The position numbers and the translations under genes are program-made. This document shows, piece after piece, positions 1-64,000 of a DNA stretch of 64,000 nt. The DNA is taken from positions 6,402 through 70,401 of the forward strand of contig CAVPLE010000149.1 of assembly GCA_963705865.1 (NCBI GenBank). Direction: 5' to 3'. How positions within the stretch are numbered: position 1 is the stretch's first letter; each line of letters starts with the position of its first letter. This stretch comes from an uncultured Holophagaceae bacterium (GTDB lineage Bacteria > Acidobacteriota > Holophagae > Holophagales > Holophagaceae). The notes below the pieces were generated by a model, which worked only from the letters and a program-made list of their open reading frames with translations, had not been told where the DNA came from and ran no database searches.

Positions 1-326
1 ACCAGCCCCACCAGCCGGGTGCCCGCTGGAAGCAGCAGGGCCCGGTGGCGGGGGTCGTACACCGGCGCCTCCAGGCTGAGGTGGATCAGGGTGCGTCCAG
101 GGTCGGTCGGTGGGACCGCGAGGTCTCCCTCAATTCGCAGGGGCAGCTCGAGCCCGGCGGACACCGGATACACCGGTCCGCCCTCCCGGAGTCGAAGCTC
201 CGCGGTACCCTTGGCTGGAGCGGAGGCGGGCAGCTCCAGGATGACGGCGTGGGGCGAGGGTGGGAGTTGGGGCTTCGGCCCAGCAGTCAGCAGGCCCGGG
301 ATCAGCAGCAAGAGCAGGAGCGGCAT
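1..326 (-). CDS. Partial ORF running off the window start; secreted hypothetical protein with a TrbI/VirB10-like motif
   Basis: Translated by hand from ATG at 326: MPLLLLLLIPGLLTAG (signal-like) ... LEAPVYDPRHRALLLPAGTRLVGL, with no stop before base 1. The motif resembles VirB10 'VYD..g..llIPaGsrliG'. Confidence 0.5.
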   Translation of the reverse strand, partial: MPLLLLLLIPGLLTAGPKPQLPPSPHAVILELPASAPAKGTAELRLREGGPVYPVSAGLELPLRIEGDLAVPPTDPGRTLIHLSLEAPVYDPRHRALLLPAGTRLVGL

Positions 327-333
327 GGGGGCC

Positions 334-1338
334 TCAGTTCAGCTTGCCCGCGCCCATGGCGGCCAGGTCGCCGGGAATGGCCACGGCGCCGAAGCTGGTC
401 ACCGCCGCTTGGCCCTCGCGGGACAGCACGAAGCGGAGGAACTCCTTCACGGCCGGGTCGAGGGCGCGGCCGGGGGCCTTGTTCACATAGATGTAGAGGA
501 AGCGCGTCAGGGGATAGGTCGCGTTCTGGATGGTTTCGATGGTGGGCTCCACGAAGCGGTCGCTTCCGAAGGAGGCCACGGGCACGCCCTTCACCATGCG
601 GTTGGCGTACTGCAGGGGGCCGTAGCTGATGCCGCCGCCGTCCACCGCCGGGGCCTCCACCACGGCGAACTGGTCCATGAAGGCCTTCAAGCCGGGCTTG
701 AAGTCGCCCTTCTTCATGACGTGCTCTTTGAAGAAGGCGCGGGTGCCGGAGTTCTCGTCGCGGCCGTAGAGCTGGATATCCCGCTGCTTCCAGTCGCCGC
801 CGAGGCCCAGGTCGCCCCAGCGCTGGATGTCGCGCTTGGCCCCGGCCTTGCGAGTGGTGGAGAAGATGGCGTCGATCTCCTCCATGCGGAGCTGCTTCAC
901 GGGGTTGTTCGCGTTGACGTAGACCACCAGGGCATCGACGGCCACGGGGATGCGCGTGGGCGCGTAGCCGTACTTGGCCTGGAAGGCCGCCAGTTCCACG
1001 TCAGTCATCTCGCGGCTCATCTGGCCCATGAGGGTGCTGCCGTCCAGGAGGGCCCTGGGCGCCGTGGCCGAGCCCTTGCAGATGAAGTTGGCGGTGAGGC
1101 GCGGGTGGAATTTCTTGAAGTCCTCGCCCCAGAGCACCATCAGGGGCTCCATGGAATCCGAGCCCACGCTCTTCAGCTCCCCGGAGACGGTGTGCTCGGC
1201 CGCGTAGGCGGGCAGGTCCACCTGCTTCGCGGCGGGGGGAGGCGCGGCCGTCATCGGCTTGGCGGGGGTTTCCTCCACCGGCTGGCAGGCCAGACCGAAC
1301 AGGAGCAGGGATGAGGCGGCGAGGGCGCGAAGCGACAT
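334..1338 (-). CDS. pstS: Phosphate ABC transporter substrate-binding lipoprotein (PstS family)
   Basis: Lipobox LAC; GSDSM, KGSATA, YGRDENSGT and YPLTRFLYIYVNK motifs. Confidence 0.9.
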   Translation of the reverse strand: MSLRALAASSLLLFGLACQPVEETPAKPMTAAPPPAAKQVDLPAYAAEHTVSGELKSVGSDSMEPLMVLWGEDFKKFHPRLTANFICKGSATAPRALLDGSTLMGQMSREMTDVELAAFQAKYGYAPTRIPVAVDALVVYVNANNPVKQLRMEEIDAIFSTTRKAGAKRDIQRWGDLGLGGDWKQRDIQLYGRDENSGTRAFFKEHVMKKGDFKPGLKAFMDQFAVVEAPAVDGGGISYGPLQYANRMVKGVPVASFGSDRFVEPTIETIQNATYPLTRFLYIYVNKAPGRALDPAVKEFLRFVLSREGQAAVTSFGAVAIPGDLAAMGAGKLN

Positions 1339-1434
1339 GGGATCCTCCAGATCCATTGCGCCATGCGGAGGTGACGGCTCGGTGAAATCGGGGCTCCTTC
1401 GTCGTGCCCGGCGGGAATGGAGCTATCCTGGACC

Positions 1435-1878
1435 ATGGCCAAGCCACACATCCCCGAGACCCTCGCTCCGGATCTCCTGGAGCGTCTGCGCGAACGGTTC
1501 CACCCCTGGCCGCTCATCAGCGGCTGGGGGCTCACCATCGAGTCCGTCACCCCCGGCCAGGGGGTCATGGTGCTGACCCCCACCAGGGCCGTCATCAACG
1601 GCACCCGTGGCACGGTGAACGGCGGCGTCCTCGCCACCATCGCGGACATGGCGAGCGCCATCGCCCTCAGCACGGCCTTCGACGGCGCCATGCCCTTCGC
1701 CACCTCGGACCTGCACATCCGCTACCTGGAGCCGGCCCGGGGCGAAGTCCGCGCGGAAGCCCAGGTGGTGAGGATCTCCGGACGCAGCGGCATCCTCGCG
1801 TGCCGCCTCACCTGCGGTTCGCACCTGGTGGCGCACAGCACCGCCAACTTCGCCATCAAGGCCGGCCTCGGAGGGTGA
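1435..1878 (+). CDS. PaaI-family (hotdog-fold) thioesterase
   Basis: NGTRGTVNGGVLATIADMA, ATSDLHIRYLEPA. Confidence 0.85.
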   Translation: MAKPHIPETLAPDLLERLRERFHPWPLISGWGLTIESVTPGQGVMVLTPTRAVINGTRGTVNGGVLATIADMASAIALSTAFDGAMPFATSDLHIRYLEPARGEVRAEAQVVRISGRSGILACRLTCGSHLVAHSTANFAIKAGLGG

Positions 1879-1879
1879 C

Positions 1880-2923
1880 GTGAGGGGCGGGACGCCATTC
1901 CCCGAGAAGCGGAACGGGCGCCAGGCCGTCCCCCTGAGGCGCCTGCAGTACACCCTGGCCCTGCTGGTGGCGGTCATCGTGGGCGGGGGGCTCGGTTATC
2001 ACCATCTGGCGCATCTCAACGCCCTCGATAGCCTCTACATGGCCGTCACCACCCTGTTCACGGTGGGCTTCCGGGAGCTGGGCGACGTGAATGCCCAGAC
2101 CAAGCTCTTCACGATCTTCTACCTCATCATCGGCCTGGGGACGGCTTCCTACGCCGTATCGAACCTGACCGCCCTGCTCCTGGAGGGTGACCTCAAGGGC
2201 TACATCATGGAGCGCCGCATGCAGAAGCGTCTGGACGACCTCAAGGACCACATCATCGTCTGCGGCTTCGGGAAGATGGGCTTCCAGGCCGCCTGGGAGC
2301 TGAAGAAGGCCGGTGTCCCGTTCGTCATCATCGAGCAGGACGATACCAAGGGACGAAGCCCCCGCTTCGCCGGCGAGCTGATCCTCTATGGCAACGCCAT
2401 GGACGAGATGATCCTGGAGCGTGCGAGCATCCGCACGGCCCGGGGGCTTATCACGGCCCTCACCACCGATGCCGATAATGTGCTGGTGACACTCACCGTG
2501 AAGCAGTTGCGACCAGATCTTCCGGTGGTGGCCCGCAGCGCCAAGCTGGGCACCGAGCGTCAGCTCAAGGCCGCGGGAGCCGATCACATCGTGAGCCCGT
2601 ACGAGATCGGGGGACGGCGCATGGCGGGCTTGCTGCTCAAACCCGAGATGATGAACTTCTTCGACATCGTGCTGCAGCAGGAGCAGTTCGAACTGGGCCT
2701 GGAGCGCATCGCCATCGCGCCGGGCTCCGCCCTGGTGGGCCAGACCATGCGGGAGGCCCGCCTGCGCCACGCCACCGGCTCGCTGCTCGTGGGCCTGGTT
2801 CATCCCGGCTCGAGATTGCAGTTCAACCCCTCCGGCGAAGAGCGCTTCCAGGCCGGCGACGAGCTGCTGGTGATGGGCCCGTCCGATGCCTTGGAGACCC
2901 TCACGCGGCTGGCCAAGGGCTGA
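1880..2923 (+). CDS. Potassium channel with TrkA-N and TrkA-C (RCK) domains
   Basis: Two TM helices around a TVGF filter; IIVCGFGKMG Rossmann motif; C-terminal RCK_C domain. Confidence 0.9.
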   Translation: MRGGTPFPEKRNGRQAVPLRRLQYTLALLVAVIVGGGLGYHHLAHLNALDSLYMAVTTLFTVGFRELGDVNAQTKLFTIFYLIIGLGTASYAVSNLTALLLEGDLKGYIMERRMQKRLDDLKDHIIVCGFGKMGFQAAWELKKAGVPFVIIEQDDTKGRSPRFAGELILYGNAMDEMILERASIRTARGLITALTTDADNVLVTLTVKQLRPDLPVVARSAKLGTERQLKAAGADHIVSPYEIGGRRMAGLLLKPEMMNFFDIVLQQEQFELGLERIAIAPGSALVGQTMREARLRHATGSLLVGLVHPGSRLQFNPSGEERFQAGDELLVMGPSDALETLTRLAKG

Positions 2924-2948
2924 TACCAGGTAGCGTTCAAAGATAGAG

Positions 2949-3133
2949 ATCCACCACGGAGACACCGAGGCCACAGAGGAGGCACGGAGGCCTCGGTGAT
3001 CCTCCGTCATGGGCAGGCCGAAGGCCGCTTCCGGCCAAGCCGGAAGCCACGGTAGGCGGCGGGCCCGGATCCTTTTGGGACATCCTGGCCCGCCGCCTAC
3101 CGTGTGCCCATGCTCTGTGCCTCCGTGGTGGAT
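2949..3133. repeat. REP/REPIN-like palindromic element, family A copy 1
   Basis: Perfect 13-bp terminal IR ATCCACCACGGAG...CTCCGTGGTGGAT with internal hairpins; homologous to 12666-12855 in inverted orientation. Confidence 0.85.
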
Positions 3134-3167
3134 TCTTTTACGATTGAACGCGAATGGGTATGAGGCC

Positions 3168-4299
3168 ATGGAAGGCCACGCCCGGCTCCTGCTGGACCTG
3201 GCCATGGTGCTGGGGGTCGCGGCGCTGACCTCGGTGCTGTTCCAGAAGCTGAAGCAGCCCGCGGTCCTGGGCTACCTCCTGGCGGACATGATCGTGGGCC
3301 CCCATGTGCCCGTGCCGCTGGTGGCGGACCTGGGCAACGTGCGACTCATGGGCGAGCTGGGCGTCATCCTGCTGATGTTCACCATCGGCCTGGAGTTCAG
3401 CCTGCCCCGGCTGCTCCGCGCCGGGCCGCCGGCCCTGCTGACGGGCACGCTCCAGGTGGGCACCCAGCTGGTGGCCGGATTCCTCGTGGCCCGCCTGCTG
3501 GGGTGGGCCCCCCTGGAGAGCGCCTTCTTCGGGGCCAGCCTCGCCATCGCCTCCACCATGATCCTCGCCAAGCTTTTCGACGAGCGCGGCATCCGCGGCC
3601 CGTTGAAGGAGACCGTCCTGGGCGTCCTGCTGGTGGAGGATCTCCACGCCGTGCCGCTGCTGGCGGCCCTGACGGCGGCGGCCTCCCTGGGTGGTCCCAG
3701 CGCCGGGGCCATCGCGGGCACGTTGCTGAAGCTGGCGGTGTTCCTCGCGGTGCTGGTGGGCGCGGGACGGCTGGTGGTGCCCCCCGCCGTGCGCTGGGTG
3801 GCGGATCATGGCCGCGACGAGGTGTGCTGCTGCTCACGGGCCTGCCCGTGCTGGCCGCCGTGCTGGCGCTGATCCCTCTGACCTCCCTCGGGACCCTGAG
3901 CGCGGCCACGGCCCTGGGGCGGTTCCCCTGCTGCTCTGGCGGCGCGCCCGGGGCCTCCAGCGGGATCTCGACGCGGGGGCCGAATGGTTGGGCGAGAACG
4001 CGCAGGATCCCTGGGGCCCGCCCGGGACCTCCGCCGCGCCATCCGCCGGCGGCTGGCGCACGCTCCGCATAGGGCCCCACTGCCCCTCCCTGGGCCGGAG
4101 CCTGGCGGAACTCGACCTGATCGGCGGTTCCAAGGTGGCCCTGGTGGCCCTCCTGCGGGAGGGGCATCTGCTGGAACCGCGACCGGAAGTCCTGCTCCAG
4201 CCCGGGGACGTGCTGGCCCTAAGCGGTTCGGGCTCGGCCCTGGATGCCGCGCAGTGGGTGCTGGGGCGGGAGTCGGAAACAGGGCCCTCCAAAAGTTGA
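3168..4299 (+). pseudogene. CPA2/Kef-type cation:proton antiporter with RCK_C domain; frameshifted and internally deleted
   Basis: N-terminus (LGELGVILLMFTIGLEFS) is in one frame. Frameshifts near 3825 and 3918, and the RCK_C domain (GRSLAELDL...LQPGDVLALSGS) is in a third frame. The TM region is much shorter than a full CPA2. Confidence 0.8.
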
Positions 4300-4324
4300 G
4301 GGGGTGATTTTCGGCGTGCTCAAG

Positions 4325-5818
4325 TCACGGCCGCCCCTGGGGGTTGATGGCTCCCGCCACGGGCCGGGCCGGAAGGTGGCCGTGAGGCAGGCGGGACGGC
4401 AGTTCCGCCAGTCCCCAGGCGGTGACCGCCATGGCCTGGGCGCCCTGCGCCAGCTGGTCCGGCACCAGGTGGTCCGGGTAGTCCATCTGGCTGTGGTGGG
4501 TGCCCAGGAAGTAGTCCACGGGTTCCTGGATGGCGGCGAAAGCGGGGACGCCGGCCCGGTCGAAGGGCGCGTGGTCGGTGCTGCCCATGGCGCGGAGGGA
4601 GAGGTCCTTCACGCCCAGGTCGTTGAGGGGAGCGATGGCCTGGGCCATGAGGCCTCGGCAATTCTCGCGACCCTGCAGCGTGAAGCCTTTCACCATGCCC
4701 GTGCCCATGTCATCGACCAGCACGGCCTGGATGGCGTCCAGCTCGTTCTTGTGGGCTTCCACGTAGGCCCGGGAGCCCAGCAGGCCCTGCTCCTCGCCGC
4801 TCCAGAGGATCACGCGGAGGGTGCGCCGGGGCTTGAGGCCCGTGGCCTGGAAGGCGCGCAGCACCTCCAGGGCGACGGAACTGCCGGTGGCGTTGTCCGT
4901 GGCGCCGGTGCCCAGGTCCCAGCTGTCCAGATGGCCGCCCACGATGACGACTTCCCCAGGCAGCTCACGGCCGGGGATCTCGCCCACGACGTTGTAGGCC
5001 TGTACGGGCTTGGCCGAGAAACCGCCGCCCAGGGACAGATCGAGCTTCACGGGCTCCTTCCGCCCCAGCAGGCGCACCAGCATCTTGTAGGGCTCCTGGG
5101 GCACATAGGCCGCGGGGAGCGCCGGCTTTTTCGGGTCGCGCCCGGCCCCGCCGCTGGTGAAGCTGAGCCCGTTCTTGCGGCCTGACATGGACAGCGTGGC
5201 CAGGGCGCCCTCGTCGAGGAGGAACTGCGTCATGGCCGCCTGCTCCGCCTGGTAGGCCTCAAAGTCGCCGCTCCGCCGAGGCAGGGGTGGGCGCTTGTCG
5301 TCGGGGTTGGTGCGCAGCAGGATCCGGCCTTTCAGGTGTCCCTTGAAGGCTTTCAGCTCCTCCAGGTTCCGGGCGTCCACCATGAGCAGGTCACCCTGCA
5401 CGGTGCCCTGGGTGCCCGGAGTCCAGGCCAGCTGGTCCACCCGGAAGCGGATGCCGTTGTGGGTGAGCAAGCGCGCGCTGTCGACCCCACGGGTCCAAGC
5501 CAGGCCGAAATCATAGGCTTCCTCGTGGACGTTCACGGCGCCGAGCCGCACCATCTCCGCCTTGGCCCAAGCCTGGGCCTGCCTCAACTTTTCGGAACCC
5601 GTGAGCCGGGGGCCGATCACGTCGCACAGGTAATCCACCCGGGCGACCAGCTCGGCGTGTTCCTTGATGTCGCGCAGCAGCTTGCCGGCGGGGGTGTCCG
5701 GGTAGTCCTTCAGCACCGGCACGGGCGACGGCAACGGTGGGGCGGCCGCAAAGGGCGACTGGGCCTGGAGAAGGGTGGCCAGGGCCAACGGCAGCAGGGC
5801 GGTGGGGGTCCGCGGCAT
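4325..5818 (-). CDS. Secreted M28-family peptidase (carboxypeptidase Q-like)
   Basis: Signal peptide; GGHLDSWD, GATDNATG, WSGEEQGLLGS, STDHAPF motifs. Confidence 0.9.
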   Translation of the reverse strand: MPRTPTALLPLALATLLQAQSPFAAAPPLPSPVPVLKDYPDTPAGKLLRDIKEHAELVARVDYLCDVIGPRLTGSEKLRQAQAWAKAEMVRLGAVNVHEEAYDFGLAWTRGVDSARLLTHNGIRFRVDQLAWTPGTQGTVQGDLLMVDARNLEELKAFKGHLKGRILLRTNPDDKRPPLPRRSGDFEAYQAEQAAMTQFLLDEGALATLSMSGRKNGLSFTSGGAGRDPKKPALPAAYVPQEPYKMLVRLLGRKEPVKLDLSLGGGFSAKPVQAYNVVGEIPGRELPGEVVIVGGHLDSWDLGTGATDNATGSSVALEVLRAFQATGLKPRRTLRVILWSGEEQGLLGSRAYVEAHKNELDAIQAVLVDDMGTGMVKGFTLQGRENCRGLMAQAIAPLNDLGVKDLSLRAMGSTDHAPFDRAGVPAFAAIQEPVDYFLGTHHSQMDYPDHLVPDQLAQGAQAMAVTAWGLAELPSRLPHGHLPARPVAGAINPQGRP

Positions 5819-5904
5819 GGGAACTCCTGATGGGAAAGCTGGTTTCAGCAAATATCAAATGGCGAGGTATGGCAAGTCCTCAGTGGCGGGATATGATGAC
5901 GTTG

Positions 5905-5922
5905 TTTCGGGAAATAGCGAAA
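5905..5922. promoter_or_regulatory. Putative ArsR operator TTTCG-N8-CGAAA
   Basis: Inverted repeat overlapping the arsR start, downstream of a TATGAT -10-like hexamer (5892-5897); the same motif occurs at 8921-8938. Confidence 0.6.
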
Positions 5923-6312
5923 TGACCTCAGACCCGCTCCGCCCTCTCGCGGACACCCTCAAGACCCTGGCCCACCCCGTGCGCCTGCGCATCCTCGCGC
6001 TGCTGCACGCGGGGGAGCTCTGCGTCTGCGAGGTGGCCGAGGTGCTGGGCCTGGCGCCCTCCACCGTCTCCGAACACCTGACCGGCCTGCGTCGCTCGGG
6101 GCTGGTGCGCGAGTGGAAGGTGGGTCGCTGGGTGCATGTGGCCCTGGCCGACGACGCCGCCACCCGTCCCCTGCTGGAGGCCCTGTGGCCCCTCATGGCC
6201 GGGGCCGAGGCCGAGCTTTCCCGCGACCGGGCCCAGGCTCGGGCCCTCCGTTGCGATCCCTGCAACCCCTTCGGATTGTCCCCCTTCACGCACCCCCCAG
6301 GAGCACGCATGA
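5922..6312 (+). CDS. arsR: ArsR/SmtB-family repressor with an apparent +1 frameshift near 6261
   Basis: LAHPVRLRIL, ELCVCE, STVSEHL motifs. The natural end is probably TGA 6310-6312, overlapping the next ATG (ATGA). Confidence 0.8.
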
Positions 6313-6655
6313 CCACCCAGAGCACCCAGACCGAGCCGCAGACCGAGCCACCGAATCCGGTCTCAACGAGACCACCCTCAACCTCATCGCGCTCGGGGCC
6401 GCCATCGGCGCCAACGCCGAGCGGGCCTTCCGGGCCCATCAGAGCCGCCTCGCCGAGCTGGGCGTCTCCAACGACGACATGATCGAGGCCGTGAACATGG
6501 CCCTGCGCGTGAAGGGCGATCCCCATTCGCAGATCATGGCTCTGGCCCAGGCCGCGCTGGTCGGCGAGAGCGGCGGCTGCTGCGGCGGCGCCTGCGCCTG
6601 CGAAGAGGCAGGCGGCCAGAAGGGCGACTGCGGCGACGACTGCGACTGCAAGTAG
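6309..6655 (+). CDS. CMD/AhpD-like protein with a Cys-rich C-terminal tail; apparent -1 frameshift near 6346
   Basis: GGAG RBS before ATG 6309; [11 protein letters not shown]...[19 protein letters not shown]; tail GCCGGACAC...CGDDCDCK. Confidence 0.7.
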
Positions 6656-6664
6656 GAGACGGGA

Positions 6665-7760
6665 ATGTCCACGGGCCGGCTGTCCTTCCTTGATCGCTTC
6701 CTCACCCTGTGGATCTTCCTGGCCATGGGGCTCGGCGTGCTGCTGGGCTTCGCCGTCCCCGGCTTCAACCGCGCCATCAACGCCTGGAACGTGGGTACTG
6801 ACCAGCGTACCGCTGGCCGCGGGTCTGATCCTGATGATGTATCCGCCCCTGGCGAAGGTGAAGTACGAAGAACTGCACCTGGTCTTCCGGAACAAGAAGG
6901 TGCTGGGCCTGTCGCTGCTCCAGAACTGGATCATCGGGCCCCTGCTCATGTTCGGGCTGGCCGTTCTGTTCCTGCGGGACAAGCCCGAGTACATGCTGGG
7001 CCTCATCCTCATCGGCCTGGCCCGCTGCATCGCCATGGTCATCGTGTGGAACGACCTGGCCAAGGGCGACACCGAATACTGCGCGGGGCTGGTGGCCTTC
7101 AACTCCATCTTCCAGGTGCTCTTCTTCAGCGTGTACGCCTGGTTCTTCGCCACGGTGCTGCCCGCGAAGCTGGGCCTCCAGGGCGCGGTGGTGAACATCA
7201 CCATCGGCCAGATCGCGAAAAGCGTCTTCATCTACCTGGGCGTTCCCTTCATCGCGGGCTTCCTCACGCGCTTCATCCTCGGGAAGCTCAAGGGCCTGGA
7301 CTGGTACCACCGGGTCTTCGTGCCGAAGATCAGCCCCATCACCCTTATCGCCCTCTTGTTCACGATCATTGTCATGTTCAGCCTCAAGGGCGACACCATC
7401 GTGAAGCTGCCCTTCGATGTGCTCCGCATCGCCCTCCCGCTGCTCATCTACTTCGTGGTGATGTTCCTGGTGAGCTTCTGGCTGTCGAAGAAGGCCGGGG
7501 CCACTTACCCGCAGAGCGCCACGCTGAGCTTCACGGCCGCCAGCAACAACTTTGAACTGGCCATCGCCGTGGCCGTGGCCACCTTCGGCATCGCCCACGG
7601 CGCCGCCTTCGCCGCCGTCATCGGGCCGCTGGTGGAGGTGCCCGCCCTCATCGGCCTCGTCAACGTGGCCCTCTGGCTGAAGCGGAAGTGGTACCCCGAG
7701 GCCCCGGAGGACGTCGCCAGCGCCGGCTGCTGTCCCGCGGTGGATCCCGCCAAGAGGTGA
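6665..7760 (+). CDS. acr3: Acr3-family arsenite efflux pump with a +1 frameshift near 6799 (pseudogene or sequencing error)
   Basis: [13 protein letters not shown] in one frame, then [21 protein letters not shown] and [13 protein letters not shown] in the next. Confidence 0.9.
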
Positions 7761-7763
7761 ACC

Positions 7764-8177
7764 ATGGGCATCTTCGCCGGCAGGGGCATGGTGATCCAGG
7801 GGCTGCGCTTCCTGGCGCCGAAGGACGCGCTGGCCGTGCTGAACGAGGGCGCCCTCCTGGTGGACCTCCGTCTCGATGAGCTGGCGGAGATGAAGGCCTT
7901 CAAGGTGCCCGAGACGATCCGCATCCCCCATGAGGAACTGCCCGGCCTGCTCGCCGAGCTGCCCGCGGACCGGCCTTTGCTGCTGGCCGACAGCTCTGGC
8001 GTTTACACCAAGGAAGCCGCGCACCTGCTGCTCGACCACGGCTTCACCCAGGTGGCCTGCCTCAACGGCGGCATGCTGCTCTGGGACCAGGAAGGCCTGC
8101 CGGTGGTGACGGAGGCCGCCGCCCTCCTCCACGGCGAGTGCCCCTGCGTGCTGCGCCCCCGGAAAGGCCACCGATGA
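7764..8177 (+). CDS. Rhodanese-like domain protein
   Basis: ALLVDLR...[18 protein letters not shown]; C-terminal ECPC. Confidence 0.75.
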
Positions 8178-8503
8178 TCCGCCCCGTGCTGCCCACCGAC
8201 GCCCCGGCCCTGGCCGACATCTACAACCCCTATGTGCGCGACACCCTCATCACCTTCGAGGAGGAACCAGTCTCGGTGGCCGAGATGGGGGCGCGCATCG
8301 CCAAGGTGACGGCAACCTATCCCTGGCTCGTCTGGGAGGAGGACGGCGTGGTGCGGGGCTATGCCTACGGCGCCACCTGGCGGACCCGGCACGCCTACCG
8401 CTTCGCCGTGGAGACCACCGTCTACCTGGCGGATGGTCACCACGGAAAGGGTCGCGGCGCCGCGCTCTACCGGGCGCTGCTGCTCGAAGGAGACGCACCG
8501 TGA
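8174..8503 (+). pseudogene. PAT/ArsN-like GNAT acetyltransferase, C-terminally truncated
   Basis: [36 protein letters not shown]. It ends after about 109 aa and runs straight into the arsC RBS. Confidence 0.75.
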
Positions 8504-8919
8504 CTTCCATCCTCTTCCTCTGCGTGGCCAACAGCGCCCGGTCCCAGCTGGGCGAAGGCCTGGCGCGCCAGCTGTTCCCGGACTTCCGCATCCAGAGCGC
8601 CGGCAGCCGCCCCAGCCGCGTGAACCCGTACGCCATCGAGGCCTTGGCGGAGCGGGGCATCGACGCCTCGACGCACACCTCGAAGCCCGTGGCGGACATC
8701 GATCCGGCCTCCGTGGACTTGGTCATCACCCTCTGCGCCGAGGAAGTCTGTCCCGCCTTCCTGGGCAAGGCCGAGCGCCTGCACTGGCCCATCCCCGACC
8801 CTGCCAGCGACGATCCTTCACTCACGCCCGAGGGCCTGCGCGCCCGCTTCCGCGCCGCCCGTGACGAGATCGCCCGCCGCCTGGAGGCGCTGGGCCGCGA
8901 CCGGGGCTGGATTGTATGA
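8500..8919 (+). CDS. arsC: Thioredoxin-coupled arsenate reductase (LMW-PTP fold)
   Basis: [10 protein letters not shown]-loop; TLCAEEVCP resolving cysteines; HWPIPDP. Confidence 0.92.
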
Positions 8920-8975
8920 ATTTCGAAAAAAATCGAAATTAGACCTTGCACGTTATTTCGACAATTCTAGAATTA
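8918..8975 (+). promoter_or_regulatory. Promoter with two ArsR-type operator sites
   Basis: AATTTCGA-N6-TCGAAATT (8919-8940); TTGCAC (8946)-16 nt-TAGAAT (8968); a second degenerate site TTTCG-N8-AGAAT. Confidence 0.65.
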
Positions 8976-8990
8976 AGCCAGGAGGGGACC

Positions 8991-9326
8991 ATGACCGGGC
9001 GTGTGGAACAGGCGGCAGAGCGACTGAAGGCCCTCGGGCATCCGGTCCGCCTGGCCATCCTGCGCCGCCTGGTGCAGGGCCCCGAGGCGGGGACACCCGC
9101 CGGAGAGCTGCAGTCGCGCCTGGACATCCCGGCCTCCACCCTCAGCCATCACCTGGCCACCCTCGCCAACGCCGGCCTGGCGCGGGTGGCCCGGGAAGGC
9201 ACCACGCTCCGCTACCGTGCCGACTTTGGCGTGCTGCACGCCCTCACCGACTACCTCTGGCAGGACTGCTGTGCCGGTGGCACCGCGGAACCGCCCCCCC
9301 CTTCGCCCTGCTGCGACAGGGACTGA
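8991..9326 (+). CDS. arsR: ArsR-family repressor with vicinal Cys pairs at the C-terminus
   Basis: LKALGHPVRLAIL, STLSHHL, DCC...PCC tail. Confidence 0.88.
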   Translation: MTGRVEQAAERLKALGHPVRLAILRRLVQGPEAGTPAGELQSRLDIPASTLSHHLATLANAGLARVAREGTTLRYRADFGVLHALTDYLWQDCCAGGTAEPPPPSPCCDRD

Positions 9327-9393
9327 CCTTCCATCGTCCTGGGACGTGGATACCTCCGGTGTCCCAGGAAACCTCCATCTGAAAGGCCCCACC

Positions 9394-10245
9394 ATGGAAC
9401 CCGAAACCCTCAAATCCGCCGTCCGCGATCGATACGCCGGATTCGTCAAGACGAACCAGAGCTGCTGTGGGCCGTCCACCTCCTGCGGCTGCGCCCCCGG
9501 TGACGCGAGCCTGGACGTGGGGTACGACGCCACTGACCTGGCCGCCGTGCCCGAGGGCGCCAACCTGGGCCTGGGCTGCGGCAATCCCGTGGCCCTGGCC
9601 GCGCTGAAGCCCGGCGAGACCGTGCTGGACCTGGGCTCCGGCGCCGGCTTCGATGCCTTCCTCGCCGCGCAACGCGTGGGCCCCGAAGGCCGCGTCATCG
9701 GCGTGGACATGACGCCGGAGATGATCGCCCGGGCCACGTCCCTGGCCCGGAAACATGGCTACGGGAAGGTCGAGTTCCGCCAGGGCGACATCGAGGCCCT
9801 GCCCGTGGACGACGCCAGCGTGGACGTGATCCTCTCCAACTGCGTGGTGAACCTCGCCCCGGACAAAGCCAAGGTCTTCCGCGAGGCCTTCCGCGTGCTG
9901 AAGGCCGGCGGGCGCTTGCAGGTCTCCGACCTGGTGCTGGCCCGGCCCCTGCCCGAGGCGCTGCTTCAGGACATGGACGCCTACGCGGCCTGCATCTCCG
10001 GCGCCATGCTCAAGGATAACTACCTGGCCGCCATCCGCGCCGCAGGCTTCGAGGGGGTGACCGTGGCCTCCGAGCGGCGCTTTGGTTTGGCGGAGCTGTC
10101 GCCGGAGCTGATGGAACTGGCCAAGCGCCGCCATCCCGGCATGAGCCCCGAGGAGCTGGAGCGCCTGGCCAGCTCGGTGCTCAGCGTCCAGGTGGAGGCC
10201 ACCAGGCCTGGGAAGGCCTGCTGCGCGTCCGGCTGTTGCGGATGA
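9394..10245 (+). CDS. arsM: Arsenite S-adenosylmethionine methyltransferase
   Basis: LGLGCGNP, VLDLGSGAGFD, ILSNCVVNL, YAACISGA; Cys-rich termini. Confidence 0.93.
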   Translation: MEPETLKSAVRDRYAGFVKTNQSCCGPSTSCGCAPGDASLDVGYDATDLAAVPEGANLGLGCGNPVALAALKPGETVLDLGSGAGFDAFLAAQRVGPEGRVIGVDMTPEMIARATSLARKHGYGKVEFRQGDIEALPVDDASVDVILSNCVVNLAPDKAKVFREAFRVLKAGGRLQVSDLVLARPLPEALLQDMDAYAACISGAMLKDNYLAAIRAAGFEGVTVASERRFGLAELSPELMELAKRRHPGMSPEELERLASSVLSVQVEATRPGKACCASGCCG

Positions 10246-10252
10246 GGGGGAG

Positions 10253-11338
10253 ATGACCGTGGAATCGAAGGATTGTGCCTGTGCTGCGCCGGCGCCCACT
10301 TCGGCGCCGGCCCCCGGCGGCGGCTTCTGGAGATCGGGAGGGTGGCTGCTGGTCGCTCTCCCGGCCTGGGTCGCGCTCTACTGGGTCCTCAAGCCCGCCG
10401 CCGACTGGCTGGCCTTCCGGGCCCTGGGGCTCGCCCCCGGTAGCCGCCTGGGCGAGGCCGTGGCCTTCTTCACCTACGACACGCCCAAGGTCCTGATGCT
10501 CCTGGGCGCCGTGGTGCTGGGGGTGAGCTTCGTGCAGACCTTCCTCAGCCCCGAGCGCACCCGCGACCTGCTGGCCCGGCGCACAGGCGCCTGGAGCAAC
10601 CTGCTGGCGGCCCTGCTGGGCATCGCCACGCCCTTCTGCTCCTGCTCGGCGGTGCCGCTCTTCATCGGCTTCGTGCGGGTGGGCGTGCCCCTGGGCGCGA
10701 CCTTCAGCTTCCTGGTGTCGGCGCCCATGGTGAACGAGGTGGCGCTGTTCCTGCTGTGGGGCCTCTTCGGCTGGCGCATCGCCCTGCTCTACACGGCCAC
10801 GGGCGTGACGGTGGCCTTCGTGGCGGGCTGGGTCCTCGGGAAGCTCCGCATGGAGCGCCACCTGGAACCCTGGATCCTGGAAGTCCCCTTTGAAGCCTCC
10901 AAGGCTTCGGACGCCGCCCTGGGCTTCCCGGCGCGCCTGGACTTGGCGGTCCAGGCGACGAAGGACATCGTCCGCAAGGTGTGGCTCTACGTGCTGGCGG
11001 GCATCGCCGTGGGGGCCTTCCTGCACGGCTATGTGCCGGCGGAGCTGCTGGCCCGCTTCATGGGCAAGTCCGCCTGGTGGAGCGTGCCCCTGGCCGTGGT
11101 CATCGGCGTGCCCCTGTACTCCAACGCCGCCGGCATCATCCCCATCGTGGAGGTGCTGCTGGCCAAGGGCGCCGCCCTGGGCACGGCGTTGGCTTTCATG
11201 ATGGCCGTCACGGGCCTGTCGTTGCCGGAGACCGTCATCCTGCGGAAGGTTCTGAAGCCCCGGCTGCTGGCGGTCTTCCTCGGCACCGTGGCCGTGGGCA
11301 TCGTGCTGGTGGGGTTCTTGTTCAACGCGATCATGTAG
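10253..11338 (+). CDS. ArsP/DUF318-family permease
   Basis: TPFCSCSAVP, FLVSAPMVNEV, GVPLYSNAAG, GLSLPE motifs. Confidence 0.88.
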   Translation: MTVESKDCACAAPAPTSAPAPGGGFWRSGGWLLVALPAWVALYWVLKPAADWLAFRALGLAPGSRLGEAVAFFTYDTPKVLMLLGAVVLGVSFVQTFLSPERTRDLLARRTGAWSNLLAALLGIATPFCSCSAVPLFIGFVRVGVPLGATFSFLVSAPMVNEVALFLLWGLFGWRIALLYTATGVTVAFVAGWVLGKLRMERHLEPWILEVPFEASKASDAALGFPARLDLAVQATKDIVRKVWLYVLAGIAVGAFLHGYVPAELLARFMGKSAWWSVPLAVVIGVPLYSNAAGIIPIVEVLLAKGAALGTALAFMMAVTGLSLPETVILRKVLKPRLLAVFLGTVAVGIVLVGFLFNAIM

Positions 11339-11346
11339 GAGGTGTC

Positions 11347-11577
11347 ATGAAGATCGAAGTGCTGGGGAGCGGCTGCGCCAAGTGCAAGCTGCTGGCGGAG
11401 CGGGCTGAGGAAGCCGCGAAGGAATTGGGCCTGGACTTCACACTGGTGAAGGTGACGGAGTACCCGGACATCGTGGCCCGGGGCGTGATGTCCACGCCGG
11501 GGCTGGTGGTGGATGGTGCGGTGAAGAGCCAGGGCCATGTGCCCACGGTGGCAGCCATCAAGGATCTGCTGCGGTAG
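11347..11577 (+). CDS. Small thioredoxin-like redox-active disulfide protein (MTH895/TM0996 type)
   Basis: MKIEVLGSGCAKC...VMSTPGLVVDG. Confidence 0.9.
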   Translation: MKIEVLGSGCAKCKLLAERAEEAAKELGLDFTLVKVTEYPDIVARGVMSTPGLVVDGAVKSQGHVPTVAAIKDLLR

Positions 11578-11605
11578 GATTGCCCCCACACCGCGAGGGG
11601 ATTTC

Positions 11606-12649
11606 ATGCGCATCGGCATCCTGGGTTATGGCCGCTTCGGGCGCGCTCTGGGTGAGCTGCTCCGCGAGGCCGGCCATGGCTATCGGGCCTGGGATCCGGT
11701 GGCGGAGGTTCCAGCTGAACGCCTGGTGGGCGGGCTCTCGGAACTGGCGGAAACCTCCGAAACCTTGGTGCTGGCGGTGCCCATCGCCGCCCTGTCCGCG
11801 GCCCAGGCGAGCCTGAGGCCCCACCTCCGGCCGGACCACTTGCTCTTCGACGTGGGCAGCGTGAAGTCGGGCCCCTGCGCCCTCATGGACGCGCAATTGG
11901 GGGCTGCCATCCCCCACGCCGGGACGCATCCCCTGTTCGGCCCCGTGAGCCTGGCCCGGGCGGAACGGCCGCTGCGCGTGGTGCTCTGCCCGTCGGCCCA
12001 GCATCCCGCGGCCGCAGACCGGGTGCAGGCCCTGTTCGAAAGCCTGGGCTGTGAGGTGCTGCGCCAGAGCCCCGAGGACCACGACCGGGTGATGGCCACT
12101 ACCCACGCCCTCACGTTCTTCATCGCCAAGGGCCTGCTGGCCGTGGGCGCCGGGGCCGAGCTGCCCTTCACGCCGCCCTCCTTCCACGCCATCGCCCGCA
12201 CACTGGAGTCCGTGCGCGAGGACGCGGGCCACCTCTTCGCCGCCCTCCAGAACCAGAACCCCTTCGCCGCCGGGGCCCGGGAGGGCCTGCTGGAAGCCCT
12301 CTCCGCCATCCACCAGACCCTGGCGGAAGCCGTGGCCGAAGGCGCGGACGAGCAGCAGCTGGCCATCCCCAGCCTGGGGGAGCGGTCCCCCCTCCTCCAG
12401 GAGACCCGTGACCACATCGACGCCCTCGACCAGGACCTGGTGGCCCTCCTGGCCCGCCGCACCGAGCTGGTGCTCCGCGCCGGCCGCGCCAAGGCCGAGC
12501 TGGGCCTTCCCGTCCACGACCCGGACCGCGAAGCCTCGCAGCTCCAGGCCCGCCGCGCCTGGGCCCAGGAGGCGGGCCTGGATGTGCAGGGTGTGGAGGA
12601 CGTCTTCCGGGCCGTCCTGCGGGCCTCGCGCGCGGCTCAGGGACGGTAG
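11606..12649 (+). CDS. tyrA: Prephenate/arogenate dehydrogenase fused to a C-terminal chorismate mutase
   Basis: GILGYGRFG, DVGSVK, GTHPLFGP, EDHDRVMA; C-terminal RDHIDALDQDLVALLARR...DPDRE. Confidence 0.85.
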   Translation: MRIGILGYGRFGRALGELLREAGHGYRAWDPVAEVPAERLVGGLSELAETSETLVLAVPIAALSAAQASLRPHLRPDHLLFDVGSVKSGPCALMDAQLGAAIPHAGTHPLFGPVSLARAERPLRVVLCPSAQHPAAADRVQALFESLGCEVLRQSPEDHDRVMATTHALTFFIAKGLLAVGAGAELPFTPPSFHAIARTLESVREDAGHLFAALQNQNPFAAGAREGLLEALSAIHQTLAEAVAEGADEQQLAIPSLGERSPLLQETRDHIDALDQDLVALLARRTELVLRAGRAKAELGLPVHDPDREASQLQARRAWAQEAGLDVQGVEDVFRAVLRASRAAQGR

Positions 12650-12665
12650 TCAGCCTTCGCGTCAG

Positions 12666-12855
12666 GGATCCACCACGGAGACACGGAGCATGGGCACGCG
12701 GGAGGCGCCGGGTCCGGATCCTTCATGGAGTATCCGGACCCGGCGCCTCCCGTGGCTTCCGGCTTGGCCGGAAGCGGCCTTCGGCCTGCCCATGATGGAG
12801 GGGGACGGAGATCTCCGTGCCACCTCTGTGGTCTCCGTGTCTCCATGGTGGATCC
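12666..12855. repeat. REP/REPIN-like element, family A copy 2 (inverted relative to copy 1)
   Basis: Terminal IR GGATCCACCAYGGAGACACGGAG; a 45-nt block is identical to 3008-3052. Confidence 0.85.
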
Positions 12856-12879
12856 TTCGTATTGGCAGGCAAGCCGATG

Positions 12880-13581
12880 TCAGAAGGGCAGGTCCAGCGC
12901 CTTGCACAGGAAGGCGACGAGCGGGGAGGCCTGCCGGCAGGCGGCGGCCACCTGGTCGACGAAATCGGGCGCCAGCACCTGGGCGTTCGTGAAGCCGACG
13001 GAGGTGTAGAAGTCCTTGAGCTTGAGGTCCTCCGCGCAGGGATGATCGGGATCGAAGCCCTGGGGGACGCGTTTGAGCGCGTCTCCTTCAATCTCCAGCC
13101 CGGACTTCCGGAGGGCCTTCCACGCCGCGGGCTTGGCGACGATGGCTTGGCGGACCTTGAATAGCGAATCGGGATCCGGGTGCCAGAGGCCGCCGCCCGC
13201 GAAGCTGCCGCCGGGTTCCAGATGGAGGTAGAAGCCGGGTCCGTGGACGCCGCCAGCCTGCATGGTCCGGTGGGGGAAGTGGGCCGCGACGTGGGTCTTG
13301 TAGGGGGTCTTGTCCTTGGCGAACCGCGTGTCGCGGTAGATCCGGAACATGGAGCCGCCCGAGGGCCGCGGGTCGGCGATGAAGTGGCGGCTGAGCGATG
13401 CCAGCGGGCCGCTGAAGGCGGCGATGAGCCGCAGCATGGGCTCCCGGGCCTCGGCCTCGTACCGCGCCTTGTTCTCCAGGAACCACGCGCGCTCGTTGTG
13501 CGCCTTCAGGTCCTTCAGGAACCGGAAGAGGCCCGGGCCCAGCGGGTTCTCCAGGCCAGAGGGAGTCGTCTTCGCTGCCAC
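12880..13581 (-). CDS. DUF2461 (TIGR02453) family protein
   Basis: LKAHNERAWF, MFRIYRDTRFAKDKTPYKTH, GPGFYLHL; GTG start after GGAGG. Confidence 0.88.
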   Translation of the reverse strand: MAAKTTPSGLENPLGPGLFRFLKDLKAHNERAWFLENKARYEAEAREPMLRLIAAFSGPLASLSRHFIADPRPSGGSMFRIYRDTRFAKDKTPYKTHVAAHFPHRTMQAGGVHGPGFYLHLEPGGSFAGGGLWHPDPDSLFKVRQAIVAKPAAWKALRKSGLEIEGDALKRVPQGFDPDHPCAEDLKLKDFYTSVGFTNAQVLAPDFVDQVAAACRQASPLVAFLCKALDLPF

Positions 13582-13673
13582 ATCGCCTCCTGGAAAGGCC
13601 ATCAGCTTACGCCCCAAACAAGGCGGGCCCCCAAGCGGGGGCCCGTACGCAGGCGATGAATCGCCTGCGCGCC

Positions 13674-13767
13674 TTACTTGCCGAAGCGCTTGGAGACTTC
13701 GCTCCACTTGATGTTCTCGACGAAAGCCTCAAGGTACTTCGCGCGGGCGGTGCCGTAATCCACCATG
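13674..13767 (-). repeat. Exact 94-bp duplicate of the 3' end of the SOD gene (13936-14029)
   Basis: Base-by-base identity, including the stop codon. It is followed by a diverged copy of the terminator hairpin (13621-13644). Confidence 0.95.
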
Positions 13768-13860
13768 GAGGCTCCGTCTCCAAGAGTGCAGGCCCGAAGG
13801 GGCAAGCGATTGGGAGCACAGCGCGGGGCGCTGTGCGATAGACGGAGGCGTGCGGCTGGA

Positions 13861-13891
13861 AGAAAAAAGGCGGGCCCCCGAACGGGGGCCC
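13861..13891 (-). terminator. Intrinsic terminator of the SOD gene
   Basis: Minus strand GGGCCCCCG-TT-CGGGGGCCC followed by GCCTTTTTTCT. Confidence 0.85.
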
Positions 13892-13935
13892 CACCATGAG
13901 CACGCGTTGAGAGGCGCCCAGACGCCCGCGCCCTC

Positions 13936-14514
13936 TTACTTGCCGAAGCGCTTGGAGACTTCGCTCCACTTGATGTTCTCGACGAAAGCCTCAAGGTACT
14001 TCGCGCGGGCGGTGCCGTAATCCACCATGAACGCGTGCTCCCAGCTGTCCAGCACCACGAGCAGGTCCTGCTCGATGGGCAGGCCCAGGTGGTGCTCGGC
14101 CACGAAGTAGGTGTGCAGCTTGCCGTCGCGGCGGTTGCGGGTGAGCAGGGCCCAGCCGGGACCGCCCAGGGCGCAGGCCTTGAGGTCGGCGAGCACCTTC
14201 TCCTGGCCGCCGGCGGCATCCAGGGCGGCCTTCAGGTCGGCGCTGATCTGGTTGTCGGCGCCCAGGTTCTCGAAGTAGAGCTCGTGGAGGAAGGAGCCGT
14301 TGAAGGCCACGGCCTCGCGGCGCTTCAGCTCGCTGTATTCGTTGTAGGAGTAGTTGGGCTTGGTGTTGTCGGCCGTCGCCAGCTTTTCCTCGATCTCGTT
14401 CAACTTGGTGATGTAGCCCTTGTAGAGGCCGAAGTGCTGATCCAGCTGAGAGTCACTGAGCCCTTTCAGGGCGCCGCCCTTCAAGTGGTCGTAGTTCTTC
14501 ACGGGGTAGGCCAT
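13936..14514 (-). CDS. Fe/Mn superoxide dismutase family protein
   Basis: QHFGLYKGY, NGSFLHELYFENL, LDSWEHAF metal-ligand motifs. Confidence 0.88.
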   Translation of the reverse strand: MAYPVKNYDHLKGGALKGLSDSQLDQHFGLYKGYITKLNEIEEKLATADNTKPNYSYNEYSELKRREAVAFNGSFLHELYFENLGADNQISADLKAALDAAGGQEKVLADLKACALGGPGWALLTRNRRDGKLHTYFVAEHHLGLPIEQDLLVVLDSWEHAFMVDYGTARAKYLEAFVENIKWSEVSKRFGK

Positions 14515-14581
14515 GGGTGTCTCCTTGGCTGCGCGAGGCGCGGATGAGTAGTTTACCGAAAAAGTCGGAAATCTTAAAAAA

Positions 14582-14741
14582 CAGGCTGGAGTCCGGAGGC
14601 TGGAGTCTGGAGGTACTGATTCCTGGGGCGGCCTGCGGCCGCGACAACGTCTTCCTTTGGGCCGCTCGGGTTCAGTCGATTTGATGGGTTCACCGGGGCC
14701 AACCTCCAACCTCCAGCCTCCGGCCTCCAGTCTCCGGCCTG
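14582..14741. repeat. REP-like palindrome with GGCTGGAG tandem subrepeats
   Basis: CAGGCTGGAGTCCGGAGGCTGGAG ... CTCCAGCCTCCGGCCTCCAGTCTCCGGCCTG. Confidence 0.7.
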
Positions 14742-14744
14742 CCT

Positions 14745-15188
14745 TCACCCCAGCATCTCCCGCAGGGACCACGCTTCTTTCTGGTGGACCTGCACGAAGC
14801 GGGTGAGGAGGTCGGCGGTGCCGGGGTCGCCGGCGCCATTGACCAGCTCGATGCCCTCGTGCATGTAGGTGATGACCGTCTCCTCGTTGGCCAGGGCCTC
14901 TTTCAACATGGCCTCGGGATCCAGGCGGGCGGAGGGACTGGAGATCTCCGCCTTGGACTGGGCTTCGATTTGCGCCGGCGCGTGGAGGGGCGTGCCGCCC
15001 ACCAGGCGGATGCGTTCCGCCATCTCGTCCACGGTGTCGTCGGCGGCGGTGTAGAGGTCCTCGAAGCGCAAGTGATAGTCGCGGAAGTGGGGGCCGGTGA
15101 CGGTCCAGTGGTGGCGCTTGGCGTTGAGCGCCAGCACGAAGGCGGTGGCCAACTCGGCATTCAGATGGTCGATGACGGAACGGTTCAC
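14745..15188 (-). CDS. dps: Dps/ferritin-like DNA starvation protein
   Basis: HWTVTGPHFRDYHLRFEDLY, DEMAERI, HQKEAW. Confidence 0.9.
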   Translation of the reverse strand: MNRSVIDHLNAELATAFVLALNAKRHHWTVTGPHFRDYHLRFEDLYTAADDTVDEMAERIRLVGGTPLHAPAQIEAQSKAEISSPSARLDPEAMLKEALANEETVITYMHEGIELVNGAGDPGTADLLTRFVQVHQKEAWSLREMLG

Positions 15189-15198
15189 GAGCTTCTCC

Positions 15199-15744
15199 TC
15201 AGGAAAGCCAGGCAACCCAGGCGGCGGGCGCGGGCCAGCGGCCTGGGGCCTCGGCATGGTTGGAGACGAGGGCGGCGATGCCGCGGCCGTCCGGAATCAG
15301 GTAGCGCAGGGCCAGCACGGAGGGCAGGCGATCCTGCAGCCCGGCCGTGCCGCGGTCCACGACCGGGGTCACCATGGCACCGTCCGACAGCTCCAGCTGT
15401 AGCTGGTCCGGGAAGGTGTGCAGGACCGCCAGGCGGCGGTCCCGCACCTCATCCGGAAAGCCCAGCATCAGCGTGGCGGCGATGCTGCGGGCGGCGCCTT
15501 CGCGGCGGGGCGCCAGCACGGCGAAGGAGGCGCGGGCTTCGGCCAGCTCCCCGGCATCCACCGTGTCGGGTGTCTTGCCCTCGGCCCAGAGCGTTTCGAT
15601 GATCTGGTCCTCGACGCTCTCGGCTGTTTCCGGCTGGAAGGTGATGCCCTCCGCCAGCTCCAGCCGCAGGCCGGCCTGGCCGGCCAGGAAGGCTTGCCGT
15701 GCCTGGAAACGGGCGCGCTCAATCGCGGGGTCGAAGACCATCAC
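15199..15744 (-). CDS. DUF3501-like protein (rubrerythrin-associated)
   Basis: [16 protein letters not shown]...IAATLML pattern; lies directly downstream of rubrerythrin. Confidence 0.6.
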
Positions 15745-15748
15745 AGCC

Positions 15749-16223
15749 TCAGACGTGCTTCGCGATGTCGGCGGTGGGCTGGGCGAAGGCGGGCTTGGCG
15801 CCGGCCTGCAGCTTGGTGAGGGCCTCCTGGAAGCGGCCGGCGTGGAAGCGCTCGACCTTGGCCAGGGTCTCGAACCAGGCGGCGATCTCGCTGTAGCCCT
15901 CTTCCTTGGCCAGGCGGGCGAACTCGGGATACATGTCGGTGTATTCGTAGGTCTCGCCGGCCACCGCGGATTTCAGGTTGGTGAGCGAATCACCCAGGGG
16001 CAGGCCCGTGGCGGGATCAGCCGGCCTTCTCGGCCAGGAACATCAGGTGCCTCAGGGCGTGGCCCGTTTCGCCGTCGGCGCTGTGCTTGAAGAGGTCGGC
16101 CACTTCCTTCAGGCCTTCCTTCTCCGCCACCTGGGCCATCCAGGTGTAGCGGCGGTTCGCCTGGCTCTCGCCGGCGAAGGCGGCTTTGAGGTTCTGGTGG
16201 GTCTTGGAATCGATGAAGGACAT
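15749..16223 (-). CDS. rbr: Rubrerythrin/erythrin with a +1 frameshift near 16019
   Basis: [21 protein letters not shown], then DPATGLPLG...[12 protein letters not shown]...ERFH in the shifted frame. Confidence 0.88.
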
Positions 16224-16390
16224 GAGATCTCCTCTTGGGCCGTACTCGGCGGCATCAAGGTAGAGCCATCTCCATGCCAAAGCAATAAGTCAAATCATTG
16301 AACAAATTCTGTAAATTCCAAGACTCCAGATCCCAGGAGAATCCCGACCGGCCGAGAGCCGAATTCACGACATATCGAGAGGTTGCCGGT

Positions 16391-16870
16391 TCAGCGAGCC
16401 TTGGCAAGACTGGCGCGAATCTGGGCGGCATCCAGGCTGAGGGCCCGGCCGAATCCCAGCACCAGGCGCCCGGCGGTGGGTCGGATGAGGAAAAAGGAGA
16501 AGTCCCCCAATCCGAGGATCAGCTTCACTTGCGGGAATCGCGCCAGGTAGGCTTCCGACGCCGCCTCGTGGCGGTCCGAACCCTTGGGGATCTCCTCGGC
16601 CTCGCCTTGCAGGGTCACCCGGGGCAGGGCGAGCGGATCCTGTCCCTCATCCATTGGCGCCATGAGCATCAGGCTGACCGGGCTATCCGCCAGCAGGTCG
16701 CGGGTGTGCTGGGCCAGACGGCTCAGGTGGATGAGGTGACCCGAGCCGTCCGGCGCCGGCACCACCGGCACCATGGAGACGAAGGGCGCGCCCTCATGCA
16801 GCGTGCCCAGAGAGGCCACCAAGGGTCCGGTCAGCAGGGCGTGGAGCGCGGCTTCCGTGTTCGGTTCCAT
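16391..16870 (-). CDS. HugZ/pyridoxamine 5'-phosphate oxidase-like split-barrel protein
   Basis: PFVSMV, HLSRLAQHTRDL, PRVTLQG, LGDFSFF, LVLGFGRA. Confidence 0.85.
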   Translation of the reverse strand: MEPNTEAALHALLTGPLVASLGTLHEGAPFVSMVPVVPAPDGSGHLIHLSRLAQHTRDLLADSPVSLMLMAPMDEGQDPLALPRVTLQGEAEEIPKGSDRHEAASEAYLARFPQVKLILGLGDFSFFLIRPTAGRLVLGFGRALSLDAAQIRASLAKAR

Positions 16871-16957
16871 GGCGGACTCCTTCCTGGGCGGAGCAATCCA
16901 TCATCTCTCCGTGAGCAAGACGCCTAATCTTGCGACCGCCTCGCACGAATACGGGGG

Positions 16958-17325
16958 ATGCGGTTCTCCCTTACCCCCCGTAACCTGGCGGCCTTCCTGG
17001 CGGTCCAGTTCGTGCTGGGGCAGGCCCACGAACTGGCCCACCATGTGGCGGGCCGGTTGGTCTGCGGCGCCTGGGGCGCCATGACCTTCGATTTCTTCTT
17101 CCTGCCGGAGGGCGCGGTGGGGGATCCCGCGGCACTCTGGTCCACCTTCGCCGGGCCCGCCTTCACCTACGCCCTCATCCTCCTGGGCGGTCTCCTCTTG
17201 TGGCGTTGGCCTCCCTGCTGCTGGTCCCGGCCCTCTGGGCCGCCTTCCTGATCTTCGTGGACCTGGCCTTCGCCGTGGCCGCGCTCCTCCTCCTGCGGAT
17301 CCCGGAGCGCTCCGCGGCGACCTGA
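16958..17325 (+). pseudogene. HExxH-containing membrane protein remnant (M50-like), frameshifted/deleted near 17205
   Basis: AHELAHH and AGPAFT motifs; the hydrophobic C-terminus continues in another frame to TGA 17323-17325. Confidence 0.55.
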
Positions 17326-18114
17326 TCAATCCTTGAATGCAGCCACCACGATGCGCCCCACCTCGGCCAGCACCGCGTTGCGGTCCTCCATCGGAGTGGT
17401 GGAGCCGGTGTAGTAGACCGCCACCAGGATCGGCGCCCGGTGGAGCGGGCGCAGGATGGCCACGTCGTTCACGGTGCCGCGTTCTCCCGAACCGGTCTTG
17501 TCCCCGGCGGCCCAATCCGCCGGAAGGCCCGCCCGGAGCCGATTCCGGCCCGTGGTGCAGGTCGCCATCCAGCCCTCGAGACGCTGGCGGGAGGCGGTGG
17601 TCAGGGTCGGCCCCAGCAGCAGGGCCCGCAAGGTATCCACCATGGCGGTGGGCGTGGTGGTGTCCCGGGGATCGCCGGGCAGGGCTGTGTTCAGCGTGGG
17701 TTCTGTGCGGTCCAGGCGCGTCACGGGATCGCCGAGCGTGCGGGCGAAGGCGATGATGGCCTTGGGGCCGCCGAGGGTTCGGAGCAGCAGGTTGGCGGCG
17801 GTGTTGTCACTGACTTCCACGGCGGCGGCGCAGAGGTCCCTGACCTTCAGGCCTCCCTCCGCCACGTGCGCGGTGGTCACTGGCGCGTACTCCAGCAGGT
17901 CCGCCTGGCTGTAAGAGAGGCGCCGATCCAGCGCCTCCTGGCCCGCATCCACCCGGGCGAGCACCGCACCCGCCAGCAACACCTTGAAGGTAATGCACAG
18001 GGGGAAGCGCTCACCGCCCCGGTGGTCCAGGCGGCGGCCCGAGCCCGTATCGAGGACGGCCACCCCCAGGCGCCCCCCGGCGCGGGCTTCCAGGGCCGCC
18101 AGACGGGCGGCGGC
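17326..18114 (-). pseudogene. Class A beta-lactamase remnant: no start or signal peptide, catalytic Ser70 replaced by Ile
   Basis: EARAGGRLGVAVLD, FPLCITFK (ATT codon), SDN, DRTEPTLN (E166), DKTG. The coding sequence begins immediately after the stop of the upstream gene. Confidence 0.88.
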
Positions 18115-18288
18115 CTACTCGGCCTCCTGGCCCTCTTCGGGGGTTCCCTCGGGGTCGTCACTCTCCGGAATGTCGTTGCCCAAGGCATCCTTCTTCAGCG
18201 CCTTCTTCTGCAGCTTTTCTTCCTTCTTCTTCTGGCGGGCGAGATCCTTCTGCCGCTTTTCGAAGTTGTAGTTGGGCTTTCTGGCCAT
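18115..18288 (-). CDS. Small conserved hypothetical protein (57 aa, basic N-half and acidic C-half)
   Basis: MARKPNYNFEKRQKDLARQKKKEEK resembles a small-protein family I recall as widespread. Confidence 0.7.
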   Translation of the reverse strand: MARKPNYNFEKRQKDLARQKKKEEKLQKKALKKDALGNDIPESDDPEGTPEEGQEAE

Positions 18289-18335
18289 GGCACGTCCGAT
18301 CACGAAAAGGGTGAAGCCTCAGCCCTAGAGGTAGT

Positions 18336-18809
18336 CTAACGCCTCACGCGCCGCAGTGCCTGGATCAGGTCGTCCAGCCGCTGGAGGAAGGTGGAACGGT
18401 CCCTCGCCGTGAACGGGGCCGGACCAGTGCCCAGCTCGCCCATGGCCCGCAGGTGCGTCATCAGCTCGCGGCTGGCCAGGGCGTCGCCGATGGAATCGGG
18501 CGAGTACACCCGACCCTTGGCGTCCAGGGCCCGGGCGCCCTTTTCGAGGCAGCGGGCCGCCAGGGGGATGTCCGCCGTCACGGCGATGTCCGAGGCCGTG
18601 ATGTTCTCCACGATCCAGTCGTCGGCCCCGTCGAACTGGCCCTTGGCCACCACCACCGACTCGAACAGCGGGTTGCGGGGCACCCGCAGGGGCGCGTTCG
18701 AGACCAGCAGCACCCGCAGCCCGCAGCGCGTCGCCACGCGGAAGACCTCGTCCTTCACCGGGCAGGCGTCCGCGTCCACGAAGATGCGAATGCCGGGTTC
18801 CGCGTTCAT
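18336..18809 (-). CDS. YaiI/YqxD (UPF0178) family protein
   Basis: IFVDADACPVK, DGADDWI, VTADIPLA. Confidence 0.92.
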   Translation of the reverse strand: MNAEPGIRIFVDADACPVKDEVFRVATRCGLRVLLVSNAPLRVPRNPLFESVVVAKGQFDGADDWIVENITASDIAVTADIPLAARCLEKGARALDAKGRVYSPDSIGDALASRELMTHLRAMGELGTGPAPFTARDRSTFLQRLDDLIQALRRVRR

Positions 18810-19270
18810 GAAACTCCTCCGGCGGCGGCCAGGGCCCGCAGGGCGGCTTCCACCCGCGCCACCTGGGCCGGATCCGCCAGCCGCCCATCGGCGTCCAGGC
18901 TGGACGCCGCCAGGGTGAGGCAGAGCGAGGCCTCCGGCACCACCCGCGCCGACATCACTTCCAGGGTGTGGGCCAGCGAGGCCTGGGCCTTGGCGCCCCC
19001 TTCCGGCGAAGGCGAGGCGCTCCAGGCCACCGTGGGCTTGCCCACGCAGGCGCCCGAGGAGACCACCCATTCCAGCAGGTTCTTCAATACGGCCGGCATG
19101 GCGTGGATGTACTCCGGCGTGCAGACGAGCAGCGCGTCCGCGGGCTGGATGCGGCTACGCAGATCCGCCACCGGCTCGGGCGCGGGGTCGATGTCCCGTT
19201 CGGGGCTGAAGTGCGGCAGCTCGTCCAGGCGCTCCCAGAAGTCGAAGGTGAACCCATACAGCAAAATTTG
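18806..19270 (-). pseudogene. NADPH-dependent FMN reductase, 5'-truncated at a REP element
   Basis: LPHFSP, ADALLVCTPEY...PAVLKNLLEW. The N-terminal flavodoxin-like GSLR segment is absent. Confidence 0.8.
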
Positions 19271-19346
19271 CCACCGATGAACACAGATGAACACCGATGA
19301 AAGAATGATGTTGTTCTTATCGGTGTTCATCTGTGTTTATCGGTGG
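19271..19346. repeat. REP-like doublet, family B copy 1
   Basis: CCACCGATGAACACAGATGAACACCGAT ... ATCGGTGTTCATCTGTGTTTATCGGTGG. Confidence 0.9.
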
Positions 19347-19364
19347 TTCATAGCTTTTGCTTTT

Positions 19365-20015
19365 CTAGGCCATCAGGGGCCTCCGCCGGGCCAGCAGTCC
19401 CCGCAGCGCCAGTGCCTGGACCACGGTGACGGCGTTCGAGGTGGCCCAGTAGAGGCCCAGGGCGGAGGGCAGGGTGGCGACGGCGATCACCGAGATCACC
19501 ACGGGAATCCCGATCATGAGCAGCATGGAGGCGTTGCCGGTGGCGCCGGGCATGAGGGCCGTGCCCAAAAGCATGAGGGCGCCGACGAGGATGGTCAGCG
19601 CGAGGTCAGGCCGCGCGAGATTGGGAATCCACAGGAACCTGGAGTTGAACACCATGCGCTTGAGGACCTGGAAGATGCCCAGGCCGAAGAGCCCCTGGGA
19701 GCCCATGTTCAGCACAGACACCTTGTCCATGAACGTGATGCCGTGCTGGCGGTACAGCGCCATGGTCTGGGTGGCCAGCTCGGTCGGATTGTCCTTGAGC
19801 CGCTCGCGCAGCTTCTCCAACTCGGGCTTGAGGCGCTCCATGGCCTCCTTGTTCTTCTGGGCCTTGTAGGCGGCCGTCAACGAGACGGGCATCAGCGCCG
19901 TGCGGGCCATCAGCGTGAGGGCGATGATCGCCGCCGCCTCCGAAAGCCCCAGGTGCGCTCCGAGAAAGCCAAGGGCGGTTTCAAGGAGGTGGGTCCACAT
20001 GGTCCACAGCGGCAT
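19365..20015 (-). CDS. yidC: Short YidC/Oxa1-family membrane insertase paralogue
   Basis: AIIALTLMARTALMPV, LKPELEKLRERLKDNP...MALYRQHGI, FLWIPNLARPD, LGLYWATSN. Confidence 0.82.
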   Translation of the reverse strand: MPLWTMWTHLLETALGFLGAHLGLSEAAAIIALTLMARTALMPVSLTAAYKAQKNKEAMERLKPELEKLRERLKDNPTELATQTMALYRQHGITFMDKVSVLNMGSQGLFGLGIFQVLKRMVFNSRFLWIPNLARPDLALTILVGALMLLGTALMPGATGNASMLLMIGIPVVISVIAVATLPSALGLYWATSNAVTVVQALALRGLLARRRPLMA

Positions 20016-20096
20016 CGGGGCTCCTGGGTCAGGGTGGAAGGATGGTGACAGATCTGGTTGAAACAGGTGGGTGCCATGCGGGAGAAAGACTATTTG

Positions 20097-20172
20097 CCAC
20101 CGATGAACACCGATAAACACCGATGAAAGAATGATTTGGTTCTTATCGGTGTTCATCTGTGTTTATCGGTGG
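20097..20172. repeat. REP-like doublet, family B copy 2
   Basis: Near-identical to 19271-19346 and in the same orientation. Confidence 0.9.
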
Positions 20173-20183
20173 TTTAAAAGTTC

Positions 20184-21183
20184 GTAACCGTTCAGCCCCC
20201 CACATGAACCAATAGCTTGTACTTTTTGCCTAGCCCTGCGAGTCTTGTTGGATGGACGAGTTGAAGAGGCAGAACGAGGAACTGAAGGCGCTGCTGGCGG
20301 CCTCGATGAAGCGCATCGCAGAACTGGAGGCGCAGCTCGATCAGAACTCTGGCAACAGCTCGAAGCCGCCCAGTTCGGATCTGGGGCGCAAGCGGAAGCC
20401 ACCGGTGGAATCGAGTGGTCGGAAGCGTGGTGGTCAGCCTGGGCATGATGGAAAGACCCGGGACGTGGTGCCCGAATCGGAGGTCGATGCGGTGGTGGAC
20501 CGGGATCCCGAGCAGTGCGAGCGCTGCGAGGAACCGTTGGTCGAGGCGCCCCGTTTAGACGCCTGCATTCGTCAGGTCTGTGAAACGCCGGAGTTCAAAG
20601 CCTTCGTCCAGCAGTTCAACTTGTGGCAAAAGCGTTGTCCGAAGTGCGGGCACCTCAATCGGGGCCAGATGCCCGCGGGGGCACCAAAGGGCGCGTTCGG
20701 GCCGAGGATCCAGGCCCGAATCGGCATCCTCACAGGGCGCTACCGGATGACGCGGCGGGAGGTCGTGAGCCTGAGCAAGGCGATGTTCGGCGTACGGATT
20801 TCCCTGGGATCGGTGCAGGCCTGCTGCAAAGCGGTCAGTGAGGCGGCGGCGGAGACGGCCCAGGCCATTCACGCCGAGGTGAAGCAGGCTCCTTCCGTGC
20901 ATGCGGACGAGACCGGCTTCGGGCGCCGCGGGAAGGATCGGATCAGGAAGGCTGTGCTCTGGCGGAAGGTGAGCCTGGGTGTGGACAGTGAAGATGGGGC
21001 ACGGTTCGCCGAGCGGATGCTGACCCTGGCCGGGACCGCCCGCAGGCGCGGCATCGACCTCCTCGCATGGCTCACCCGTGCCCTCCAGGCCAAACTCGAA
21101 GAACGGTCGCCACCAGCGTTCCAAGCGCGATAGAACTTCGCTACGCTGAATTGCCTGCCGTTAGGCGGGGGCTGAACGCTTAC
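20184..21183 (+). mobile_element. IS66-family element, internally deleted (1000 bp)
   Basis: TIRs GTAACCGTTCAGCCCCC / GGGGGCTGAACGCTTAC; no target-site duplication seen. Confidence 0.88.
20252..21133 (+). pseudogene. IS66 transposase lacking its central catalytic region
   Basis: NSSKPPSSD, GGQPGH, Zn-finger CxxC pairs, HADETG fused directly to IRKAVLWRKVSLG. Confidence 0.85.
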
Positions 21184-21192
21184 CATCATCTT

Positions 21193-21222
21193 TTATCGGT
21201 GTTCATCTGTGTTCATCGGTGG
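21193..21222. repeat. Half REP element, family B
   Basis: TTATCGGTGTTCATCTGTGTTCATCGGTGG, 10 bp from the IS66 right end. Confidence 0.8.
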
Positions 21223-21236
21223 CTAATGCCTCTTTT

Positions 21237-22328
21237 TCATTTCCCCGGATTCGCCGGCGCGTCCCGTTTGAACCACTGCGCCTGTCCATGGACGGGCCGT
21301 ACCTTTTGCTCCAGGGCTTCTAGCTGGCCAGCATTCAGTGGCAGAAATTCCCCCGCGATACGGACGTTCTCTTCGAGCTGGGCCACGTTGTCCACGCCGA
21401 TGATGACGGTGCTCACGGGGTGGCTCAGGGTGTAGCGCATGGCCTCTTTGATGGTGAGGGTGCCGGGGCGGTCGTATTTGGCCGGGCCGCGCTGCTTCTC
21501 CGGGGGCGGCGGCTGGACGCCGGCCAGGAGGCGGCCGCGGGCGGGGATCTTCATGCCGATGATGCCCATCTCCTTCTCCACCGCCAGGGGCAGCAGGGTT
21601 TTCTTGAAGGGCAGGTGCCAGGTGTCGGCGGCGTTGAAGGCCATGAGCACCGTGTCGAAGGGGAAGCGGCGGATGGCTTCGGCCAGCACGTCGGGATCCG
21701 TGTGGCCGCTGAGGCCCAGGAAGCGCACCAGCTTCTGGTCCCGAGCCTTCTGGAAGGCCTCCAGGGCGCCGCCCTTGGCGCAGACGCGCTCGACGTCATC
21801 CATGGTGCTCATGGCGTGGAGCTGCCAGAGGTCCACATGGTCGGTCTGGAGCAGCTTGAGGGAGGTCTCCAGCAGGCGCATGGAGCCGTCCGCCGTGCGG
21901 TCGTGGGTTTTGGTGGCGAGGAAGGCCTCGGACCGCCGCCGCTTCATCACCTGCCCGAAGTACTGCTCGCTCCAGCGGGCCTCGCCGCCGTAGCGGGCGG
22001 AGGTGTCGCAGTAGTTCACGCCCAGGTCCAGGGCCCGCTCGATGAGGGGGATGGCCACCTTCTCGTTGTTCGGCTTCTCGATGGCCGCCTGGCCGCCGAG
22101 GCTGAAGATCCCCACCTTGTGCCCCGTGCGGCCCAGGTTGCGGGTGGGCATGGCCGCGGCGGTGGCGGGGTTGAAGGGCGGGTGGGGCACGGGATGGTGG
22201 ATCACGGGCTCGGCGGCCATGCCCTCGGCCGCGCCCTCCATGGCCGCCAGGCGCGTGGCGACGAGGCCCGCCGCCGCGGCGGCCCCCAGCTTGAACAGGT
22301 CGCGTCGGGTGGTGCCGGCCTCGGACAT
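21237..22328 (-). CDS. Aldo/keto reductase with a Tat signal peptide
   Basis: TRRDLFK twin-arginine motif; GVNYCDTSARYG, ATKT, DLWQLH, IGMK. Confidence 0.9.
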   Translation of the reverse strand: MSEAGTTRRDLFKLGAAAAAGLVATRLAAMEGAAEGMAAEPVIHHPVPHPPFNPATAAAMPTRNLGRTGHKVGIFSLGGQAAIEKPNNEKVAIPLIERALDLGVNYCDTSARYGGEARWSEQYFGQVMKRRRSEAFLATKTHDRTADGSMRLLETSLKLLQTDHVDLWQLHAMSTMDDVERVCAKGGALEAFQKARDQKLVRFLGLSGHTDPDVLAEAIRRFPFDTVLMAFNAADTWHLPFKKTLLPLAVEKEMGIIGMKIPARGRLLAGVQPPPPEKQRGPAKYDRPGTLTIKEAMRYTLSHPVSTVIIGVDNVAQLEENVRIAGEFLPLNAGQLEALEQKVRPVHGQAQWFKRDAPANPGK

Positions 22329-22359
22329 GGCGTCCTCCGTGGGATTCAGGATCTCGTCA

Positions 22360-22776
22360 TCATGATCGCACCAGGAAGGCCTCGAGGTGCGCCAGGGCTT
22401 CATCAACGGCCCCGTAGGTCCGGAAGGCCACGCCGTCCTGGCGGATGCCCGTGAGCATCTTGCTGACGCGGACGCCTTCGCGGGCCAGGCAGAGCACGGG
22501 CTTGCCGCGCTCCAGCGCGTAGGCGATCTCGAAGCCCACCCCGTGGGAGGGCGTGCTCACCTCGGCGATGACGGCCTCGCTGGCACGGAGCCAGGCCGTG
22601 TCCCGCTCGAACACGGCCTCCGGCGACAGGCCGCCGTCCGATGCCATGGCCGATTCGGCAGCCAGGTGCGCCGTCAGCACGCGGTGGCCCAAGGCCTCCA
22701 TGCGGTCCACGAGGGCCGCCACCACGGGCTGGTCCTGGCGTCCGCCGGTGAGGGAACACGAAAGATACAGATCCAC
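22360..22776 (-). CDS. Nucleoside 2-deoxyribosyltransferase / nucleotide N-hydrolase family protein
   Basis: YLSCSLTGGR, FERD..WL, AEVSTPSHGVGFEIAYA. Confidence 0.85.
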   Translation of the reverse strand: MDLYLSCSLTGGRQDQPVVAALVDRMEALGHRVLTAHLAAESAMASDGGLSPEAVFERDTAWLRASEAVIAEVSTPSHGVGFEIAYALERGKPVLCLAREGVRVSKMLTGIRQDGVAFRTYGAVDEALAHLEAFLVRS

Positions 22777-22874
22777 CTGCCGCCTCTTGAAAGAAGGATG
22801 ATCCCCAGAGTCACACAGCCTCGTGATGGACGGAACGCCCGCCGGAAAAAGGAAGAACGCGAAGGGCATTTTTT

Positions 22875-23094
22875 AGCCACCGATTTCGCCGATGGCGGTG
22901 ATTGCGTCTCGGCGGATCGCCGCATGGGCCGGCCAGAGGCCGCTTCCGGCTTCACCGGAAGTCATGGGGGGCGCCAGGGTCGGGGCCTTCCAAGGGGCCG
23001 CGGCCCTGGCGCCCCCCATGGAGCCCATGCTGCGTTGGGACAGCGGCCTATCTTTCCATCTTTTCAATCACTGGAATCACTGAAATCGGTGGCT
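22875..23094. repeat. REP-like element with CCACCGATTTC ends and a family-A-type structured core
   Basis: Terminal IR AGCCACCGATTTC/GAAATCGGTGGCT; core CATGGG...GGCCGCTTCCGGC...CCCATG. Confidence 0.8.
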
Positions 23095-23127
23095 GAAGAA
23101 GCCTTTCCCAGACAGTGACCCGGCGCT

Positions 23128-25218
23128 TCAGTGCCCGAGGAGCTCGTCCGCCAGGTAGCCTCCGCCCATGATCTTCCGCAGGGCCTCGATGATGGCGCGG
23201 GCATCGGTGGCCACGGCGCGCTTGGTGTCGGGGTCGTAGACGTAGTAGCCGCCCTGCCCTTCGAACACGCTGTCGAAGTTGATGCCCACGAACTCGCCCT
23301 TCACGTTCACCACGGGGCTGCCGCTGTTCCCACCCACGGTGTCGCAGGCGTAGATGAAGTTGAAGGGCGTGGCCAGATCCAGCTTCGACTGCCGCTTGAG
23401 CCAGCGCTCCGGCAGGGTCCAGGCCCCATGCTCCGCGGCGGCGGCATTGCCGCCCCAGCCCAGGTGCCGGTCGTACATCCCCATGAAGGTGGTGAAAGGC
23501 TGGGCCAGGGTGCCCGTGCCGTTGGCGTAGGTGGTGACGGGGCCGTAGCCCAGCCGCAGGGTGAAGGTGGCGTCCGGATAGACGGCCCGGCCGAAGGCCT
23601 TGAAGCGGGCTTCGGCGATGCGCCCGCCCTGCTCGTTGAAGACGCCGGTGACCTCGGCCTCCAGCCGCTTGTGGACGGCGCGGCCGAAGGGATCGATCTT
23701 CTTCGCCAGGAGGATCATCGGGTCCGTGCTGGCTTCGATGGCGGCCTTGCCGCCCTCAGCCAGCTGCTTGCGGATGGCGGGATCGTCCAGCTTCGTGCCC
23801 GCCACGGCGGCCTTGGCCACGGCTTCCGGCGACTGGCCCCCCAGCAGGGCCTTCACGAAGGGATGCTCCGCGCCCAGCTCGTCCTGGGCCTCCTGCAGCC
23901 CCGCCGCCAGCAGCGTGGCGTCGATGGGTTTCCGCACGGGCCGGGGGGAGAGGAGCTGCGCCCGGGTGGCCTTGAGGTTGCCCTCGCTGAACTCGCTGAG
24001 TCGCTCGGCTGAGGGCTTGGCCGATTCGTCCGCCAGTCGCACCAGCGTGAGGGCGTGGCGGAGGGTCGCCACCCGGCCCACCAGGGTTCCCCGGCCGGCA
24101 TCGATGAAGGTGCTTTCCTTCAGCAGAGCCTTCTGGCGTTCCACGGCCTGCGTCATCAGGTCCCAGCTACCCCCCACGTGGGCCTGCAGGGCGGGATCCT
24201 TCGCCACGGCGGCCTTCAGGGCGGCTTCGGCCTCCGCCACCTTCTTCAGGTTCTCCGGCTTGGCCAGGCCCAGCAGCTGGCCGCTGAGGCGCTTGTGTCC
24301 GTTCTGGAGGCCATAGATGGGCTCCGCGGCGAGGCGGCCCGCCTCGGGCGAGGTGGCCGCAAAGGCCTGGAGGGCCTTCTCCTGGCGCTCCAGGGTTCGG
24401 AGCTGGAAGGGGATGCCGATGTCCCGGGCGTAGACCACCTGGGCGTAGGTCTGCTGGCGATAGGTGATGCCCGGATGCCCCGAGATGAAGGTCAGCTCGC
24501 CCATGGCCACGCCCTTGGCGCTGAAGGGGAGGAGGGCTTCGGGACGGTAGGGCTTCCCGTCCTCGTAGACGCGAAACAGGGAGAAGTCCAGGTTGTGGCG
24601 GGGGTAGGTGTAGTTGTCGGGATCGCCGCCGAAGGCCGCCACCTGGAGCTCCGGGGCCGCGACCAGCCGCACGTCGCTGAACTTCTTGTAGCGGTAGAGC
24701 CAGTACTCGCCGCCCTGGTAGAGGGTGACCGGCTCGCAGGTGAGTCCGGTCTTCGCCTCCTCGGTCCGCCGTAGGTCGGCCAGGGCATTGAGCCTGGCCG
24801 CCATGGCATCCTTGTCCGTCGCACCGGGCTTCACGGCGCCGTTCACCCGCATCGTCACATCCTTCATGGAGACGAGCATCATCAGATCCAGGCCCGGCAC
24901 CTGGATCTCCTGGCTCCGCCGGGCGGCGGTGAAGCCGTTCTTCACCAGGTCACTCTGGGCCGTGGACACCTGGGCGATGGCGCCCCGGCCCACGTGATGG
25001 TTCGTCACCACCAGGCCGTCACGGCTCACGAAGGCCCCCGTGCCGCCGGGGAAGCGCACCGTCGCCAGCTGCAGGTTCTTCAGCCAGGCGGCGTCCAGGT
25101 CCACGCCGTACTTGGCCTTGATCTGCTTCACGGGGATGTTGTCGAAAGTCCACATGCCCTCGTCCGCGCGCAGCGCGGGCAGGGTGGCAAGCAGAAGGAC
25201 GAGGGCGGTGAGGCGCAC
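23128..25218 (-). CDS. S46-family dipeptidyl peptidase (paralogue 1)
   Basis: DEGMW, TNHH, PRHNLDF, GGNSGSPV. Confidence 0.93.
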   Translation of the reverse strand: MRLTALVLLLATLPALRADEGMWTFDNIPVKQIKAKYGVDLDAAWLKNLQLATVRFPGGTGAFVSRDGLVVTNHHVGRGAIAQVSTAQSDLVKNGFTAARRSQEIQVPGLDLMMLVSMKDVTMRVNGAVKPGATDKDAMAARLNALADLRRTEEAKTGLTCEPVTLYQGGEYWLYRYKKFSDVRLVAAPELQVAAFGGDPDNYTYPRHNLDFSLFRVYEDGKPYRPEALLPFSAKGVAMGELTFISGHPGITYRQQTYAQVVYARDIGIPFQLRTLERQEKALQAFAATSPEAGRLAAEPIYGLQNGHKRLSGQLLGLAKPENLKKVAEAEAALKAAVAKDPALQAHVGGSWDLMTQAVERQKALLKESTFIDAGRGTLVGRVATLRHALTLVRLADESAKPSAERLSEFSEGNLKATRAQLLSPRPVRKPIDATLLAAGLQEAQDELGAEHPFVKALLGGQSPEAVAKAAVAGTKLDDPAIRKQLAEGGKAAIEASTDPMILLAKKIDPFGRAVHKRLEAEVTGVFNEQGGRIAEARFKAFGRAVYPDATFTLRLGYGPVTTYANGTGTLAQPFTTFMGMYDRHLGWGGNAAAAEHGAWTLPERWLKRQSKLDLATPFNFIYACDTVGGNSGSPVVNVKGEFVGINFDSVFEGQGGYYVYDPDTKRAVATDARAIIEALRKIMGGGYLADELLGH

Positions 25219-25257
25219 GGAAACTCCAGAAGGAAGAACAGGGAACCGCAGATGTCG

Positions 25258-27342
25258 CTACTTCCCGGTCAGTTCGGCGGCGAGGTGGGGCGCGTCGTAG
25301 ACCTTCACGAGGGCCTCCAGGATGGCGCGGGCATCCACAGAGACGCTGCGGTTCACCTTCTCGTCGTAGAAGTAGCGGCCGGCGTTGCCTTCGATGTTGC
25401 CATCGAAGAGGAGGCCCACCAGCTCGCCCTTGCGGTTCACCACGGGGCTGCCGGAGTTGCCGCCGGTGGTGTCCACGGTGTGGGAGAAGTTGAGGGGCGT
25501 CTTGAGGTCCAACTTGCCCATGCGATCCAGCCAGCGCTGGGGCAGGTGCCAATCGGTGTAGTCCTTGGCGACGTTGCCACCCCAGCCGAAGTGGCGGTCA
25601 TAGAGGCCGGCCCAGGTGGTGAAGGGCTGCTGGAGGGTGCCATTGGCGGGATAGGTGGCCACGGCGCCGTAGGTGATGCGCAGCGTGCCCGTGGCGTCCG
25701 GCGGCAGGGTCTTGCCGTAGACGGCGAAGCGGGCCTTGGCGATGCGGGCGCCGTGCTCCTCCAGGATGGCCTTCACGTCGTCCTGCTTCTTCCGGAGGCC
25801 GAGCAGGATGGGCTCGAGCTTGCGGGCCAGCACGATCATGGGATCGGTGCTCTCGGCCACGGCCTTCTTGCCGCCCGCGATCAGGGCCTTGCGCACGGCG
25901 GGATCGTTCAGCTTGGTGCCCGCCACGGCGGCCTTGGCCACCTCTGCGGGTTTCTTCCCGCCGAGGATCGCGAGGACGAAGGGGTGCTGGGGGCGCAGTT
26001 CCCGCGCGGCATCTTCCAGCCCCCGGGTGAAGAGGAGGGTCTCCAACTCGGGGTTGGCACCCTGCCCCATCATGCCCATGGCGGGTCCGCCGAGGCGTGT
26101 CTTCAGAACCTTGAGGCCGCCCTCGGAGCGGTACTCCGTCAAGCGCTTCTCCACGGGGAGTTCCTGCTGCTCGGCGAGACGCACCAGGGCCTCGGCTTGG
26201 CCCAGGGTCGCGGAGCGGGCCGCGCCGAGGTACTGGGCTTCCTTGAGGAGCCCCTTCTGGAGCTGCAGGGCCTGCTCGATGCGCGCCCAGCTCTTGCCGG
26301 TGCTCGCAGCCAGCTTGGGATCCTTGGCCACGGCGGCCTTCAGGGCCTTCTCCGCGTCCTCGAGGCGCTTCATGGCCTCGGCGTCCTTCAGGCCCGCCAG
26401 GGCACCCTCATTGGCCTTGGAACCATTGTTCACGCCCAGGATCAGGGTCTGGACCTGCCGGGCGTGCTCGGCGTCCTGTTTGCCGTACTCCTCGAGGATG
26501 GCCCGGAGGCGGTCCGCGTTGCGCAGGTAGGTGGGAATGCCGAGATCCCGGTCGTACTTCATCTGAGCGAAGGTCTGCAGGCGGCTGGTGCGGCCAGGGT
26601 GGCCCACCACGAAGGTGAGGTCGCCCATCTTCAGCCCCTCGGTGCTCCAGGTGAGGTGGTGGGCGGGATGGTAGGGCTGATCGTTCTCGTAGACGCGGAC
26701 CATGGAGAAGTCCAGGTCGTGGCGGGGATAGGTGAAGTTGTCGTAGTCTCCGCCGAAGGCGGCGACCGCGATCTCAGGGGCGGCCACGAGGCGGATGTCC
26801 TTGAAGGTCTTGAAGCCGTACATCCAGGTCTCGCCACCCTGGTAGAGATTCACCACGTCGTAGGTTAGCCCGCTGGCCTTCTCCAGCCCGGCCTTGATGG
26901 CGTCCAGCTCTTTCGCCCGGGCAGCGGCCGCGGCCTTTTCATTCAGGCCCGGCTTCACGGCCTTGGCCAGACGTTCCGTCACGTTCTCCATGGCCATGAG
27001 GGTGCGGTAGGTCAGGCCGGGAAGCTTGATTTCCTGGTCCCGCGTGGCCGCCACGAAACCGTCCTTCACCAGGTCCCGGTCCTTGGTGGACAGGCGCTGG
27101 AGGTAACCCCGGGTGCAGTGATGGTTGGTGAGCACCAGCCCGTCCGCGCTCACGAAGGAGCCGGTGCAGCCTCCCAGGGTGAGGGTGGAGAGACGGACGT
27201 GGTCGATCCAGGCCTGGTCAGGCTCGAAGGCGTATTTCTCCTTGAGCTGCTTCAGGGGCAGGTTGTCGAAGGTCCACATGCCCTCTTCGGCCCGGAGGAG
27301 GGGCAGGGCGAGCAGGAGGGCGAGGGCGGAGAGGCGTCGCAT
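25258..27342 (-). CDS. S46-family dipeptidyl peptidase (paralogue 2)
   Basis: EEGMW, TNHHC, PRHDLDF, GGNSGSPV. Confidence 0.93.
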   Translation of the reverse strand: MRRLSALALLLALPLLRAEEGMWTFDNLPLKQLKEKYAFEPDQAWIDHVRLSTLTLGGCTGSFVSADGLVLTNHHCTRGYLQRLSTKDRDLVKDGFVAATRDQEIKLPGLTYRTLMAMENVTERLAKAVKPGLNEKAAAAARAKELDAIKAGLEKASGLTYDVVNLYQGGETWMYGFKTFKDIRLVAAPEIAVAAFGGDYDNFTYPRHDLDFSMVRVYENDQPYHPAHHLTWSTEGLKMGDLTFVVGHPGRTSRLQTFAQMKYDRDLGIPTYLRNADRLRAILEEYGKQDAEHARQVQTLILGVNNGSKANEGALAGLKDAEAMKRLEDAEKALKAAVAKDPKLAASTGKSWARIEQALQLQKGLLKEAQYLGAARSATLGQAEALVRLAEQQELPVEKRLTEYRSEGGLKVLKTRLGGPAMGMMGQGANPELETLLFTRGLEDAARELRPQHPFVLAILGGKKPAEVAKAAVAGTKLNDPAVRKALIAGGKKAVAESTDPMIVLARKLEPILLGLRKKQDDVKAILEEHGARIAKARFAVYGKTLPPDATGTLRITYGAVATYPANGTLQQPFTTWAGLYDRHFGWGGNVAKDYTDWHLPQRWLDRMGKLDLKTPLNFSHTVDTTGGNSGSPVVNRKGELVGLLFDGNIEGNAGRYFYDEKVNRSVSVDARAILEALVKVYDAPHLAAELTGK

Positions 27343-27372
27343 GGGGACTCCAAAAGGAACTTCAAGAATGGG

Positions 27373-27445
27373 AACCGCAGATGACGCAGATGGCGCAGAT
27401 GAAAAGGGGATCTTTTAACTGCGGCCATCTGCGCCATCCGCGGTT
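27373..27445. repeat. REP-like doublet, family C (CGCAGAT subrepeats)
   Basis: AACCGCAGATGACGCAGATGGCGCAGATG ... CATCTGCGCCATCCGCGGTT; a truncated half lies at 25241-25258. Confidence 0.85.
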
Positions 27446-27450
27446 AAAAA

Positions 27451-29538
27451 TCATTTCCCAGTCAGCTCGGCCACGAGGCTGGAAGCGCCGTAGACCTTGT
27501 CCAGGGCATGCACGATGGCCCGGGCGTCCACGGAGACGCCTCGGTTGGCGGTGTCGTCGTAGAAGAAGTTGCCGGGCAGCATGTCGATGTCGCCGTCGAA
27601 GATGAGGCCCACCAGCTCGCCCTTGCGGTCCACCACGGGGGAACCTGAATTGCCGCCGATGATGTCGATCTTGTGGACGAAGTTGAAGGGCATGCTGGGA
27701 TCAAGGGCGCCGCGCTTGTCGAGCCAGCGCTGCGGAAGGGCCCAGGCGCCGCCGTGGGCCCCGGCCGCGTTGCCACCCCAACCGTCATAGCGGTCGAAGA
27801 GGCCGCCGAAGGTCGTGAAGGGTTGGATCAGGGTGCCGTTGGCGGGGTACTCCGCCACGGGGCCATAGGTGAGGCGCATGGTGAAGGTCGCATCCGGGTA
27901 GGTGCCCTTGCCGTAGACCGCGAAGCGGGCCTTGGCGATGCGGGCGCTGTGCTCAGTGATCACGCTTTGGACCTGCTCTTCCTGCTTTCTGCGGAGGGTG
28001 CGACCGATGGGGTCCAGTTTCTTCGCGAGGAGGATCATCGGATCCTGGCTTTCGGCGATGGCCTTCCTGCCGCCAGCCAGGAGGGCTTTGCGGACTTCCG
28101 GATCTCCGAGCTTCGACCCAGCCACCGCGGTTTTCGCGACTTCGGCCGCGGACTTGCCACCGAGCATCGCCTTCACGAAGGGGTGTTGCGGGCCCAGCTG
28201 CTTGGCAGCCTCGGCGAGGCCGCGGGTGAAGACGAAAACCTCCTGCTCCTTGTAGTAGGGGGCGGGGACGCCCAGCCGGGCTTGGGCGGCCTTCAGGTTG
28301 GTGTCGCTGTACTCAGGCAGCCGCTTCTCGCTGGGGAGGGATTCCTCATCCGCGATCCGCGCCAGCGACAAGGCGTACCCCAGCAGGGTGGAGTGCGCGG
28401 TGCCGACATAGGCGTTGTCCTTGGCCAGGCCCCGGGACACTTTCAGGGCCGCTTCGATCCGGCCCCAGCTGGGCCCGGCCTCGGCCTGAAGCCGGGGATC
28501 CTTCGCCACCTTGGCCCGGAAGGCCTTTTCGGTGGCCTCGATGCGGGCCATTGCCTCCTTGTTCTTCAGGCCGGAAAGGTAGCCGTTCAGGGCCTTGAGG
28601 CTGTTCTCGATCCTGAGGATCTGGGTGCCGACCTGCCGGGTCGCCTCGGGCGAGGTCTTGCCGTACTGCACCAGGGCCTCTTTCTGGCGCTCCAGCCCGC
28701 TCAGGCGCATGGGGATGGCGAGATCCCGGGAATAGACCATCTGGACGAAGGTGTCCTGCCGTCTGGTGCTGCCAGGATGCCCGATCACGAAGGTCAGGTC
28801 GCCGGCCTTCAGGCCCGCCTGGGTCCATGTCAAGTGCTCGGGAGGGGTGTAGGGCTTGCCGTTCTCGTAGACCCGGAACAGCGTGAAATCCAGGTTGTGG
28901 CGCGGATAGGTGAAGTTGTCATAGTCACCGCCGAACATGGCGATCTGGAGCTCAGGCGCGAAGACCAGCCGCACGTCCGTGTGCTTCTTGTAGGAGTAGA
29001 TCCAGTGCTCTCCACCCTGGTAGAGCGTCACGTACTCGCAGGTCAGGCCGCTCTTCCCCTGCATCTCGTTCTTGATCTTCTCGATCTCCACCCGGCGGGC
29101 CTTCAGGATCTCCTTCTCGGGGGCCCCGGCCTTCACGACTTTGGCCAGGCGATCCGTGATGTTGTCCATGGCCATGAGCGTCATGAGCTCAAGGCCCGGC
29201 ACCTTGATCTCCTGCTCCCGGGTGGTGGCGGCAAAGCCGTTCTTCACGTAGTCGGCCTCCTTGCTGCTCACGCGCTGGATCCAGCCCCGGCCCACGTGCT
29301 CGTTGGTGAGCACCAGGCCGTCCCGGCTCACGAAGGAACCGGAGCCGCCAGGGAAACGGAGGACCAACAGGCGGACGTGATCGAGCCAGGCCTGGTCGGG
29401 AGCCCAGCCATAAGCCGCCTGGATCTTCTTCGTCGGCAAGTTGTCGAAAGTCCACATGCCCTCCTCGGCCCGCACGGAAGCGGTGGCCAGGGCCAGGGCA
29501 AGCAGAGGTAGGATCAGGCGTGGAATTCCGAACGACAT
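27451..29538 (-). CDS. S46-family dipeptidyl peptidase (paralogue 3)
   Basis: EEGMW, TNEHV, PRHNLDF, GGNSGSPV. Confidence 0.93.
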   Translation of the reverse strand: MSFGIPRLILPLLALALATASVRAEEGMWTFDNLPTKKIQAAYGWAPDQAWLDHVRLLVLRFPGGSGSFVSRDGLVLTNEHVGRGWIQRVSSKEADYVKNGFAATTREQEIKVPGLELMTLMAMDNITDRLAKVVKAGAPEKEILKARRVEIEKIKNEMQGKSGLTCEYVTLYQGGEHWIYSYKKHTDVRLVFAPELQIAMFGGDYDNFTYPRHNLDFTLFRVYENGKPYTPPEHLTWTQAGLKAGDLTFVIGHPGSTRRQDTFVQMVYSRDLAIPMRLSGLERQKEALVQYGKTSPEATRQVGTQILRIENSLKALNGYLSGLKNKEAMARIEATEKAFRAKVAKDPRLQAEAGPSWGRIEAALKVSRGLAKDNAYVGTAHSTLLGYALSLARIADEESLPSEKRLPEYSDTNLKAAQARLGVPAPYYKEQEVFVFTRGLAEAAKQLGPQHPFVKAMLGGKSAAEVAKTAVAGSKLGDPEVRKALLAGGRKAIAESQDPMILLAKKLDPIGRTLRRKQEEQVQSVITEHSARIAKARFAVYGKGTYPDATFTMRLTYGPVAEYPANGTLIQPFTTFGGLFDRYDGWGGNAAGAHGGAWALPQRWLDKRGALDPSMPFNFVHKIDIIGGNSGSPVVDRKGELVGLIFDGDIDMLPGNFFYDDTANRGVSVDARAIVHALDKVYGASSLVAELTGK

Positions 29539-29710
29539 GGGCTCTCCGAAACAGGGGCGGACAACCATCGTATCACTACGTATCCAGGCCGCACCCGGCT
29601 TCCCTGCCTTGAATCGAGAAGGTCTCGCCCAATTCAATGGACTCAGGGCCCTTCCCTGACCCAGTGACGCGAATCACTTCACAACCCAGAGGTCTTGAAT
29701 TCTCTATTTT

Positions 29711-29725
29711 TGAGACTCAGTATCA
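29711..29725. promoter_or_regulatory. Possible Fur-family 7-1-7 box
   Basis: TGAGACT-C-AGTATCA, 5 nt upstream of ATG 29731; resembles TGATAAT-N-ATTATCA. Confidence 0.35.
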
Positions 29726-29730
29726 TAATC

Positions 29731-30567
29731 ATGATGACACTCACCCCCTCCTCCCTCTGCCGCCTCCTTCCCGTGCTTCTCCTCGCCGCCTCCCTGACGG
29801 CCCAGGAGAAGAAGGAAGGTCCCATCCAGGACAACTCCTTCCTCGTGGAGGAGGCCTACAACCAGGAAGCCGGCGTGGTGCAGCACATCAGCACCTTCAC
29901 CCGCTACCAGGAGAGCAAGGACTGGATCTACACCTTCACCCAGGAATGGCCCGTGGGCGGCCTGACCCATCAGCTCAGCTACACTCTGCCCTGGCAGCGG
30001 CTGGGCGCCTCCCTGGACGGGAAGCAGGCCTTCGGGGACGTGGCCCTGAACTACCGCTACCAGCTGCTGGGCGACGGCGAGGCGCAGGTGGCCATCGCCC
30101 CCCGGCTGTCCGTGCTGCTGCCGACCGGCGATGAGAAGCAGGGCTATGGCCGCGGCGCGGTCGGCATGCAGGTCATGCTCCCCGTCAGCTGGGTCCTGTC
30201 GGATGCTCTGGTGGCCCACTCCAATCTGGGCGCCACCCGGACCCCCCACGCCAGGAACACCCTGGGGGAAAAAGCCACCACGCAGGACTTCACGCTCGGC
30301 CAGAGCTTCATCTGGCTGGCGAATCCGCGCTTCAACGTGATGCTGGAATACGTCTACACCAACGGGGAGGCGGTCACCGGGTCCGGCCAGACCCAGCGCC
30401 AGAGCACGTCCTTCATCTCCCCCGGGATCCGCTGGGCGTACAACTTCCCCAGCGGCCTCCAGATCGTCCCCGGCCTCGCCATGCCCATCGGCGTGGGCGC
30501 CAGCCGCGGCGAGAAGGCCATCTTCCTCTACCTGAGCTTCGAGCACCCGTTCACGAAAACCAGGTAG
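29731..30567 (+). CDS. Outer-membrane beta-barrel protein ('transporter'/MetA-pathway-like)
   Basis: Signal peptide; IQDNSFLVEEAYNQE; alternating beta-strands; aromatic residue near the C-terminus. Confidence 0.7.
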   Translation: MMTLTPSSLCRLLPVLLLAASLTAQEKKEGPIQDNSFLVEEAYNQEAGVVQHISTFTRYQESKDWIYTFTQEWPVGGLTHQLSYTLPWQRLGASLDGKQAFGDVALNYRYQLLGDGEAQVAIAPRLSVLLPTGDEKQGYGRGAVGMQVMLPVSWVLSDALVAHSNLGATRTPHARNTLGEKATTQDFTLGQSFIWLANPRFNVMLEYVYTNGEAVTGSGQTQRQSTSFISPGIRWAYNFPSGLQIVPGLAMPIGVGASRGEKAIFLYLSFEHPFTKTR

Positions 30568-30573
30568 CCGCCC

Positions 30574-32985
30574 TCAGAACTTCAGCTTGAGGTGGGCCGC
30601 CAAGGTCCGGGGCGGGATGACGTGGGTGCCGCCGAAGGTGCTGAGGAAGTTGTAGAGACCCTTCTCGTCCGTGGCGTTCAGCAGATCCAGGCCCGCGGAC
30701 AGGCGCCGTCCGCTCTTCAGCTTCCATTCCTGTCCAGCGTTGAGATCCAGGACCGTGCGGGGCTTGATGCGGTAGTTCAGGCCCACCAGGCTGTCGTGCT
30801 CGGCCCGGACGTAGGGGATGCCGAAGGCGTAGTCCGCGTTTCCGGCGACGGTGGTGGGATCCCCCGCCTCCAGGCCCGAATCGTGGCGGAGCGAGGCCTG
30901 GGTGAAGAAGCCGCCCCCCTCGTAGCGCACCCCGAGCTGGGCCGTGAGCTTCTGGTCGTGATCGATGAGATACGACGTCCCGTCCGGCCCGTTCACCGTG
31001 GGGTTGGCGGAATCCAGGCCCCCGAGGGTCGGGCTGTAGAAGAGGGTCCGGACCGTGCCCGCGCTCAGGTAGGCGGACCAGCCCTTGAGCACGACCGTAT
31101 CCACCCGGAGGTCCATCCCATGGAACCGCCCCCTCCAGGCCGAGATGGGGAAGAGGATCCCGGTGTTCAGGAACTGGCTGTTGTCCGCGGCGTTGCGGCT
31201 GTCCTTCCACCAATAGTCCAGGCTGACCCGCACGACTTGACCCAACTGCTGCTCCAGGCCCAGGAGGTAGCTGTCCTGGGTTTCTCCCCGCAGCTGAGGC
31301 ACGGGTGAGGCCGACTGGGTGACCAGGCTCCAGGCCGTCTGAGAGGTCGAGAAGGCCAGGTTCTCGTTCTCCGGGGTGATGAGCAGCCGGTCGTAGACGG
31401 CCCGCAGCAGGGTGCCGGTGCCAGGCAGCGTGTAGGTGACGCCCAACCGGGGCTGCAGCTCGTTCTGAGTGAAGTTCCGTCCCTTGTAGCTGTCGTACCG
31501 GAGGCCCGCGGCGAGCGTCCAACGACCGGCCTTGAGATCGTCCTGAAGATAGACCGAAGCCAGGGAGGGCGCGAAACCGTCCGCGAAACGCAGGATATTC
31601 CCCCCGCCAGCGGCGGTGTAGGGATACAGCGGATCGGCAGGGCCGGACACCTGCGACGGATCGGTGATGGCCAGGTCGAACCGCTCATGCAGGGGATAGC
31701 GGACGTACTGGAGGCCGACCTTCAAGGTGTTGTCCCCGTTCCGCTGGGTGTAACCGGCCAGAGCGCCCTGGTTGTCCAGCCGCCGGTCGGAGCGGAGCCA
31801 GACCGGAGTGTCCGGACCACCGTCGCTGAAGCCCGGCTGGAGATCCCGGGTGGGGTCCAGGCGGGAGGTCGAGCCCCGGTAGAAGAGCGCCGCGTCCAGG
31901 CTGCGATCCGCTCCCAGCAGGTGGGTCCACCCCAGGTTCAGGTTGGCGTCCGTGTTGTGGACCCGCTGATCCTGCCCTGCCGCTTGTTGGGAGGCCAGAT
32001 TCACCACGTCCCGGTCCGTGCGGCCCCCGTTGACCGAGAAACGGAGGACATCGCTGGCGCCCAGGAGCCAGTCGAAGCGGCTGAAGAAGCGGTCCGTCGT
32101 CCCGTGGTTGTGGAGGTTCTCGAAGTTCACGGGGTCCAGGAACCGGTCGCTCTCCGAGGTGGCGGCGGTCACAAAGTAGCCGAAGGCCGCCGTGCCGCCC
32201 CGGGCTCCGAACGCCAGCTCCCGGGTGCTGAACCGCGAGACTCCCATGGACACGTCACCCTGGAAGGCCTGCGTCGAGCCCAGGCCGGATTTGCTGGTGA
32301 GGTTCACCACCGCGGCCGGCTTGCCGCCGTACTCGGCGCTCACGCCGCCGGTGATCACCTCCATGCTCTCGACCTGGGAGGGATCCAGGGAGTTCGAGAA
32401 GGTGGATTGCACCTGATCCGTGATGGGCACGCCATCCACCACGTAGGTCACCTGCCCGTGGCTGCCCCGGAAGTGGAACCGTCCGTTCTCGTCCTGGATG
32501 AAGCCCGGGGTGGTGAGGAGGATGCTCTCCATGGCCCGGCTTTGCACGGAAGTGGGGATCTTCTCGATGGTGGAGTGGTCGATGTCGATGTGCGCCGAAG
32601 GGTGGGCCTCCACCAGGGACACGGTGTCCTCCACGGCTACCGTGGCCGAGGCCTGGGCGGCCTTCAGGCTCAGATCCAGCTGGGTGGGCAGGTTCGAGCG
32701 CACTGAGAGGTTCTGATGCAGCTCCTGCATCCCCGGCGCCGCCACCTCCAGGTGGTAGTCGCTGAAGGGGATGTTGTAGGCCGTATAGACCCCCGCGCCA
32801 TCCGTGACCACGCCGACGTGGAACCCGGAGACCCGGTTTTCCAGGCGGATCTGGGCCTTGGCCACAGGCCGACCCTGGTCATCCGTCACCCGCCCCGTGA
32901 GGGTTCCGCTCCCTGCGGCCGCGGCGAAGGCGGGCCCGGCCACAAGGAAAGCTAAGATGGTGGGGCCGAGGAAGCGGTGCGCCAC
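30574..32985 (-). CDS. TonB-dependent receptor with a carboxypeptidase-regulatory-like N-domain
   Basis: GTLTGRVTD, plug YVVDGVPITD...EVITGGVSAEYG, C-terminal PPRTLAAHLKLKF. Confidence 0.9.
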   Translation of the reverse strand: MAHRFLGPTILAFLVAGPAFAAAAGSGTLTGRVTDDQGRPVAKAQIRLENRVSGFHVGVVTDGAGVYTAYNIPFSDYHLEVAAPGMQELHQNLSVRSNLPTQLDLSLKAAQASATVAVEDTVSLVEAHPSAHIDIDHSTIEKIPTSVQSRAMESILLTTPGFIQDENGRFHFRGSHGQVTYVVDGVPITDQVQSTFSNSLDPSQVESMEVITGGVSAEYGGKPAAVVNLTSKSGLGSTQAFQGDVSMGVSRFSTRELAFGARGGTAAFGYFVTAATSESDRFLDPVNFENLHNHGTTDRFFSRFDWLLGASDVLRFSVNGGRTDRDVVNLASQQAAGQDQRVHNTDANLNLGWTHLLGADRSLDAALFYRGSTSRLDPTRDLQPGFSDGGPDTPVWLRSDRRLDNQGALAGYTQRNGDNTLKVGLQYVRYPLHERFDLAITDPSQVSGPADPLYPYTAAGGGNILRFADGFAPSLASVYLQDDLKAGRWTLAAGLRYDSYKGRNFTQNELQPRLGVTYTLPGTGTLLRAVYDRLLITPENENLAFSTSQTAWSLVTQSASPVPQLRGETQDSYLLGLEQQLGQVVRVSLDYWWKDSRNAADNSQFLNTGILFPISAWRGRFHGMDLRVDTVVLKGWSAYLSAGTVRTLFYSPTLGGLDSANPTVNGPDGTSYLIDHDQKLTAQLGVRYEGGGFFTQASLRHDSGLEAGDPTTVAGNADYAFGIPYVRAEHDSLVGLNYRIKPRTVLDLNAGQEWKLKSGRRLSAGLDLLNATDEKGLYNFLSTFGGTHVIPPRTLAAHLKLKF

Positions 32986-33130
32986 AGTAGATCCTCCAGA
33001 TGAAATTATTTTCTAATTAACGATCACGGTCAATAGAAATTGATTCCATTTACGATCTACAGGGTCACTAAACCCCTGGCCTGTCTGCGCGAAGATTAGA
33101 TGAATCCAGCCCGTTGGGGAGGCCTTTGAT

Positions 33131-34351
33131 ATGACGCGAAAGCAGATGTGGATCCTCGGTGGGGGGCTGGCGGTCGTACTGATCGGCGGCCTGAGCATCG
33201 CCGGCATGCGGGACAAGGGCATCGCCGTGCAGGTGGCCACCGTGGGCCGGGAGAACCTCCAGGCGAAGGTGAGCGCCAACGGCAAGATCCAGGCGGTCAC
33301 CAAAGCCGATATCTCGGCGAGCATCATGGGCCAGGTGACCCGCCTGGCCGTGAAGGAAGGCGACCGGGTCCACAAGGGCCAGTTCCTCATGGAGATCGAC
33401 CCCCGCAGCGCCCGGGCCAACACCGAGGCCATGCAGGCCAACCTGCACGCGGCCCAGTCGGACCTGATCTCCGTCACGGCCAACCTCGCCCAGGCCCGTT
33501 CCGACTTCGACCGGGCCAAGGCAAACCGCACTGCGGGGATCATCTCCGCCGCCGACTTCGAGCGGGCGAAGACGACCTTCGAGACCGCCCAGGCGGCCCA
33601 GGAGACAGCCCGCCGGCGAACGGACCAGGCAAAGGCCAACGTGAGCCAGTCCCATGTGGGCCTGGGGTTCTCCACCATCGCCGCGCCCATGGATGGCGTG
33701 GTCACAGCGCGCCGGATAGAACTGGGCGAGACCGCCGTGCCCGGCCTCCAGAACCAGGCCGGCACCGTGCTGCTCACCGTGTCCGACATGAGCAGGGTCG
33801 AGGCGGAGATGGAAGTGGATGAAGCCTCCATCCCCAGCGTGAAGCTGGGCCAGGAGGCCCAGGTCCGCATCGACGCCTATCCCAATCAGACGTTCCAGGG
33901 GCAGGTCACCGAAGTGGGCGGCAGCCCCATCCTCAAGCTCACCGTCAACGAGGCCACCAAGTTCAAGGTGAAGGTCTGGATCAAGGATCCGCCGCTCACC
34001 ATCAAGCCCGGTCTTTCGGCCCAGGCGGACATCCACACCGGCAGCCGCGATCAGGCCCTGGCCATTCCCTTCCAGGCCCTGGTGATGCGCGAGATCAAGC
34101 TCAAGCCCGGCGAGACCCGGAAGCCCGGCGCCCCCCGCGAAGAAGAAGGCGTGTTCCTGATGGAAGCCGGCAAGGCCAAGTTCGCAGCCGTGAAGACCGG
34201 CCTGATGGGCGACCTCTCCGTGGAGGTGCTCTCCGGCCTCAAAGGCGGCGAAACCCTCATCACCGGCCCCAACCGCGCCCTGCGTGATCTGAAGGGCGGC
34301 GAGGCCGTCCGGGTCGAGAAGGCGAAGAAGAAGGACGAGGCCAAGGCCTAA
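33131..34351 (+). CDS. Efflux periplasmic adaptor (MacA/HlyD-like)
   Basis: N-terminal TM; IAAPMDGVV, VDEASI, IKPGLSA. Confidence 0.9.
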   Translation: MTRKQMWILGGGLAVVLIGGLSIAGMRDKGIAVQVATVGRENLQAKVSANGKIQAVTKADISASIMGQVTRLAVKEGDRVHKGQFLMEIDPRSARANTEAMQANLHAAQSDLISVTANLAQARSDFDRAKANRTAGIISAADFERAKTTFETAQAAQETARRRTDQAKANVSQSHVGLGFSTIAAPMDGVVTARRIELGETAVPGLQNQAGTVLLTVSDMSRVEAEMEVDEASIPSVKLGQEAQVRIDAYPNQTFQGQVTEVGGSPILKLTVNEATKFKVKVWIKDPPLTIKPGLSAQADIHTGSRDQALAIPFQALVMREIKLKPGETRKPGAPREEEGVFLMEAGKAKFAAVKTGLMGDLSVEVLSGLKGGETLITGPNRALRDLKGGEAVRVEKAKKKDEAKA

Positions 34352-34450
34352 TCATGATCCAGGGGGACCGCCTGTTCGCTTCGCTCACGATGTCCCCCCG
34401 GACCCCCACCTCCTGGTCGGGCCAAGCCCGCCCATCGGTCTAACCGGACC
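34352..34450. repeat. Possible REP-like GC hairpin element (GCTTCGCTC type)
   Basis: GGGGGACCGCCTGTTCGCTTCGCTCACGATGTCCCCCC hairpin; single copy in this window. Confidence 0.4.
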
Positions 34451-34454
34451 CCCC

Positions 34455-35681
34455 ATGACTCCCCTCGAACTCTTCCGCGCCGCCCTGAGGGCCATCCGGG
34501 CCCACACCCTGCGCAGTTTCCTCACGCTGCTGGGCGTCATCATCGGCGTGGCCACCATCGTGGCCGTGGTGGGCGTGATCTCCGGCCTGAACACCTACGT
34601 GAAGGAGAAGATCATCGTCCTGGCCCCGGACGTCTACGTCGTCCAGAAGTTCGGGATCATCCGCAGCCGGAAGGAGTTCATCGACGCCCTCAAGCGCCCG
34701 CCGATCACCTGGCAGGAGTATGAGCGGCTCTCCAGCGGCATCCTCAAGGAAGCCTCCCAGGTCTCCGCGGCCGCGGGCAACGCGATGCCGGTGAACAACG
34801 GAACCCGCCATCTGGACAGCATCGCCGTGATCGGGATCACCCCCAACTTCGCGGACCTCTTCAATCTGGAATTCGAGGCGGGTCGGTTCTTCACGGAAAA
34901 CGAGAACAATGCGGCCACGAACGTCGCCGTCATCGGCGCCGATACCCGCGAAGAACTCTTCCCCCATCTGGATCCCGTGGGCCGGATGGTCCTGATCCGC
35001 GGCCTCCCCTTCCGGATCATCGGGCTCATGCCCAAGCAGGGACGGAGCATCGGCTTCAACCAGGACGGTCGCATCTACATCCCGCTCCAGGTCTACCGGA
35101 AGAACTTCATGGCCTCGAATGAGAGCTTGGAACTCCAGATCAAGGCCCGGAACGGGGTGGAAGGCCTGGATGCCTCCATGGACGAGGTCCGGGCCTTGTT
35201 CCGGGCCATGCGGCACACCAGCTTCCGCAGCCCCGACCCCTTCGGCCTGCTCACCCAGGAGAGCCTGCAGGAGCTCTGGAAGACGATCAGCAGCGCGGCC
35301 TTCATCCTCCTCATGCTCATCTCCAGCGTGAGCCTGGGCGTGGGCGGCATCGTGATCATGAACATCATGCTGGTGAGCGTGGTCGAACGGACCCAGGAGA
35401 TCGGCGTCCGCATGGCCCTCGGGGCCCGGAAGCGCGACATCCGGTATCAGTTTCTCCTCGAGGCCGCCCTGCTGTCCGCGGCTGGCGGCGTGGTGGGTGT
35501 GCTGGTGGGTTCCGCGGGGGCCTTCACCGTCCGGGCCCTGGCGGACTTCCCCGCCCAGATCACGCCCGGCATCATTCTCACCGGCATCCTCCTCAGCACC
35601 CTCGTGGGGCTTGCCGCGGGCTTCCTGCCGGCCTACCGGGCCTCCAACCTCGTCATCATCGACGCGATCCGGGCGGAGTGA
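34455..35681 (+). CDS. ABC transporter permease (MacB/FtsX-like)
   Basis: LRSFLTLLGVIIGVA, VMNIML-type segment SVVERTQEIGVRMALGA. Confidence 0.92.
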   Translation: MTPLELFRAALRAIRAHTLRSFLTLLGVIIGVATIVAVVGVISGLNTYVKEKIIVLAPDVYVVQKFGIIRSRKEFIDALKRPPITWQEYERLSSGILKEASQVSAAAGNAMPVNNGTRHLDSIAVIGITPNFADLFNLEFEAGRFFTENENNAATNVAVIGADTREELFPHLDPVGRMVLIRGLPFRIIGLMPKQGRSIGFNQDGRIYIPLQVYRKNFMASNESLELQIKARNGVEGLDASMDEVRALFRAMRHTSFRSPDPFGLLTQESLQELWKTISSAAFILLMLISSVSLGVGGIVIMNIMLVSVVERTQEIGVRMALGARKRDIRYQFLLEAALLSAAGGVVGVLVGSAGAFTVRALADFPAQITPGIILTGILLSTLVGLAAGFLPAYRASNLVIIDAIRAE

Positions 35682-35683
35682 TC

Positions 35684-36967
<1,284 letters not shown>

Positions 36968-36973
36968 CCGTCG

Positions 36974-37372
36974 TCAACCCGCCACGACGGTCTTCACGCT
37001 GAATGCCGGGGGATGCTCGATGTGCTTCTTCACCGTGCACTGGCTGGCGGTGCGCACGAGGGCGTCGTGGTACTTCTCGGGGAACGTCGGCGGCACCAGG
37101 ATCTCCAGTTCCACGCGCCCCACCATCCCCGTGGCGGGATCGGGGATGGTCCGCTGGACGAGCCGGATACCCTCAGTCGGAAGCTCACGCTGCCGGCAGA
37201 AATTCAGCACGTAGATGCCGGCGCAGGTGCCCAGGGAGGCCTGGAATAGCGCGAAGGGTGTGGGGGCCGAGCCTTCCCCGCCCGCCTGCGGGGGCTGATC
37301 GGTCTGCACCGTGAAGGGACCGAAGTGCGCGTCCACACGCGCACCGCCGGGGAAATCGATGACCATGTCCAT
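36974..37372 (-). CDS. OsmC-family protein
   Basis: TDQP...PTPFALFQASLGTCAG...CTVKKH. Confidence 0.88.
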   Translation of the reverse strand: MDMVIDFPGGARVDAHFGPFTVQTDQPPQAGGEGSAPTPFALFQASLGTCAGIYVLNFCRQRELPTEGIRLVQRTIPDPATGMVGRVELEILVPPTFPEKYHDALVRTASQCTVKKHIEHPPAFSVKTVVAG

Positions 37373-37507
37373 GGGATTCCTTCCTGAAGCAGACCCTCCA
37401 TCATCCCCGGCTGTACCTCCCGGGCGCCAGCCCGCAGGGCACTGGAAGCCCCGCCACGGCGTCCCGATCCGGGAGACACTAGTGCTTCATCCCTAAAGTA
37501 TCTTTAA

Positions 37508-37801
37508 TTAATATGGCTGCAAATAGACACCGACTAAGGTTGTGAGCAGTTCCGCCATCTCTTTTAACGGGCCAGTTCCCGGTAGGGGTTCCCAGCGCCC
37601 CGTGAGCGAGTGGAAGGCCGCTCCATAGGCACCCCCTCCCAGGTCCGTGATCCGTGCCATGGTATCGGCCTCGTCATTCTGGACGAGTTGGATGATGAGG
37701 TGTTTCCCATAGGGCTTCACCCGGATCTGGTCGTGGCCCAGGATTTGTCGCAGTTGATGTTCGAGTTCAGGGGCGCGGCTGGCCGGTTTTGGTTTTGGCA
37801 T
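37508..37801 (-). CDS. Hypothetical passenger protein inside IS630 (97 aa)
   Basis: Lies within the TIRs and overlaps the transposase 3' end; RVKPYGKHLII, ARIT, GRWEPLP. Confidence 0.6.
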   Translation of the reverse strand: MPKPKPASRAPELEHQLRQILGHDQIRVKPYGKHLIIQLVQNDEADTMARITDLGGGAYGAAFHSLTGRWEPLPGTGPLKEMAELLTTLVGVYLQPY

Positions 37802-38891
37802 GGGGCGATCCTTTGGGTTCTCCAGTCTGGAGGTTGTAGCCGCGGAAACTCCATTTGAAGGGTTTCGGATTCGTGTTGCGCTTCTCAAAGAATGCATCGG
37901 TGCGGGCTTTCAGGTGAGCCTTGCTTGTGTGACTGGCATTGCGCAGGGCGCGCCGCGTGTAAACGCCGAACAGGAGTTCGATCTGATTCACCCAGGAGGC
38001 GTGAATGGGGGTGAAGTGGAAGCGAAAACGCTTGCCGTGCCGCTCGTTGAACTCCGTCCAGACGCCGGACCGGTGCGTGTTGAGATTGTCCCAGATGACG
38101 TGGATATCCCGTCCTGGGTAGGCGGCTGCCACCTGCTCCATGAAGGCCAGAAGGTCGGCCTGGGTGCGGGTGTCACCGCAGGTTGAGACCGTGCTCCCGG
38201 TATGCACGTCGAGGGCCGCAATCAGAGTCTGTGTGCCATGCCGAATATATTCGAACTCCCGCCGGCGGAAGCGGCCTGGGAGGGGTGGGCAGTCCAAGTG
38301 TTTCCTCTCCACGGCCTGGATGCTTGTCTTCTCATCGATGGACAGGACGACCGAATCCTTCGGTGCTTTCCGGTACAGATCGCAGATGACGTTCACCTTC
38401 TCGCGAAAGGCGGGATCGGGGCTATGCAGCCACTGCTGAACCCGGTGCGGGCGTAGATCCCCGGCCACCAGAATCCGGTGCAAGTGGCTCCGACTGATCT
38501 GCGAGACGACACCGCGCTCCACCGAACGCTCGACCAATTCATCCAGCGTTGGTGTGGACCTGCCACCCGCTTCGGCCGGCTCACAGGCGAGAGAAATGAC
38601 CTGAAGCCGCTCCGCAGGCGTGATGCGTCGCGGACGGCCCGAACGGTTTTGCTCGACAAGTCCGGCTAGCCCGGACCGGGCCACACGACCCCGCCAGAGG
38701 CTGACGGTCTGGACCGTCGTGTGCAACCTCTCGGCAATGGCTTCCGTGGAATCACCACGATTGGCCATCAAGGCGATCCAGGCACGGAAGACGTCCCGCT
38801 GCTCCTCTGTGCCTCGGCGCACCCGCGCCTCCAGCGACCTTCGATCCGCCGTCGAAAGCTTCACCTGTTGTGCTGGTCGTCCGCGTCCCAT
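37767..38891 (-). CDS. IS630-family DDE transposase, apparently intact
   Basis: HTH; SIDEK, EYIRHGT, WDNLNTH, SWVNQIE. Confidence 0.93.
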   Translation of the reverse strand: MGRGRPAQQVKLSTADRRSLEARVRRGTEEQRDVFRAWIALMANRGDSTEAIAERLHTTVQTVSLWRGRVARSGLAGLVEQNRSGRPRRITPAERLQVISLACEPAEAGGRSTPTLDELVERSVERGVVSQISRSHLHRILVAGDLRPHRVQQWLHSPDPAFREKVNVICDLYRKAPKDSVVLSIDEKTSIQAVERKHLDCPPLPGRFRRREFEYIRHGTQTLIAALDVHTGSTVSTCGDTRTQADLLAFMEQVAAAYPGRDIHVIWDNLNTHRSGVWTEFNERHGKRFRFHFTPIHASWVNQIELLFGVYTRRALRNASHTSKAHLKARTDAFFEKRNTNPKPFKWSFRGYNLQTGEPKGSPHAKTKTGQPRP

Positions 38892-38954
38892 GAGACAAGG
38901 ATCAGGTCCAGTTGTTTATTATTCAAGTTATTTTAGGGATGTTGTACTAGCGCC

Positions 38955-39998
38955 ATGCCCGTCCCAGACAGCCCCTCACCATCCGCCGTACCCGAGACAT
39001 TTCTGAGGCGGGATCGCCTGCGCCGCTGGAAGGTCCTGGCCGGCATCGGACTCTTCTTTCTCGCCTTCGGCAGCTGCGGGGCGCTCCTGGTCATGCAACC
39101 GCTGCTCACAACCCCGCGGGGCGAGCCGGCCATCCCAGTGGAGGCGGGTCGTCTGGAAGCGCACGTGCGCTACCTCTCGGAGGCCTGCCTCCCCAGGGAT
39201 TGGCGTGGTCCAGGCCTGGCGAAGGCCGGCGAGTACATCGAGGCCGCTTTCCAGACCTCAGGGGCCCGGGTTTCCCGGCAGATCTTCGAGGTGAGGGGTC
39301 GAGTCTCCGCCAACGTCATCGGCACCTACGGCCCCGCGGGCGGGCCCCGGATCGTCGTGGGCGCCCACTACGACGCCCACGGCGAGCTCCCCGGCGCGGA
39401 TGACAACGCCAGCGGCGTGGCCTGTCTGCTGGAACTGGCCCGGGCCTTCGGTCGAATGGCGCCCGCCCAGCGCGTCGACCTGGTGGCCTACACCTTGGAG
39501 GAGCCACCCTTCTTCCGCACGCCGGAGATGGGCAGCGTCCGGCACGCCCGCCTTCTCAAAGAGGCCGGTAGCGATGTGACCGCCGTGCTCGTCCTGGAGA
39601 TGGTCGGCCGGTTCACGGAGGCCCCCGCTACCCAGCGGTACCCATCCGCGGTCTTGGATGCCCTGTACCCCGACCGCGGCGATTTTGTCCTGGTGGCCGG
39701 ACGGTTGGGCGATATCGGCCTGACCCGGCAGGTCAAGGCGGCGCTGGCGGGAACCACACCCCTGCCCGTCCGGTCCCTGAACGGGCCCCGCTGGATCCCC
39801 GGCATGGATTTCTCGGACCACTACCCCTACTGGGATCAGGGTTTCACCGCCGTCATGATCACCGACACCGCGTTCTACCGGAACACCGACTACCACACGG
39901 CCAACGACACGGCCGACCGCCTCGACTACGCCCGGATGGCCCAGGTGGTCCAGGGCGTGCATGCCGCCGTGACTCGGCTCGCAAAGCGGGCACACTAG
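38955..39998 (+). CDS. Membrane-anchored M28-family peptidase
   Basis: VGAHYD, GADDNASG, LEEPPFF, FSDH, YHTANDT. Confidence 0.9.
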   Translation: MPVPDSPSPSAVPETFLRRDRLRRWKVLAGIGLFFLAFGSCGALLVMQPLLTTPRGEPAIPVEAGRLEAHVRYLSEACLPRDWRGPGLAKAGEYIEAAFQTSGARVSRQIFEVRGRVSANVIGTYGPAGGPRIVVGAHYDAHGELPGADDNASGVACLLELARAFGRMAPAQRVDLVAYTLEEPPFFRTPEMGSVRHARLLKEAGSDVTAVLVLEMVGRFTEAPATQRYPSAVLDALYPDRGDFVLVAGRLGDIGLTRQVKAALAGTTPLPVRSLNGPRWIPGMDFSDHYPYWDQGFTAVMITDTAFYRNTDYHTANDTADRLDYARMAQVVQGVHAAVTRLAKRAH

Positions 39999-40002
39999 GG
40001 GA

Positions 40003-41412
40003 ATGGACGCCCAAGAATTCCGCCGCCTCGGTTACCAGCTCGTGGATTGGATCGCGGACTACCGCGAAAACCTCGAGCGCCTGCCTGTGATGAGCCGGGT
40101 GCAACCTGGCGAGATCCGCGCCGCCTTCCCGGACCATCCGCCCCAGCACGGGGGCCGCGTGGCCCAGGCCCTGGCGGCTCTGGAGCGGGACGTGCTGCCC
40201 GGCATCACCCACTGGAACCATCCATCCTTTTTCGCCTACTTCCCCAGCAACACCAGCTACAGCTCGATCCTCGGCGACCTTGCCGCCTCGGGCCTGGGCG
40301 CCCAGGGCATGAGCTGGCAGACCAGCCCCGCCGCCACCGAGGTCGAAGAGGTCGTCATGGACTGGCTGCGCCAGATGGTGGGCCTGAGTCCCGCCTTCAC
40401 CGGCGTCATCCACGACACCGCCAGCACCGCCACCTTCACGGCTCTGCTCTGCGCCCGGGAGAAGGTCTCGGACTACGCGCAGAACACCGAGGGCCTCCAG
40501 AGCGGCGAGGCACCCCTGGTGGTCTACGCCTCGGACCAGGCCCACAGCTCCATCGAGAAGGCGGCCCTGCTGGCGGGCTTCGGCCGCAGCTACCTGCGGC
40601 TCATCCCCACGGATGAGCATCACGCCATCCGCCTGGACCTGCTGCAGGCGGCCATCGAGAAGGATGTCGCGATCGGCCTGCGCCCCTGCGCCATCGTCGG
40701 CGCCGTGGGCACCACGGCCACCACGGCCCTGGACCCCCTGCCGGCTCTGGCGGACCTCGGGGAGAAGCACGGGATGTGGCTCCACGTGGACGCGGCCCTG
40801 GCGGGCACGGCCATGGTGCTGCCCGAGTGCCGCTGGATGTGGGAGGGCATCGAGCGGGCCGACAGCCTGGTGTTCAACCCCCACAAGTGGATGGGCGTGG
40901 GCTTCGACCTCAGCGCCTACTACGTGCGGGATCCCCAGCACCTCATCCGGGTCATGAGCACCAATCCCAGCTACCTGCGCACGGCCCAGGATGGCCAGGT
41001 GAGCAACTTCCGCGACTGGCACATCCAGCTGGGCCGCCGCTTCCGGGCCCTCAAGTTGTGGTTCTACCTCATGGACGTGGGCGTGGAAGGCCTCCAGGCC
41101 CGCATCCGCCGCGACCTGGCGAACGCCCAGTGGCTCAAGGACCAGGTGGACGCCGCCCCAGAGTGGGAGCGCCTCGCCCCGGTGCCCCTCCAGACCGTGT
41201 GCCTTCGCCATCGGCAGCCGGGCCTCGGCGAGACCGCCCTCGCCATCCACAACCTGGAGATCGCCCGCCGCATCAACGAAGGCGGCAAGGCCTACCTCAC
41301 GCCCTCCATGCTCAAGGGAAAACAGATCCTCCGCGTGAGCATCGGCGCCGAGACCACGGAGCTCAGGCATGTCGAGGCGCTCTGGGAGGCTCTGAAGCAG
41401 GCGGCAAGTTGA
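40003..41412 (+). CDS. Group II PLP-dependent (aromatic L-amino-acid/DOPA-type) decarboxylase
   Basis: PGITHWNHP, SPAATEVE, HSSIEKA, HVDAA, FNPHKW, GRRFRALKLW. Confidence 0.92.
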   Translation: MDAQEFRRLGYQLVDWIADYRENLERLPVMSRVQPGEIRAAFPDHPPQHGGRVAQALAALERDVLPGITHWNHPSFFAYFPSNTSYSSILGDLAASGLGAQGMSWQTSPAATEVEEVVMDWLRQMVGLSPAFTGVIHDTASTATFTALLCAREKVSDYAQNTEGLQSGEAPLVVYASDQAHSSIEKAALLAGFGRSYLRLIPTDEHHAIRLDLLQAAIEKDVAIGLRPCAIVGAVGTTATTALDPLPALADLGEKHGMWLHVDAALAGTAMVLPECRWMWEGIERADSLVFNPHKWMGVGFDLSAYYVRDPQHLIRVMSTNPSYLRTAQDGQVSNFRDWHIQLGRRFRALKLWFYLMDVGVEGLQARIRRDLANAQWLKDQVDAAPEWERLAPVPLQTVCLRHRQPGLGETALAIHNLEIARRINEGGKAYLTPSMLKGKQILRVSIGAETTELRHVEALWEALKQAAS

Positions 41413-41426
41413 TCTGCCATTCCCGG

Positions 41427-41455
41427 TTGCATCCTCCAGTCCGCTTCGGCACACT
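41427..41455 (+). promoter_or_regulatory. Putative sigma70 promoter of the pro leader
   Basis: TTGCAT-N17-CACACT, ending 9 nt before the leader ATG. Confidence 0.45.
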
Positions 41456-41464
41456 TGGCAGACC

Positions 41465-41536
41465 ATGATTCCTGTCGCGACCCTCAACCCGATCCCCAGC
41501 CAGCCCACCCCCGGTGCGCCGGTGGGAGGGGTCTGA
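41465..41536 (+). CDS. Putative Pro-rich leader peptide MIPVATLNPIPSQPTPGAPVGGV
   Basis: 23 codons with 6 Pro, directly upstream of an attenuator and proB. Confidence 0.65.
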   Translation: MIPVATLNPIPSQPTPGAPVGGV

Positions 41537-41565
41537 GCCCGTCGCCAAGCCGATCCGCTCACCTC

Positions 41566-41600
41566 ACCCCCGGTGCCCACCAGCCCGGGGGTTTTTCTTT
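41566..41600 (+). terminator. Attenuator terminator upstream of proB
   Basis: ACCCCCGG/CCGGGGGT stem followed by TTTTCTTT, 11 nt before the proB ATG. Confidence 0.8.
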
Positions 41601-41611
41601 CGGCAGTTCCC

Positions 41612-42460
41612 ATGACCCAAAAATCGGAAGCTTCTCTCGGCCGGGCGAACCTCTCCAGGGCGAAACGCATCGTGCTGAAGCTCGGCACACAGGTCGTGGT
41701 GGATACCGAAGGCAGGCCGGCCCTGAGCCGCCTGTACGGCCTGATGGAAACCGTGGCCGCCCTCCACCGCCGGGGGGCGCAACCCGTGCTGGTGTCTTCG
41801 GGCGCGGTGGGCCTTGGGGCCCGGCAGCTCGGCATCAAGCCCGAAGGCCTGTCGCAGAAACAGGCCTGCGCCGCGGCCGGGCAGGGCCAGCTCATGTCCA
41901 TCTACCAGGAGGGCTTCGCCCGCCTGGGCCTGTGCGCGGCCCAGGTGCTGCTCACCGAGGACGACTTCACGGATCCCCTCCGCCACGGCAACCTCCGGCG
42001 CACGCTGGAGACCTTGCTGGAACTGGGGGCGATCCCCGTGCTCAACGAGAACGACACGGTCTCCACCCTGGAGCTGGAGCGCCCTTCTCCAGGTCGCAAG
42101 CCTATCTTCAGCGACAACGACCATCTGTCGGCCCTGGTGGCCGCGCATCTCGAAGCCGACCTCCTCGTCCTCCTCTCGGACGTCACCGCCCTCCACACGC
42201 GGAACCCGGGCCTGCACGCGGACGCGGCCCCCCTGGCGGAAATCCCGTTCGGTGCGGATCTCCAGGTCACCCTCGAAGGCACCTCGGGTCGTGGCCGGGG
42301 TGGCATGGTCAGCAAAGTGGCGGCGGCCCGGGCCGCCACCCGCGCCGGAGTACCCGTGGTGCTGGCATCGGGCCTGGCCATCGGCGTGCTCGATCAGATC
42401 CTCGCCGGCGAACCCATCGGCACCCTCTTCCTCGCCGGCCCCAGGGGAGTCCCGTCATGA
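41612..42460 (+). CDS. proB: Glutamate 5-kinase (no PUA domain)
   Basis: IVLKLGT, VSSGAV, AAGQ, NENDTV, DNDHLSALVA, GRGGMVSK. Confidence 0.93.
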   Translation: MTQKSEASLGRANLSRAKRIVLKLGTQVVVDTEGRPALSRLYGLMETVAALHRRGAQPVLVSSGAVGLGARQLGIKPEGLSQKQACAAAGQGQLMSIYQEGFARLGLCAAQVLLTEDDFTDPLRHGNLRRTLETLLELGAIPVLNENDTVSTLELERPSPGRKPIFSDNDHLSALVAAHLEADLLVLLSDVTALHTRNPGLHADAAPLAEIPFGADLQVTLEGTSGRGRGGMVSKVAAARAATRAGVPVVLASGLAIGVLDQILAGEPIGTLFLAGPRGVPS

Positions 42461-43773
42461 GCGAAGCATCCTTGAGCCCCCTCCAGATCCAGGCCATGGC
42501 CCAGGCCGCCCGGGACGCGTCGCGGCGCCTGGCGACCACTTCTTCGGGGCTTCGATCGGCGGTGCTCCTGCGGCTGGCGGACCTCCTGGAAGCCCAGGCG
42601 CCCGCCCTTCTCGCGACCAACGCGGAAGATGTCGCCGCCGTCGGGAACACCCTGCCGCCCGCCACCCTCCAGCGGCTCAAGCTCGACGGCGCGAAGCTGG
42701 CGGCCATGGCCCAGGGGGTCCGCGCCGTGGCGGCCCTGCCCGACCCCCTCCACCGGGTCCAGCTGCGCCGGCTGCTGGATGACGGCCTCGAACTCACCCG
42801 CGTCGCCTGTCCCCTGGGCGTGCTTTGCGTCGTGTTCGAAGCACGGCCGGATGCTCTGATCCAGATCAGCGCCCTGGCCCTCAAGAGTGGCAACGCCGTG
42901 TTGCTCAAGGGCGGCAGCGAGGCCCGCCATTCCAACACCGCGCTGCTGGCCCTGGTCCGGCAGGCGCTGGCGGAGGAGGGGCTGCCGGAGGAGGCGGTCC
43001 AGGGCCTGCCGGATCGCGAGGCCGTCACGGCCCTGCTGTTGCGTCCCGACCTGGTGGATCTGGTGATCCCCCGCGGGTCCAGGGAGCTGGTGCAGAACCT
43101 CCAGGCCGCCACCCGGATTCCCGTGCTGGGACATGCCGACGGCATCTGCCACATGTACCTCGACGAGGCCGCGGCCACCGCCATGGCTGTGGCTCTGGTC
43201 CGGGACGCGAAGCTGCAGTACCCGGCTGCCTGCAACGCGGTGGAGACGGTCCTCATCCACCGCCGGGCCGCGGCCCGCCTGCTGCCGGCCTTGGCGGAGG
43301 ATCTCGTCCCGCGGGGCGCGGAACTGCGCGGCTGCCCCGCCTGTCTGGAGATCGTGCCCTCCCTCGGCAAGGCCACCGAGGCGGATTGGGACGCCGAGTA
43401 CGGCGCCCCCATCCTGGCCCTGAAGGTGGTGGCGGATCTCGACGGGGCCCTGGCCCACATTCGCGCCCACGGCAGCGGCCACACGGAAGCCATCGTGACC
43501 GAGGACCACGCGGCGGCCGCCCGCTTCCTGGCCGAGGTCGATGCGGCGGGCGTGTTCCACAACGCCTCCACCCGCTTCGCCGACGGCTACCGGTACGGGT
43601 TCGGCGCCGAGGTGGGCATCAGCACCGGGCGCATCCATGCCCGCGGGCCCGTCGGGCTCGAAGGCCTGCTCAGCTACCGGTACCTCCTCCTGGGCCATGG
43701 ACAGTGCGTGGAGGACTACGCCGGGCCTGCCGCCCGGCCGTTCAGGCATCTTGATTTCACCACCGAGTCATAA
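42457..43773 (+). CDS. proA: Gamma-glutamyl phosphate reductase
   Basis: [49 protein letters not shown]. Confidence 0.95.
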
Positions 43774-43894
43774 CTATCAGTTATTGATATATAACGTTCT
43801 ATAACTTGAGCCCATGACTTGGACTGGTAATCTTAACCAATGCTTGTCGCCCCCGGGTTGCCGCAGGGGCGACATTTTCGTATCGGGAGGATCC

Positions 43895-45205
43895 ATGGCT
43901 GCCCTGCTCTCCCCTGAAACGCCCGCCTTCGCCGTGCCTGAGGCCAATCTCGTCCCGGTGAGCGACCACCTGAAACGGCTGGCGCCGATTCCCGCCTCCC
44001 GCATGTTCCTCATCAACAAGTCATTGAAGGTGTTCCAGGAAAAGCAGCCGGGCGTGCCGGTCTTCGATGCCAGCCAGGGCGACGGCGGGGCCTCGCTCCC
44101 GGGCGTGCCCGAGGCGCTGCTGGACCGGGCCTTCGAGCTGCAGAAGCAGCACGGCACCGCCTACGACATGCCCTTCGGCACCGAGGCGTACCGCAAGAGC
44201 GTGGCGGAAACCTATTGGAAGCTGGCGCCGGACACGGGCTGGGGCACGGCCAATGTCATCGGCACCCAGGGCGGCCGCGACGGCCTGCAGAAGGCCTACC
44301 AGGCCATGCTGGCCCTGGGCCATGGCCGCCAGGGCGATGTCGTGGTGGTCAGTCGCGTGCCCTGGATCAGCTACAACTGGGGCCCCTACGGCATCGGCGC
44401 CAATGTGATGTGGGCCCCGGGCCGGGCGGAGGAAGGCTGGGCCTACTCCGAGGACGGTATTCGCGCCTGCGTCACGGAGGCCGCGAAGTCCAACCGCAAG
44501 ATCGCGGGCCTCGTCATCACCAGCCCCGACAATCCCACGGGCCAGACCCTCACGCTGGAACGCCAGATCGCCCTGGCCCACACCGCGCTGGAAGCCGGCG
44601 TGGCCTACGTCCTCTTCGACTGGATGTACCACGCGGTGGGTGATGGCGAGCCCTACGATGTGAATGTCCTCCTGCGCGCCTTCGAGCCCGCGCTGCGCAA
44701 GCGCCTGATGGTGCTGGATGGCCTCACCAAGAGCCTCGGCGGTTCCAACATCCGCAACTGCCATCTCCTGGCGGACTCGGAGGTGGTCAAGGTCATCGTC
44801 GCCCAGGCCTCGCACACCGTGATCCCATCCTTCTTCAGCCTGGCCGTGGCCATGGCCGCCTATGAGAAGGGCTTCGCCGCCGCCAGCGCCCCCATCGCCG
44901 GCCCCACCCGCACCAGCCGGGCCTGGCTGCGCGGCTACCTGAAAGAGCAGAAGCTCACCCACATCATCGGCCAGGGCTATTACGCCTTCATCAAAGTGGC
45001 GGATTCCTTCGCGGCCAAAGGCTGGGCCGATTCCGAGCCCATGGGCCAGTACCTGGCCGAGGAGCACGGCGTGGCCGTGGTGCCCGGTGCCTTCTTCAGC
45101 CCCTATGGCGCCGAGTGGATCCGTTTCTCCTACGCCACCCCCGTCGAACGCACCCAGGGCGCCGCCGAGCGATTGATCGAAGCTCTCAAAGAACTGGGGA
45201 AATGA
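43895..45205 (+). CDS. Divergent class I/II PLP-dependent aminotransferase
   Basis: TSPDNPTG, FDWMY, DGLTKSLGGSNIR (PLP lysine), VAVVPG, WIRFSYA. Confidence 0.85.
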   Translation: MAALLSPETPAFAVPEANLVPVSDHLKRLAPIPASRMFLINKSLKVFQEKQPGVPVFDASQGDGGASLPGVPEALLDRAFELQKQHGTAYDMPFGTEAYRKSVAETYWKLAPDTGWGTANVIGTQGGRDGLQKAYQAMLALGHGRQGDVVVVSRVPWISYNWGPYGIGANVMWAPGRAEEGWAYSEDGIRACVTEAAKSNRKIAGLVITSPDNPTGQTLTLERQIALAHTALEAGVAYVLFDWMYHAVGDGEPYDVNVLLRAFEPALRKRLMVLDGLTKSLGGSNIRNCHLLADSEVVKVIVAQASHTVIPSFFSLAVAMAAYEKGFAAASAPIAGPTRTSRAWLRGYLKEQKLTHIIGQGYYAFIKVADSFAAKGWADSEPMGQYLAEEHGVAVVPGAFFSPYGAEWIRFSYATPVERTQGAAERLIEALKELGK

Positions 45206-45220
45206 GAAAGAAGAAGGTCT

Positions 45221-45300
45221 AACCGCAGATGTCGCAGATTGCGCAGATGAAAACCAAGCAAACCTATCTGCGTCATCTGCCATCTGCGCCATCTGCGGTT
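45221..45300. repeat. REP-like doublet, family C
   Basis: AACCGCAGATGTCGCAGATTGCGCAGATG ... CATCTGCGCCATCTGCGGTT. Confidence 0.85.
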
Positions 45301-45369
45301 GATAAATCAGTTTTCCTTTTTTAAGCCACTGAGGAACTGCAAGTCTCAGCTGATTGATCCGGAGCACCC

Positions 45370-48180
45370 GTGTTCGACTTGAACGCCTTCGTCGAGAAGT
45401 TCCAGCTAGCGCGGCAGACGGCGCTGGAGACCCGACCCTCGGGCGGCCTCTGCGGGCTGGAGCTGGAGTGGAACCTGGTGGATCCGCAGTTCCGCCCGCT
45501 GCTCACCGTGGGCACCGGGCCGGATCGCATGTCGTTCGTCGACCACCTGCGGACCAAGGTGCTGGCGCCCTGGACGGAGGAGTATCACCAGCTGGAGGTC
45601 TTCCACTGGATGATCGAGTGGGTCACGCGGCCCTACCACACGCCCAAGGGCGCGGTGTACGAAGGTCGCCTGCTGGAGGCCGCCCTCATCAACGCCCTCT
45701 ACAAGGCGGGCCGCGCCTTCGGGGAACCCCTGCACTACTGGCACGGCAACCTGCTCGTGCTGCCGGAGATCGGGCCCGACTGCGTGCCCATGTCCTGGCA
45801 TCTGGCCAAGCGGCGCTACCTGCAGCGCTGCGTGGAGATCTACGGCACCGAGCTGGCCACGGCCGGCACCCACTCCAACCTGAGCCTGCCCGAGCCAATG
45901 CTGGCCTGGGACTTCATGCACCTGCCCGACGCCCAGCGCGGCGACAACCACCTGGACGCTTACAAGAACAAGGTCTACATCACCAGCACGCGACTCATGC
46001 GGGCCTTCGCGGCGCTCTTCATCGCCACCAGCGCCAGCACGCCGCTGCAGGCCTCGGAGGAGGACGGCAAGCCCGTCGTCCGCCTCACGCCCTACGAATC
46101 AGTGCGGAACCTCACCTTCCCGAACCCGCCCGCCCTGGACGTGCCGGACCTGAACCGCAGCCACGCCGACTACCTGCGCCTGTCCTACGATCTGGTCCGC
46201 CGCGGCGTGCGCTTCGGCAACAACAACTGGATCCCCGTGCGCGCCCGCTCCCAGGTCGAGCCCGTGGAGCGCCTCATCCAGGTCACCAGCGACCAGCTGC
46301 ACGACATCTACGCACGGGGCCTCTTCGCCGCCGGCGAAACCCGGAACGTCGAGGACATGGCCGCGCAGATCGAGCGGCAGAACCTCTTCGCCCGCATCGA
46401 CCTGCCCATGGCCCGCGTGGAAGTGCGCACGGATGACCCCGGTCACGAGCTGGCCCTCGATGTGGCGAACCTCACCCTCAAGCACCTGCTGCTGCTCCGC
46501 TTCTACGCGGATCCCGACTTCGCGCGCGGGTTCCGCTACGACACGGAGGACATCACCCGGGCCCGGCGCAACGAAGACCTGGCGGCCCGCGAAGGCCTGA
46601 ACGCCGTCATCGAGGATCCCCTCACCGCCAAGCCCGTGGCCATGCGCGTCTTCCTGGCCTGGACGCTGAACCAGCTGCGACCTCTGGCCGAGGCTCTCGG
46701 TTTCTGGGAAGACCTCCAGCCGCTGCAGGAGATGGTCGAAGGCGCGCCCAGCACCGCCGAGAAGATGCGCCAGCGCCTGAAGGCCAAGCTCGGCGCCTCG
46801 GACATCGTGCCGCCCGCCCTGCTCGTCGAGCTGGCGGAAGCACGGACGGCCCAGGTCCGCGAGGAAGTGGAAATCGTCACCGCCCACCTGGCGGACCTCG
46901 GCGCGGAGCAGAACAAGCTCCAGGACTTCGTGGAGCACGCCCGGGACGAGGTGCATCTGGATCCCCGGGCCCCCGTGCGATTCCGGCCCCGACCCGAGAA
47001 GCTGGTGGAATCCGGTTTCGCGACCAAGACCGCGGAAGTGCTGTCCGTCTCCCAGCGGCTGATCCGCATCCCCAGCGTCACCGCCTGCCCCGAGGAACGC
47101 ATGCCCGAGATCCACCGGGCGGCCACCTTCATCTACGACTACCTGCGCAACCATGGCGTGCCCGTCCGCTACTTCGACCAGGCCACCTTCCCGGCCGTGC
47201 TGGCCCACTTCCCCGGCGGCGAGCAGGCTCCGGTCATGCTCTGCGGCCACTTCGACGTGGTCGAGCCCGAGCCTGACGACAGCCAGTTCGAGCCGAAGAT
47301 CGAGGGCGACTACCTCTGGGGCCGCGGCTCGGCGGACATGAAGACCGTGCTCTCCACCTACCTGGTGTGGATGAAGGACACCCTCAAGAAGGGGGCTCCC
47401 TACCCGCCCGTGAGCCTCCTCATGCTCGGCAACGAGGAGAATGGCGAGCTGGAACCCATGGGCACGCCCCATGTGCTGAAACAGCTCAAGGAGGAGTGGA
47501 ACTACGAACCCTCGTTCTTCGTGGCCGGTGAACGTACCGGCGAGAAGGGTACTGAACTGTGGGGCGAGGTCTGCACCCAGAACCGGGGCGTCCTCCGCTT
47601 CGAGCTGGTGGCCAAGGGCACCCGCGGCCACAGCGGCCTGGCGGGTGGCAGTGACCTCACCGAGCGCCTGCTGGGCGCCCGCGAGGCCCTGCGCGAGATG
47701 TTCGCGAAGCGCCTCACCCTCAAAGCCTCGGACGGCTGGCAGTCCCTGGCCCGCTTCGCCTACATCCAGGTGGGCACGCCCGGCGTCTACAACATCACGC
47801 CAGACCGCGGCGCCCTGGGCGTGGAGCTCCGCCCCATCCCCCAGGACGACATCTCGAGCCTGCGCGCCGCCATCGAAGCCATGGCCGCGGAACGGGAGCT
47901 GGAATTCGTGCCCGCGGCCTGGGAACCCGGCGTGGCCTGCGATCCGGAGAACCCCTACCTCAAGGCCCTGCTGGCGGGCATCGAGGCCGCCGGCGGCGAT
48001 GTGCGCCTGGGCCGCAAGGGCGCCGGCACCTCGGCCCGCTTCGCCCCCAAGGGCCAAGGCGTGGTCTGGGGTCAGACCGGCATCGGCCCGCACGCCGCCG
48101 GGGAGCGCCACTACATCCCCAGCATTGATCCCTACTACCGGGCACTCGACGCCTTCGCAGACAAACTGAAGAAAGCGTAG
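45370..48180 (+). CDS. Fusion of a glutamate-cysteine-ligase (GCS2/YbdK-like) domain and an M20 (ArgE/DapE-like) metallohydrolase
   Basis: N-terminal GLELEW, LEVFHWMIEWVTRP, AGTHSN, WIPVR, RVEVR; C-terminal GHFDVV, GRGSADMK, NEE, GE, GHSG, HAAGE. Confidence 0.8.
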   Translation: MFDLNAFVEKFQLARQTALETRPSGGLCGLELEWNLVDPQFRPLLTVGTGPDRMSFVDHLRTKVLAPWTEEYHQLEVFHWMIEWVTRPYHTPKGAVYEGRLLEAALINALYKAGRAFGEPLHYWHGNLLVLPEIGPDCVPMSWHLAKRRYLQRCVEIYGTELATAGTHSNLSLPEPMLAWDFMHLPDAQRGDNHLDAYKNKVYITSTRLMRAFAALFIATSASTPLQASEEDGKPVVRLTPYESVRNLTFPNPPALDVPDLNRSHADYLRLSYDLVRRGVRFGNNNWIPVRARSQVEPVERLIQVTSDQLHDIYARGLFAAGETRNVEDMAAQIERQNLFARIDLPMARVEVRTDDPGHELALDVANLTLKHLLLLRFYADPDFARGFRYDTEDITRARRNEDLAAREGLNAVIEDPLTAKPVAMRVFLAWTLNQLRPLAEALGFWEDLQPLQEMVEGAPSTAEKMRQRLKAKLGASDIVPPALLVELAEARTAQVREEVEIVTAHLADLGAEQNKLQDFVEHARDEVHLDPRAPVRFRPRPEKLVESGFATKTAEVLSVSQRLIRIPSVTACPEERMPEIHRAATFIYDYLRNHGVPVRYFDQATFPAVLAHFPGGEQAPVMLCGHFDVVEPEPDDSQFEPKIEGDYLWGRGSADMKTVLSTYLVWMKDTLKKGAPYPPVSLLMLGNEENGELEPMGTPHVLKQLKEEWNYEPSFFVAGERTGEKGTELWGEVCTQNRGVLRFELVAKGTRGHSGLAGGSDLTERLLGAREALREMFAKRLTLKASDGWQSLARFAYIQVGTPGVYNITPDRGALGVELRPIPQDDISSLRAAIEAMAAERELEFVPAAWEPGVACDPENPYLKALLAGIEAAGGDVRLGRKGAGTSARFAPKGQGVVWGQTGIGPHAAGERHYIPSIDPYYRALDAFADKLKKA

Positions 48181-48661
48181 ACAGGATTAACAGGATTAGA
48201 AGATGGATTAACAGGATGAAAGCCCCGGAGGATCTATCCGTCCCCAGGCGATTCGTCCTCCCCAGGAATCAGCCTGCCGCCAATGATCTAGCAGGTTTGA
48301 ATCCTGTTATCTCGTTATCGGCGAGTCTCAGCCTAACCAAAGGGATCAAGAGCCTCCACGAAGATCACGAAGAGGAAGGCGAAGGCCACGAAGGCAGGCC
48401 CCAGCGTCTCGGCCAGGGCATCCGGGCCTCTGGCCCCCGGTCGCGCATGGCGCGGCCGGCTTCACGGGCGGCGGCCATGGCGGCCCTTGAAAGCCGCCCG
48501 GGGCCGCCGCCCGTGAAGGGATGTCCGGGATGGGTCGAGCCCCATTCGCGTCCTTCGTGAACCCGCAGGGTACCTTCGTGTTCTTCGTGGAGATCTTTCC
48601 TGGCTGAGGCTCGCCGATAATCAGGTCCTGTTAATCTAGCCTTTCATCCTGTTAATCCTGT
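48181..48661. repeat. Nested three-layer REP-like palindrome
   Basis: IR pairs 48181-48196/48646-48661 (16/16), 48315-48333/48602-48620 (18/19) and 48354-48372/48574-48592 (18/19). Confidence 0.9.
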
Positions 48662-48673
48662 CCCTGTTTTTTT

Positions 48674-50548
48674 TCAGAAATCCAGGTTCTCCGTGATCCG
48701 CGTGCCGTCCTTCTTGAAGGTCTCAAGGAAGGTGGCGATGCGCTTCTCAGCCTCCACCAGGTGCTCGACCCCGAGGTTCAGGTTGAGCAGATCCACGTAC
48801 CAGGGGGCCTTGACCTTGCTCTGGACGTAGGTCTGGACGATGGCCCGCGCGATGGGGAGGGTGGTGGCCTTGGAGTCGTCGTGGACGTCGCGGTTGCTGG
48901 CCTTGCGGAGCTTGGCGTACTCCTCCTCCAGCAGGCGGGCGAAGAGGGCGGCCGTCAGCATGTCGCCAGCGGCGGTGCCCGTGGCGGCATCGGCCTCCGT
49001 GAAGGCGGCGCCCTTGTGCAGCCATTCCCAGAGGATGGAGAGGCGGATCTCTCCCGTGGCCATGTCTTCCATGAGGTAGAGCACGTCATCGTTGCCGAAG
49101 AAGTCGGCAGGCTTGAGGGCCGCGGCCTGGAAGCCGCGCAGGAAGGCGTTGCCGTACTGGAGGGCCACGGAGAGCAGATCCCGGGCGCCGGCGATGGTGC
49201 GGGGCGCCTTCTCCAGCATCATGAGGCCCGCAGCGTCCTCGGGCCCATAAGTCAGCGCCGGGAAGGCGCGCCCCATCTGGTTGGCCTCGCCCACACGCTC
49301 CCACACGGGCCGCACGATGTGGACCATCTTCCAGTGGGCCACCCACTTGCCCGACGCGCCCTCGCGCTGCTCGCGCTCGGCCCCGGCCACGGCGCGTTTC
49401 ATGCTGGCGGTGACGCCGGCCTCGCTGCCCACGGGGATGTTCGGCTCCATGCCGCCCTGCCAGAGGGCGAAGCGGCCGTTCCGATCCGGCGTGTTCATGG
49501 CCCGGCGCACGCGATCCTCGTAGGTCCGCATGTAGCCATAGGTCATCGTGATCGAGCTGATGTCCGGGTTCACGAAGCCCTTGTCCCAGGCAAGGGCGTC
49601 CGAGACGCTGTTGATGTAGTCCCAGCGGCCTGTGTTGAAGCCCACGAAGTGGGGTGCCAGCGCCGCGCGGATCTCCATGAGCTGGTAGCACTGCTCCAGC
49701 TGCTCCACCAGCACGTAGGCCTTGATGGTGCCCACGGCGAGGCCCAAGTGCTCCTCCAGGGCCACCAGCATGGCGTTGAAGAGGGCCGCATCCTCGGCGG
49801 TCTGGGTCTTGGGCAGGTAGAGCACGAGGCTGCGGCCCGCCACGCGGAGGCGCTCATGGTTGTTCACCACGTAAAGCACCAGGTCGGCGATGGAGGCGGA
49901 GAAGCCGTGGCCGTTCCGCCGGAGGTGGCGGTCCTCCAGATGCAGGCCGCGCACGCGGAAGATCACGGTGGTGAAGTCGAGCTGCTGCCGCCAGTCCTCG
50001 ATGATGGGGCGGCCGAAGAAACCCTTCGCCCACTGGTTCATCTCACCACTGACCTCCTCGGCCACCTCCAGGAAGAGCGGATCCCGGGCGATGGCCAGCT
50101 TGAGGTTCCGGTGGTTGTCCAACGACATGGTGTCCACCTGGCCCAGCGCGTCCTCGCCATCGAACATCCAGCCGTCCGCGCCGGAGAGCAGCGCATAGGC
50201 CACATTGCGGATGCCCGAGCGGACATCCGCGCGCGGCTTGGTGGCCGGCCCCGTGCCCTGGATCCACTGGCGCTGGAGGTCCGGTGGGATCACCGCGCCG
50301 TCGAAGTTCCCGGCGCGGGCGTCGGCGACGGTGAAGGGCTTGCCGGGGATCAGGGCGGCGGGATCCAGGAAGCCGATGCGCTCGCCTGCTTCGGCCCGGC
50401 GCTTCCGCAGGGCCAGGCGGGCGGTCATGCGCTCGCGGCGCCGGTCATCCAGGGGCGCAAGGGTCTCCAGGGCGCGGATCGCCTCCGGCGTGTAGACATC
50501 CGGGTAGCTGGACAGGACGGCGTCACGGAATTCGAGGGTCGGGGTCAT
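48674..50548 (-). CDS. Malate synthase
   Basis: MFDGED, YLPK, GFNTGRWDYINS, EDMATGEIR. Confidence 0.88.
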   Translation of the reverse strand: MTPTLEFRDAVLSSYPDVYTPEAIRALETLAPLDDRRRERMTARLALRKRRAEAGERIGFLDPAALIPGKPFTVADARAGNFDGAVIPPDLQRQWIQGTGPATKPRADVRSGIRNVAYALLSGADGWMFDGEDALGQVDTMSLDNHRNLKLAIARDPLFLEVAEEVSGEMNQWAKGFFGRPIIEDWRQQLDFTTVIFRVRGLHLEDRHLRRNGHGFSASIADLVLYVVNNHERLRVAGRSLVLYLPKTQTAEDAALFNAMLVALEEHLGLAVGTIKAYVLVEQLEQCYQLMEIRAALAPHFVGFNTGRWDYINSVSDALAWDKGFVNPDISSITMTYGYMRTYEDRVRRAMNTPDRNGRFALWQGGMEPNIPVGSEAGVTASMKRAVAGAEREQREGASGKWVAHWKMVHIVRPVWERVGEANQMGRAFPALTYGPEDAAGLMMLEKAPRTIAGARDLLSVALQYGNAFLRGFQAAALKPADFFGNDDVLYLMEDMATGEIRLSILWEWLHKGAAFTEADAATGTAAGDMLTAALFARLLEEEYAKLRKASNRDVHDDSKATTLPIARAIVQTYVQSKVKAPWYVDLLNLNLGVEHLVEAEKRIATFLETFKKDGTRITENLDF

Positions 50549-50621
50549 GGGATCACTCCGCAAGAAAGGCTGGGTCAGAAGAAACGAGAGGCTGAGGCTG
50601 TTGGAGAGGAAAGCAGATTGG

Positions 50622-50702
50622 CCACAAAGAACACAAAAGACACAAAGCTGCTACTCACGCTGCCCAGATCTTTCCCTTTTGTGCCCTCTGTGTTCTTTGT
50701 GG
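50622..50702. repeat. REP-like doublet (CACAAAG subrepeats)
   Basis: CCACAAAGAACACAAAAGACACAAAG ... GTGTTCTTTGTGG. Confidence 0.8.
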
Positions 50703-50745
50703 TTCATTTTATTTGCTCTCTCTTTGTGGTGAACGAATCTGTGGA

Positions 50746-51891
50746 TCACCCGCGCAGGGCCATGCCTACCTTCACCAGGCGGCAGGCCCGGGCGGCGGCG
50801 GCCTCCACCAGGGCGGCGCCCTGGCCCATGCAGTCTTCGAGGCTCATGGGCTGGGGCACCGTGGTGGCCAGGGCGTCGATGCCATGGCGCAGCACCTCAT
50901 CGGCGCCGTCGCCCAGGCCGCCGGCGAGGCAGACCACGGGTACGCCATGGCGCTTGGCCGCCGCCGCCACGCCCACGGGAGCCTTGCCCATGGCGGTCTG
51001 GAAGTCCGTGCGGCCCTCGCCGGTGATGACCAGGTCCGCGCCCTGGACCAGGGCCTCGAAGCCCGTGGTCTCCAGCACGATGGCCACGCCGGGCCGGAGG
51101 CTCGCCGGCGTGAAGAAGAGCAGGCCCGCGCCCAGGCCGCCGGCGGCGCCAGCGCCCGGCAGCAGAGCGATGTCGCGGCCCGTGGCAGCCTGGGCCACGC
51201 CTGCGAAGACGCCGAGCGCCGCGTCCAGTTCCTGCACCATGTCCGGCGAGGCGCCCTTCTGGGGACCGTAGACGGCGGAGGCCCCGCGCGGGCCGAAGAG
51301 CGGATTGTCCACGTCGCAGGCCACCAGGACGCTGGCCTCGGCGAGGCGCGGATCCAGGCCCGACAAATCGATACGGGCCAGCCGCGCCAGGGCCGCGCCA
51401 CCTTCGGGCAGGTCGTGGCCGTCGGCATCCAGGAAGCGTGCGCCCAGGGCCCGGGCCATGCCCGTGCCGCCGTCGTTGGTGGCGCTGCCGCCGATGCCGA
51501 TGACAAGTTTGCGGAGGCCCGCATCGAGGGCCGCCTTCATCAGCTCGCCCGTGCCGGAGGTGCTGGTGATGCGCGGATCGCGACGGTCCTTCGGCACCAG
51601 GGGCAGGCCCGAGGCCGAGGCCATCTCGATGAACGCGGTGGCGCCGTCGCCGGAGATGCCCCAGTGGGCTCGCACGGGCTCGCCCAGGGGCCCGCGCACC
51701 TCCGTGTGCATGTGGCGCCCGCCCGTGGCCGCCACCAGGGCATCCACGGTGCCCTCGCCGCCATCGGCGATGGGCACCTTGATGACTTCCGCGGCCGGAA
51801 ACACCGCGTGGATGCCCCGCGCCATGGCCTCCGCCACACCCAGGGCCGACACGCTGCCCTTGAAGGAATCCGGAGCCACGATGATGCGCAT
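50746..51891 (-). CDS. Glycerate kinase (class I, GlxK/GarK type)
   Basis: IVAPDSFKGS, PIADGGEGT, GGSATNDGG, GAGAAGGLG, TGEG..D.QT.MGK. Confidence 0.95.
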   Translation of the reverse strand: MRIIVAPDSFKGSVSALGVAEAMARGIHAVFPAAEVIKVPIADGGEGTVDALVAATGGRHMHTEVRGPLGEPVRAHWGISGDGATAFIEMASASGLPLVPKDRRDPRITSTSGTGELMKAALDAGLRKLVIGIGGSATNDGGTGMARALGARFLDADGHDLPEGGAALARLARIDLSGLDPRLAEASVLVACDVDNPLFGPRGASAVYGPQKGASPDMVQELDAALGVFAGVAQAATGRDIALLPGAGAAGGLGAGLLFFTPASLRPGVAIVLETTGFEALVQGADLVITGEGRTDFQTAMGKAPVGVAAAAKRHGVPVVCLAGGLGDGADEVLRHGIDALATTVPQPMSLEDCMGQGAALVEAAAARACRLVKVGMALRG

Positions 51892-51924
51892 GGGTCGCAC
51901 CCTCCCAAGAAAGACGAAAGGCTG

Positions 51925-52025
51925 GGACAGGATGAACAGGATTGGAAAGAAGGATGAACAGGATTCAAGAAGCGGGTTGGTTTTGAATCCTGTTCATCAG
52001 GCCTTTCATCCTGTTAATCCTGTCC
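51925..52025. repeat. REP-like doublet (ACAGGAT subrepeats), same family as the outer layer at 48181
   Basis: GGACAGGATGAACAGGATT ... ATCCTGTTAATCCTGTCC. Confidence 0.85.
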
Positions 52026-52041
52026 TGTTCTTTTCAAATCC

Positions 52042-53667
52042 TTACGGCACGAGCCCCGGGAACAGGAACGCGAAGCCGAAGACCATGAGGCCCAGCAGGA
52101 TCACGTAGGGGATCGTGTACTTGATGGTCTGCCGCATGATCAGGCCTTCCTTCCCGGCCAGGCCCACGGCGGTGGCGGCGATGACGATGCTCTGGGGCGA
52201 GATCATCTTGCCCGCGGAGGCGCCCGCGCTGCCGGCGGAGGCCATGAGGATGTCGGACAGGCCCATGCCGTTGGCGGTGAGCCGCTGCAGGTTGCCGAAG
52301 AGGGCATTGGCGGAGGTGTTGCTGCCCGTCAGGAACACGCCCAGGGTGCCGAAGAGCGGGCTGAGGAACGGGTACACGCTCCGGCTCACCAGGGCCACGA
52401 TGCCGTTGGCCATGGTGGCCACCATGGAGATCTGCTTGGTGGCGAGGTCGCCCACCACGGCCAGCTTGGTCTTGGGGTCGATGATGGGCAGGGCCAGGTT
52501 CATCACTTCGGCGATGGCGAGGATGCTGGCCACCGCGATGAAGGAGGGGATCATCTGCTTGAAGGTCTTGCCGAACTGCTCGCCCATCACCCCGTAGCTG
52601 ATGCCCATGACGGGGAAGGCGATGAGGCCCGCGATGAGCATGATGGTGCCGGGGCTCTGGAGCCAGGTGAAGGCGTAGACCTTCCCGGGGTTGTAGATCT
52701 GGGCCTTGAGGACCACCCAGTTCCAGCCGGCGGCCGCGCCGCTGAAGAGGGGCTTGGTGCTGGGCAGGTTCACGGCGATGACGAGCACCGCCAGCAGCAG
52801 GTAGGGCAGCCAGGAGAGGAACAGTTCCTTGAAGTGGAACTCGCGCCGGGCCTCGGTGGCCGGGGCCTCGCCCTCGAAGAGCCAGGGCTGGGCGCCCTTC
52901 TGGAAGTTCAGGTAGATGGCGGTGGCCACGAGGCAGATCAGGCCCGCCAGCACGGAGGTGAGATCGGCGCCGATGAAGTTGGAGACGAGGAACTGGGTGA
53001 TGGAGAAGCTGAGGCCGGTCACCAGGATGGTGCCGAGCGCCCCCTTCAGGCCCTTGGCCTTGGACATGGCGTAAACGGTGGCGAAGGCCATGATCAGCGC
53101 CAGGGGCGCCATGAAGCGGCCCGTCATCTGGGAGAGCTTCATCACATCCAGGCCCGTGGTCTTGGCCAGGGTCACCGTGGGGATGGCCAGCGAGCCGAAG
53201 GGCACGGGGCCCGTGTTGGCCACCAGGCACACCAGCGCGGCCATCATCGGGTTGTAGCCCAGGCCGATGAGGATGCTGGCGGGGATGGCCACGGGGGCGC
53301 CGAAGCCGCAGATGCCTTCGAGGAAGGCGCCGAAGCCGAAGGCGATGAGCAGGGCCTGGGCGCGGCGGTCCACGGTGAGGTTCGCCATGGCGCCCTGCAT
53401 CTTGTCCATCCAGCCCGTGACCTTCAGCACGTTGTAGACCACCAGCGCGCCGAAGGGGATGTACATGATGGGGAAGAGGCCCGTGAGCCCGCCCTGGAAA
53501 GCCGCCAGCAGCGTCACCTTCGTGGGGAAGTGGAACACCAGGATCGCCGCCAGCACCGTCACCAGCAGGGCGATGGGCGCCACCTTGGCCGCCGGTTTCA
53601 TCAGCAGCGGGATGCCGATGAGCAGCACGATGAGAGGCAGCGTGGCTGCGAGGATGCTTAAAAACAT
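52042..53667 (-). CDS. L-lactate/glycolate permease (LctP/GlcA family)
   Basis: FGFGAFLEGICGFGAP, GVFLTGSNTSAN, KMISPQSI. Confidence 0.93.
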   Translation of the reverse strand: MFLSILAATLPLIVLLIGIPLLMKPAAKVAPIALLVTVLAAILVFHFPTKVTLLAAFQGGLTGLFPIMYIPFGALVVYNVLKVTGWMDKMQGAMANLTVDRRAQALLIAFGFGAFLEGICGFGAPVAIPASILIGLGYNPMMAALVCLVANTGPVPFGSLAIPTVTLAKTTGLDVMKLSQMTGRFMAPLALIMAFATVYAMSKAKGLKGALGTILVTGLSFSITQFLVSNFIGADLTSVLAGLICLVATAIYLNFQKGAQPWLFEGEAPATEARREFHFKELFLSWLPYLLLAVLVIAVNLPSTKPLFSGAAAGWNWVVLKAQIYNPGKVYAFTWLQSPGTIMLIAGLIAFPVMGISYGVMGEQFGKTFKQMIPSFIAVASILAIAEVMNLALPIIDPKTKLAVVGDLATKQISMVATMANGIVALVSRSVYPFLSPLFGTLGVFLTGSNTSANALFGNLQRLTANGMGLSDILMASAGSAGASAGKMISPQSIVIAATAVGLAGKEGLIMRQTIKYTIPYVILLGLMVFGFAFLFPGLVP

Positions 53668-53707
53668 TGTCGACCTCCGAATCGGTTGCCAAACAGTATC
53701 GGGGGAC

Positions 53708-53829
53708 GGTCTGACCACCAAGCCAAAAACGATTTTGAGCCACAAGGGCCGGAATTGATCAGATTCCGGCCCTTGTGGCAACATCTTCCTGGATGGATTT
53801 TACCGGCGCGAATGATCGTGGTTAGACCA
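53708..53829. promoter_or_regulatory. Two FadR/GntR-type (LldR/GlcC-like) operator candidates
   Basis: GGTCTGACCA (53708-53717) and TGGTTAGACCA (53819-53829), matching TGGT-N3-ACCA. Confidence 0.55.
53739..53779. terminator. Perfect 17-bp hairpin downstream of the tricorn gene (terminator-like)
   Basis: GCCACAAGGGCCGGAAT-7 nt-ATTCCGGCCCTTGTGGC; no immediate U-tract. Confidence 0.5.
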
Positions 53830-53835
53830 CCAGAC

Positions 53836-56800
53836 CTATTTGGTTTTCACGGGATCCGCCGGCCGCTTGGGCAGATGCATGGGCGTCTCCGCCATGCGCT
53901 TCAGCACCTCCTGCACGCCCCGCTCCAGCTGGCGGTCATGGCCCGCCAGCAGGGAGGCGGGATCGTTCTCCACCTCGATGTCCGGCGTCACGCCCTGGCC
54001 CTCGATGATCCACTCGCCCGTGGGGGCGTTGGTGCCGGACTGCGGCACGAACACGCTGCCCCCATCGATGAGGGGCGTGCTGCCCCCGCCCACGACGCCG
54101 CCCCAGGTGCGCTTGCCGATGAGGGGGCCCAGGCCCGCGAAGCGGAAGTGGTAGGGGAAGATGTCGCCATCGCTGGCGCTGGTCTCGCTCACGAGCGCCA
54201 CCATGGGGCCGTGGAACACGGTGGACGGGTACGTGGAGGGGTGCTCACCCGCGTAGCCGAAGCGTGTGCCCAGCAGCTTCTTGCCCAGGCGCTCCAGGAT
54301 CATCTGGCTGATGTTGCCCCCGCCGTTGGCGCGGACATCCACGATGAGCCCTTCCTTGCGGATCTGCGGGTAGTACCACTTGATGAACTCGTACAGGCCG
54401 GGCCCGCCCATGTCAGGAATGTGGAGGTAGCCCACCTTGCCGCCGCTGAGCTTGTCCACGGTCTCCTTCGAGCGCAGCACGAAGTCCAGGTAGCGCAGGT
54501 CGGCGTCGCTCGGGATGGGCTGGTAGATGACCTGCCGCGCGCCCTCGGGGCCGGGCTTGGCGTTCAGCGTCAGCGTCACCGGGAAGGTCTTGTCCCGCAG
54601 CAGGCGGTAGGGGTTGTCGTCGGCCTTCAGCTCCACGCCGTCGATGGCCAGGATGTAGTCGCCCTCGCGGGCGTCCACGCCGGGTTCCGTCAGCGGGCTG
54701 CGGTACTTGGGCTCCTCATTGTGCCCCCGGTAGATGCGGGCCAGGCGGTAGCGGCCGGCGGCGGCATCCAGCTCGAAGCGCGCGCCGGGCAGGCCCACCT
54801 TGGCCCGCTCGGGCAGGAACTGGTCGCCGCCATCGGTGTAGGTGTGGCCGATGTTCAGCTCGGAGATGAGCTCCGTGAGCACATAGGTGAGGTCCGAGCG
54901 GTGGGTGACGTGCTGGAGCCAGGGGCGGTACTGCTCGCGCAGGGCCTTCCAGTCGTAGCCGTGCATGTTCTTCACGTAGAAGAAGTCGCGGAAGCGCCGC
55001 CAGGTCTCGTCGTAGACCTCGCGCCATTCCTCGGCGGGGATGCGGTCCACGTAGAGGGCCTTGGTGGAGATCGTCTTCTTCTCCGTGGCCTTGGGCTTGG
55101 CGTCGATGAGCTGGTACGAGGTGGCGGGCCCCTGTCCGGTCCGGGCCAGGACCTTGCTGCCGTCCTGGCTCAGCACCCAGCCCTGCGCGCCCGCCAGCAG
55201 CTCGCTCTCCTGGCGCTTCTTCAGGTCGAAGATCCAGAGGCTGCCGCCGGCCGGGCGGTGGCCGTTGACCTCGCCGTACACGAAGGGCTGGTTCTTGCTG
55301 TAGAGCAGGAAGCCCTTCGCGGCCTCCAGCCCGCCCAGGTTGTCCGCGGGCACCGGCACGCGCACGCCGCGCTGCTCGAAGCCGTCGAAGTCGATGCGCA
55401 CGGCGACGGGGGCTTTGGAAGCTTCAGGTTTCTTCCCGCCTTCCTCTTTCTTCGGGCCTTCCTCCTTCTTCTCCGGCGCCGCCCCCACCTCGTCGCTCTC
55501 CGGCGGGAAGGGATGGGGCGCGGCCTTCGTCAGGGTGTAGGCCACGATGTCCGTGTTGCGGTTGCCGGCGAAATCGAACTCCAGATTGCTGATCTGGGGC
55601 GCATAGTCCCGGCGGCTGAGGGCGTAGAGGCACTTGCCCTCGGGATCCCAGGCGGGATCGGCCACCGTGAACAGCTCGCCCGTGAGGCGGTGGAGCCGCT
55701 GGTCCACCAGGCCCCAGGCATGGAGGCTGCGCGTGCCATTCAGGTTGGCCAGGGAGAAGGCCAGGAACTGGCCGTCCGGGGACCAGGCCAGATCGCCCAC
55801 CCGGGCGAACTCATCTTTCGCGGCCTTCGCGAGCTTGCGGTCGGCCACGCCCAGGACATAGACCACGCCGTCCTTGTCCGTGAAGGCCAGGTGCTTGCCG
55901 TCCGGCGCCCAGACGAGGTTGCCGAGCTGGCCCACCAGGCCGCTGGTGAGGGCTTCCGGCTTCCCCTTGCCGTCCTGGGCCACGAGGTAGACCTGGTCCT
56001 CGCCGCTCAGGTCGGAGATGAAGGCGATGGACTTGCCGTCCGGCGACCAGCGGGCCAGGCGGTCGTGGGCGCCGGAGGTGTGGGTGAGGTTGCGCACGGG
56101 GCCCTTCTCGATGGGCACGGTGAACACATCGCCCCGGGCCACGAAGAGGGCCCGCTCGCCCTTGGGCGACAGGCCGAAGCCTTCGATGTTCTTCTCCACG
56201 CTGATGCGGGAGGGCCGCGAGGCGCCGCCGTCCGTGGGCACGGTGATGGCAAGGCCCTGGTCGCGGCCATCCTTCACGTTGAACACGTGCAGCTCGCCGT
56301 TCAGCTCGTAGACGATGCGGGACTGGCGGTCGCTGGAGGGCCAGCGCACGTCCCAGGTCTTCTGGAAGGTGAGCTGCTTCACCGCGTCCGTGGCGGGGTC
56401 CACCGAGAACAGGTTGAGGGTGCCGTCGCGGTCCGAGGCGAAGTACACCTGCTCGCCGATCCACATGGGGTCGCGCTCCGTGCGCGGGCTCGCGGCGATC
56501 TTCTTCTGCTGCTTCGTGGCCAGGTCGAACACGTAGAGGTCCTGCGCCCAGCCGCCCTGGTAGCGCTTCCAGTGGCGGAAGTCGCGGAACATGGGCGCGT
56601 AGGCGATGCGCTTGCCATCGGGCGAGAAGGTGCCGGGCCCCGCGGTGGGCATGGGCAGCTTCGCCGGCAGGCCGCCCTTGAGGCTCACGGTGTAGAGGGC
56701 CGTGCGGCTCAGCACGCCGTCGGCGTCGCTGCCGGCGCGGAACAACACGCTGGCGCCGTCCGGCGTCCAGCCCACCACCTGGTGGTCGTAGCCGCCCCGG

Positions 56801-57141
56801 GGCGGCAGCGGGCCCGCCGCCGGGTCGAACGTGAGCTGGCGGGGGATGCCGCCTTCGCTGGGCATGACGTAGACCTGCTCGTCGCCGTCGTACTGGCCCG
56901 TGAAGGCGATCCACTTCCCGTCCGGGCTGAACCGCGCGAACACCTCCAGGCCCGGATGCGCCGTCAGCCGCGTGGCCGTGCCGCCCGTGGCCGGCGCGCT
57001 CCAGAGGTCGCCGCCGTGGGTGAACACCACCTTGTCCCCGTGGATGTCCGGGAAGCGCAGCAGCTTCGTCTGGGCCTGCGCCACGCCGCAGAACGCGAGC
57101 GTCAGGGCCAGCCGGGAAAGGAGGAAGGGTCGTCCGCGCAT
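53836..57141 (-). CDS. Tricorn protease (S41 family), secreted
   Basis: LLRFPDIHGD, PD40 repeats, PDZ, GYLHIPDM, DVRANGGG, SDGD, GKRTWGG. Confidence 0.95.
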   Translation of the reverse strand: MRGRPFLLSRLALTLAFCGVAQAQTKLLRFPDIHGDKVVFTHGGDLWSAPATGGTATRLTAHPGLEVFARFSPDGKWIAFTGQYDGDEQVYVMPSEGGIPRQLTFDPAAGPLPPRGGYDHQVVGWTPDGASVLFRAGSDADGVLSRTALYTVSLKGGLPAKLPMPTAGPGTFSPDGKRIAYAPMFRDFRHWKRYQGGWAQDLYVFDLATKQQKKIAASPRTERDPMWIGEQVYFASDRDGTLNLFSVDPATDAVKQLTFQKTWDVRWPSSDRQSRIVYELNGELHVFNVKDGRDQGLAITVPTDGGASRPSRISVEKNIEGFGLSPKGERALFVARGDVFTVPIEKGPVRNLTHTSGAHDRLARWSPDGKSIAFISDLSGEDQVYLVAQDGKGKPEALTSGLVGQLGNLVWAPDGKHLAFTDKDGVVYVLGVADRKLAKAAKDEFARVGDLAWSPDGQFLAFSLANLNGTRSLHAWGLVDQRLHRLTGELFTVADPAWDPEGKCLYALSRRDYAPQISNLEFDFAGNRNTDIVAYTLTKAAPHPFPPESDEVGAAPEKKEEGPKKEEGGKKPEASKAPVAVRIDFDGFEQRGVRVPVPADNLGGLEAAKGFLLYSKNQPFVYGEVNGHRPAGGSLWIFDLKKRQESELLAGAQGWVLSQDGSKVLARTGQGPATSYQLIDAKPKATEKKTISTKALYVDRIPAEEWREVYDETWRRFRDFFYVKNMHGYDWKALREQYRPWLQHVTHRSDLTYVLTELISELNIGHTYTDGGDQFLPERAKVGLPGARFELDAAAGRYRLARIYRGHNEEPKYRSPLTEPGVDAREGDYILAIDGVELKADDNPYRLLRDKTFPVTLTLNAKPGPEGARQVIYQPIPSDADLRYLDFVLRSKETVDKLSGGKVGYLHIPDMGGPGLYEFIKWYYPQIRKEGLIVDVRANGGGNISQMILERLGKKLLGTRFGYAGEHPSTYPSTVFHGPMVALVSETSASDGDIFPYHFRFAGLGPLIGKRTWGGVVGGGSTPLIDGGSVFVPQSGTNAPTGEWIIEGQGVTPDIEVENDPASLLAGHDRQLERGVQEVLKRMAETPMHLPKRPADPVKTK

Positions 57142-57441
57142 CGGTGCACCTCTGAGGTTGGAGATGCAGGCATTGTATGACGAGGCAATGCCAAGCCCAC
57201 GGAAACTTCCGAGCGGCCACCCTCGGGACCAACTCCATGTCGTGTTACCTCGACTCGGTGATCTGCAACCTTTGACGAACCTCCGCCATCGGCGCGACCC
57301 GTGGTGCTTGACCCTTTCCTGGGCAGGTGACGCCGGGAGGGCTCTCTGCAGGCCCTTTAGACAGAATTTGACCAGCGGCCATGCAGTAGGCTTGGGGTAA
57401 AGCCATCCCTGCCCATGGTCTAGGCCCCTCTGGAGTGCGTC

Positions 57442-59157
57442 TTGAGTCCGAACCTTTCCGATCTCATCTGGTCCGTGGCTGATCTGCTCCGGGGCGACTA
57501 CAAGCAGGCGGACTACGGCAAGGTGATCCTGCCCTTCGCCCTGCTGAGGCGCCTGGACTGCGTGCTGAAGGAAACCAAGGAGGCCGTGTTGAAGGAGGTC
57601 GCAGCCCGCAAGGGCCTGGCGGAAGCGGCCCAGGAGCACTACCTGGTGAAGGCAGCCAAGCAGTCCTTCTACAACACCAGCCGTTATGACCTACCCACGC
57701 TGGTGGGGGATCCCCAGCACCTCAAGGAGAACCTGCTGACCTATGTGCGCTGCTTCAGCGCCAACGCCCGGGACATCTTCGACCGCTACAAGTTCGCCGA
57801 CCAGGTGGAATACCTCGACGGCAAGAACCTGCTCTATCAGGTGGCCGAGAAGTTCGCGACCATCGACCTGCATCCCAGGAAGGTCAATCCCATCGCCATG
57901 GGCCACGCCTTCGAGGAACTGATCCGGCGCTTCTCAGAACTCTCCAACGAAACGGCCGGAGAGCACTTCACCCCCCGCGAGGTCATCCACCTCATGGTGA
58001 ACCTGCTCTTCATCGAGGACGAGGCGGCCCTGACCAAGCCGAAGGTCATCCGGTCCATCTACGATCCCACCGCCGGCACCGGCGGCATGCTGTCCGTGGC
58101 GGAGGATCATCTGCGGGCCATGAACCCCGGCGCCAAGCTGGTGATGTACGGCCAGGAGCTGAACGACGAATCCTACGCCATCTGCAAGGCTGACATGCTC
58201 ATCAAGGGCCAGGAGGTGTCCAACATCATCTCCGGCAACACCCTGTCGGAAGATGGCCACGCGGGGCGCCGCTTCGACTACCTCATCTCCAACCCGCCCT
58301 TCGGCGTGGAGTGGAAGAAGGTCCAGAAAGAAGTCACCAAGGAGCATGACCAGCAGGGCTTCAACGGCCGCTTCGGACCAGGCCTGCCCCGCATCAACGA
58401 TGGGGCCCTGCTCTTCAACCTGCACCTTCTCTCCAAGATGCGGCCCGTCAGCGAAGGCGGCTCCCGCATGGCCATCGTCCACAACGGCTCGCCCCTCTTC
58501 ACGGGCGGAGCAGGATCGGGCGAAAGCGAGATCCGGCGCCACATCCTGGAGAACGACCTGCTGGAAGCCATCGTGGCCCTGCCCACGGACATGTTCTACA
58601 ACACCGGCATCGCCACCTACATCTGGGTGCTCACCAACCACAAGCATCCCGAGCGCAAGGGCAAGGTTCAGCTCATCAACGCCACCGGCTTCTGGCAGAA
58701 GATGAAGAAATCCCTGGGGTCCAAGCGCAAGGAACTGGGGCCCGAGCACATCGCCGAGATCACCCGGTTGTACGGGGCCTTCAAAGAGGGGTCTCTGGTG
58801 AAGGTCTTCGACACCGAGGACTTCGGGTACACGGCCATCACCGTGGAGCGCCCCCTTCGGGATGCCAAGGGCAAGGTGGTGAAGGATGCCAAGGGGAACC
58901 CCAAGCCCGATGCCAGCCTGCGCGACACCGAGAATGTGCCCCTGAGGGAGGACATCCAGGCCTACTTCGAACGCGAGGTGCTGCCCCACGCCCCCGATGC
59001 CTGGATTGACGAGAAGAAATCCAAGGTGGGCTATGAGATCCCCTTCACCCGCCACTTCTATGAGTACCAGCCTCCCCGACCTCTTGAGGCCATCGACGCC
59101 GACCTGAAGGCCTGCGTGGCCCGGATCCAGACCCTGCTCAAGGAGGTGGTGGGATGA
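57442..59157 (+). CDS. hsdM: Type I R-M N6-adenine methyltransferase
   Basis: [34 protein letters not shown]. Confidence 0.95.
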
Positions 59158-60212
59158 CCGGAGAACTCCGGGACACGCCCCCCTCGGGCGAGTTCTTCAT
59201 CTACCGGACGGAGGACGGCCGGCTCCGCCTCCAGGTGCGCTTCGACGGCCAGACCGTCTGGCTCACCCAGGCCGCCCTGGCGGAACTCTTCCAGACCACC
59301 CCCCAGAACATCACCCTCCACATCCGGGCCATCTACGACGAAGGAGAACTGGAGGAGGGGGCAACCTGTAAGGATTACTTACAAGTTCGCCAGGAGGGCG
59401 CCCGGCAGGTCCAGCGCAGCCTCAAGCACTACAACCTGCCCATGATCCTCGCCGTGGGCTACCGGGTGCGATCCCCCCGGGGCACCCAGTTCCGGCAGTG
59501 GGCCACGGCCCGCCTCGAGGAGTTCGTGGTCAAGGGCTTCACCCTGGACGACCAGCGGCTCAAGAACCCGCCTGGCCCAGATGTGCCCGACTACTTCGAC
59601 GAACTGCTGGCCCGCATCCGGGACATCCGCTCCTCCGAGAAGCTGTTCTGGCGCAAGGTGCTGGACATCTACGCCACCAGCGTGGACTACGACCCCTCCG
59701 CCGAGGCCAGCCAGCGGTTCTTCGCCACGGTGCAGAACAAGATGCACTTCGCCGCCCATGGCCACACCGCGGCCGAGGTGATCCACGAGCGGGCCGACGC
59801 CACCCAGCCGCAGATGGGCCTGCGCACCACCGCCGGCGACCGCCTGCGCCTGGCCGATGTGGGCGTGGCCAAGAACTACCTGGACCTGGACGAGCTGGAA
59901 GCCCTCAACCGCATCGTCACCGCCTACCTGGAATTCGCCGAGCTCCAGGCCCTCAACCGGCGCCCCATGGCCATGGCCGACTGGATCACCAAGCTGGACG
60001 ACTTCCTGAAGCTCTCCGGCCGCGACCTCCTCACCCATGCGGGCCGCATCTCCCATGAGCAGGCCCTGGAAAAGGCCCGCCTGGCCTACGAGCAGTACCG
60101 GCAGGCCCACCTGGAGGACGAGAGCCGCGTGGAACGGGATTTCCTGGAGACGGCAAAGGGCCTTGAGAAGCAACACCCCCGGCTGGAAAACAAGAAGCGG
60201 GGGAAAGGATGA
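59154..60212 (+). CDS. rhuM: RhuM-family ('virulence RhuM') protein
   Basis: [60 protein letters not shown]. Confidence 0.92.
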
Positions 60213-61528
60213 AGTGGAAGCCCTACCCGACCTATGTTGATTCGGGAGTGGATCTCATCGGCCCCATCCCAGCCCACTGGAAGGCCCATCGGATCAAGCA
60301 CCTCGCCAACGTCCGACTCAGCAATGTGGACAAACTGGCCGTCGAAGGCGAGGCCCCGGTTCGCCTGGCCAACTATGTGGATGTCTACAAGAACGAGCGG
60401 ATCACGGCGGATATGGAGCTCATGGCTGCCACGGCCAGCGCTGACCAAATCGCCCGGCTTTCCCTTCAGGCTGGGGATGTCCTCATTACCAAGGATTCAG
60501 AAACCCCTGACGACATCGGAGTGCCCGCCTTTGTTCCAGAGACCGTGGAAGACGTGGTGTGCGGCTACCACCTGGCCATGCTTCGACCAGACATGGGACG
60601 ACTTCACGGCGCTTTCCTCCATCGTTGGTTGCAGGGAAATATAGCCAAGGCTCACTTCACATCCCACGCCACGGGCATGACCCGCTATGGCCTCGGGAAA
60701 GGCGACATCGGCGATGCTCCGGTAATGTGGGCTCCCTTGGAAGAACAAGCTGCCATCTCCGCCTTTCTCGACCGCGAAACGTCCAAGATCGACACCCTGA
60801 TCGCCGAACAGGGCACCCTGATTGAGCGTTTGAAGGAATGGCAGATTGCGATGACCTCGCAGGTGGTGACCAAGGGAATGAGCCCTGATGTGCCCAAGAA
60901 AGATAGCGGGCTGATGTGGTTAGGCGAGGTGCCAGAACATTGGACTATGAAGCGGCTTCGCGCCCTATTCAGGCAAGAAAAACGGCAAGATCAGGTAGGC
61001 AAACCTGTGTTATCGGTTTATCGGGATTATGGAGTCATTTTCAAAAACTCCCGTGACGATAACAACAACAAAACCCCAGAGAACTTAAGCCTCTACCAAT
61101 TGGTGAACAAAGGCGATTTGGTTGTAAATAAAATGAAGGCATGGCAGGGCTCTTTAGGTGTTTCCAATTTGGATGGAATTACAAGCCCTGATTACGCTGT
61201 ATTCACGCCACTCCACCAGGAGTGCTCGGCCTTTATTCACCTGCTTCTACGTTCTGAACGAGTGGTGTCTCTTTATCGCAGCATCTCAAACGGTATTCGG
61301 CCGGATCAATGGCGGTTGGAACCAGATCAATTCCTGAACATGTACGTTCCCCTGCCCCCATTGAGTGAGCAAGGGGAAATCTCTTCCCATGTTGAAAGTT
61401 TGGCTCGGGGGTACAACGCCCTTGCCGAGGAAGCAAAGAAAGCCATTGAACTCTTGGCTGAGCACCGATCCGCCCTCATCACGGCCGTAGTCACCGGGAA
61501 GGTGGATGTGCGGGGGGCCGTCGCATGA
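60209..61528 (+). CDS. hsdS: Type I R-M specificity subunit
   Basis: YP.Y.DSG..IG.IP.HW, PLEEQ..I..FLD, PPLSEQ, RSALITAVVTGKVDV. Confidence 0.93.
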   Translation: MKWKPYPTYVDSGVDLIGPIPAHWKAHRIKHLANVRLSNVDKLAVEGEAPVRLANYVDVYKNERITADMELMAATASADQIARLSLQAGDVLITKDSETPDDIGVPAFVPETVEDVVCGYHLAMLRPDMGRLHGAFLHRWLQGNIAKAHFTSHATGMTRYGLGKGDIGDAPVMWAPLEEQAAISAFLDRETSKIDTLIAEQGTLIERLKEWQIAMTSQVVTKGMSPDVPKKDSGLMWLGEVPEHWTMKRLRALFRQEKRQDQVGKPVLSVYRDYGVIFKNSRDDNNNKTPENLSLYQLVNKGDLVVNKMKAWQGSLGVSNLDGITSPDYAVFTPLHQECSAFIHLLLRSERVVSLYRSISNGIRPDQWRLEPDQFLNMYVPLPPLSEQGEISSHVESLARGYNALAEEAKKAIELLAEHRSALITAVVTGKVDVRGAVA

Positions 61529-61806
61529 TGTCCTGGGTCCGATGGTTCAACGAGAACAGTGGATTCCTCACCCTGATTTTCAGCGCCATCGTGGCCATTG
61601 CCACCGTGTTCTATGTGATCCTCGCCCGCCAGTTGGTTCGGGAGACGGCCGCCCTGCGCCGCCTTCAGAGTGAACCCCAGTTGGACCTCACCCTCCAGAG
61701 CGTGCCGGCCTCCATCCATGTCCTGCCCCCAGGTGGTGATCATATCGGTGAATCCACCGACATGATCCAAGCCTTGACCTGCATGGCTTTTCTGGAGGTC
61801 GCATGA
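61525..61806 (+). pseudogene. Single-TM hypothetical protein, probably truncated
   Basis: NSGFLTLIFSAIVAIATVFYVIL...RETAALRRLQSEP; ATGA-coupled on both sides. Confidence 0.45.
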
Positions 61807-62654
61807 ACGATCTGGCCAGCCCCTTCGAACAAATCCGCCGGACCAATGAGGCAGGCCATGAGTTCTGGCCCAGCCGCGCCTTCGCGCAGGTGCTGGGCTA
61901 CACCGACTATCGGAACTTCGAAGGGGTCATTGAAAAGGCTCGGACGGCCTGTTTCAACAGTGGCCACCGGGTGGACGACCATTTCGTTGAAGTCACCGAA
62001 ATGGTCGAAATCGGCAGGGGCGCTCAGCGTGCGGTCCGGACCGTCATGATGTCGCGCTATGCCTGCTATCTGATCATTCAGAACGCGGACCCAGCCAAGG
62101 AAATCGTGGCCGTGGGCCAGACCTACTTCGCGGTGCAGACCCGCCGGCAGGAGCTTCAGGACCAAGGGAGAAGCGAGCGGGAGATCGAGGATGAACGCCG
62201 GCTTCTACTTCGCGCCGAGATGAAGCAACACAACCTCCAGTTGGCGGATGCGGCCAAGGGGGCGGGCGTCGTCGAGCCCCGGGACTACGCCATCTTCCAG
62301 AACCACGGCTACATGGGCCTCTACGGGGGAATGGGCGCCCAGGACATCCACGCACGGAAGGGGCTGAAGAAGGGGCAGCAGATCCTGGATCACATGGGCA
62401 GCACCGAACTGGCCGCCAACCTCTTCCGCGCCACCCAGGCCGAGGAGAAGCTGCGCCGCGAGAAGATCACGGGCAAGGAGAAAGCCAACCGTGCCCATCA
62501 GGAAGTGGGCGCCAAGGTCCGCCAGACCATTCAGGAATTGGGCGGCACCATGCCCGAAGACCTGCCGCCGGCCGAGAACATCAAGCAACTGGAACCCAAA
62601 CCAGCCAAGACCCTCAAGGCCACCCCTCGCACCCCACGAAAGGGCAAACCATGA
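61803..62654 (+). CDS. dinD: DNA damage-inducible protein D
   Basis: FEQIRR.NE.G.EFW, MSRYACYLIIQNADP.K, FQNHGYMGLYGG, ILDHMGSTELAANLFRATQ. Confidence 0.93.
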   Translation: MNDLASPFEQIRRTNEAGHEFWPSRAFAQVLGYTDYRNFEGVIEKARTACFNSGHRVDDHFVEVTEMVEIGRGAQRAVRTVMMSRYACYLIIQNADPAKEIVAVGQTYFAVQTRRQELQDQGRSEREIEDERRLLLRAEMKQHNLQLADAAKGAGVVEPRDYAIFQNHGYMGLYGGMGAQDIHARKGLKKGQQILDHMGSTELAANLFRATQAEEKLRREKITGKEKANRAHQEVGAKVRQTIQELGGTMPEDLPPAENIKQLEPKPAKTLKATPRTPRKGKP

Positions 62655-64000
62655 CGGACGATCTGCACAGCCCGTACTTCCGGAATGAAATGAGCGGGGC
62701 CATCCACCAGGAAAAGCACTTCCAGCGCGAGATCATCCAGCACCTTTGCGCCCATGGCTGGGTGGAAGGTCAGGACGCCGCCTACGACAAGGCCCTGGCC
62801 CTGTATCCCGAGGATGCGCTGGCCTGGGTGAGGGCCGCTCATCCCGAGGCATGGGCGAGACTCGAAGCCATGCACGGGGCCAAGGCGGGGAGCCAAGTCC
62901 TGGAACGCCTCACCAAGGAGCTGGAAACCCAGGGCATCCTGGCGGTGCTGCGCCACGGATTCAAGATGGTGGGCCTGGGCGAGAAGCGCCTGACCATGGC
63001 CCAGTTCAAGCCCGCCTTCGCCCTGAACCCGGACACGCTGGAACGCTACGCCGCCAACCGCCTGCGAGTGGTGGAGGAGGTGCACTACTCCCAGCACAAG
63101 GCAGACCGGCTGGACCTGGTGCTCTTCCTCAACGGCCTGCCCGTGGCCACGGCCGAGCTGAAGACCGACAGCACCCAGAGCGTGTGGGACGCCATCAAGC
63201 AGTACCGGAACGACCGCCCCCCAGTGGACCCCGTGGCCAAGGTCAGCGAACCCCTTCTGGCCTTCAAGAAGCGGTGCGTGGTCCATTTCGCCGTGAGCAC
63301 GGACGAGGTGCACATGGCCACCCGCCTGGAGGGCACCGCCACGGTGTTCCGGCCCTTCAACCTGGGCCATGTCGGCGGGAAAGGGAACCCCCCGAATCCT
63401 GATGGATGCCGCACGGCCTACCTGTGGGAGCGGGTGCTCCAGCGGGAGGCCTGGCTGCACATCCTGGGCAGCTTCGTCCACCTGGAACGCACCAAGAAGC
63501 AGCTTCCGGATGGCCGCTGGGAAACGTTGGAGAGCCTGATCTTCCCCCGCTTCCACCAGTGGGATGCGGTGCTGAAGCTCGTGGGCTCCGCCCGTGCGGA
63601 GGGGCCTGGAAAGACTTACCTGGTGCAGCACTCCGCAGGTTCGGGCAAGTCCAACACCATTGCCTGGACAGCCCATCACCTGGCCAGCCTGCATGATGCC
63701 CACGACAAGAAGGTGTTCGATTCGGTCATCGTCATCACCGATCGCACCGTGCTGGACCAGCAGCTCCAGGACACCATCTATCAGTTCGAGCACAAGGCCG
63801 GCGTGGTGGAGCGCGTCACGGACGAGGACGGCGCCAAGTCCGAGCAGCTGGCGGCGGCCCTGCTGGCCCGAAAGCCCATCATCATCGTCACCATCCAGAC
63901 CTTCGGGTTCGTGCTCAAGCGCATCCAGACGGACGAGGCCCTGCGGGCCAGGAGCTTCGCCGTCATCGCGGACGAGGCCCACTCCTCCCAGAGCGGCAGC
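62651..64000 (+). CDS. hsdR: Type I restriction endonuclease subunit R, partial (runs off the window)
   Basis: Translated by hand from ATG 62651: LDLVLFLNGLPVATAELK nuclease motif, QHSAGSGKS Walker A, DEAHSSQ. Confidence 0.92.
   Translation, partial: MTDDLHSPYFRNEMSGAIHQEKHFQREIIQHLCAHGWVEGQDAAYDKALALYPEDALAWVRAAHPEAWARLEAMHGAKAGSQVLERLTKELETQGILAVLRHGFKMVGLGEKRLTMAQFKPAFALNPDTLERYAANRLRVVEEVHYSQHKADRLDLVLFLNGLPVATAELKTDSTQSVWDAIKQYRNDRPPVDPVAKVSEPLLAFKKRCVVHFAVSTDEVHMATRLEGTATVFRPFNLGHVGGKGNPPNPDGCRTAYLWERVLQREAWLHILGSFVHLERTKKQLPDGRWETLESLIFPRFHQWDAVLKLVGSARAEGPGKTYLVQHSAGSGKSNTIAWTAHHLASLHDAHDKKVFDSVIVITDRTVLDQQLQDTIYQFEHKAGVVERVTDEDGAKSEQLAAALLARKPIIIVTIQTFGFVLKRIQTDEALRARSFAVIADEAHSSQSGS

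Follow-up and report, generated by a model that had tools for sequence, protein, structure and literature searches.

Three-base-pair duplications of TNA within a palindromic CTNAG-like site are the hallmark of the DDE transposases of the IS5 family (IS1031/IS427) and of PIF-Harbinger, and likewise of the Tourist-like (Tourist-type) MITEs. BIMEs of E. coli and BOX elements of pneumococcus are mosaic, modular repeats, the BIMEs being composed of 20-40-nt REPs, linked to RAYT and devoid of target duplications (TSDs). PATEs derived from IS200/IS605 have neither terminal inverted repeats (TIRs) nor a TSD and insert 3' of a fixed short motif in one orientation. The classical bacterial MITEs are Correia/NEMIS of Neisseria, ERIC/IRU of enterobacteria and RUP of pneumococcus (PMC2229807, PMC10969869). 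They are intergenic, 100-250 bp long, carry TIRs and TSDs, fold as a simple 5'-3' stem-loop, occur nested and lie near gene ends (PMC2229807, PMC10969869). BIMEs are mentioned among the repeats in PMC2229807, and SPRITE is a mobile pneumococcal repeat that resembles a rho-independent terminator (PMC10969869). A conserved branched core common to several arm families is absent from these general MITE reviews (PMC2229807, PMC10969869), and full-text literature searches found no description of repeats of this kind in Geothrix. Most bacterial MITEs are simple foldbacks of recent origin that have diverged too little for tests of structure.

We analyzed a window of 64,000 nt, which corresponds to G000:C149:6402-70401 in its own assembly. 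This assembly (G000) is a soil MAG of 3.42 Mb in 202 contigs with 65.5% GC and 92% completeness, placed in the genus Geothrix by its relatives. The initial annotation had delimited a REP-like unit at 2949-3133. Conserved flanks and empty sites show that these limits are too narrow and that the 185-bp unit is the interior of a longer element at 2924-3160 (237 bp, TACC...GGTA). The 237-bp unit is probably a structured MITE, belonging to a superfamily that is limited, among the genomes searched, to Holophagaceae (Geothrix and relatives). This MITE superfamily is new and unusually well structured. The following features were assigned within the window.

2921-2923, plus strand: left copy of the TSD, TGA, doubling as the stop codon of the upstream plus-strand gene (a 383-codon ORF ends there; empty sites in relatives)
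2924-3160, plus strand: complete family-A MITE, 237 bp (flank alignment of 34 copies, empty sites, metagenome depth)
2924-2961, plus strand: left terminal inverted repeat, TACCAGGTAGCGTTCAAAGATAGAGATCCACCACGGAG (pairs with 3121-3160 in folds; kept in all young copies)
2962-3006, plus strand: left arm interior with subrepeats of about 9-10 nt, CACCGAGG / CACAGAGG / CACGGAGG, and small side hairpins (sequence, fold)
3007-3113, plus strand: four-way-junction core of the family-A element (92.2 bits with covariance model R1; covariation)
3121-3160, plus strand: right terminal inverted repeat, CTCCGTGGTGGATTCTTTTACGATTGAACGCGAATGGGTA (copy alignment, fold)
3161-3163, plus strand: right copy of the TSD, TGA (flank alignment, empty sites)
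12640-12879, minus strand: older family-A copy with diverged outer ends, 84% identity over the inner unit; core at 12688-12795
22876-23095, plus strand: family-B element with CCACCGATTTC... arms; core at 22922-23030 (98 bits with the covariance model)
48416-48526, plus strand: diverged fourth core with P1-P4 architecture, at the centre of a nested-arm element at 48181-48661 (cmsearch, fold)

When the 34 copies were aligned with their flanks, conservation was found to run past the 185-bp unit by 24 nt on the left and 27 nt on the right. The order of the element is TACCAGGTAGCGTTCAAAGATAGA, the 185-bp unit and TCTTTTACGATTGAACGCGAATGGGTA. Its ends form a 38/40-nt imperfect inverted repeat (TIRs of about 40 nt), which is paired in the folds of both strands. 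Outside the 237-bp ends, the copies are unrelated in sequence save for a T(G/C)A trinucleotide on either side. The inner 185-bp unit was also considered as an element with its own duplication and was rejected, since its flanks, ATA and TTT, differ. In contigs from four soil metagenome runs, the word depth over 2912-3166 was 10-60x that of the flanks and loose contig ends clustered at 2920/2921 and 3161-3164. The depth jump and the loose ends agree with the limits 2924-3160 and with a multi-copy element. In Holophagaceae MAGs, such elements give rise to spurious ORFs and interrupt assemblies; masking or annotation is advisable.

A BLASTN search of the whole assembly, proposed earlier as a check, returned 34 full-length copies of the 185-bp unit. 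Ten are identical to the copy at 2924-3160, 13 more are at least 98.9% identical to it and 11 are older (79-95%). Amplification of the 237-bp element in this genome is recent. Taken together with the fold z-scores given below, the 34 full-length copies place the observation far beyond chance. The element is small (237 bp) and non-coding, as judged from the copies between genes, and it has TIRs and many dispersed copies. It thus has all that defines a bacterial MITE except an identified parent IS.

The inverted homology between 2949-3133 and 12666-12855 noted in the initial annotation was confirmed, with about 84% identity over the whole length. Both copies hold the identical 45-nt block CATGGGCAGG...CCACGG, and the adjoining long hairpin differs in sequence with its pairing kept in both, as had been stated. 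The copy at 12640-12879 is flanked by TGA on the minus strand (12880-12882 and 12637-12639). The third core of the form CATGGGC...GCCCATG was also correctly recognized inside different ends, at 22922-23030 within CCACCGATTTC/GAAATCGGTGG arms. The outer limits of this family-B element are uncertain, its inverted repeat reaching about 20 nt further out. The same combination of family-B arm and core is present in other Geothrix species. What had been called a related piece in the element at 48181 is in fact the complete, diverged fourth core at 48416-48526. It was detected with 33.7 bits (E 2.2e-6; cmsearch with filters off), and its DNA fold (-63 kcal/mol, z -6.2) has the four-way shape as the MFE structure.

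Insertion was analyzed by comparing occupied and empty sites. At the locus of the 2924-3160 copy, five of the 30 relatives searched (G010, G005, G014, G002 and G009) have the flanks abutting with one TGA and no element. The empty site reads ...AAGGGC TGA GGCCATGG..., and in G000 it reads ...AAGGGC TGA (237 bp) TGA GGCCATGG.... A second locus on contig C140 has TCA (237 bp) TCA versus a single TCA in G014. Both loci show that the element truly inserted and duplicated 3 bp of its target in doing so. The earlier proposal of a non-autonomous mobile unit is borne out by the empty sites, by the TSD and by the set of 23 copies that are nearly identical. The empty-site allele was not seen among the metagenome contigs of the four soil runs.

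The flanks were next counted in the 22 young copies with both flanks readable. Identical trinucleotides flank 16 of them (nine TGA/TGA, six TCA/TCA, one TAA/TAA), and the central base of the TSD is G or C in 21 of the 22, the remaining one being TAA. The left flank of the TAA copy, on C96, is not conserved in relatives. An oriented target logo was made from 16 sites with direct flanks (15 young copies and one older copy, C104). It has C at position -1 in 14 of the 16 sites and G at +1 in 12 of them, which gives the target C-T(G/C)A-G (C-TSA-G). Insertion occurs in either orientation and duplicates the 3-bp TNA at the centre of a palindromic target of the CTNAG type.

The remaining six young copies have unlike flanks (four TGA...TCA, two TCA...TGA), which a simple TSD does not predict for the MITE. 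Three older copies are also flanked by TGA...TCA. At least two of the young copies with unlike flanks, those on C84 and C141, sit exactly between the stop codons of convergent genes. These two are visibly chimeric, with one end from an older subfamily and the remainder identical to the young master. Copies of this type may have arisen by recombination between two copies that had inserted at neighbouring stop codons.

For about 16 of 26 copies, an ORF of 88 codons or more ends with the duplicated triplet as its stop codon. Genome-wide, by comparison, only 164 of the 4,943 CTSAG sites are confident stop codons on a crude gene map. Between convergent genes we found 22 of 36 cores, and between divergent genes none. 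The element at 2924-3160 separates two co-directional genes that are only 4 nt apart in relatives. A cluster of three elements lies in L087 amid ordinary wza, panB, panC and glycosyltransferase genes. NNC-TGA-G would be the commonest stop-codon context in a genome of 65% GC, and insertions within genes would be purged, which may account for the survivors at stop codons and between convergent genes. The C-TGA-G preference puts a hairpin of -154 kcal/mol exactly at stop codons. Members of Geothrix are environmentally important iron reducers, in which the elements probably alter gene 3' ends and the coupling of operons.

As judged from the sequence, the footprint is the signature of IS5/PIF-Harbinger-type DDE transposition, and not of an HUH/ssDNA process. 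The element would accordingly be a short non-coding passenger, mobilized in trans by a TNA-duplicating DDE transposase of the IS5 / PIF-Harbinger type (IS1031-like). With Tourist-like, IS5 and PIF-Harbinger elements it shares the 3-bp TNA duplication, the short non-coding form with TIRs, the many near-identical copies and the genic neighbourhoods. In contrast to IS5 and PIF-Harbinger, the central base of its target is mostly G or C, as in 21 of the 22 young copies. Its termini, TACC...GCGTTCAA, also differ from those of the IS5-family elements of Geothrix (GGG/GAG...TGTTT ends).

An autonomous IS with matching ends was not found in the 92%-complete MAG. A fuzzy search of this genome found the outer TIR only in pairs 94-237 bp apart. 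With a strict TIR pattern, IS-sized end pairs were absent from 61 genomes of the genus; pairs spaced by about 500 bp are present in G049. Pfam transposase searches in the 61 genomes did not reveal an IS with matching ends either. In G000, the Pfam models DDE_Tnp_1, DDE_Tnp_4, DDE_Tnp_1_2 and DUF4096 detected remnants only. On C113 lies a truncated remnant of the IS5 family, with TAA at its flanks; contig C156 ends in part of an IS4-like transposase, and one degenerate DUF772/DDE ORF lacks recognizable ends. A self-BLAST of the genome for IS-sized inverted repeats yielded CRISPR repeats only. MAGs usually lose IS copies. The IS427-/IS1031-like IS of relatives have GGG.../GAG... ends and CTAG targets, and not TACC.... 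For example, G037 contains seven copies of an 867-bp IS5-family IS with GGGCC.../GAGGG... ends, one of which is inserted into a family-A MITE. Comparison of the termini of the IS427-like element of G037 (GGGCCTGTTTTCAAAGTC), the remnant on C113 (GAGGGTGTTTACAAATTC) and the IS of G048 (GAGGGTGTAGCC) with TACCAGGTAGCGTTCAAAG showed only the stretch TTCAAAG in common.

Folding of the whole element gave, on either strand, one long hairpin (an imperfect palindrome) with a branched tip. The RNA fold of the plus strand has -154.2 kcal/mol (z -11.8), and the DNA fold of the minus strand has -92.7 kcal/mol (z -13.1). The CATGGGC...GCCCATG core is a four-way junction consisting of a closing stem P1 and three hairpins. 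In the core at 3007-3113, these are P1 (3008-3015 with 3105-3112), P2 (3016-3026, GAA loop), P3 (3027-3047, CAA loop) and P4 (3049-3104). P1 is formed by GCATGGGC with GCCCATGC. P2 is a 5-bp hairpin, CCGCC-NNA-GGCGG, mostly with a GNA triloop, P3 is a 9-bp hairpin, CTTCCGGC-NNN-GCCGGAAG, and P4 is a 20-25-bp hairpin of free sequence. In a second genus, the architecture is kept and the sequences of P1, P3 and P4 are different. One example has P1 formed by GAAGCCGC with GCGGCTTC and P3 formed by CTTGCCGC-TGC-GCGGCAAG.

The element resembles Correia/NEMIS, ERIC/IRU and RUP in its intergenic size class, TIRs, TSDs, stem-loop folds and nesting. In contrast to these classical MITEs, the tip of the Geothrix element is a four-way junction that covaries across genera and is common to families with unrelated arms. 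Its arms consist of 7-10-nt tandem subrepeats, and its host genome is GC-rich, not AT-rich.

The conservation of pairing was evaluated with two alignments, a MAFFT alignment of 67 sequences and an alignment of 86 sequences fitted to the covariance model, which included the second genus. P1 pairing had been required when the sequences were cut out. In the MAFFT alignment, 92.1% of the cells were paired in the named structure, compared with 82.5% for shuffled partners and about 40% for slid ones. The model-fitted alignment, which leans towards the model, gave 94.2% for the named structure, 77.8% for shuffled and 33-48% for slid partners. Changes on both sides were seen in 28 of 46 pairs (MAFFT) and 37 of 43 pairs (model-fitted); the earlier claim that the structure is kept through compensatory change is upheld by the latter and by the paired cells of the MAFFT alignment. 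The covariation score was 0.246 against 0.096 after shuffling in the MAFFT alignment, and 0.408 against 0.113 in the model-fitted one, with 0 of 500 shuffles as high in either case. The collecting pattern fixed parts of P1-P3, therefore the sequence invariance of these parts is partly ascertainment. Free of the biases from the pattern and from the P1 requirement are P4, a CG/GC flip in P2 (46 vs 20) and a UA/CG switch in P3 (58 vs 9, no intermediates). The covariation of the core is very strong. Across genera, the tip keeps its branched four-helix architecture although the sequences of three helices change, which is a rare clean signal of constraint beyond the terminal repeats in a non-autonomous transposon.

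We then determined the distribution of the core. The exact IUPAC pattern of P1-P3 matched more than 102 loci in a set with one genome for each of 185,579 species. All 80 record titles among the matches listed name Geothrix, Holophagaceae, Holophagales or an Acidobacteria MAG, and no viral contigs matched the pattern. In G000, covariance model R1 identified 42 full cores, 35 of family A (the 34 full-length copies and a chimeric copy on C142) and 7 of other arm families. The R1 core was present in 47 of 126 Holophagaceae genomes, including 41 of 59 from the genus, and in 0 of 24 genomes from two sister families. No R1 match at E <= 1e-8 was obtained in 18 of the 59 genomes of the genus, complete ones among them.

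In a tree of the cores, the groups mostly correspond to arm classes (CACGGAG, CACCGAT/CAGTGAT, CACAGAT, CACGGAAG and GGTGATG types). Core phylogeny mostly tracks arm type, pointing to common descent, and the arm families are best regarded as lineages that diverged from a single ancestral design. Mosaics are nevertheless common. In G. fermentans, which has several families, elements combine a left arm of the CGCAGAG type with a right arm of the CACAGAT type, and other genomes have one core with its GGGGATG-type right arm behind three different left arms. At G000:C142:2323-2586, the left arm is of family B and continues at P1 into a core and a right arm of family A, both 100% identical to the master of that family. 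The suggestion that the elements swap ends therefore holds insofar as real chimeras exist, whereas the core phylogeny mostly follows the arms. Descent with divergence, together with recombination between elements at the shared core, would produce such a mosaic of arms. End swapping likely reflects recombination at the shared core and not a dedicated shuffling mechanism.

We also observed shortened forms. Deletion derivatives of 94 and 162 bp match the master outside the deletion, metagenome contigs contain a 134-bp skip, and truncated copies break off within the loops of P3 and P4. Elements of 70-80 bp that consist of arms only are frequent, with 26 CGCAGAT-type and 7 CACCGATGAA-type loci without a core. 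Since central deletion was directly observed, the arms-only forms are more simply explained as deletion products.

Two other accounts of mobility were weighed against a MITE moved as a whole by a DDE transposase. The arms-only elements would also be expected if the core were an independent small mobile or hitchhiking module that inserts into the loops of palindromic arm elements in the manner of Russian dolls, each family having gained it separately. Real nesting does occur, as a family-A MITE lies inside P4 of another element at TTA-TACC (L083), an IS was found inside a MITE, and the one core and right arm behind three left arms would fit as well. However, a comparison of arms-only with arms-plus-core elements of one family revealed no duplication or defined ends around the core, the 94-bp and 162-bp derivatives and the 134-bp skip show central deletion directly, and the core tree largely follows arm class. 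We regard an independently inserting core as very unlikely. The other account, a REP/BIME-like element moved on single-stranded hairpins by a RAYT-type (HUH, Y1) transposase, is close to the ssDNA/HUH unit envisaged in the initial annotation. As in BIMEs and BOX, modules are variously combined, left and right parts can belong to different classes, and the palindromic, mosaic elements are intergenic and often between convergent genes; the hairpin stems P2 and P3 are moreover conserved in sequence. In contrast to BIMEs, the Geothrix element has a single large structured core, and its 237 bp, long TIRs of about 40 nt and true 3-bp duplication, established by empty sites, do not agree with palindromes of 20-40 nt that lack target duplication. 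Insertions occur in both orientations, and Y1_Tnp (PF01797) had no match in the 92%-complete genome G000, with controls matching in 6 of 14 genomes. A RAYT-type origin is therefore extremely improbable, and the HUH mechanism is not supported. An IS200/IS605-derived PATE was rejected too, as the flanks match on both sides (TGA/TGA, TCA/TCA, TAA/TAA) in either orientation.

Explanations for the core itself were weighed as well. If the core belonged to a strand-specific structured RNA, either an sRNA gene or a cis-regulatory 3'-UTR element carried on the repeats, one would expect the very stable fold (-154 kcal/mol, z -11.8), the strong covariation, the position at gene 3' ends and the T-rich tracts that follow the outer stem in both orientations (TCTTTTAC and TCTATCTTT). 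But selection on a one-strand transcript should leave G·U in place and remove A·C, and the stem mismatches comprise 83 cells of the G·T type and 95 of the A·C type. Both orientations are equally used, with 10 vs 7 relative to the targeted gene (by TSD type) and 30 vs 25 in co-directional gene pairs (own and other genomes pooled), and both strands fold equally well. Ribozymes and riboswitches have a conserved single-stranded core; here, pairing in the stems is nearly perfect, 0-3 nucleotides are unpaired at the junction and no conserved single-stranded core is present. Rfam 15 gave no match over the whole window at the gathering threshold, relaxed Rfam searches of two elements gave only sub-threshold look-alikes of miRNA hairpins, and the 18 genomes of the genus lacking a match at E <= 1e-8 also speak against an RNA gene. 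A simple terminator scan was empty, though its loop limit excludes such branched stems. The balanced mismatches and the lack of orientation bias make the strand-specific RNA proposed in the initial annotation unlikely, and with the further evidence we consider it highly improbable. We conclude that the constraint is symmetric on both strands, acting on the DNA or on transcripts of either orientation.

Strand symmetry of the mismatches and of the orientations would equally follow if pairing were kept, without any function, by a mutational process of palindromes such as intrastrand template switching, quasi-palindrome correction or gene conversion between arms. Hairpin-associated deletions with breakpoints at loops are frequent, and the patchy occurrence even within the genus (41 of 59 genomes) is what selfish DNA predicts. 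Correction alone, however, does not explain why P2 and its xxA triloop are conserved and the junction geometry is preserved, nor why the four-helix architecture, the helix lengths and the 3-nt loops persist across genera with the sequences of P1, P3 and P4 replaced. A purely mutational origin of the pairing thus appears unlikely. We give at best an even chance to the reading that the core is a hairpin module which acts at the level of the DNA, symmetrically on both strands, or independently of orientation, and is not an RNA gene. In 52 of 67 sequences, P2 has a GNA loop with a closing C-G pair; the final A had been fixed by the pattern. The sequence d(C-GNA-G) is a classic extra-stable DNA mini-hairpin, and the triloop of P2 hints at folding as DNA. 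Such a hairpin module may be kept because a foldback or cruciform form helps mobilization; alternatively, it might turn the insertion into a 3'-end hairpin that the flanking genes tolerate or profit from. A more specific proposal, which we think quite unlikely, is a functional structured-DNA module with a Holliday-junction-like (cruciform) tip and an ultra-stable GNA-triloop mini-hairpin. This module would be bound by a putative dedicated protein, either a transposase accessory or a host junction-binding enzyme, would be needed to mobilize an entire superfamily of elements whose arms are otherwise unrelated, and would serve as the point at which ends are exchanged. If true, a junction module recognized by a protein would be a mode of MITE organization not described so far.

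Finally, the element was compared with SPRITE. Both have a terminator-like look, and the Geothrix element combines a very stable stem with T-rich tracts in both orientations, directly after stop codons. In contrast to SPRITE, its stem is branched and about five times larger. The branching is also the reason why the terminator scan, made with a consensus, found none. The T-rich tracts on both strands make a putative role as bidirectional terminator or stabilizer possible.

Contigs from two soil metagenome runs, X2 and X3, carry a derivative of the window's family-A MITE in which the core is deleted, with 134 bp skipped (window 2978-3113). The core-deleted derivative is a form that circulates in the environment. 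Within the window, two palindromes consist of arms without a core:

Window 19271-19346, arms-only palindrome of 76 bp, arms CCACCGATGAACAC...
Window 20097-20172, arms-only palindrome of 76 bp, arms CCACCGATGAACAC...

In other genomes (loci L066 and L005), arms of the CCACCGATGAACAC type come with a core. In two public assemblies, G. paludis and another Geothrix record (L025, about 2057, minus strand, and L091), long homopolymer runs of G and C stand in place of the core's hairpin P4; they probably arose as an artefact of sequencing or assembly at this hairpin.

Family-A-type termini (TACCAAGTTGCGTTCAA) were also found as more widely spaced pairs in the related genome G049:

G049:C18:216528-217033, termini paired about 500 bp apart
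G049:C26:84864-85359, termini paired about 500 bp apart

This spacing is twice the normal element length. Nesting or a composite make-up of elements may account for the pairs, or they may bound a longer relative.

The complete genome of a relative, G037, harbors seven copies of an 867-bp IS5-family (IS427-like) insertion sequence with ends CTAG|GGCCTGTTTTCAAAGTC. One copy landed within a family-A MITE, between the outer TIR and GATCCACC. An IS5-family transposase remnant lies in the window's own genome, G000:

L150:911-1777 (G037:C1, about 2816374-2817240), the 867-bp IS427-like copy that sits inside the MITE
G000:C113:22248-22873, the transposase remnant, truncated at its 5' end and terminating in ...GTAAACACCCTC, with TAA next to it

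A probe from this end of contig C113 has as its initial 254 nt (C113:22001-22254) the upstream flank and very start of this remnant, and this 254-nt stretch recurs at C152:8745-8998.

At the window insertion (2918-2930 and 3155-3175), a gene pair is split whose stop-to-start distance in relatives is 4 nt (TGAGGCCATGG). Here 240 bp of hairpin now displace the native sequence formerly upstream of the downstream gene's start.

Outside the window, a self-BLAST of G000 aimed at inverted repeats also revealed palindromic repeats of ~28 nt (GGTTCATCCCCGCGTGCGCGGGGAACGG) at G000:C84:66-6074, with spacings typical of a CRISPR array.

Follow-up and report, generated by a model that had tools for sequence, protein, structure and literature searches.

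Classical leader-peptide attenuators of the Proteobacteria include trpL, hisL, pheL, leuL, thrL, and ilvL, and rare cognate codons are used in such leaders, for example in the leu leader. Leaders of trp, leu, and ilv have also been described in Actinobacteria (PMC1262725). The element that we describe here, in front of proBA in a Geothrix genome, resembles these classical attenuators in several respects: a short same-strand open reading frame (ORF) with end-product codons precedes a biosynthetic operon, four segments allow the alternative pairings 1:2, 2:3, and 3:4, the first structural gene follows closely after the terminator, segment 2 is predicted to be masked by a ribosome on the stop codon, and rare cognate codons occupy the putative sensing positions. 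It differs from them in its predicted specificity (Pro), its targets (proBA and proC), and its phylum (Acidobacteriota), and in its regulatory codons, which are few and alternating (P-x-P) instead of forming a run. Enterobacterial leaders are also Shine-Dalgarno-led, whereas the Geothrix ORF is not and has its ATG 9 nt past the -10-like hexamer, which we regard as a difference of variant and not of mechanism. None of the Rfam leader families matches the Geothrix proBA leader.

Leaders that contain Pro codons have been characterized in Salmonella, where the mgtA and mgtCBR leaders carry the ORFs mgtL (four Pro codons) and mgtP (three in a row); when charged tRNA(Pro) is low, the ribosome stalls, the RNA structure shifts, and downstream transcription increases (PMC3641672). 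The Geothrix leader shares with these a short multi-Pro ORF and a predicted stalling on scarce charged tRNA(Pro), but mgtL and mgtP precede Mg2+ transporter and virulence genes, are Shine-Dalgarno-led, and belong to long multi-signal leaders whose peptides and RNA are unrelated to those of Geothrix, where the downstream genes are proB and proA. T-box control of both proBA and the reductase gene proI is known from Bacillus subtilis (Brill et al. 2011, cited in PMC9245794); the initial annotation of this DNA had also noted T-box control of proBA in Bacillus. As described there, the regulon, the tRNA(Pro) charging signal, and the terminator/antiterminator output are the same as those proposed here, but a T-box RNA binds uncharged tRNA with neither ORF nor ribosome, and the Geothrix leader has no T-box match. 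Finally, leaderless polycysteine short ORFs of mycobacteria are reported to be cysteine-responsive attenuators (10.1101/834739). Going by that report, these are likewise ORFs rich in cognate codons at the 5' end of a transcript, ahead of genes for that amino acid; the differences are the phylum, the amino acid, and a leaderless state that for Geothrix is a prediction.

Our literature search, which was incomplete in coverage and is to be read as absence of evidence, returned no description of a Pro leader peptide for proBA or proC and none of a leader-peptide attenuator in Acidobacteria. The initial annotation had likewise named no described Pro leader-peptide attenuator; mgtL and mgtP, as noted above, act on other genes. 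What is new here is most likely the amino-acid specificity, the phylum, and the probably leaderless start; the mechanism itself is textbook. Outside the Firmicutes, where the T-box serves, little is documented about how transcription of the proline synthesis genes is controlled, and the apparent control of proBA and a P5C reductase gene by the ribosome would represent convergent evolution on tRNA(Pro) charging. It would also bring leader-peptide attenuation to a new amino-acid specificity and to the Acidobacteriota, a phylum that is dominant in soil yet little studied.

The proBA locus and its leader

The window (the whole 64,000-nt stretch of DNA that was analysed) comes from a member of Geothrix (Holophagaceae, Acidobacteriota), with G. 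fuzhouensis as the closest named relative by ProB (96%). The proB and proA identities are genuine, with scores above the NCBIfam cut-offs: ProB reached 251.8 bits against TIGR01027 (cut-off 186), covering profile positions 1-254 of 363, and ProA reached 518 bits against NF001221 (cut-off 289). This ProB consists of the kinase domain only, without the PUA domain, and the proB stop and proA start overlap (ATGA). The proC gene is located elsewhere in the genome and has its own Pro leader in front. A gap of 199 nt between the decarboxylase gene and proB holds the whole leader element (Table 1).

The decarboxylase, proB, proA, aminotransferase, and GCS-M20 genes were also considered together as one new pathway. 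This idea was rejected because proBA is a separable cassette with its own predicted promoter and leader: some species lack it, others have a leader and a proC-like gene in its place, and the genes on either side stay the same.

Table 1. Features of the proBA leader region and of sister leaders. Positions refer to the window unless a different locus or contig is named.
Feature	Position	Strand	Remarks
PLP-dependent decarboxylase gene	40003-41412		Upstream neighbour of leader and proB
-35-like hexamer TTGCAT	41427-41432	+	TTGC(A/G)(T/C)-type in nearly all 34 relatives; putative promoter element
-10-like hexamer CACACT	41450-41455	+	17-nt spacer from TTGCAT
Leader ORF	41465-41536	+	23 codons and TGA; ATG at 41465, TGA at 41534-41536; peptide MIPVATLNPIPSQPTPGAPVGGV
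Candidate regulatory codons	Pro9 41489-41491, Pro11 41495-41497, Pro14 41504-41506	+	From conservation and footprint folding
Segment 1	41484-41517	+	C-rich 5' arm of ORF hairpin; includes repeat copy 41501-41517
Segment 2	41518-41536	+	G-rich last six codons and stop; partner of segment 1 or segment 3
Central hairpin TGAGC...GCTCA	41534-41561	+	Inside antiterminator; seen in 2:3 fold
Segment 3	41560-41581	+	Second repeat copy, terminator 5' arm and loop; direct repeat, pairs with segment 2
Intrinsic terminator hairpin (3:4)	41566-41592	+	8-bp stem and inner 2 bp
T-run TTTTTCTTT	41592-41600	+	All relatives keep at least 6 T in 9
proB, glutamate 5-kinase	41612-42460	+	TIGR01027, Pfam AA_kinase
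proA, glutamate-5-semialdehyde dehydrogenase	42457-43773	+	NF001221
Leader before proC	L087, 1501-1630	-	Peptide MILIPVVHPRPSTLSAGGSRTTS; proC leader also found independently
Leader before chorismate mutase/prephenate dehydratase (pheA)	L088		Peptide MTASRSFFFSFRTSGARVGGV; window's own genome
Leader before threonine dehydratase (ilvA)	L089		Peptide MFRSGSASIPAAIAIIWSREGA; window's own genome
Leader before DAHP synthase	contig C107		Peptide MTPRFHTYYWFPHTGRAWHGEGPA; independent terminator-plus-small-ORF scan, window's genome

The initial annotation had read this gap as a putative promoter followed by a 23-codon ORF with six Pro codons and an 8-bp stem with a U-tract just before proB, and each of these parts is present. 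The promoter-like sequence TTGCAT-N17-CACACT, of a type conserved in 34 relatives, lies 9 nt before the ATG of an ORF that lacks a Shine-Dalgarno sequence; a Shine-Dalgarno-type GGGAGGA is carried by the aminotransferase gene nearby. Six Pro codons (numbers 3, 9, 11, 14, 16, and 19) among 23 are, taken alone, within chance for such C-rich DNA, so the support for them comes from conservation. The terminator arms, ACCCCCGG (41566-41573) and CCGGGGGT (41585-41592), are 100% complementary and form an 8-bp GC stem, and the T-run ends 12 nt ahead of proB. In total the leader spans about 135 nt, 72 nt of which are ORF.

The short segments that had been named as pairing partners, CCCACC (41504-41509), GGTGGG (41521-41526), and CCCACC (41576-41581), are all in place, and the repeat said to be common to segments 1 and 3 is real: ACCCCCGGTGC extends to a direct repeat of 17 nt with 88% identity (41501-41517 versus 41560-41576). 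The repeat finder that gave this direct repeat also returned an inverted repeat in which 41518-41526 is complementary to 41576-41584. Segment 1 pairs with segment 2 in the minimum-free-energy fold, and segment 2 pairs with 41562-41581 in the stalled-ribosome fold, which contains the central hairpin; most relatives have an equivalent hairpin across the stop codon. Compared with dinucleotide shuffles, the terminator (-19.7 to -22 kcal/mol) had z-scores of -3.3 to -3.9, the 1:2 hairpin (-27.4 kcal/mol) a z-score of -1.7, and the 2:3 antiterminator with its enclosed hairpin a z-score of -2.7, the latter at -38.8 kcal/mol versus about -20 kcal/mol for the terminator.

A scanner for promoter and terminator consensus sequences returned neither, a negative that is uninformative here given the 11-nt hairpin loop and the weak -10. 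In an Rfam cmscan of 40800-42200 (E up to 10), only two chance matches appeared, far below gathering scores, and no curated leader model (Trp_leader, His_leader, Leu_leader, Thr_leader, Phe_leader, and others) or T-box was matched. A further hairpin at 41413-41462, combining the decarboxylase stop region with the promoter region, was dropped, as relatives do not conserve it.

Conservation and alternative folding of the leader

We compared 34 distinct leader sequences from 17 genomes of the genus and 29 named contigs, with ProB identities of 72-100%; as these relatives are not independent of one another, the strength of any statistic taken across them is overstated. All 34 proB upstream regions, from Geothrix and other Holophagaceae, have in common the promoter TTGCxx-N17/18-CA(C/G)A(C/A)T, a leader ORF of 21-23 codons, and a CCCCCG...CGGGGG hairpin with a T-run located 57-67 nt past the ORF stop. 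The spacing is also kept: in 33 sequences CACACT, CAGACT, or CACAAT precedes the leader ATG by exactly 9 nt, in the remaining one the distance is 8 nt, and proB starts 8-17 nt beyond the terminator and T-run. Geothrix fermentans DSM 14018, a cultured strain, carries this leader too.

In several features the ORF behaves as a coding frame: its indels are triplet only, its stop is kept, its distance from the -10 is fixed, and the third bases of Pro9 and Pro11 are free to vary. ORF length shifts only by 3 or 6 nt and the spacer after the stop takes nine different lengths, and the stop codon is always either TGA or TAG, with a change from TGA to TAG in two lineages. An alignment of relatives for conserved Pro codons and covarying stems had been proposed with the initial annotation, and its outcome favours the annotated ORF, which is found in all 34. 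In leaders with 23 codons, Pro11 was present in 25/25 and Pro9 in 24/25, with entropies of 0-0.24 at bases 1-2 and about 1 bit at the third base; these two non-adjacent codons are the only near-invariant Pro codons. Mean entropy over codons 2-16 was 0.77, 0.65, and 0.78 for bases 1, 2, and 3, so the third position is not elevated, probably because RNA pairing constrains the same bases, and the coding pattern of entropy is limited to the Pro codons and codon 13. Within the Pro leaders, 32% of the Pro codons are the rare CCT, compared with 7.6% genome-wide (1149 long ORFs). The 13-mer CCCGCGCCCTAGC is conserved as nucleotides in both proBA and proC leaders, a conservation that exceeds the needs of codon sensing alone.

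The pairings are conserved along with the ORF. Over the 34 sequences the terminator stem is 98% paired, including one pair that alternates in a compensatory manner between GC (17) and AU (14), and the outer helix of segments 1 and 2 is 87% paired. When segments were combined with their own or with species-swapped partners, the own 2:3 and 1:2 pairs were more stable (p about 0.014 and 0.006), and no own-partner effect was seen when segments 1 and 3 were paired as a control.

The alternative structures, whose folding had also been proposed, were computed with a ribosome mimic in which 28 nt were held single-stranded (A site -15 to +12) and the transcript was cut before the terminator 3' arm. In the window leader, the terminator 5' arm was paired upstream at 0.99-1.00 with the A site at codons 2-14, and this pairing fell to 0.68 at codon 15, 0.41 at codon 16, and about 0.25 from codon 17 through the stop codon, where it was 0.23 and the footprint covers segment 2; it was 0.32 without a ribosome. 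The mean difference between footprints at codon 11 and at the stop was 0.52 for the 34 leaders and 0.01 for dinucleotide shuffles. From this profile, the stalls that would favour read-through are those at Pro9, Pro11, and Pro14. The initial annotation had proposed the Pro codons as stall sites, which the fold model bears out for these three and does not for Pro16 and Pro19, both of which sit within segment 2.

A common architecture is seen in the stalled-state folds, with the stop-codon hairpin inside a pairing between the last ORF codons and the terminator 5' arm and loop. The trp/his-type logic of 1:2, 2:3, and 3:4 pairings that had been annotated is predicted to hold here and in the 34 relatives. 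In about 8 of these 34, the antiterminator is predicted even without a ribosome, and there the modelled logic reduces to the terminating ribosome masking the antiterminator; the genome's own proC leader showed only a weak switch in the fold model.

We consider it highly likely that, through this element, the proBA operon is controlled by leader-peptide attenuation of transcription in which the ribosome gauges the supply of Pro-tRNA(Pro). Transcription would start a few bases past CACACT, placing the RNA 5' end no more than about 3 nt from the AUG, and the ribosome would initiate at the leader AUG without a Shine-Dalgarno sequence. The leader ORF is probably translated from such a leaderless or nearly leaderless transcript, given the fixed distance of 6-10 nt between TAnnnT-like hexamers and the ATG across this leader and its paralogs and the lack of a Shine-Dalgarno sequence. 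When Pro-tRNA is plentiful, the ribosome would reach the UGA (41534-41536) and cover segment 2, so the 3:4 terminator would form and RNA polymerase would stop at the U-run about 12 nt before proB. When Pro-tRNA is scarce, we infer that the ribosome would wait with Pro9, Pro11, or Pro14 in the A site, covering segment 1 and leaving segment 2 free; segment 2 would then pair with segment 3, whose sequence is nearly that of segment 1, and the long antiterminator helix so formed would keep the terminator from forming and let proBA be transcribed. RNA that is not translated, transcripts reading through from the decarboxylase gene among it, would fold into 1:2 and 3:4 and terminate. The window sequence was present in none of the public RNA runs searched. 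Weak word matches to the Geothrix fermentans locus occurred in three metatranscriptomes, whose reads comprised scattered proB and proA fragments of relatives, left the leader uncovered, and gave no transcript ends.

The upstream gene varies between the proB loci that have the leader, which indicates that the element travels with proB. We found no leader with members of the same short ProB subfamily in Melainabacteria and alphaproteobacterial relatives (Litorimonas, Robiginitomaculum, and similar); in these outgroups proB directly follows the upstream gene, and the element was therefore not inherited along with that type of proB. A covariance model built from the 34 proB leaders (R1) had no match in the two other sampled families of the class (f2 and f3), and seven proB loci of family f3 are heterogeneous.

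Sister leaders and competing explanations

The R1 model also produced weaker full-length matches elsewhere in the same genomes, and these paralogous leaders stand before other amino acid biosynthesis genes (Table 1). Other Geothrix and ten further genera have Asn-rich leaders before asnB (...NNRNNN..., ...NPNPNP...), Phe/Tyr-rich leaders before class II DAHP synthase, and Phe-rich leaders before pheA, and the set of paralogous leaders spans at least 11 Holophagaceae genera. The Pro leaders of proB and proC in other genera differ in sequence and keep the alternating Pro codons, as in the proC leaders SPFPFPPS, APSPCPLP, NPAPSPRPS, and APSPLPSPRPP. TAnnnT-type hexamers lie 6-10 nt before the ATG in the paralogous leaders.

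We counted codons 5-17 in 68 distinct leaders and found mean cognate codon numbers of 3.5 Pro for proBA, 3.8 Pro for proC, 3.1 Phe for pheA, 3.6 Phe and 1.6 Tyr for DAHP synthase, 3.4 Asn for asnB, and 4 Ile for ilvA, versus Pro means of 0.4-1.6 in the non-Pro classes. The enriched codon fits the downstream gene in all six gene classes, and such codon-gene matching is the type of evidence by which comparative genomics recognises classical attenuators. On sequence grounds, this match argues that the sensor is the Pro codons and not a particular peptide. Some Asn leaders carry 3-5 Pro codons too, and part of the Pro enrichment may be structural, with CCN suiting the C-rich segment 1. We consider it likely that Holophagaceae possess a family-wide set of leader-peptide attenuators that are evolutionarily related and probably leaderless, with Pro codons ahead of proBA and proC, Phe or Phe/Tyr codons ahead of pheA and DAHP synthase, Asn codons ahead of asnB, and Ile codons ahead of ilvA. 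The Pro and Asn members would be the first ribosome-mediated attenuators to be described for those biosyntheses, and the set the first in the phylum.

A different sensor could be built from the same parts if the conserved peptide N-P-R-P-S-H/Q were an arrest peptide that responds to a small molecule, such as free proline, and not to charged tRNA; precedents are TnaC with tryptophan and SpeFL with ornithine. The P-R-P-S core and its 13-nt coding sequence are indeed kept across the proBA and two proC leader types of Geothrix. However, the proC leaders of other genera lack R-P-S and keep several alternating Pro codons, the sister leaders with Phe, Asn, Ile, and Tyr codons match their own downstream genes, and, since a stall at codons 9-14 gives read-through in the fold model, stalling in response to abundant proline would regulate a biosynthetic operon in the wrong direction, all of which makes an arrest peptide very unlikely. 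Less likely still is that the Pro codons, which form P-P-P in some relatives, sense EF-P activity or general translation speed and not proline. About 8 of the 34 leaders have N-P-P-P at codons 8-11, and a run of this type is a classical EF-P-dependent motif. An effect of EF-P on transcription-translation coupling at leader ORFs is also reported (PMC5021804) and counts in its favour. Most leaders have no consecutive Pro, however, the window leader itself reading P-I-P, and the controlled genes are exactly those of the proline pathway, proBA and proC; EF-P dependence could be compatible with a proline sensor, as a modulator.

The remaining readings give the ORF no role. If the hairpin and T-run were a constitutive terminator or insulator of the decarboxylase gene with an incidental small ORF, it would fit that no other terminator lies from the decarboxylase stop (41412) to the hairpin and that the intergenic region is as GC-rich as coding sequence. 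Yet the element accompanies proB behind unrelated genes, in several genomes at a distance of 1.3-2.7 kb from the decarboxylase gene, and a conserved promoter of its own precedes the ATG by 9 nt. The ORF frame is kept through indels, and genomes without proBA have the decarboxylase directly followed by the aminotransferase, with the element absent. An insulator is thus already disfavoured, and we regard it as highly improbable. The lowest probability, close to negligible, goes to a T-box-like, riboswitch-like, or protein-binding RNA leader, for which the reported T-box control of B. subtilis proBA and proI (PMC9245794) offers a precedent of RNA-level control of this regulon. Against it, Rfam gave no match at E up to 10 beyond the chance ones below gathering score, the leader is so short and so largely occupied by ORF, and neither the frame-preserving indels nor the match of codon to gene in the paralogs would be expected of a non-coding sensor.

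The proposed attenuation by stalling at Pro codons gains interest through its membership in the family-wide set of putative sister attenuators. With Pro, Phe, Phe/Tyr, Asn, and Ile members on one scaffold, this set is usable for specificity-swap questions, and it also bears on the minimum number of regulatory codons that is needed if these are rare and stand apart from one another. For annotation, the small ORFs and terminators of Geothrix genomes are to be marked as regulatory leaders. A leader with cognate codons also aids the assignment of function to the gene behind it, as with the proC-like paralog that replaces proBA in some species, which has a Pro leader as well.

A proBA cassette between the decarboxylase and aminotransferase genes

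Comparison of the window (41413-43894) with loci L155-L159 showed that proBA and its leader form a separable cassette that occupies a conserved slot flanked by the PLP-dependent decarboxylase gene and the aminotransferase gene. This slot was empty in three Geothrix genomes (G002, G044, and G060), and in two others (G001 and G024) it held a Pro leader (MSALHFQTPRPSLPPPGAPAGEGLS) and a proC-like paralog with 55% identity to proC.

The interval that separates proA from the aminotransferase gene included an AT-rich stretch in which TATCA...TGATA forms an inverted repeat. It also contained a hairpin (GTCGCCCC...GGGGCGAC, ~43847-43873) followed by ATTTTCGTATCGG, and a strong Shine-Dalgarno sequence. 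Genomes without proBA retain this hairpin with compensatory changes (GTCGTCCT...AGGACGAC); it is therefore part of the aminotransferase gene's own 5' region.

Within the proBA leader itself, we detected a second direct repeat (CAACCCGATCC, 41485-41495; CAAGCCGATCC, 41546-41556) with a spacing of ~60 nt. Because this equals the spacing of the repeat formed by segments 1 and 3, which are near copies of each other, the sequence suggests that these segments arose by duplication of a ~33-nt block.

Sister leaders in the same genome

The window's own genome (G000) carries putative sister attenuators on the same scaffold as the proBA leader, with other amino acid specificities. A paralogous Pro leader, also in this genome, lies 13 nt upstream of proC, has a 13-mer (CCCGCGCCCTAGC) in common with the proBA leader, and is preceded by a TATATT hexamer that ends 7 nt upstream of the leader ATG. 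The leader of ilvA contains four Ile codons, three of which are the rare ATT.

Locations of leader elements and the proA-aminotransferase intergenic region
Feature	Location	Strand	Context
proA/aminotransferase intergenic region	window 43774-43894
Pro leader MILIPVVHPRPSTLSAGGSRTTS and terminator	L087:1501-1630 = G000 contig C157:3372-3501	minus	outside window; paralogous
Phe-rich leader	L088:1501-1631	+	precedes pheA
Ile-rich leader	L089:1501-1631	-	precedes ilvA
Phe/Tyr/Trp/His-rich leader	G000 contig C107, T-run ~17184 (reverse-complement coordinates)	minus	precedes DAHP synthase
32-codon ORF (...SRPSRRPRPQARRWEA)	L020 ~1238-1395	reverse complement	upstream of distant proB; f3 genome

Leaders in other genomes

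Asn-rich leader peptides (e.g., NNRNNN, NPNPNP, and NRNFNN) and terminators preceded asnB, which encodes a glutamine-hydrolysing asparagine synthetase, in other Holophagaceae genomes (L103, L104, L108, L109, L119, L125, L126, and L129). To our knowledge, no Asn leader-peptide attenuator has been described.

In a genome of f3, another sampled family of the same class, the 32-codon ORF precedes a distant proB (42% identity) and is followed by a strong intrinsic terminator, and GGGAAG at the end of the ORF can pair with CTTCCC in the terminator 5' arm. This single instance may be an independent Pro attenuator.

Follow-up and report, generated by a model that had tools for sequence, protein, structure and literature searches.

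We identified a 936-residue fusion protein, encoded by a single ORF at 45370-48180 on the forward strand of the window (the whole 64,000-nucleotide stretch analyzed, from a Geothrix genome), that joins a predicted ATP-dependent ligase domain to a metallo-amidohydrolase domain of the M20 family and is accompanied by an aminotransferase of its own. Our analysis established the folds, the conserved catalytic residues and the joint inheritance of the three activities in fused as well as split form, and the results point to a three-step route in amino-acid metabolism that is so far undescribed. We consider the chances evenly balanced that the fusion is a bifunctional enzyme working with the aminotransferase encoded upstream, the three activities forming a self-contained module that would ligate, transaminate and hydrolyse its substrate while a handle molecule is recycled. 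The sequence-only reading knew of no characterized protein with this architecture, and none was found here either: full-text literature searches returned no description of the fusion, and the gene is widely conserved and unstudied. In current annotation these proteins bear only the label 'M20 family metallo-hydrolase' or 'succinyl-diaminopimelate desuccinylase'.

Organization of the fusion gene and its locus

The ORF is free of stop codons on translation, and its GTG start agrees with the N-termini of homologues, which are 933-942 aa long. Residues 1-545 (45370-47004, forward strand) make up the predicted ATP-dependent carboxylate-amine ligase domain, of the glutamate-cysteine ligase (GCL)/YbdK, glutamine-synthetase-like fold, and residues 546-936 with the stop codon (47005-48180, forward strand) the DapE/ArgE-type M20 metallo-amidohydrolase domain. 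The gene for a class I (AspAT Ib-like) PLP-dependent aminotransferase of 436 aa, dedicated to the fusion, lies upstream at 43895-45205 on the same strand. Its likely start is the ATG at 43895, which has a GGGAGG ribosome-binding site ahead of it; a longer ORF runs from 43814. The 165-nt spacer between the two genes contains a REP-like inverted repeat (45221-45300), described as a 'REP doublet' when the sequence was first read, whose two 22-nt arms (45221-45242 and 45279-45300) are 91% complementary and have shorter repeats nested within them.

Further upstream, on the same strand as the module, are proB (41573-42460; 251.6 bits, cut-off 186) and proA (42457-43773; 518 bits, cut-off 289). A 772-aa 'aldehyde dehydrogenase' ORF at 41455-43773 turned out to be a wrong-frame artefact covering these two genes. 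As proA is present in a single copy and scores as true ProA, it is a housekeeping gene. The neighboring decarboxylase was considered as an aspartate/diaminobutyrate enzyme and rejected as such, being an aromatic L-amino-acid decarboxylase. All three genes adjoin the module in Holophagaceae only, proB and proA not in every member of that family, and proB/proA are absent from the Chloroflexota loci and from loci where the trio is split.

Ligase domain

The N-terminal half carries all the GCS2/YbdK motifs that had been listed from the sequence, none of which varies in family alignments A1 and A3. They comprise the GhExE signature (defined in PMC2588565), present as G29-L-E31-L-E33, together with E76, M81-I82-E83, T86 and P88; G166, H168 and N170; W287, V290 and R291; and R349, E351 and R353. 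Among 34 sequences reaching down to ~20% identity, G29-L-E31-L-E33, E83, H168, E351 and R353 vary little or not at all, and N170, R246 and R291 are likewise kept.

Profile searches gave faint matches. No Pfam family matched the N-terminal half at E<0.1, a profile search against the PDB gave an E value of 0.13, and the NCBIfam GCS2 models matched weakly and collinearly (residues 194-313 and 350-494) with 18-31 bits, the curated family thresholds of 176-427 bits not being reached. Of the profile comparisons proposed by the sequence-only reading, the one with Peptidase_M20 scored above its cut-off, and the one with GCS2 gave no Pfam match and sub-threshold NCBIfam scores. Because of these scores, the domain is treated as a distant member of the superfamily and is not filed as YbdK.

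Structure prediction gave a clearer picture. An AlphaFold2 model of residues 1-545 (pLDDT 90.7, pTM 0.92) retrieved YbdK first in a Foldseek search (1tt4/1r8g, E 1e-10, TM 0.72-0.76 on the target). YbdK, GshA and GshF were all matched at a probability of 1.00, and PafA/Dop and glutamine synthetase were also matched after YbdK. By this model, residues 1-545 adopt the YbdK/glutamate-cysteine ligase fold, as had been proposed from the motifs. By analogy with YbdK/GCS2 and GshA-type ligases (PF04107; 1r8g, 1tt4, 1v4g, 2d32), the expected chemistry would be alike, with an acyl-phosphate intermediate and formation of ADP. In contrast to those enzymes, the present domain shows only marginal sequence similarity, exceeds YbdK in length by ~170 residues, and comes joined to a hydrolase and always paired with an aminotransferase.

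M20 domain

Residues 623-928 match Pfam Peptidase_M20 (PF01546) with 61.7 bits against a cut-off of 24.6. H627/D629, D656, E689/E690, E721, H754 and H908 correspond to motifs seen in solved DapE and 2rb7, namely GH(T)D, GRGSADMK, (D/E)EE, GE, GH and the C-terminal His, so that the full set of ArgE/DapE-type ligands earlier ascribed to the C-terminal half is present; H627, D656, E689/E690, E721 and H908 are all invariant in alignment A1. The M20_dimer model scored 18.3 bits against a cut-off of 21, and a GxxGH motif (H754) belonging to the lid has been conserved and has its counterpart in DapE. Of the NCBIfam models, DapE (NF009557 and TIGR01246 tested) scored highest, with 86.5 bits against a cut-off of 284, and the second DapE equivalog model gave 56.1 bits against 361.8; the DapE equivalog level is not reached. 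The two-metal ligands, the catalytic Glu and the lid's GH motif all align with DapE/ArgE/LysK (PDB 7t1q, 4o23, 2rb7), whereas the domain scores well below every equivalog cut-off, and Geothrix carries separate DapE-like (lys operon) and ArgE-like (arg operon) genes. An AlphaFold model of the full-length fusion, built from 14 close sequences, was too poor (pLDDT 53) to place the two active sites relative to each other.

Aminotransferase

The upstream protein matches PF00155 with 82.8 bits against 19.7, and all NCBIfam equivalogs fall below their cut-offs (best AspAT models, 54-75 bits versus 550-624). Judged by its sequence, it is a separate, dedicated subfamily. Its closest solved relatives are the aspartate aminotransferases 1j32 and 1bkg, and in a residue alignment to these structures the PLP lysine, the NPTG asparagine, the D/Y pair and the phosphate- and carboxylate-binding arginines are all kept. 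An Arg occupies the position of Lys109 of Thermus AspAT, the residue that binds the distal carboxylate. Prediction of a complex between the aminotransferase and the ligase domain gave a score of 0.00, which provides no answer and speaks neither for nor against binding.

We also considered the module as a simple replacement for AspAT. A strong class Ib AspAT-like gene was found in 179 of 201 sampled Acidobacteriota and in one of seven Geothrix (a tally that includes one unpublished genome, G030, on which none of the conclusions depends), the genome containing the window having none. The replacement idea is only partly consistent with the data, fitting Geothrix and failing in a second module-bearing Acidobacteriota family: since 13 of the 14 genomes of that family keep a canonical AspAT-like gene, the module does not simply replace AspAT.

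Distribution and linkage of the three activities

The fusion is encoded in 394 species genomes and is therefore a genuine gene and not an assembly chimera; in the genome containing the window it is single-copy. The aminotransferase gene is directly upstream of it in all Holophagaceae loci with flanking sequence and in 25 of 25 distant loci (ORF clustering), and the pairing holds in fusions of 44% and 26% identity. The same three activities were found as split three-gene operons, in the order ligase-aminotransferase-M20 (locus L090) or aminotransferase-ligase-M20 (L092, L093 from Gracilibacteria, and L095), and the aminotransferase lineage co-diverges with the ligase. Fused or split, the module is spread over Acidobacteriota, Chloroflexota and candidate-phylum bacteria. 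No small conserved ORF appeared in the gene tables of the fetched loci.

Because the linkage persists down to ~25% identity and in split versions, the unit consists of aminotransferase, ligase and deacylase. The three enzymes behave as one unit, as a protect-transaminate-deprotect reading predicts. That part of the 'protect then deprotect' proposal stands, whereas its gamma-glutamyl acyl group found no indication. None of the three observations that the sequence-only reading had listed as speaking against it (an N-domain without the GCS fold, a chimeric join, or homologues existing only as unlinked genes with no conserved aminotransferase neighbor) was made.

Putative regulatory elements and genomic neighborhoods

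In Holophagaceae, a promoter-like site precedes the module at 43806-43833 on the forward strand (TTGAGC at 43806-43811, a 16-nt spacer and the extended -10 element TGgTAATCT at 43825-43833). Across 24 Holophagaceae loci (alignment A4), the T, G, T, A, C and T of TGnTAnnCT never vary. The site matches the consensus at eight of 12 positions and was missed by a simple consensus scanner, so its promoter function is only inferred. It is followed at 43846-43883, on the forward strand, by a 5'-UTR hairpin, GTCGCCCC / GGGGCGAC (arms 43846-43853 and 43866-43873), then ATTTTCGTAT, which was called terminator-like and may be terminator-like or attenuator-like. All of its cells pair in 24 sequences, with three pairs changed on both sides, and it stays with the aminotransferase gene even where proA is not upstream. 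Having its own promoter-like site and a conserved 5' hairpin, the module is not simply part of proBA. No Rfam family matched the Geothrix 5' UTR, and a scan upstream of the module at 15 other loci revealed no riboswitch or T-box.

In the 14 Anaerolineae loci that were read fully, a Thr/Asn-rich leader peptide and a terminator precede the module. The leaders have 29-38 codons with runs of ACC/ACT and AAT/AAC, mostly with one Asp codon before them, and the canonical terminator follows just ahead of the ribosome-binding site of the aminotransferase gene. A looser screen flagged leaders in 16 of 26 Chloroflexota-type loci; outside Anaerolineae no leader peptides were seen. In view of these leaders, the product of the module most likely feeds the aspartate family, either as aspartate itself or through the supply of asparagine and threonine. 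Aspartate users are frequent among the neighbors in unrelated lineages (pyrB/pyrC/carA; purC/purB/purA; aspartokinase, asd and a LysE/RhtB-type exporter; a short AspRS/AsnA-like gene). Some contexts point elsewhere, namely the aromatic amino-acid decarboxylase in Holophagaceae, PheRS and chorismate mutase/DAHP synthase, and proBA in the window. The link to aspartate comes from regulation in one class and from heterogeneous neighborhoods.

Proposed mechanism and alternative explanations

In the three-step scheme, the ligase domain would form an amide of the N-acyl-amino-acid type. The aminotransferase would then convert the 2-oxo-acid function of this amide into an alpha-amino acid function, a step suggested by the obligatory linkage and the intact aminotransferase active site. 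Finally, the M20 domain, given its DapE/ArgE-like ligands, would hydrolyse the amide, freeing the product and returning the handle molecule to the ligase domain. Recycling of the handle between the two domains would account for the fusion of ligase and hydrolase, and the net result would be an irreversible amination step paid for by ATP. In a more specific version, which we regard as quite unlikely, a bound amino-acid handle would be attached by the ligase, through an amide bond, to the distal carboxylate of oxaloacetate (or 2-oxoglutarate), the aminotransferase would aminate the oxo-amide, and the M20 domain would free aspartate (or glutamate) as the handle returns to the ligase. At the price of one ATP, an oxo acid that is scarce or unstable would be captured irreversibly during a shortage of aspartate-family amino acids. 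If true, this cycle would be a reaction scheme without an earlier description. Forming aspartate from oxaloacetate does not require ATP thermodynamically, which counts against the three-step scheme.

The other option raised by the sequence-only reading was a ligase/peptidase pair for a non-glutathione thiol or a dipeptide. Its thiol half is unsupported, no cysteine, glutathione or ergothioneine genes co-occurring with the module. In its dipeptide half, which is possible but unlikely, the ligase would make a dipeptide of the gamma-glutamyl or beta-aspartyl type that serves as a store, osmolyte or signal, the M20 domain would degrade it or trim related peptides, and the aminotransferase would only supply or remove one amino acid, the amide itself not being transaminated. 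GCL-fold enzymes typically form gamma-glutamyl amides and M20 enzymes include dipeptidases, both of which favor such a make-and-break cycle, and a PGA_cap gene is located downstream at one locus. However, a synthetase fused to a hydrolase of the same bond would run a futile cycle unless a step intervened, no transporter or regulator consistently co-occurs with the module, and it would be left unexplained why a dedicated aminotransferase is strictly co-inherited and co-diverges over very large distances, reduced genomes included.

The remaining alternatives place the module in canonical pathways, and their standing depends largely on the gene content of the host genomes. As the canonical genes are present, the module fills no lysine, arginine, threonine or asparagine gap in Geothrix. 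It is very improbable, and was already disfavored, that it serves as a ligase-dependent acyl branch of diaminopimelate/lysine synthesis, with the ligase replacing DapD (ATP-driven acylation of 2-amino-6-oxopimelate), the aminotransferase acting as DapC and the M20 domain as DapE. The M20 domain is indeed closest to DapE, class I aminotransferases act as DapC/PatA in some bacteria, and aspartokinase, asd and a LysE-type exporter lie near some Anaerolineae loci. Nevertheless, Geothrix has a complete canonical succinylase operon (DapE-like M20, asd, lysine-sensitive aspartokinase, dapB, dapA, dapD with 292 bits against a cut-off of 204, DapC-like aminotransferase and lysA), one module-bearing Chloroflexota genome has a strong DapL-like gene (435 bits), dapB was not found in that genome or in two small split-trio genomes, and the leaders lack a Lys run. 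A role in an ornithine/arginine-type route, a companion finding of the sequence-only reading for 40003-48180, is improbable. There, proB (kinase) and proA (reductase) would work with the aminotransferase, and the ligase/deacylase would replace ArgA/ArgJ and ArgE. In its favor, proB and proA immediately precede the module on its strand, no ArgJ turned up in five genomes that carry the module, and the Geothrix arg cluster uses argF', an N-acetylornithine carbamoyltransferase, so that free ornithine is not an intermediate. Yet the adjacency of proB/proA is confined to part of the Holophagaceae, proA has the character of a housekeeping gene, the module's own promoter-like site and hairpin intervene between proA and the aminotransferase gene, and the Anaerolineae leaders are rich in Thr and Asn, not Arg. 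Moreover, argB, argC, an ArgE-like deacylase gene, argG and argH are located elsewhere in Geothrix, together with argF', and an arginine gap is unsupported. We hold out similarly little hope for the N-domain as an ADP-forming asparagine synthetase (aspartate plus ammonia) fed by the aminotransferase as AspAT, with the M20 domain delivering ammonia or having an unrelated role. The leaders are rich in Asn, Thr and Asp codons, the fold is glutamine-synthetase-like, one Chloroflexota genome has AsnRS and no AsnB over the cut-off, and GatB and YqeY are found close to the Gracilibacteria trio, all of which would fit. On the other hand, AsnB is present in Geothrix (with AsnRS) and in another module-bearing Chloroflexota genome, and DapE/ArgE-type M20 enzymes cleave N-acyl-amino acids and not primary amides, which leaves the strictly conserved hydrolase without a reason. 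A threonine gap is likewise unsupported, thrB and thrC being present.

A conserved trio that, in one class, is predicted to be under an amino-acid-sensing attenuator suggests a piece of primary metabolism missing from pathway maps, and the present annotation label misleads pathway reconstruction in these groups. Cultured Geothrix isolates carry the module, which makes it directly testable.

Comparison with known systems

In the glutamine transaminase/omega-amidase (glutaminase II) pathway, an amino or oxo acid bearing an amide undergoes transamination, and subsequent hydrolysis of the amide renders the transamination irreversible (PMC10452834). The proposed module would share this order of transamination and amide hydrolysis; in contrast, the glutaminase II pathway relies on an amidase of the nitrilase family and lacks an ATP-dependent ligase. 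There was no indication that the module acts on 2-oxoglutaramate or 2-oxosuccinamate.

The proposed logic of amide formation, transamination and M20 hydrolysis is also that of ArgA/J-ArgB-ArgC-ArgD-ArgE, DapD-DapC-DapE and LysX-LysZ-LysY-LysJ-LysK (with the LysW carrier), and ArgJ likewise unites the protecting and deprotecting steps within one protein. As in Arg/Lys-type pathways, the genes for the acylating enzyme, the aminotransferase and the M20 deacylase occur together. Unlike the Arg, Dap and Lys routes, however, the predicted acylating enzyme has the GCL fold and is neither an acyl-CoA transferase nor an ATP-grasp ligase, and some genomes with the module possess the canonical routes or lack the upstream steps of those routes. 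The conserved unit further differs from the Arg/Lys routes in having no kinase or reductase (ArgB/ArgC, LysZ/LysY) and, judging by the gene tables of the fetched loci, no carrier protein. If the ligase replaces an acyl-CoA transferase, or drives transamination with ATP, the module would represent a new solution to an old biochemical problem.

Domain architecture of the fusion protein

An uninterrupted frame of 936 codons makes up the fusion gene (45370-48180, forward strand), and the genome containing the window comprises 3.4 Mb in 202 contigs, with a completeness of 92%. Its nearest relatives (98% identity) belong to Geothrix fuzhouensis and are annotated only in general terms, for example as "M20/M25/M40 family metallo-hydrolase". 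Residues 623-928 of the product were assigned to M20 by Pfam (score 61.7 bits; cut-off 24.6), and the top NCBIfam models for the C-terminal half were DapE, ArgE, and LysK, every score being far under its cut-off. In a residue alignment, H627/D629, D656, E689/E690, E721, H754, and H908 correspond to the ligand, catalytic, and lid motifs of solved DapE and of 2rb7; all of them are invariant within the family.

No Pfam match was obtained for the N-terminal half of the window protein. GCS2-type models matched it weakly but collinearly, and the comparison of its family profile with YbdK gave an E value of 0.13. With 14 close sequences as input, modeling of the whole protein gave a poor result (pLDDT 53); the model of residues 1-545, built from 34 sequences with identities down to approximately 20%, reached a pLDDT of 90.7 and a pTM of 0.92. 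Foldseek matched the latter to YbdK (1tt4 and 1r8g), GshA, GshF, and plant and yeast GCL, followed by PafA/Dop and glutamine synthetase. The carboxylate-amine ligase superfamily is defined by the GhExE signature (PMC2588565), which appears in the ligase domain as G29-L-E31-L-E33. This signature and E83, H168, N170, R246, R291, E351, and R353 are kept in all distant homologs of the 34-sequence alignment. Taken together, the Pfam M20 score, the ligand alignment, the fold of residues 1-545, and the conservation of GhExE therefore confirm in every detail what the sequence-only reading had observed, namely a GCS2/YbdK-type half joined to an M20 half with ArgE/DapE-type ligands.

Conservation and distribution of the module

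The same reading had noted an adjoining aminotransferase, and this partnership proved to be conserved. When the window proteins were searched against 80 loci by tblastn, the aminotransferase gene (43895-45205, forward strand, in the window) immediately preceded the fusion on the same strand wherever the flank was long enough, and proB, proA, the decarboxylase, and the M28 peptidase were near the module in Holophagaceae only. ORF clustering of 26 distant loci yielded two clusters that were universal, one of the aminotransferase and one of the fusion (25 loci each), with any other neighbor cluster present in at most seven loci. The partner is retained by a 952-aa fusion of 44% identity and by a 997-aa fusion of 26% identity, the latter set between pyrC and pyrB/carA. 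The three enzymes also occur as separate genes, in the order ligase-aminotransferase-M20 in one locus (L090) and aminotransferase-ligase-M20 in three others (L092, within a pyr cluster; L093, from a Gracilibacteria genome; and L095); a further trio (L091) adjoins purC, purE, purB, and purA. The split-trio aminotransferases are homologous to each other and to the window enzyme; therefore, all three lineages diverged together.

Fusion relatives were detected in 394 genomes (one genome scanned per species), mostly from Holophagaceae (Acidobacteriota) and from Anaerolineae and other Chloroflexota. When the N-domain was searched exhaustively with HMMER against 1.84 billion cluster representatives, only 144 proteins were returned, mostly fragments of members of this family. 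The fusion is genuine, and its family is narrow. Among 201 sampled Acidobacteriota genomes, the N-domain is patchily distributed: 21 carry it; it is present in all seven Geothrix, in none of four sister genera within the Geothrix family, in 12 of 14 genomes of a second family, and in one of three of a third. The 60-65% identity seen across phyla suggests that a unit under strong constraint has spread laterally.

The contig of the homologous protein P0150 (L089) encodes a 458-aa GCS2-type homolog of the ligase domain (33% identity), with approximately 30 tiny same-strand ORFs and a macro-domain gene, and looks like phage; giant-virus clusters are also listed near the ligase domain in the protein atlas. 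On the contig of P0184 (L103), genes around a 907-aa fusion were called run together (L35, L20, and PheRS as one product) or fragmented, which suggests a recoded stop codon in the organism. A chorismate mutase/DAHP synthase gene is convergent with this fusion.

Genomic context and putative regulation

Upstream of the module, the window contains an IS630-type DDE transposase gene (DDE_3 and HTH domains; 37767-38891, reverse strand), situated just upstream of an M28 peptidase gene (38955-39998), which precedes an aromatic L-amino-acid decarboxylase (40003-41412; 621 bits to bacterial DOPA decarboxylase 7xin). These are followed by proB (41573-42460), which is without a PUA domain, and proA (42457-43773). 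A 772-aa "aldehyde dehydrogenase" ORF with an Aldedh match (41455-43773) covers both pro genes and was rejected as a wrong frame in high-G+C DNA. Downstream, a malate-synthase-like gene (48674-50563, reverse strand; TIGR barrel, 142.7 bits) is convergent with the fusion, a position it holds in most Holophagaceae loci, and is followed by a lactate permease gene (52042-53784, reverse strand).

Between proA and the aminotransferase, a forward-strand -35-like TTGAGC is common to Holophagaceae, and an extended -10 (TGnTAnnCT, 43825-43833, forward strand) is invariant in their alignment. A hairpin with a U-rich tail (43846-43873, within an element at 43806-43883) pairs in all 24 Holophagaceae sequences, with compensatory changes at three pairs; no Rfam family matched this region. 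The element may be an unrecognized attenuator or a protein-binding 5' element. In some Holophagaceae proBA is missing at the module position, and the promoter-like site and hairpin stay with the aminotransferase even where the upstream gene is not proA. Thus, the module, with its own putative promoter-like site and hairpin, would be transcribed as a separate unit in the window, only weakly linked to proBA.

A Thr/Asn-rich stretch was found upstream of the aminotransferase in 16 of 26 screened Chloroflexota-type loci. The complete leaders, read in 14 of these, have 29-38 codons and runs of ACC/ACT and AAT/AAC, and nine of the 14 have one Asp codon directly before or within the run. Next comes a canonical hairpin, rich in GC, with a T-run that stops a few bases short of the ribosome-binding site. 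Such leaders would be classical attenuators, predicted to open on a shortage of threonyl- or asparaginyl-tRNA. No Thr/Asn leader was found in Holophagaceae. Several Chloroflexota loci (L054, L068, L072, and L053) have a CAT-anticodon tRNA shortly downstream of the fusion, and one of them also has tRNA-Asp.

A further hint at the module's role, besides the Thr/Asn leader, comes from its neighbors, which in unrelated lineages often use aspartate: pyrB/pyrC/carA, purC/purB/purA, aspartokinase, asd, a LysE/RhtB-type exporter, and a 308-aa class II synthetase-like gene. Other contexts point away from aspartate, namely the aromatic decarboxylase, which is near the module in most Holophagaceae (directly upstream in L035), PheRS with chorismate mutase/DAHP synthase, and a PGA_cap gene.

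Candidate roles of the aminotransferase and the module

The aminotransferase is a PF00155 member whose nearest solved relatives are subgroup Ib aspartate aminotransferases (1j32 and 1bkg) and an aromatic aminotransferase; all its scores against equivalog models were far under the cut-offs. The NPTG asparagine, the Asp/Tyr pair, the PLP lysine, and both arginines are present. Like the split-trio enzymes, it has Arg in place of Lys109 of the Thermus enzyme, the residue that binds the distal carboxylate in subgroup Ib; a second anionic group on the substrate is therefore suggested. Of 201 sampled Acidobacteriota, 179 have a strong class Ib AspAT-like gene (a tally that takes in the unpublished genome G030, on which no claim rests), but only one of seven Geothrix does, and the window's genome lacks it. 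In G. fuzhouensis, the remaining class I/II enzymes comprise an AlaAT-like protein, three MocR-type regulators, two HisC-like proteins, and one more aminotransferase. The module enzyme may thus be a main aspartate aminotransferase in Geothrix. Plain replacement would suit Geothrix but not the second Acidobacteriota family, which has both (module in 12 of 14 genomes, canonical gene in 13 of 14); the anticorrelation between the two in Acidobacteriota is partial.

A gap-filling role was rejected for lysine and gained no support for arginine, asparagine, or threonine. For lysine, dapB was not found in three genomes with the module or split trio, those with the trio being small, and the succinylase-type operon of Geothrix is complete (a DapE-like M20, asd, lysine-sensitive aspartokinase, dapB, dapA, dapD scoring over its cut-off, a DapC-like aminotransferase, and lysA). 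For arginine, ArgJ was not found in five carrier genomes; despite this, Geothrix has an arg cluster with N-acetylornithine carbamoyltransferase, argB, an ArgE-like deacylase, argH, argG, and argC. This carbamoyltransferase (394 bits, cut-off 288, in the G. fuzhouensis cluster, L087) suggests that Geothrix makes arginine through acetylcitrulline, a route that bypasses free ornithine. No ArgA, ArgJ, or ArgD was seen in that cluster, which includes one 359-aa gene without a family match. AsnB, AsnRS, thrB, and thrC are all present in Geothrix, which speaks against an asparagine or threonine gap, and proA, the sole copy in the genome, scores as a true ProA, which speaks against a proline role.

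Proposed mechanism

A full-text literature search for the ligase-M20 fusion architecture found no paper describing it. DapE/ArgE-type M20 enzymes cleave N-acyl-alpha-amino acids. Given the joint inheritance of ligase, dedicated alpha-aminotransferase, and DapE/ArgE-type deacylase, the most economical reading is an ordered route of ligation, transamination, and hydrolysis. The ligase domain would form an amide, the class I aminotransferase would act on the 2-oxo-acid function of that amide, and the M20 domain would then hydrolyze it. Reuse by the ligase of the handle freed by hydrolysis would explain why the first and last enzymes are fused; ArgJ has an analogous double role in arginine synthesis. 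The acyl group might protect an amino-oxo-acid, as in the DAP branch. Alternatively, the distal carboxylate of a common oxo-dicarboxylate might be amidated, which, if true, would amount to ATP-driven transamination and would parallel the glutamine transaminase/omega-amidase logic (PMC10452834).
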